Source: Candidatus Hodarchaeota archaeon (lineage in GTDB: Archaea; Asgardarchaeota; Lokiarchaeia; Sigyniarchaeales; SOKP01). Taken from it: a stretch of 10,857 nucleotides of DNA. Position 1 is the first letter of the stretch. Each line of letters starts with the position of its first letter. The stretch is from assembly GCA_048886685.1 (NCBI GenBank), contig JBHLKM010000005.1:1-10857 (forward strand), written 5' to 3'. This document shows, piece by piece, positions 1 to 10,857 of the stretch. The notes beneath the pieces were generated by a model. That model made no database searches. It was given only the letters and a program-made list of their open reading frames with translations, and was not told where the DNA came from. The position numbers and the translations under genes were made by a program.

Positions 1-482
1 ACCTCAATTTCAGCTTTTGTGAGATTTCGTTTAATTTCTTTTATTTGTTCAAGAGATAATTCCCTAGCCAAAATTATGCGTTCAGTACCTAAGTTTTCAT
101 AAAATCTTGCAGAGAGAGAATTGGAGATATTACACTGAGTAGATATATGGAAAGGAATGTTTAATTCTTTTGCAGTTTCAATTGTTGCCATATCATGAAC
201 TATCAATGCATCGATTCCAGAGTTTTTGCTTTCTTCAATTATAGTCCTCAAAAAATTCAATTCTTTATCATACACTAATATATTTAGCGTTAAATATGCT
301 TTTAAATCATTTATATGACAGAAGTCTACTATCTTGTTAAGGTTCTCTAATGCGATATTTTCTGAACGCATCCTCATATTGAATTTTTTAATTCCAAAAT
401 AGACAGAATCTGCATATTTAGATGCAGCTTTGATAGCTTTAAGGTTTTTCGCCGGAGAAAGTAGTTCTACTTTATTCATCAT
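1..482 (-). CDS. Peptidase U32 family protein (RlhA/TrhP/UbiU-like Fe-S hydroxylation protein), N-terminal ~160 aa, runs off the left edge
   Basis: Not in the ORF track; translated by hand: MMNKVELLSPAKNLKAIKAASKYADSVYFGIKKFNMRMRSEN...YLTLNIL...GIDALIVHD...FHISTQCNISN...GTERIILARELSLEQIKEI...EIE. It matches the U32 signatures ELLxPA, AD(A/S)VYxG, DALIVxD, HxSTQxxxxN and R(I/V)(I/V)LARELSLxEI. Tandem ATGs at 482/479 follow an AGGA, and there is no stop before position 1. Confidence 0.92.
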   Translation of the reverse strand, partial: MMNKVELLSPAKNLKAIKAASKYADSVYFGIKKFNMRMRSENIALENLNKIVDFCHINDLKAYLTLNILVYDKELNFLRTIIEESKNSGIDALIVHDMATIETAKELNIPFHISTQCNISNSLSARFYENLGTERIILARELSLEQIKEIKRNLTKAEIE

Positions 483-611
483 TTAATCCTGATTATTTTA
501 ATACATTTTTATGTAACCCATAATGAATTAACAATTTTATTCAAATTTCTACTTTTCTCTTAACTAATTTAAAAAACTTTAAGAAAAAGAAATAATTTTG
601 ATTTTTAATTT

Positions 612-1658
612 ATGACTGAAGTAGAGTCTAATAGGCTAATACTTTTCCTAAAAAGAAGGAAACGAATTATTATTGGTTTTACCACGATTTTATTAGTAGT
701 TTTCATGATTTTTGTAGTAGATTTCATTAAAGTTATCCAAAAAGTAAAATTAATAGGTTTTTTGGGTATGTTTTTATTTATTATAACCTACTCAATCGCA
801 TTTTTATTTAGAAGTCTAAAATTAAAGCTAATTTTTAGAGGAATAGATAAAAATATAAAATTTAGCACGTCATATTTTTCTATTGGTGCTAGTTTTGTAT
901 TAAATGATTTTACTCCCGGTAAATTAGGAGATGTAGCTAAAATTTTCATTATTAAGGATCAAGAAAAATTACTTTTGAGCGAATCCATAGCCGGAATTGC
1001 TATTGAAAGAATTTTAGATCTGATTCTTTTGTTTACTATCAGTTGTAGTTCCTTAATTTACCTCTATATAAGTAGTTTTGGAGCAACGGAAAATGTGGAA
1101 ATTCTAGGGCAAGATATTCAATTTTATTTAATTTTGGGGGCCTTATTGTTGGCTGGATTTGTAATACTATTGGTTCTAGTACTTTATAAAACAGAAACTA
1201 TCTTGAAAATGATTAATAAATTATCTGTTAAGATAGGAAATTATCTTAAAAGATTCTTATTTAATTTTAAAAGAGGAATGAAAAATTTCAGAAATCATAA
1301 AAGAGAATTTATTTATGTAATATTTTTAGGGTTCCCAACTTGGATTTTTGACGCTTTAATTATTTCAATTTTCTTCTATATATTGGAACATCATGTGAAT
1401 ATATTCTTATTGCTCCTTGCAATGATTTTATTATTTTTTAGTAAGACTTTCCCAATCACACCTGGAGGTTGGGGAATCTCTGAAAACATAGGAGCATTAT
1501 TTATTTTTATATTTTATCCTGGAATCCCATATACTGAGATTTTATCGATTTTTATAATTGAACATATATTTAGAAGTGCATATCTCGTTTTTTACGGAGG
1601 ATTTTCCATAATTCATTATAATATTAAAATTCGACAAGCTGCTTTAATCATGGAATGA
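612..1658 (+). CDS. Lysylphosphatidylglycerol-synthase-TM / UPF0104 flippase-like membrane protein (AglD C-terminal-like)
   Basis: 348 aa with about 8-9 hydrophobic segments. Family motifs LNDFTPGKLGDVAK, IERILDL and FPITPGGWGISE are present. Confidence 0.85.
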   Translation: MTEVESNRLILFLKRRKRIIIGFTTILLVVFMIFVVDFIKVIQKVKLIGFLGMFLFIITYSIAFLFRSLKLKLIFRGIDKNIKFSTSYFSIGASFVLNDFTPGKLGDVAKIFIIKDQEKLLLSESIAGIAIERILDLILLFTISCSSLIYLYISSFGATENVEILGQDIQFYLILGALLLAGFVILLVLVLYKTETILKMINKLSVKIGNYLKRFLFNFKRGMKNFRNHKREFIYVIFLGFPTWIFDALIISIFFYILEHHVNIFLLLLAMILLFFSKTFPITPGGWGISENIGALFIFIFYPGIPYTEILSIFIIEHIFRSAYLVFYGGFSIIHYNIKIRQAALIME

Positions 1659-1666
1659 TAATAGAT

Positions 1667-1681
1667 GGTAAAATTTATAAA
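1667..1681 (+). promoter_or_regulatory. Putative archaeal BRE/TATA box (GGTAAAA-TTTATAAA) for the 1704 gene
   Basis: TTTATAAA at 1674-1681 follows a purine-rich stretch and is centred about 26 nt upstream of ATG 1704, the spacing expected for a leaderless transcript. The AT-rich background lowers confidence. Confidence 0.45.
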
Positions 1682-1703
1682 ATTATCATTATGAGATATA
1701 GCT

Positions 1704-2750
1704 ATGGAAGAATTAGAACTTAATGAAAAAAGAAGCTTCATAGAGAGAGTATTAGATAAGAAAATATTGATTTTGATTTTCATTGGGATAATTATACGAA
1801 TTATTATGCTTATATACTATTATTTTTCTCATGCAATTTATCCAAGTCGTTCATGGGGGGATGTAGGTTTAAATTTTAATAAAAGCATTTATTACCCTCC
1901 TTTAAGTACAATGATACTTGATATATTTAGAATTTTATCATTCGGTTCTGTCGAAATCTTCGCATTTTGGGCATTTCTTTGGGATTTAGGAGTAACCTTG
2001 ATGTTCTACTTTGTATTAAAGAGTTTTAACATAAAAAATAGTTCTTATGCGTTCGGTTTATTTTTAATAAATCCATTTTTTTTCTTGAATAACTCCTTTA
2101 GTTTAGAGAATTGTGGTTATCATATCACAGATATGTTCTTTTTCTTTTTCTTATTTATGGCATTAATATATTACCCAAAGGAAAAGAAATATGCCAAATA
2201 TCTCTTTTACATTTTTTTGGGATTATCAATGTGTACTAAATATTACACATTACCTGCACTAGGTTTCTTATTCCTGAAATTTCTTTATGAAAAAAATTGG
2301 GAGGAGATAAAAATGTTCGTTTCTATAACAGGAACTATTTTAGTCATTTTCTTAATAGCTCCAATCTTGATTTTTGATAAATACTTAACAGAATTACTCG
2401 AATGGTACAATATAGGTGAAACTTTTCCCTTGTATATTAGGATAATTCCTATTACTTTAATTGCTTTATTTTTTATTTTTTATCGATTAAAAGAATCTGA
2501 TACGTTTGAAATTATTATAGTATCTATCATAGCAATGGGATCGTTTATGTTCTTTAGTTTTCCATATCTCAGATGGTTTCAATCCATCTTATTTTATGGG
2601 ATCCTAATAGAAAGAGATTTCTTTTCCTTCAACTTAAATTTAGGTTTTTTTAAGAGAGAGATTAAAGTTACCAACCACATTTTAACTTTTTATTTATCAT
2701 TTATAGGAGTACTTTTAGCATACGCTCTTATATTTTTTGGAATTGTTTAA
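1704..2750 (+). CDS. GT-C fold polytopic membrane glycosyltransferase-like protein (GT87/DUF2029/PIG-M-like)
   Basis: 348 aa with about 9-10 TM segments. The first loop has an Asp (SWGDV) followed by YYPPL, then FLINPFF, GYHITD and GLSMCTKYYTLP. This order parallels the D...YPP / NP / GxxD / GxxxxxKxxP pattern of GT-C glycosyltransferases. Confidence 0.65.
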   Translation: MEELELNEKRSFIERVLDKKILILIFIGIIIRIIMLIYYYFSHAIYPSRSWGDVGLNFNKSIYYPPLSTMILDIFRILSFGSVEIFAFWAFLWDLGVTLMFYFVLKSFNIKNSSYAFGLFLINPFFFLNNSFSLENCGYHITDMFFFFFLFMALIYYPKEKKYAKYLFYIFLGLSMCTKYYTLPALGFLFLKFLYEKNWEEIKMFVSITGTILVIFLIAPILIFDKYLTELLEWYNIGETFPLYIRIIPITLIALFFIFYRLKESDTFEIIIVSIIAMGSFMFFSFPYLRWFQSILFYGILIERDFFSFNLNLGFFKREIKVTNHILTFYLSFIGVLLAYALIFFGIV

Positions 2751-2761
2751 AAGCAATCTCT

Positions 2762-3529
2762 TCAAATATTAAGTTTTCTTATTATTTTTTTAACAATTCT
2801 TTTAAAATGAAATTTATAAATATCAAAAAGAAAATTATAAAATTTTGAATCATTAAAGTATCTATATTTCATTAAAATTAGTGCTCCTTCAATACCATCC
2901 AAAATGTTTATTTTTGCATAACCAAATTCACGAACATGATACTTTATTGGTAATTCTTTTATTTTGTAACCGTTTAATATGATTTGGGAAGTAATTTCAG
3001 GCTCAAACTCAAATTCTCTAGCAGTGAGTTTCAATTTCTGTAGTATTTTTCTTGAAAATGCTTTGTAACCTGTCTCCATATCAGTTAATTTAACATTATA
3101 AATTATATTTGTAAGTTTAGTTAGAATTCGGTTTCCAATATAATGAAATCTTGACATTCTTTTTGGTTTTGTAAAGAATCTGGAGCCATAAACAACATTT
3201 ACTTCATTTTTAAGTATAGGTTGAATAAGTTTTGGAATATCTGAAGGATTATATTCAAGATCAGCATCCTGTATAATAAATATATCTCCATTGGCATATT
3301 TCATTCCAACTCTAATTGCTACTCCTTTACCCTGATTCTTAGATAATCTGATAAACTTTATTTTTTTATTAATTATTTCCTCATAAATTATATCTTTATG
3401 ATTGATTTTAGAACCATCATCTATTACAATAATTTCCCGATCTATAGGAAAATTGGTATTAAAAAGCTTTTGTAACAACGTTTTTATTGTTTCTTCTTCG
3501 TTATAGCATGGAACGATTATACTAAGCAT
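2762..3529 (-). CDS. GT2 glycosyltransferase, DPM1-like (polyprenol/dolichol-phosphate sugar synthase)
   Basis: Motifs LSIIVPCYNEE, IIVIDDGS, NQGKGVAIRVG, IQDADLEY (DxD), VYGSRF, TDMETGYKAF and FEFEPEIT. The track starts at TTG 3532; ATG 3529 is the next codon and the more likely start. Confidence 0.92.
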   Translation of the reverse strand: MLSIIVPCYNEEETIKTLLQKLFNTNFPIDREIIVIDDGSKINHKDIIYEEIINKKIKFIRLSKNQGKGVAIRVGMKYANGDIFIIQDADLEYNPSDIPKLIQPILKNEVNVVYGSRFFTKPKRMSRFHYIGNRILTKLTNIIYNVKLTDMETGYKAFSRKILQKLKLTAREFEFEPEITSQIILNGYKIKELPIKYHVREFGYAKINILDGIEGALILMKYRYFNDSKFYNFLFDIYKFHFKRIVKKIIRKLNI

Positions 3530-3580
3530 CAAGATATTTCAAGTAGGTAAATTTTTATTATATTTTAAATAATGAGTAAA

Positions 3581-4810
3581 TTATCTTTTCGCAATCTGAA
3601 TACTAGTTGGAATAATTGCTACTTTGGGAGTTTCACCAAATTTAATTTGCAATTCTTGGATCAAATCAGACCAGTTATTAAACAAAGTAACAGATTCAGG
3701 AAAGAAATGATTTTTATCTATCTCATTCACATTAGGGGAAAAAAGATATACTTTTCTTTTTTGGATAAAGAAATCCCAAAATCTTGTTTCTCCAATATTC
3801 CTATATAACTTTGATCCTGTCTCCCCTACAAGGCTATGATATCCCCGTCCTTCATATGAACTTGTCATGGCGACTATCGCTCCATCTTGATCGATCAACG
3901 TCGGTGGTGCTGACATTAAAAAATTAAATGCTTTATATTGAGCTTGATCTAATTCTGAATCTTCTGGCCATGAATTTAAAAAACAAATTTGATAATTTTG
4001 GCTTATTTTTGTTGAATAAACTTGTTTTCCATATTCAATAGCCTTCCTATGAGCATCTTTAAAATGTCCTGCGAATATTCCTGCGATGCTCCCCTTATCC
4101 GTTAATATAACATTTATTGAAAAATCTAATCCTACCTTCTCAGCAATGTCCTCAATATCTTGACGCGCTTCAGTAATTATTCCAATTCCACCTGATAGAC
4201 TTTTGTGATTTGCTTCAAGAGTATCTATTCCACATACGCCTGGGAGTACTATCTTTGCACCTCCTCCAAATCCCGCAAGAGAGTGAGGTATTACACCTCC
4301 TACAGCAATTTTTAAATCTCCTTCAACATATGTTTTATTAACATATATCGGTGTACCTTTTGATGATTCACCTAAATATTCTAAATTTTCATAAGGATGA
4401 TGATTTTCAATCCTGAATCTTTTTACTATTTCCTTTCCCAATTTAAGAATACAATCCTGCCTTGTCATTGGCCTGTGAGCCCCTATTGCTAATAAGATTG
4501 TTATTTGATTATCTTCTATATTAGCTTTCTTCAATTCCTCAAGAATAAAAGGTAAAATTTTATAAATTGGAGTTGGTCTAGTCATATCATCACTGACAAT
4601 TACGACATTTTTTTTCCCTTTTGCTAATTCTGATAATTTTGAGGTACCAATTGGGTTTAAAATCGCATCTTTAATTTCATCTTCTGAAATATCACTGTTT
4701 TTAGCGCCCTCCATTTTACATATAGATATATCCCAAGAATCAGGGAAATCCAAATCAATAAAACCGGGTTCTCTCCATACTGCCCATGGAATTTTAAATG
4801 ATTGCGTCAT
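3581..4810 (-). CDS. Lactate racemase LarA superfamily nickel-pincer-dependent racemase/epimerase (divergent)
   Basis: Motifs NPIG, SDDMTRPTP, AIGAHRPMT, GTPIYVN, PHSLAGFGGGAKIVLPG, EANH, FAGHFKDAH and EGRG. The catalytic/cofactor His, His, Lys and His positions are retained. No gene symbol is given because substrate-contact residues differ from true lactate racemases. Confidence 0.88.
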   Translation of the reverse strand: MTQSFKIPWAVWREPGFIDLDFPDSWDISICKMEGAKNSDISEDEIKDAILNPIGTSKLSELAKGKKNVVIVSDDMTRPTPIYKILPFILEELKKANIEDNQITILLAIGAHRPMTRQDCILKLGKEIVKRFRIENHHPYENLEYLGESSKGTPIYVNKTYVEGDLKIAVGGVIPHSLAGFGGGAKIVLPGVCGIDTLEANHKSLSGGIGIITEARQDIEDIAEKVGLDFSINVILTDKGSIAGIFAGHFKDAHRKAIEYGKQVYSTKISQNYQICFLNSWPEDSELDQAQYKAFNFLMSAPPTLIDQDGAIVAMTSSYEGRGYHSLVGETGSKLYRNIGETRFWDFFIQKRKVYLFSPNVNEIDKNHFFPESVTLFNNWSDLIQELQIKFGETPKVAIIPTSIQIAKR

Positions 4811-4933
4811 ATTAATTTACCATTTGTTCTATAAAATTTAAACCATTTCATTTACTTTTTTAAATTAATATTTAAGTTTATTATTTTATTTTAATCTATA
4901 AAAATATTTTTTTTAAAAAGAGAAGTTTTGGTA

Positions 4934-6370
4934 ATGATTTTAACAAATAAGAAAAATCATCTCGTAATAATGAAATTTGGAGGTTCTTGTTTAGAAGATG
5001 CTCGCTCTTATAAAAAAACTGCAGAAATCATCAGAGAACATATGGGTAAGTCAAGATTGATAATTGTGGCTTCAGCAATGAAGGGTATAACGGATGAATT
5101 AATAAATTTCTATATAAAATCTTGTAGTGAAGATTCAGATTGCGAGATGATACTTAAAAATGTTAATTATGTTCATAAAAATGTGCTCGATAAATTAATA
5201 GATTCTAAAAGCATTGAATATGAAAGAGCTATAAGCTTTCTGAAAATCAATATTGAAGAATTGACTCAATTAGGACGAGTTATACGACTCATAAGACCGA
5301 GTAGTGATATTCAAGATCTTATTATTTCTTATGGAGAGAAACTTAGTACCTATATTTTAACTCAATATCTCAACAATAAAGGGATTCAATCAAAATATTT
5401 CGCTTCAAACGAGTTAATTCTTACAGATGATAATTTTGGTAATGCTTTACCTTTACTAGATGATACAGAAACTCTTATTAACGAGGTTTTAGTGCCTATA
5501 CTAAAAGCTGAGCCTGATTTAACAGCATGTATTACTGGATTCTTCGCTTCAACAAAAGAGGATAAAAAAATTACTACCCTAGGAAGAGGAGGGACAGATT
5601 TAACAGCTGCTATAATAGCTTATTCTTTAAGGAATATCTTTGATACTAAGGTTATTTACTGGAAAGACGTTAAGGGCTTATTAGATGCTGATCCGAGAAT
5701 TGCTAAAAAAACCTCTCTTCTAAAACAAATTTCATATATTGAAGCGAAAGAACTTGCTTTTTTTGGTACAAAAGTATTGCATCCTTTATGTCTTGATGTT
5801 AATGAGAAAGGAAATGTCCCCTCTGAGATTAGATCATTTATGGATCCTAGCACAGATGAGTTTACAACAATTACCAAAGAAATAGTTGAAAATGGGAAGG
5901 TTATTAAAGCTATTACGTCACTCTATAAACTCTCAATGGTTACAATTGAAGGTGACACGATGATTCCCCTTTCAGGAACAGCTTCCAAACTATTTTCTCT
6001 TTTGGGGGATAATAATGTGGATATTGTCTTTATATCTCAGAGTTCCTCTGAAAATAACCTTACTTTTGGAATAAATTACGAAGACTCAAAAAAAGTAAGT
6101 TTTTTATTGAGAAATTCAGAATTATTTGGTAAAAACTGGTTTCGTATTAAAATTAATAATGATATTTCTTTAGTTGCAGTTATAGGTGCTGGGGTGCTCT
6201 ATACCCCAGGTATAGCCGGTAAAGTATTTACTACACTAGGTGATAACAATATTAATATTTTAGCAATCGCTCAAGGTTCTTCTGAATTAAATTTTACTGC
6301 AATAATAGAAAGAAACAATTGTGAAAAAGCTATAAATGTATTATATGATGCCTTTATTGGCTCAAAATGA
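4934..6370 (+). CDS. lysC: Aspartate kinase with two C-terminal ACT domains
   Basis: Motifs MKFGGS, VASAMKGITD, SYGEKLS, TTLGRGGTDLTA, DVKGLLDADPR and EAKELAFFGTKVLHP; ACT motifs ISQSSSE and IAQGSSE. The start is uncertain (TTG 4928, ATG 4934 or ATG 4970). Confidence 0.93.
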   Translation: MILTNKKNHLVIMKFGGSCLEDARSYKKTAEIIREHMGKSRLIIVASAMKGITDELINFYIKSCSEDSDCEMILKNVNYVHKNVLDKLIDSKSIEYERAISFLKINIEELTQLGRVIRLIRPSSDIQDLIISYGEKLSTYILTQYLNNKGIQSKYFASNELILTDDNFGNALPLLDDTETLINEVLVPILKAEPDLTACITGFFASTKEDKKITTLGRGGTDLTAAIIAYSLRNIFDTKVIYWKDVKGLLDADPRIAKKTSLLKQISYIEAKELAFFGTKVLHPLCLDVNEKGNVPSEIRSFMDPSTDEFTTITKEIVENGKVIKAITSLYKLSMVTIEGDTMIPLSGTASKLFSLLGDNNVDIVFISQSSSENNLTFGINYEDSKKVSFLLRNSELFGKNWFRIKINNDISLVAVIGAGVLYTPGIAGKVFTTLGDNNINILAIAQGSSELNFTAIIERNNCEKAINVLYDAFIGSK

Positions 6371-6382
6371 GGAAAATGAAAG

Positions 6383-7618
6383 TTAATAAAAATTGGTAAA
6401 TTTTTCTAATGCAATACTTTTCCTCCTTTCTTCTCTCCCTTCAGAATCAATATTATCCTTAAGTGCTTGATTACAAATTTCTTTTCCAATTATTACTTTT
6501 GGATTATTTGCCCAATTAACCTCAAATAGCAAACAAAGATAGTATACTGTTGATAATATAAATGCAATAAGGAGGCCCATATTCCTTTCCAAAGGGTTTT
6601 CAATGGATAATTTAGCAGTAGGAACACCTTGTTGAATTAATGCTTGAAAAGTTGCATCTGCCTGATAATTGACAATAGTTTGAGCACTTTTTCCATTAAC
6701 ATATTCAATAGAGGATTCTAAACTTAAATCAGGTATTTCATGTTCCACAGTCCACAAAATTGGTATTACTATGCCCTTAGTCCCTCCTAGTAAATACTCT
6801 AAGACAGAATGTTGGCATATTGGAGCACTTTGATAAGTCCCGATCATACCTTTTTCATCTTTCCCCGTACTTTCAGAAATACATTGAACCCATAATCCGG
6901 TACTTCCCTCTAAATTTTTAGAATATGGCATTGAGAATATTACATTATAACCTTTCTTATATAGGTTGAATAAATAAGCTGAAAATTCCAATGACAAATT
7001 ACTTTTATAATTAGAGAACAAATTATATCCATCCTCTAATCCTTTTATGAAATTTTCAATGTTAATCCCTGAAATATGTGCTGGTACAATACCAACGTTA
7101 GTAACTGATCCTGCAAAACGTCCACTAAGATTAGGCACCTCTAAAATAGGACAACCAATTTTTCGAAGTATATTATTCATAGTTCCCATAGATGATAAAC
7201 CCAGAAACTTATATCCTTCGCTTAAGAAAATGCCAATTGTAGAATTAATATCCAAAGTTTCTCCTCCTCTTGAAATTGGAATCACAATTGAGTCATTTGG
7301 GGAAGTTTTATCTAAACATCCTTTCAACTCTACCGCTCGTGAACTCGTAATAGGGAATATATTTTTCTGTGATAAATGCTTTAGTGTCAATAGAGTTTGA
7401 ATTGACCCTCCAGTTCCTAAAACTATTATATTCTTAATATCATTTGTTAATACGGTTTTGGTTGTTCGTTTGATATAGTTAATATCTAGATAAGATTTAG
7501 TATCAAAGAAAAAAGGACTATCCCACCTATCTTTATTTTTTTGAATTAATTTTATTGAATCTTGAAGTAAAGTCTCATCTAATTTTGGATAATACTCTAG
7601 TTTTATGTTATTCTTCAT
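6383..7618 (-). CDS. pgi: Glucose-6-phosphate isomerase family (double-SIS) protein, divergent
   Basis: Motifs IVLGTGGS, ISRGGET, SGRF, QCISESTGKDEKG (catalytic Glu), QHS (catalytic His) and NPKVIIGK (C-terminal Lys) occur in canonical PGI order. Confidence 0.78.
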   Translation of the reverse strand: MKNNIKLEYYPKLDETLLQDSIKLIQKNKDRWDSPFFFDTKSYLDINYIKRTTKTVLTNDIKNIIVLGTGGSIQTLLTLKHLSQKNIFPITSSRAVELKGCLDKTSPNDSIVIPISRGGETLDINSTIGIFLSEGYKFLGLSSMGTMNNILRKIGCPILEVPNLSGRFAGSVTNVGIVPAHISGINIENFIKGLEDGYNLFSNYKSNLSLEFSAYLFNLYKKGYNVIFSMPYSKNLEGSTGLWVQCISESTGKDEKGMIGTYQSAPICQHSVLEYLLGGTKGIVIPILWTVEHEIPDLSLESSIEYVNGKSAQTIVNYQADATFQALIQQGVPTAKLSIENPLERNMGLLIAFILSTVYYLCLLFEVNWANNPKVIIGKEICNQALKDNIDSEGREERRKSIALEKFTNFY

Positions 7619-7776
7619 TTAAATTTCACTAGATAATTTTGATTATTTATTTAATATTTTTTTATAATTCTATTTTGTTTTTATTGTTTTATTTAATAAA
7701 TAGAATAAGCTGTAAAACTTGAGAAATATCATATTTATTAAACTAAGATTTCCCTTAATATTGTCGTTTCTTATTG

Positions 7777-7844
7777 GAATATCTATAAAGTAAATCTAAA
7801 AATTGGAAGTCTATTTTGCTTAAAATAAATAACAGAATATCTAT
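7777..7844 (+). repeat. Three-copy direct repeat GAATATCTAT / GAAGTCTAT / GAATATCTAT upstream of radA
   Basis: Copies start at 7777, 7806 and 7835, exactly 29 bp apart. Copies 1 and 3 are identical 10-mers, and copies 1 and 2 share the leading ATTG. Confidence 0.5.
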
Positions 7845-7888
7845 GCATAATAAAAATTAAGCATAAAAAATACTCTAAAATTTTAATC

Positions 7889-7895
7889 GAGTGAT
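7889..7895 (+). promoter_or_regulatory. Shine-Dalgarno-like GAGTGAT before radA
   Basis: Resembles the archaeal anti-SD complement (GGAGGTGAT) and ends 5 nt before ATG 7901. Confidence 0.55.
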
Positions 7896-7900
7896 ATTAA

Positions 7901-9130
7901 ATGGCTAAAGCCATAGATACAAAGGGCAAAAGTGAATTTATTGAAGGTCAAGCATATTATTGTCCTGAATGTAAAAGAACGCACACTAAGGGAAAGATTT
8001 ATAAAGAACACTTGAAGTATGCTCAAATGGAAAATTCAGAGGAAGAAGCAAATATTGATATCTATGACGATGAAGAAGAACTAATTGAGGCTTTTAATGA
8101 TTTAGAAGAAGAAAGAATTGATGAAATTGATATTCAATTAAAGGATGAAAAAGATTCTAATATTGATGGGACTGAAAACGACTCAAAAGATTGCGTAGAT
8201 GCCGTTAAAAAACTTCCTGGGGTAGGAGAAGCTACTTTAAATAAGCTTATTAAGGCAGGGTTCAATAGCCTTGAATCAATTGCATATACGCCACCCTCAA
8301 TAATTAAAGAAGAAAGTGGTCTTGGTGATAAAACTACTGAAAAATTAATTAAAGCCTCAATGACCCAGCTAGGAATTGGTTTTAAGTCTGCAGATGCAAT
8401 TTGGGAACACAGAAAAAATATTGCGCGGATTACCACAGGCAGTCATGAACTAGATGATTCCTTAGGAGGTGGTGTAGAGACTGGAAGTGTAATCGAATTT
8501 TTTGGAGAATTCAGAACGGGAAAAACTCAAATTACGCATCAACTTTGCGTAAATGTACAATTACCTAAAGAAAAAGGTGGTCTCGAAGGTAGGGCTCTCT
8601 ATATTGATACAGAAGGCACTTTTAGGCCAGAAAGAATAATTCAAATGGCCGAAGGGCTTGATTTAGATTATACTAATGTATTGAAAAATATTGTATTTGG
8701 GAGAGCTTATAATTCTGATCACCAAATTTTACTAATTAAAGAAGCAGCTAACATTATCAAAGAAAAAAACATAAAATTGATTGTTATTGATTCACTTATC
8801 GGACATTTTAGAAGTGAATATATCGGGAGAGGGACATTGGCAAACCGACAACAGACAATCAATTCTCATCTACATGACTTACTAAGGTTATGTGATATAT
8901 ATCCAGATTTAGCAATAGTTTTGACAAACCAAGTCCAAGCTAAACCTGATGTTTTTTATGGTAATCCTTTGCAAGCTGCTGGAGGAAATGTTGTTGCCCA
9001 TGGATCAACTATTAGAGTATATTTACGAAAAGGTAAAGGAGAACAGAGAATAGCCAAGATTGTTGATGCCCCTCACTTACCTGAATGTGAGGCTATTTTT
9101 AGTATTACAGAAAATGGGATATCAGATTAG
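7901..9130 (+). CDS. radA: DNA repair and recombination protein RadA (Rad51/Dmc1 family) with a ~100-aa N-terminal extension
   Basis: HhH N-domain ([17 protein letters not shown]), FxxA polymerisation motif (GFKSA), Walker [21 protein letters not shown], Walker B LIVIDS, L1 ([13 protein letters not shown]), L2 ([14 protein letters not shown]) and C-terminal DAPHLPE. Confidence 0.97.
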
Positions 9131-9374
9131 TTAGATTTTAAATAAGTTAAACTAAAAAAAATTAAATCTTTATTTTCTAACCCTCTTTTTGAGTAAATTG
9201 TATTTTTCCATTCTTATTCATCTGGTTTATAATCCCTAACAAGCCATTCATTAGAAACATAATATAATAAAATCAAGTGGGATTCTATTTTTATAAAAAA
9301 ATGCACTATTAACCTTAAAAAATTTATAATTACTTTTGTTAAAACTAAATCACATTATATGATATCTTTCCAGT

Positions 9375-9408
9375 TAAATAAAGAAATAAAAAGTAAGAAA
9401 AAATAATA
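9375..9408 (-). terminator. Putative archaeal T-rich terminator
   Basis: Immediately after the stop at 9409, the minus strand reads TATTATTTTTTCTTACTTTTTATTTCTTTATTTA. Confidence 0.4.
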
Positions 9409-10857
9409 TTATATTAATTTCTCGTATTCTTTTGATTTATTCGAGAGTCTCTTAACTTCTTTTGTCATTTCAGTATCGCCTAACTTAAAAATCTCGGAAG
9501 CAATTTTTGAAGACATCTTATATTTTTGAGCCGCCTCGTTATATTTTTCTTTTTTGGCTGCTAACTTTGCTTCTTTCTCAAGTGTTTTCATCTTGTTTTT
9601 AAGATCTTCAATTTTAGTTGATCGAATAAATTCATTTAATACTTCTAATTCTCCAGTTAATTCCCAGTTTGTAGCGATTTTTGCAGCATTCTGGTAAATA
9701 TTAATTGATTTTTCATAATCGGTCTCTTTTCTTGCTGTTTTAGCAATCTTCTTTAATTTACTGATTTCTTTTTTGGCACTTTTAGCATTGTCGATTAGAG
9801 AAGCACCAGGTTTTTCTTCAATTGGAGCTGAAATTATTTCATGCTGTTCCGTTAAACTCACAAAGTAGGCTTCCCTTTCAGCAGCTCCCATTTGTGCTAA
9901 ATCTTTTACCAATTTTTGTTTTTCTTCTTGAGACAAATGTACTAATGATCCAACTTTTTGATTTATTAGAGCTAATTCTTGTTGAGAAATTGGTTGAGCT
10001 TCGATGACACCTATTTCAATTGGTACCAAAATCTTCTTATCTCTTAATTCTTTAATCCCCATAAATATTTCTGCAGTGTCTTTATTCGTCCTTTCACCTG
10101 CTTCTTTTAAAAGTGTTGCAATAAAGAAGAAATTTCGGTCAGAATCTTTCATTAAATTATTAGCTACTTTTAATACGTCCTTGGAGTGAGCATTCTTTAA
10201 GGCTTTAACGTTTGAGAATTTATATGTAATTTCATGAGGAAGAATAATCGAAGTACTTAATATCTCGTCAATTAGTACCCCAGAGTTTCTGAATACATTT
10301 AGCTGTCCTCTCCAATTAGGTAATTCACTCTCATAGGATTTCTCAAAGGTATTTATAAAATCCACTAGATTTTTACGCAAGATAACCGAAGCTTTTTTGG
10401 ATAACACTAATGCAACTCTAATGAATTCACCATCAGTTAATAAAAGCATTTTATCACCATAGGTGATTTCATTTAACTCCTCTTGACAAACTAAATCTCT
10501 TCCAAAAGAACAAATTGCTGAAATGAAGCCACTAATCAATTCTGGGTCAATACCTTCCGTTCCAAAAGATTTAAAGAAAATGCACGTACCAGTCCCCTTA
10601 TATAACACGAGGATATGTTCCAAATTAATAGCGTCATCGAAAATTGTTTTAACTTCTTTTAAAATCCGTGATTTCTCGCGCTTTTTAGGAACAACTACTC
10701 CCCTATAAACACCAATTGAACCACCAGCAACAGATAATGCCGCTCCAATGATTATAAGATAAGGAATAAGATCTCCAAAAGTCATACCGCGAGGTGTGGG
10801 AATTACCTCAATATCATTTATCCATAAAGTATCGTCTTGATGATTATATTCACTTGC
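9409..10857 (-). CDS. C-terminal part of a larger single-pass membrane protein: TM helix + longin-like domain + winged-helix-like domain + tandem helical (MIT/TPR-like) repeats; starts beyond the right edge
   Basis: The frame is open upstream of the track's Met 10785 to the window end (ASEYNHQDDTLWINDIEVIPTPRG-MTFG...). The TM segment LIPYLIIIGAALSVAGGSIGVYRGVVV is followed by KKREKSR (positive-inside). The longin-like pattern is HILVLYKGTGTCIFFKSF...DPELISGFISAICSFGRDL...EITYGDKMLLLTDGEFIRVALVL...LVDFINTFEKSY...WRGQLNVF...LIDEIL. Confidence 0.85.
   Translation of the reverse strand, partial: ASEYNHQDDTLWINDIEVIPTPRGMTFGDLIPYLIIIGAALSVAGGSIGVYRGVVVPKKREKSRILKEVKTIFDDAINLEHILVLYKGTGTCIFFKSFGTEGIDPELISGFISAICSFGRDLVCQEELNEITYGDKMLLLTDGEFIRVALVLSKKASVILRKNLVDFINTFEKSYESELPNWRGQLNVFRNSGVLIDEILSTSIILPHEITYKFSNVKALKNAHSKDVLKVANNLMKDSDRNFFFIATLLKEAGERTNKDTAEIFMGIKELRDKKILVPIEIGVIEAQPISQQELALINQKVGSLVHLSQEEKQKLVKDLAQMGAAEREAYFVSLTEQHEIISAPIEEKPGASLIDNAKSAKKEISKLKKIAKTARKETDYEKSINIYQNAAKIATNWELTGELEVLNEFIRSTKIEDLKNKMKTLEKEAKLAAKKEKYNEAAQKYKMSSKIASEIFKLGDTEMTKEVKRLSNKSKEYEKLI

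Follow-up and report, generated by a model that had tools for sequence, protein, structure and literature searches.

A conserved Cys/His finger ahead of the RadA core in one family of Lokiarchaeia

The window analysed here is a stretch of 10,857 nucleotides from a Candidatus Hodarchaeota archaeon (contig JBHLKM010000005.1). The gene at positions 7901-9130 of its forward strand encodes a RadA paralogue of 409 amino acid residues (plus stop) with a small Cys/His finger near the N-terminus of the chain. RadA and Rad51 filaments normally depend on distinct mediator proteins for their regulation and targeting. A finger on RadA would make an accessory module part of the recombinase polypeptide, and this in the archaeal lineage that is closest to eukaryotes. 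The locus raises the question of whether this finger is a genuine part of the protein, to which family it belongs, and what it could contribute to the recombinase.

The RadA gene and its paralogues

The gene was identified from its translation and from family profiles. The RadA core consists of residues 100-409, and about 99 residues are added in frame ahead of it. The NCBIfam profile NF003301 matches with an E-value of 4.8e-135 (449.8 bits, with a cutoff of 259), and TIGR02236 is also above its curated cutoff on the 409-residue protein (429.8 bits, with a cutoff of 361). The domains and sequence motifs expected of a RadA were found at 7901-9130. The N-terminal helix-hairpin-helix (HhH) domain comprises residues 100-165 (positions 8198-8395, with HHH_5 at residues 101-152) and is followed by the RecA-fold ATPase core, residues 166-409 (positions 8396-9127, with PF08423 at residues 171-409, E 1.1e-94). 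Walker A, GEFRTGKTQ, is located at 8504-8530 and Walker B, LIVIDS, at 8777-8794. Inside the HhH domain is the FxxA motif GFKSA (8378-8392), which we take, from what is established for Rad51 and RadA, to be the polymerisation motif. Judging from this arrangement, the gene is predicted to encode a functional recombinase of the RadA/Rad51 type.

The initial annotation had spoken simply of RadA as the carrier of the finger. The finger-bearing protein is indeed a RadA, but it is not the only one, since the genome, like the genus as a whole, has three RadA-like genes: the finger form, a form of 335 residues, and a divergent form. The 335-residue RadA is 64-68% identical to the finger form; its copy in the window's own genome (G000:C18:58358-59296, minus strand), at 65% identity, has only a short MAKKK leader. 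The divergent paralogue (about 42% identity) has a C-terminal extension of about 100 residues and is located in the same genome at G000:C24:31423-32364 (plus strand). Two RadA copies, with about 55% identity, are also found in the other Asgard families sampled.

To relate these proteins, a rapid maximum-likelihood analysis (IQ-TREE) was made on 59 core sequences; it gives the sequence of events provisionally. Finger RadAs and short RadAs each fall in a group of their own, with support of 99 and 100, respectively. Within an order-level RadA clade that has full support, these groups are sisters with an SH-aLRT value of 87, which is not strong. The topology points to an origin of the two copies by duplication inside the family. 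The fusion of the finger with RadA is limited to one family of Promethearchaeia (Lokiarchaeia), in which one of the two recently duplicated RadA copies carries it, and most genera of this family have the finger version.

Translation and conservation of the finger

Forty related genomes were searched, and the reading frames were then extracted for a comparison of start sites. Full-length orthologues with 76-92% identity and 410-435 residues were found in 20 species of the genus. Their N-terminus MAKA, aligned to position 7901, is invariant, and a stop codon is located one to three codons 5' of the equivalent start. In three species, the start codon at this position is TTG or GTG instead of ATG. 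A Shine-Dalgarno-like sequence, GAGTGAT (7889-7895), is found 5 nucleotides upstream of the ATG, and its core GTGAT (7891-7895) is complementary to the 3' end of the 16S rRNA of the same genome, GGATCACCTCCT. Most orthologues have a GTGAT-like core at -10 to -6. Such a core is present at 8.2% of the long ORFs in the genome, compared with 1.4% in a background window. The pairing with the organism's own 16S rRNA lends modest support to the start at 7901, for which the initial annotation had cited the Shine-Dalgarno-like motif.

The finger spans residues 19-40 (positions 7955-8020), and this agrees exactly, in protein string and nucleotide position, with the 22-residue C-x2-C-x3-H-x8-H segment reported initially ahead of the RadA core. 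Among the 20 orthologues from the genus, Y19, C21, E23, C24, R26, H28, K30, G31, K32, Y34, K35, H37, and A41 are invariant; all four of the Cys and His residues C21, C24, H28, and H37 are thus retained, where a loss in orthologues had been named as an outcome that would speak against the finger. The segment is basic, with six Lys or Arg and two Asp or Glu in 22 residues. Pairwise dN/dS ratios, which have a relative meaning only because dS is near saturation, are 0.48 for the leader that precedes the finger (residues 1-18, positions 7901-7954, variable after MAKA), 0.087 for the finger, 0.55 for the acidic linker that follows, 0.073 for the HhH domain, and 0.040 for the ATPase core. By this measure, selection on the finger appears to be as strong as that on the HhH domain.

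It might be supposed that the finger-coding stretch is outside the mature protein, with translation starting at Met43 or later, or that the Cys/His pattern is a product of chance. An in-frame ATG for Met43 is in fact present at 8027, and start codons are often mis-called in archaea. However, the position of Met43 is occupied by Phe, Leu, Ile, Asn, Ser, or Tyr in the orthologues, while the 42 codons before it hold the invariant finger, and Met43 was rejected as the true start. The coincidence of the ATG, TTG, and GTG starts, with stops just 5' of them, and the low dN/dS of the finger also argue against an untranslated segment, and the ligands are invariant in more than 100 genomes. As for chance, the pattern C-x2-C-x3-H-x8-H has a single match, this RadA, among the 3692 ORFs of at least 100 residues (1.24 million residues) in the 4.4-Mb genome of 30.9% G+C, against a composition-based expectation of 0.05 occurrences. 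The comparative data already contradict both forms of this explanation, which we consider scarcely credible. The start at 7901 proposed in the initial annotation stands, and we hold with high confidence that the finger is a genuine domain of roughly 25 residues that is both translated and conserved. No second copy of the finger was found in the window's own genome, where it occurs only on RadA.

The finger is connected to the HhH domain by an acidic linker, residues 42-99 (positions 8024-8197), with 25 Asp or Glu and four Lys or Arg in 58 residues. The linker is variable in length and sequence, with a pairwise identity of 36%. It contains an acidic amphipathic motif, [YF]DDExEL[IM]EAF[ND]E[LI]E, at residues 55-70 (positions 8063-8110), in which E60 and F65 are invariant. 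Similar motifs are found in the RadA linkers of sister families, in a RadA with an HeH module described below, and in the non-RadA finger proteins P0039 and P0075. The version accompanying the finger in P0075 (181 residues) and P0039 (710 residues) is of the type YDDEExLxEAFxxxxEE, and in P0075 it is located before the finger, not after it.

Host proteins, putative ligands and predicted fold of the finger

The distribution of the finger was determined with a profile of the N-terminal region, which was run on 398 genomes of the phylum. It matched 125 of them, including 117 of the 132 in the window's own family (13 genera); the relatives compared are kin, so that these genome counts are not independent. 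A few matches came from two sister families; about 30 further families gave none. The N-termini of RadA frames of 410-460 residues account for most of the matches. A second profile, of the 34 positions of the finger, was compared with 1.84 billion cluster representatives and gave 191 at E<=1e-3, of which 27 were at E<=1e-10. The exact spacing of the ligands is kept in 142 of the best 150 representatives. The signature of the finger is P-Y-[YF]-C-x-x-C-x-[RK]-x-H-x-[RK]-G-K-[IV]-[YF]-x-x-H-x-x-[YF]. The Tyr at position -2 and the Gly at position +10 are present in 143 of 143 instances, although both are outside the pattern by which the instances were selected, and the helix stretch GKIY-x-x-H is nearly invariant across all of the host proteins. 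The finger is found at N- or C-termini, and twice in some proteins.

A search for other proteins carrying the finger, which the initial annotation had proposed as a check, was run with a positive result. The finger is N-terminal in P0150 (L181:4001-5242, plus strand, JBHLNK010000030.1), a protein of the Top6A/Spo11 family (PF21180, E 2.5e-53; PF04406, E 1.2e-18). It is an extra paralogue, about 50% identical to the regular Top6A of these genomes, which is without the finger. There is no recognizable Top6B beside P0150; the downstream gene encodes 403 residues without a Pfam match. The finger is also N-terminal in an AAA+ ATPase of 409 residues (PF00004, E 1e-25) found in two members of the genus (L064:1201-2427, plus strand, and L065:1305-2522, minus strand). 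At five loci (L061, L067, L054, L062, and L057), a finger protein of about 86 residues is encoded directly upstream of the TBP gene. In addition, the finger heads or ends ORFs of about 86-120 residues, a protein of 692 residues, and one of 1619 residues, so that its fusion partners include giant and many unannotated small proteins without a known DNA role.

Some features of these proteins may be recorded here. The protein of about 86 residues consists of the finger and a basic helical C-terminus (LRPIAKRQLxRLxKK). At one of the loci, its gene (L061:1650-1910, minus strand) is separated by 3 bp from that of TBP (L061:1018-1647, minus strand). The pair looks like a conserved two-gene unit in the relatives; the window's own genome lacks it. 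The large proteins of 692-1619 residues (L052:2529-7385, plus strand; L053:618-2693, plus strand; P0039; P0046; P0016) have in common a conserved domain of the type FKVNDYITLKLEGxKTNIYV, for which there is no Pfam match above cutoff. The finger is N-terminal in some of them and internal in L053.

The existence of other carriers establishes the appended finger as an autonomous domain, and the sequences place it in what appears to be an undescribed family. Its mobility between proteins is shown by these fusions. None of the models in Pfam passes its threshold on the finger, and no meaningful match for the finger proteins was found in PHROGs. The finger would define a compact zinc-finger-like family missed by Pfam, with a non-canonical ligand arrangement (C-x2-C-x3-H-x8-H), that is common to recombination, topoisomerase-like, and transcription-linked proteins. 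In the collection of papers searched, neither a RadA bearing a Cys/His finger nor the finger family is described. The nearest item is a preprint that reports canonical C2H2 fingers on Asgard TniQ proteins, which have other spacing (10.1101/2025.07.27.667033).

It is important to compare the finger with the known C2H2 fingers. The commonest weak match in Pfam is zf-met (PF12874), seen in 21 of 99 members with a best E-value of 2.4e-5; on the present RadA, it scores 16-18.8 bits, below the gathering threshold of 21.2. In this alignment, C21, C24, and H37 fall on the canonical C-x2-C-x12-H, and nothing in the finger corresponds to the last His of the profile. The C21-x2-C24-x12-H37 spacing is invariant in the 20 orthologues and in 143 further instances. 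No conserved fourth C2H2 ligand was found 3-6 residues after H37 in any context (residues 41-44 are Ala, Gln, Met, and Glu). H28 is aligned with position 10 of the zf-met profile, the conserved core Phe, and a His is present there in 143 of 143 instances. Because H28 is invariant, it is taken as the putative fourth ligand, and a single zinc is most likely bound by C21, C24, H37, and H28. Glu44 was considered as a fourth ligand of the C2HE type and was rejected; it is replaced by Lys, Ser, or Asn, or absent, in several orthologues and in non-RadA proteins.

AlphaFold2 was used to predict the fold, once with 37 and once with 99 aligned sequences. A beta-beta-alpha structure, a hairpin plus a helix, resulted in each case, with pLDDT values of 67 and 71, respectively, and this fold is proposed with moderate confidence. 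In a profile search of PDB sequences, only the first half of Krueppel-type fingers (EKPYxCxECGK; PRDM9, Aart) could be aligned. Foldseek with the 34-residue model found nothing in the PDB at E<=0.001, and the top rows (USP15 fragments, Sgf11, and C2H2 fingers) had E>3. VIA-align against 48,161 PDB chains gave a best Z of 2.8, and the UBZ, Sgf11, C2HR, and CHHC fingers had Z values of 2.0-2.6, which is at chance level; the UBZ matches are 3wup (Z 2.6) and 5vf0 (Z 2.2). Because the Pfam thresholds are missed, the final His is missing, and the structure searches are non-significant, the finger is best called C2H2-like and placed outside the curated C2H2 families.

The N-terminal slot and possible functions of the finger

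The segment ahead of the acidic linker differs among related RadAs. In sister families, the single RadA starts with a Lys/Ser/Thr-rich tail (MPAKKKKTSKAK... or MAKKKTTK...), beginning MAKKK or MPAKKKK, which is then followed by an acidic linker. In the same family as the window, a RadA of genus g21 (G197; L188:1495-2820, minus strand) with 74% identity has a Rho_N/HeH module instead of the finger. The match has an E-value of 2.7e-5, just under the cutoff, and is followed by an acidic motif as in the finger RadA, EYDDEKELIEAFEELE. In genus g12 (G174 and G176), the slot holds a second HHH_5 domain (L190:1498-2775, minus strand, and L193; E 1e-11), again with an acidic linker after it. Four unrelated modules, the finger, the Lys-rich tail, HeH, and HhH, are found in one slot of RadA, each with an acidic linker after it. 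Lys-rich tails, HeH motifs, and HhH domains are established nucleic-acid binders. Because the slot in relatives holds such modules, the finger can be read as an interchangeable nucleic-acid-binding module. The variants make up a natural series of domain swaps, usable for studying the role of an external DNA-binding site in nucleation, homology search, and capture of double-stranded DNA.

In RadA and Rad51, the N-terminal domain faces outward from the filament and is in contact with double-stranded DNA. For this reason, an additional external site for DNA or RNA is the most economical explanation. We favour, with somewhat better than even confidence, the proposal that the finger binds zinc and forms an extra nucleic-acid-binding site on the RadA filament that is not sequence-specific. 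Zinc would be held by the four ligands given above. The finger would be present on every protomer, at the outer face of the filament, and would bind DNA (or RNA) without regard to sequence, taking over the role of the Lys-rich tail, HeH motif, or second HhH of related Lokiarchaeal RadAs. The near-invariance of the helix face across hosts also suggests a generic ligand rather than base-specific reading. The acidic linker could be a flexible tether to the HhH domain and may damp or gate the basic finger; its motif, recurring in other finger proteins, hints that the two may work together. The initial annotation had described a nucleic-acid- or partner-binding module displayed along the filament, possibly a built-in mediator. 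The module displayed on the filament fits the swapping in the slot and may be kept as an interpretation; the role of mediator is so far unsupported.

The same helix face could, however, have another explanation. Small fingers of the beta-beta-alpha type are also known to bind proteins, so that a shared protein partner would account for the conserved helix face just as well. The finger could then be a recruitment tag instead of a DNA binder, and dock RadA, the Top6A/Spo11 paralogue, the AAA+ ATPases, and the small TBP-linked proteins on one partner. Candidates for this partner are a chromatin protein, RPA/SSB, or a ubiquitin-like protein, the last by analogy with the UBZ fingers of eukaryotic DNA-damage proteins. 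A near-invariant surface on unrelated hosts is what one shared ligand would produce, and the occurrence of the finger with an ELIEAF-type acidic motif, in either order, in P0039 and P0075 suggests a bipartite interaction unit. The top structural look-alikes, all non-significant, include the ubiquitin-binding fingers of Pol eta, RAD18, and NDP52, and Sgf11. However, at Z<=2.8 or E>3, these matches are at the level of chance for 34 residues, and what stands in for the finger in related RadAs (the Lys-rich tail, HeH, and HhH) binds nucleic acid. Docking on a common partner is in our view the chief rival to the favoured proposal, although we do not expect it to be correct. A stronger form of it is speculative, and we give it little credence: the finger could be a Lokiarchaeal address tag that directs a Rad51-like recombinase, a DNA-breaking paralogue of the Spo11/Top6A type, AAA+ ATPases, and small TBP-associated proteins to one platform, either chromatin or a ubiquitin-like modifier. 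If so, UBZ-type targeting, as found in eukaryotic machinery for DNA damage and meiotic recombination, would have an archaeal forerunner in this finger. It deserves attention that, in Asgard archaea, one and the same finger is borne by a recombinase and by a paralogue resembling Spo11/Top6A.

The finger could also act within the molecule. Together with the acidic linker, it might fold back, with the two parts bound to each other or to the DNA-binding surface of RadA, and keep the filament inhibited until displaced. Throughout the order, an acidic linker invariably comes after the basic module, the amphipathic motif of residues 55-70 is conserved, and the acidic C-terminal tail of RecA and the acidic tail of HMGB1 are established precedents. 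Such regulation leaves the finger on many proteins without an acidic segment unexplained, and it does not exclude DNA binding as a true alternative would. As the function of the finger, auto-inhibition seems unlikely. The external nucleic-acid-binding site remains our preferred explanation.

Residues 100-409 form a RadA as complete as the archaeal RadA and eukaryotic Rad51 and Dmc1 proteins, with HhH, FxxA, Walker A, and Walker B. In contrast to them, this RadA has an N-terminal extension of 99 residues with a Cys2His2-like finger and an acidic linker. The Lys-rich tail, HeH, and extra HhH of other Lokiarchaeal RadAs are found in the same slot, with the same type of acidic linker, and in the same RadA clade, but their folds are unrelated to that of the finger. 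A single small finger on a DNA-repair or chromatin protein, beta-beta-alpha as is predicted here, is also a feature of UBZ3 of Pol eta, UBZ4 of RAD18, Sgf11, and the CHHC finger of Gtsf1; the present finger differs from these in ligand spacing, has no sequence similarity to them, and reaches a Z of at most 2.8. With the zf-met, U1-like, and JAZ fingers (PF12874, PF12171), to which it is probably related, and the Krueppel C2H2 fingers (PF00096), it has in common the (P)Y-x-C-x2-C start of the hairpin, the C-x2-C-x12-H spacing of the first three ligands, and the predicted beta-beta-alpha fold. It differs from C2H2 fingers in that H37 has no His or Cys 3-6 residues beyond it, H28 replaces the core Phe, an invariant Gly-Lys precedes the helix, the finger is single, and the helix positions are constant between proteins. 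The finger RadA is a case of lineage-specific domain accretion, in which a known enzyme is combined with a new variant of a known fold.

What the first reader, a model, noticed from the sequence alone, without database searches (positions are those of the whole stretch)
9409..10857. Receptor-like single-pass membrane protein coupling an ectodomain to longin, winged-helix and tandem MIT/TPR-like modules
Seen: the ORF is open to the window edge, with a beta-strand-like and Pro-rich juxtamembrane segment, one TM helix (~10690-10770), a basic stop-transfer patch, and about 425 aa of cytoplasmic tail. Known: longin domains are small-GTPase and trafficking platforms in eukaryotes (TRAPP subunits, AP sigma, Mon1/Ccz1, NPRL2/3) and are expanded in Asgard archaea. 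Inference: an extracellular domain is wired in one chain to a GTPase-docking longin and a possible ESCRT-III-binding tail. This would be a candidate primordial receptor/adaptor for membrane remodelling or cargo sorting, and I know of no functionally characterised protein with this architecture.
Basis: partly seen in the sequence, partly recalled or inferred. Interest (0 to 1): 0.82.

Follow-up and report, generated by a model that had tools for sequence, protein, structure and literature searches.

The report
Asgard surface receptor with longin tail
This is the inner end of a 1,564-residue, probably sugar-coated surface protein of a Lokiarchaeial (Asgard) archaeon whose strongly conserved intracellular part has the longin fold that eukaryotes use to dock small GTPases, so it may link the cell surface to that machinery, but no partner is shown.

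Summary
Observation confirmed. The window ends at a scaffold gap with an exact 77-bp overlap; closing it gives a 1,564-aa type I membrane protein: signal-like leader, variable lectin-like tip, six Ig-like domains (50 sequons), one TM helix and a 428-aa cytoplasmic part. AlphaFold2 plus structure searches give that part a longin domain (Z 10-11), a winged-helix-pattern domain, a small bundle and two three-helix units. The first unit leans TPR, the second MIT, but Vps4-MIT signature residues are missing, so ESCRT-III binding is unsupported. [quoted passage not shown] The tailed form is usually single-copy across the order, including cultured L. ossiferum (NEF87_001574) and P. syntrophicum (DSAG12_03900). 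The ectodomain-TM-longin core occurs in 11 further Asgard families sampled. Its inside is far more conserved than its outside (73% against 31-50%). Best reading: an adhesin-receptor that holds a non-catalytic longin docking platform at the membrane (0.45). No partner was shown. I found no paper describing this architecture, but this scan has reported it repeatedly on other genomes, orthologues included.

The parts
9409..10857 (-). 3' part of a 1,564-aa type I membrane protein gene. It starts outside the window at C5:14280 (L001:410-5281) and crosses a scaffold gap at C5:10858-10957.
10771..10857 (-). Last strand of the sixth Ig-like stalk domain and a Pro-containing extracellular linker. The rest of the ectodomain (leader, head with lectin-like jelly roll at aa 125-288, six Ig/macroglobulin-like domains at aa 451-1102) lies beyond the window.
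10690..10770 (-). Single transmembrane helix, rich in Gly/Ala/Ser in its inner half
10624..10695 (-). Basic stop-transfer patch (PKKREKSR, 10666-10689) and juxtamembrane helix running into the longin domain
10246..10623 (-). Longin domain (beta-beta-alpha-beta-beta-beta-alpha-alpha), the most conserved part; conserved G56/A60/F64 face on helix 1; no GP motif, no arginine finger
10003..10245 (-). Winged-helix-pattern domain with conserved acidic residues on helix 3 (E209, E216)
9847..9984 (-). Small three-helix bundle with a conserved E273-R274 pair
9610..9786 (-). Three-helix unit 1, TPR-leaning (LGN/Pins TPR Z 11.6, rmsd 1.0 over 63)
9412..9609 (-). Three-helix unit 2, MIT-leaning fold (VPS4A MIT Z 10.0, rmsd 1.6 over 64; tied with TPR-like bundles), without the Vps4-MIT signature residues

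Best explanation
A single-pass adhesin-receptor. Outside, a variable lectin-like tip is held off the membrane on an Ig-like stalk whose length changes in blocks of about 320 aa; it binds surfaces, glycans or partner cells (inferred). Inside, a juxtamembrane helix places a longin plus winged-helix module directly under the membrane. The longin pairs through its helix-1/strand-2 face with another longin or roadblock domain (a second receptor, a soluble paralogue, or a roadblock-fused GTPase). It acts as a non-catalytic docking platform that concentrates small-GTPase machinery where the ectodomain is engaged (inferred). The repeated TPR/MIT-like units are a lineage-specific peptide-binding scaffold for further partners (inferred). 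Shown computationally: anatomy, topology, folds, conservation, distribution. Inferred: ligand, partner and any signal transfer.
For: Longin fold: matches to AP sigma, Sec22b, synbindin, Fuzzy and the Lokiarchaeal longin 8yqg at Z 10-11.4, rmsd about 3 A over 116-128 residues. In the same set of orthologues the cytoplasmic part is 73% identical, stalk and head domains 40-50%, and the lectin-like tip 31%. The longin is the most conserved cytoplasmic region, 55% against 37-42%. The helix-1 residues L53, G56, F57, A60, F64 are kept in orthologues and paralogues; G77 and A81 of that helix hold across 13 distant Asgard proteins. The same module is fused to unrelated inputs: other ectodomains, 7-TM and 10-TM domains, a Cys4 finger, as output modules are. 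Longin and roadblock dimers dock small GTPases in TRAPP, MglA/B and Ragulator (PMC10933270). The genome has about 80 small-GTPase-like proteins. One orthologous roadblock-Rab fusion lies two genes upstream in 7 related genomes.
Against: No partner is shown. Longin domains also work without GTPases, as in SNAREs and AP sigma/mu. The neighbouring roadblock-Rab gene is missing from the locus in L. ossiferum and several others, and has no orthologue in this genome, while unrelated housekeeping genes are at least as syntenic. Stalk length varies from 1,550 to 3,025 aa, which suits a spacer better than a conformational relay. No expression data were obtained.
Confidence: 0.45

Rival explanations
1. 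Anchoring or sorting tag without signalling: the cytoplasmic module only positions the adhesin, by tying it to a cortical scaffold, a coat-like adaptor or the actin-based protrusions, as AP sigma or SNARE longins sort proteins.
For: The best longin matches include AP sigma/mu, COPI zeta/delta and SNARE longins. A tandem copy of the ectodomain head in P. syntrophicum is followed by a stalk-TM gene with only a short tail, so the outside part also occurs without the module. No catalytic motif.
Against: The same module sits on soluble Cys4-finger proteins, and the longin on 7-TM proteins, which look like sensors rather than cargo.
Confidence: 0.25
2. ESCRT-recruiting receptor: the tail units bind ESCRT-III C-terminal motifs and bring membrane scission to contact sites or protrusion necks.
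For: Unit 2 superposes on VPS4A, archaeal Vps4, MITD1 and katanin MITs at Z 9.5-10. It aligns with a Lokiarchaeial Vps4-MIT profile at 89% HHalign probability, against at most 42% for TPR controls. One homologue's extended tail scores 29.6 bits on Pfam MIT, cut-off 30. A soluble paralogue lies 4.8 kb from Vps4/ESCRT-III in this genome.
Against: Only 33 columns (helices 1-2) align. The invariant MIT residues A9, A13, D20 and L39 are replaced, and the hydrophobic helix-3 position after the Tyr is mostly Thr/Ser. Unit 1 is closer to TPRs. The unit-2 profile finds generic helical-repeat proteins in the genome, not Vps4. Z under 13 is common for helical bundles.
Confidence: 0.1
3. Membrane-tethered one-component regulator: the winged helix binds DNA, either while tethered (ToxR/CadC-like) or after proteolytic release.
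For: Winged-helix pattern; Atlas shape neighbours carry HTH_47 or TrmB families.
Against: The conserved residues of helix 3 are acidic (E209, E216), the wing is short, and the domain is less conserved than the longin. No DNA-binding family is hit. Some family members end after the longin (L043).
Confidence: 0.1
4. Membrane-bound GATOR1/folliculin-like GAP: the longin supplies the catalytic arginine for a Rag- or Arf-like GTPase.
For: Longin followed by a winged helix recalls NPRL2/3. Foldseek lists GATOR1/SEA chains among its hits, with poor global fit. Asgard NPRL2-like longins are described.
Against: GP motif in 0 of 87 orthologues and 0 of 45 paralogues; Arg in the strand 4-5 loop in 0 of 87 and 1 of 45; the loop is a constant short turn. 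These motifs define GAP longins (PMC12290439). A non-catalytic, NPRL3-like role stays possible and falls under the best explanation.
Confidence: 0.05

Closest known systems
Eukaryotic longin domains (AP sigma/mu, COPI zeta/delta, TRAPP synbindin/sedlin, Sec22b/VAMP7/Ykt6, Fuzzy/Mon1, SRX)
   Same: Same fold and topology; Z 10-11.4, rmsd about 3 A over most of the domain.
   Different: 6-20% identity. To my knowledge none is the cytoplasmic part of a type I surface protein; longin SNAREs are tail-anchored and have no ectodomain.
NPRL2/NPRL3 of GATOR1 and the Asgard 'NPRL2-like longin' fusions (Liu et al., 10.1101/2020.10.19.343400)
   Same: Longin followed by winged helix. An 'HTH; NPRL2-like longin' orthogroup is listed for L. 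ossiferum and P. syntrophicum (ORTHOMCL28); whether it includes this family could not be checked.
   Different: No GP motif or arginine finger. The paper's text describes fusions to two-component domains, not to an ectodomain and TM.
Asgard Vps28-C multidomain proteins with longin, TPR, Ig-like and HTH/PCI domains (Makarova et al., PMC11188069)
   Same: Overlapping domain vocabulary: longin, TPR, Ig-like, HTH.
   Different: Those are defined by Vps28-C and an adaptin appendage. Neither appeared among the fold-search hits here, although the small bundle was barely tested. The passage does not describe them as single-pass surface proteins.
Asgard adhesin-like surface proteins (N. marumarumayae, 10.1101/2025.07.22.663070) and bacterial Ig-repeat adhesins
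   Same: Leader, tandem beta-sandwich stalk and TM anchor; tip domain like the Cwp84 lectin-like domain (Z 12.5, rmsd 2.7 over 143).
   Different: That paper reports no folded cytoplasmic module on them; here 428 highly conserved residues lie inside.
Vps4-type MIT domains and LGN/Pins-type TPRs
   Same: Three-helix bundles with the shared helix 1-2 pattern.
   Different: Vps4-MIT signature residues are absent. The units repeat 2 to about 6 times and are joined by a continuous helix.

Membership tests
Longin fold | Five-stranded sheet with beta-beta-alpha-beta-beta-beta-alpha-alpha order, about 120-130 aa | tested here: met
   AF2 model, mean pLDDT 81; many longin chains at Z 10-11.4; Foldseek probability about 1.0
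Longin fold | Pairs with a second longin/roadblock domain through helix 1 and strand 2 | tested here: inconclusive
   The face is conserved; pairing itself was not established with these tools
GAP longins (NPRL2, FLCN, SMCR8) | GP motif before strand 2 (PMC12290439) | tested here: not met
   0 of 87 orthologues, 0 of 45 paralogues; the Gly is kept, the Pro is not
GAP longins (NPRL2, FLCN, SMCR8) | Arginine finger, taken from my own knowledge to lie in the extended strand 4-5 loop | tested here: not met
   Short constant turn; Arg in 0 of 87 and 1 of 45. An invariant Arg (R93) lies within strand 5 instead; its role is unknown
Vps4-type MIT domain | Asymmetric three-helix bundle of about 70 aa | tested here: met
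   Unit 2 against VPS4A MIT Z 10.0, rmsd 1.6 over 64; archaeal Vps4 MIT Z 9.9; tied with TPR-like bundles
Vps4-type MIT domain | Residues invariant in 30 Lokiarchaeial Vps4 MITs (A9, A13, D20, L39, R65) and a hydrophobic position 63 | tested here: not met
   Equivalent positions are M/K, E, A/E/V, A, K and T/S (helix-3 register set by motif, not by the local alignment); Pfam MIT below cut-off
Vps4-type MIT domain | Binds ESCRT-III MIM peptides | not tested
TPR | Helix pairs with the TPR small/aromatic pattern in tandem arrays of three or more | tested here: inconclusive
   Unit 1 against LGN/Pins TPR Z 11.6; HHalign up to 90%; profile hits to consensus TPRs, E 6e-5; but only two three-helix units and Pfam below cut-off
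Winged helix | alpha-beta-alpha-alpha-beta order with a wing | tested here: inconclusive
   Pattern seen in the model; Atlas neighbours with HTH_47/TrmB; the domain was barely tested in the PDB searches
Type I membrane glycoprotein | N-terminal leader, extracellular sequon-rich domain, one TM, positive-inside C-terminal flank | tested here: met
   Hydropathy and charge only: SignalP was not available and glycosylation is not shown

The most novel reading that the evidence does not exclude
A pan-Asgard class of single-pass receptors that couple surface contact directly to small-GTPase switching through a membrane-tethered longin platform, this protein being the conserved Lokiarchaeial member with an added scaffold that recruits membrane-remodelling partners. 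That would be a surface-to-GTPase signalling route older than eukaryotes.
Probability: 0.3. Interest if true: 0.88.

Novelty: new variant of a known kind. Interest (0 to 1): 0.62.

Why it matters
Cultured Lokiarchaeia have no S-layer but carry irregular surface proteins, protrusions and dozens of small GTPases and longins whose upstream inputs are unknown (PMC9834061, PMC10933270). A conserved, mostly single-copy protein that joins an adhesin-like outside to a longin inside is a direct candidate for that link. It can be tested: orthologues exist in L. ossiferum (NEF87_001574) and P. syntrophicum (DSAG12_03900), and the core architecture reaches Heimdallarchaeia, the closest relatives of eukaryotes. 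The claim is architectural; function is not shown.

Tried and rejected
Frame ends beyond the window, or is an artefact: rejected. Pfam and NCBIfam: nothing above cut-off; the GSH-S_ATP hit is a short sub-threshold match inside the longin. Complex prediction of the longin-wH homodimer: no answer, score 0.00, no evidence either way. Atlas feature search of the winged helix alone: no usable hit. RNA runs: no RNA holder listed. Locus tags were not found in the full-text library or in the supplements held; the glycoproteome supplement was not held; the Nature version of Liu et al. was not held under the id tried. Operon partner: the gene has no tightly coupled neighbour; the syntenic P-type ATPase and ADP-forming acetyl-CoA synthetase beta genes were used only to show orthology. 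The roadblock-Rab gene nearby is kept as a weak lead, since it is absent from this genome. Promoter/terminator scan: at chance level. Only two folds were allowed, so the winged helix and the small bundle were not searched alone.

Full report
Gene and assembly. The window is C5:1-10857 of a 4.4-Mb, 30% GC assembly. Homologues are annotated almost all as Promethearchaeota or other Asgard bins. The minus-strand frame 9409-10857 is open. The window stops at a 100-N gap whose two sides share an exact 77-bp overlap, as in eight other gaps; closing it keeps the frame and gives 1,564 aa, the size of many orthologues. The ATG at 10785 is therefore not the start.

Topology. The N-terminus has a basic stretch and a hydrophobic leader, recognised in most full-length homologues. 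One TM lies at 10690-10770. Across 80 orthologues its outer flank averages -1.1 and its inner flank +4.4. Sequons number 50 before the TM (22.6 expected) and 1 after. P. syntrophicum has AglB and uses N-X-S/T sequons, but glycosylation there was seen mostly on one solute-binding protein (PMC11284389), so glycosylation of this protein is likely, not shown.

Ectodomain. The AF2 model (pLDDT 88.6) is all-beta. It has a head containing a jelly roll like the Cwp84 lectin-like domain (Z 12.5) and six Ig/macroglobulin-like sandwiches resembling adhesin stalks (Z 9-12.6). Orthologues fall into length classes of about 1,560, 1,880 and 2,240 aa and reach 3,025 aa. The jelly roll is the least conserved domain (31%), the others 40-50%, the cytoplasmic part 73%.

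Cytoplasmic part. The model (pLDDT 81) shows a juxtamembrane helix, a longin (25-150), a winged-helix pattern (151-231), a three-helix bundle (238-283), a loose linker and two three-helix units joined by one long helix. The longin matches AP sigma, Sec22b, synbindin, Fuzzy and the Lokiarchaeal longin 8yqg at Z 10-11.4. It is the best conserved region, with a conserved G56/A60/F64 face. It has no GP motif and no loop arginine, the marks of GAP longins. The winged helix was not searched alone; Atlas neighbours carry HTH_47/TrmB, and its conserved helix-3 residues are acidic.

The tail. Unit 1 fits LGN-type TPRs best (Z 11.6; HHalign up to 90% against 77% for MIT). Unit 2 fits MIT better (89% against at most 42%), though structurally tied with TPR-like bundles. 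The residues invariant in 30 Lokiarchaeial Vps4 MITs are largely replaced. The unit repeats from two to about six times in homologues, and its profile finds generic helical-repeat proteins rather than Vps4. I treat it as a TPR/MIT-like scaffold; ESCRT-III binding is a minority option.

Distribution. The tail query gives strong matches (E below 1e-9, my count from the table) in 53 of 67 genomes of the family and 4 of 7 of a sister family, usually one per genome, and none outside the class among those searched. A Helarchaeales protein also carries the units. Orthologues in L. ossiferum (NEF87_001574), H. repetitus (K9W44_06485) and P. syntrophicum (DSAG12_03900) share the upstream P-type ATPase and ACD-beta genes. 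The cytoplasmic query matches 275 of 300 Asgard genomes, many through the longin alone. I checked 20 distant loci: ectodomain-TM-longin, mostly with the winged helix, occurs in 11 further families. These include Heimdallarchaeum endolithica, Heimdallarchaeota bin6, Freyarchaeum, Atabeyarchaeia, Hermodarchaeota and Helarchaeota. This genome has about 75 related longin domains, about eight further single-pass paralogues, several 7-TM fusions and three probably soluble paralogues with the same module and tail.

Partners. An orthologous roadblock-Rab fusion (clade support 98/98) lies two genes upstream in seven genomes. It is absent at the locus in L. ossiferum and others and has no orthologue here, so it is a lead, not evidence of an obligate pair.

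Mechanism. Most likely an adhesin-receptor that tethers a non-catalytic longin platform for small-GTPase machinery under its ectodomain (0.45). Rivals: anchoring or sorting only (0.25), ESCRT-III recruitment (0.10), tethered transcription factor (0.10), catalytic GAP (0.05). Anatomy and distribution are shown computationally; ligand, partner and signalling are inferred.

Literature and novelty. Asgard longin expansions and fusions are known, and so are Asgard adhesin-like proteins. Nine searches found no description of an ectodomain-TM-longin protein; many subscription papers are not in the library. This scan has noted the same family on many other genomes, including follow-ups of an orthologue and of Heimdall, Thor and Atabeya members; those notes are not independent evidence. 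Verdict: real, a new variant of Asgard longin fusion proteins, interest 0.62.

Noticed in passing
window 10781-10857 / C5:10858-10957: Scaffold gap with an exact 77-bp duplication; 9 of the 13 gaps in this assembly close the same way, so genes crossing them look falsely broken.
   Followed up: yes
G000 C6 about 191850-194160, C11 about 61700, C20 about 71600-74030, C12 about 141100: Five 7-TM proteins and one 10-TM protein end in a related longin domain; a similar 10-TM fusion occurs in a 1.42-Mb complete genome (L044). Possible receptor-like sensors.
   Followed up: partly
G000 C10:137649-139022, C22:12496-13899, end of C2: Paralogues with longin, winged helix and TPR/MIT-like tail but no TM; the two complete ones start with a Cys4 finger, the C2 copy is cut by the contig end. 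The C10 copy lies 4.8 kb from Vps4 and an ESCRT-III gene, with unrelated genes between.
   Followed up: partly
G000, many contigs: About 26 proteins of 600-730 aa consist of TPR-like repeats with a C-terminal longin domain.
   Followed up: no
window 7901-9130: RadA with an acidic N-terminal extension that starts with a CxxC..H..H finger; it converges on the studied gene in most family members.
   Followed up: no
L003-L020, between the gene and radA: A 160-210-aa lysine-rich ORF follows the gene in most genomes of the genus but is missing from the window's 278-bp gap.
   Followed up: no
L062:13675-18355 (P. syntrophicum): Directly downstream of the orthologue, a copy of the ectodomain head (654 aa) overlaps a 916-aa stalk-TM gene with a short tail; a split or two-part tail-less paralogue.
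   Followed up: partly
L062:5924-6955, L024:8076-9113, L093-L095, L098, L103: Orthologous roadblock-Rab fusion between the P-type ATPase and ACD-beta genes, inverted in one family, with no orthologue in this genome.
   Followed up: yes
window 612-3532: Cluster of a lysylphosphatidylglycerol-synthase-like TM protein, an unannotated multi-TM protein and a GT2-like glycosyltransferase, possibly for surface glycosylation.
   Followed up: no
window 3581-7618: LarA-like lactate racemase domain protein, aspartokinase-like gene and an unannotated 411-aa protein that resembles a sugar isomerase by eye (no Pfam hit).
   Followed up: no
G000 C13 about 92870-99240 and C14:15084-20357: Giant 2,122- and 1,757-aa proteins built of many TPR/MIT-like three-helix units related to the tail.
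   Followed up: no
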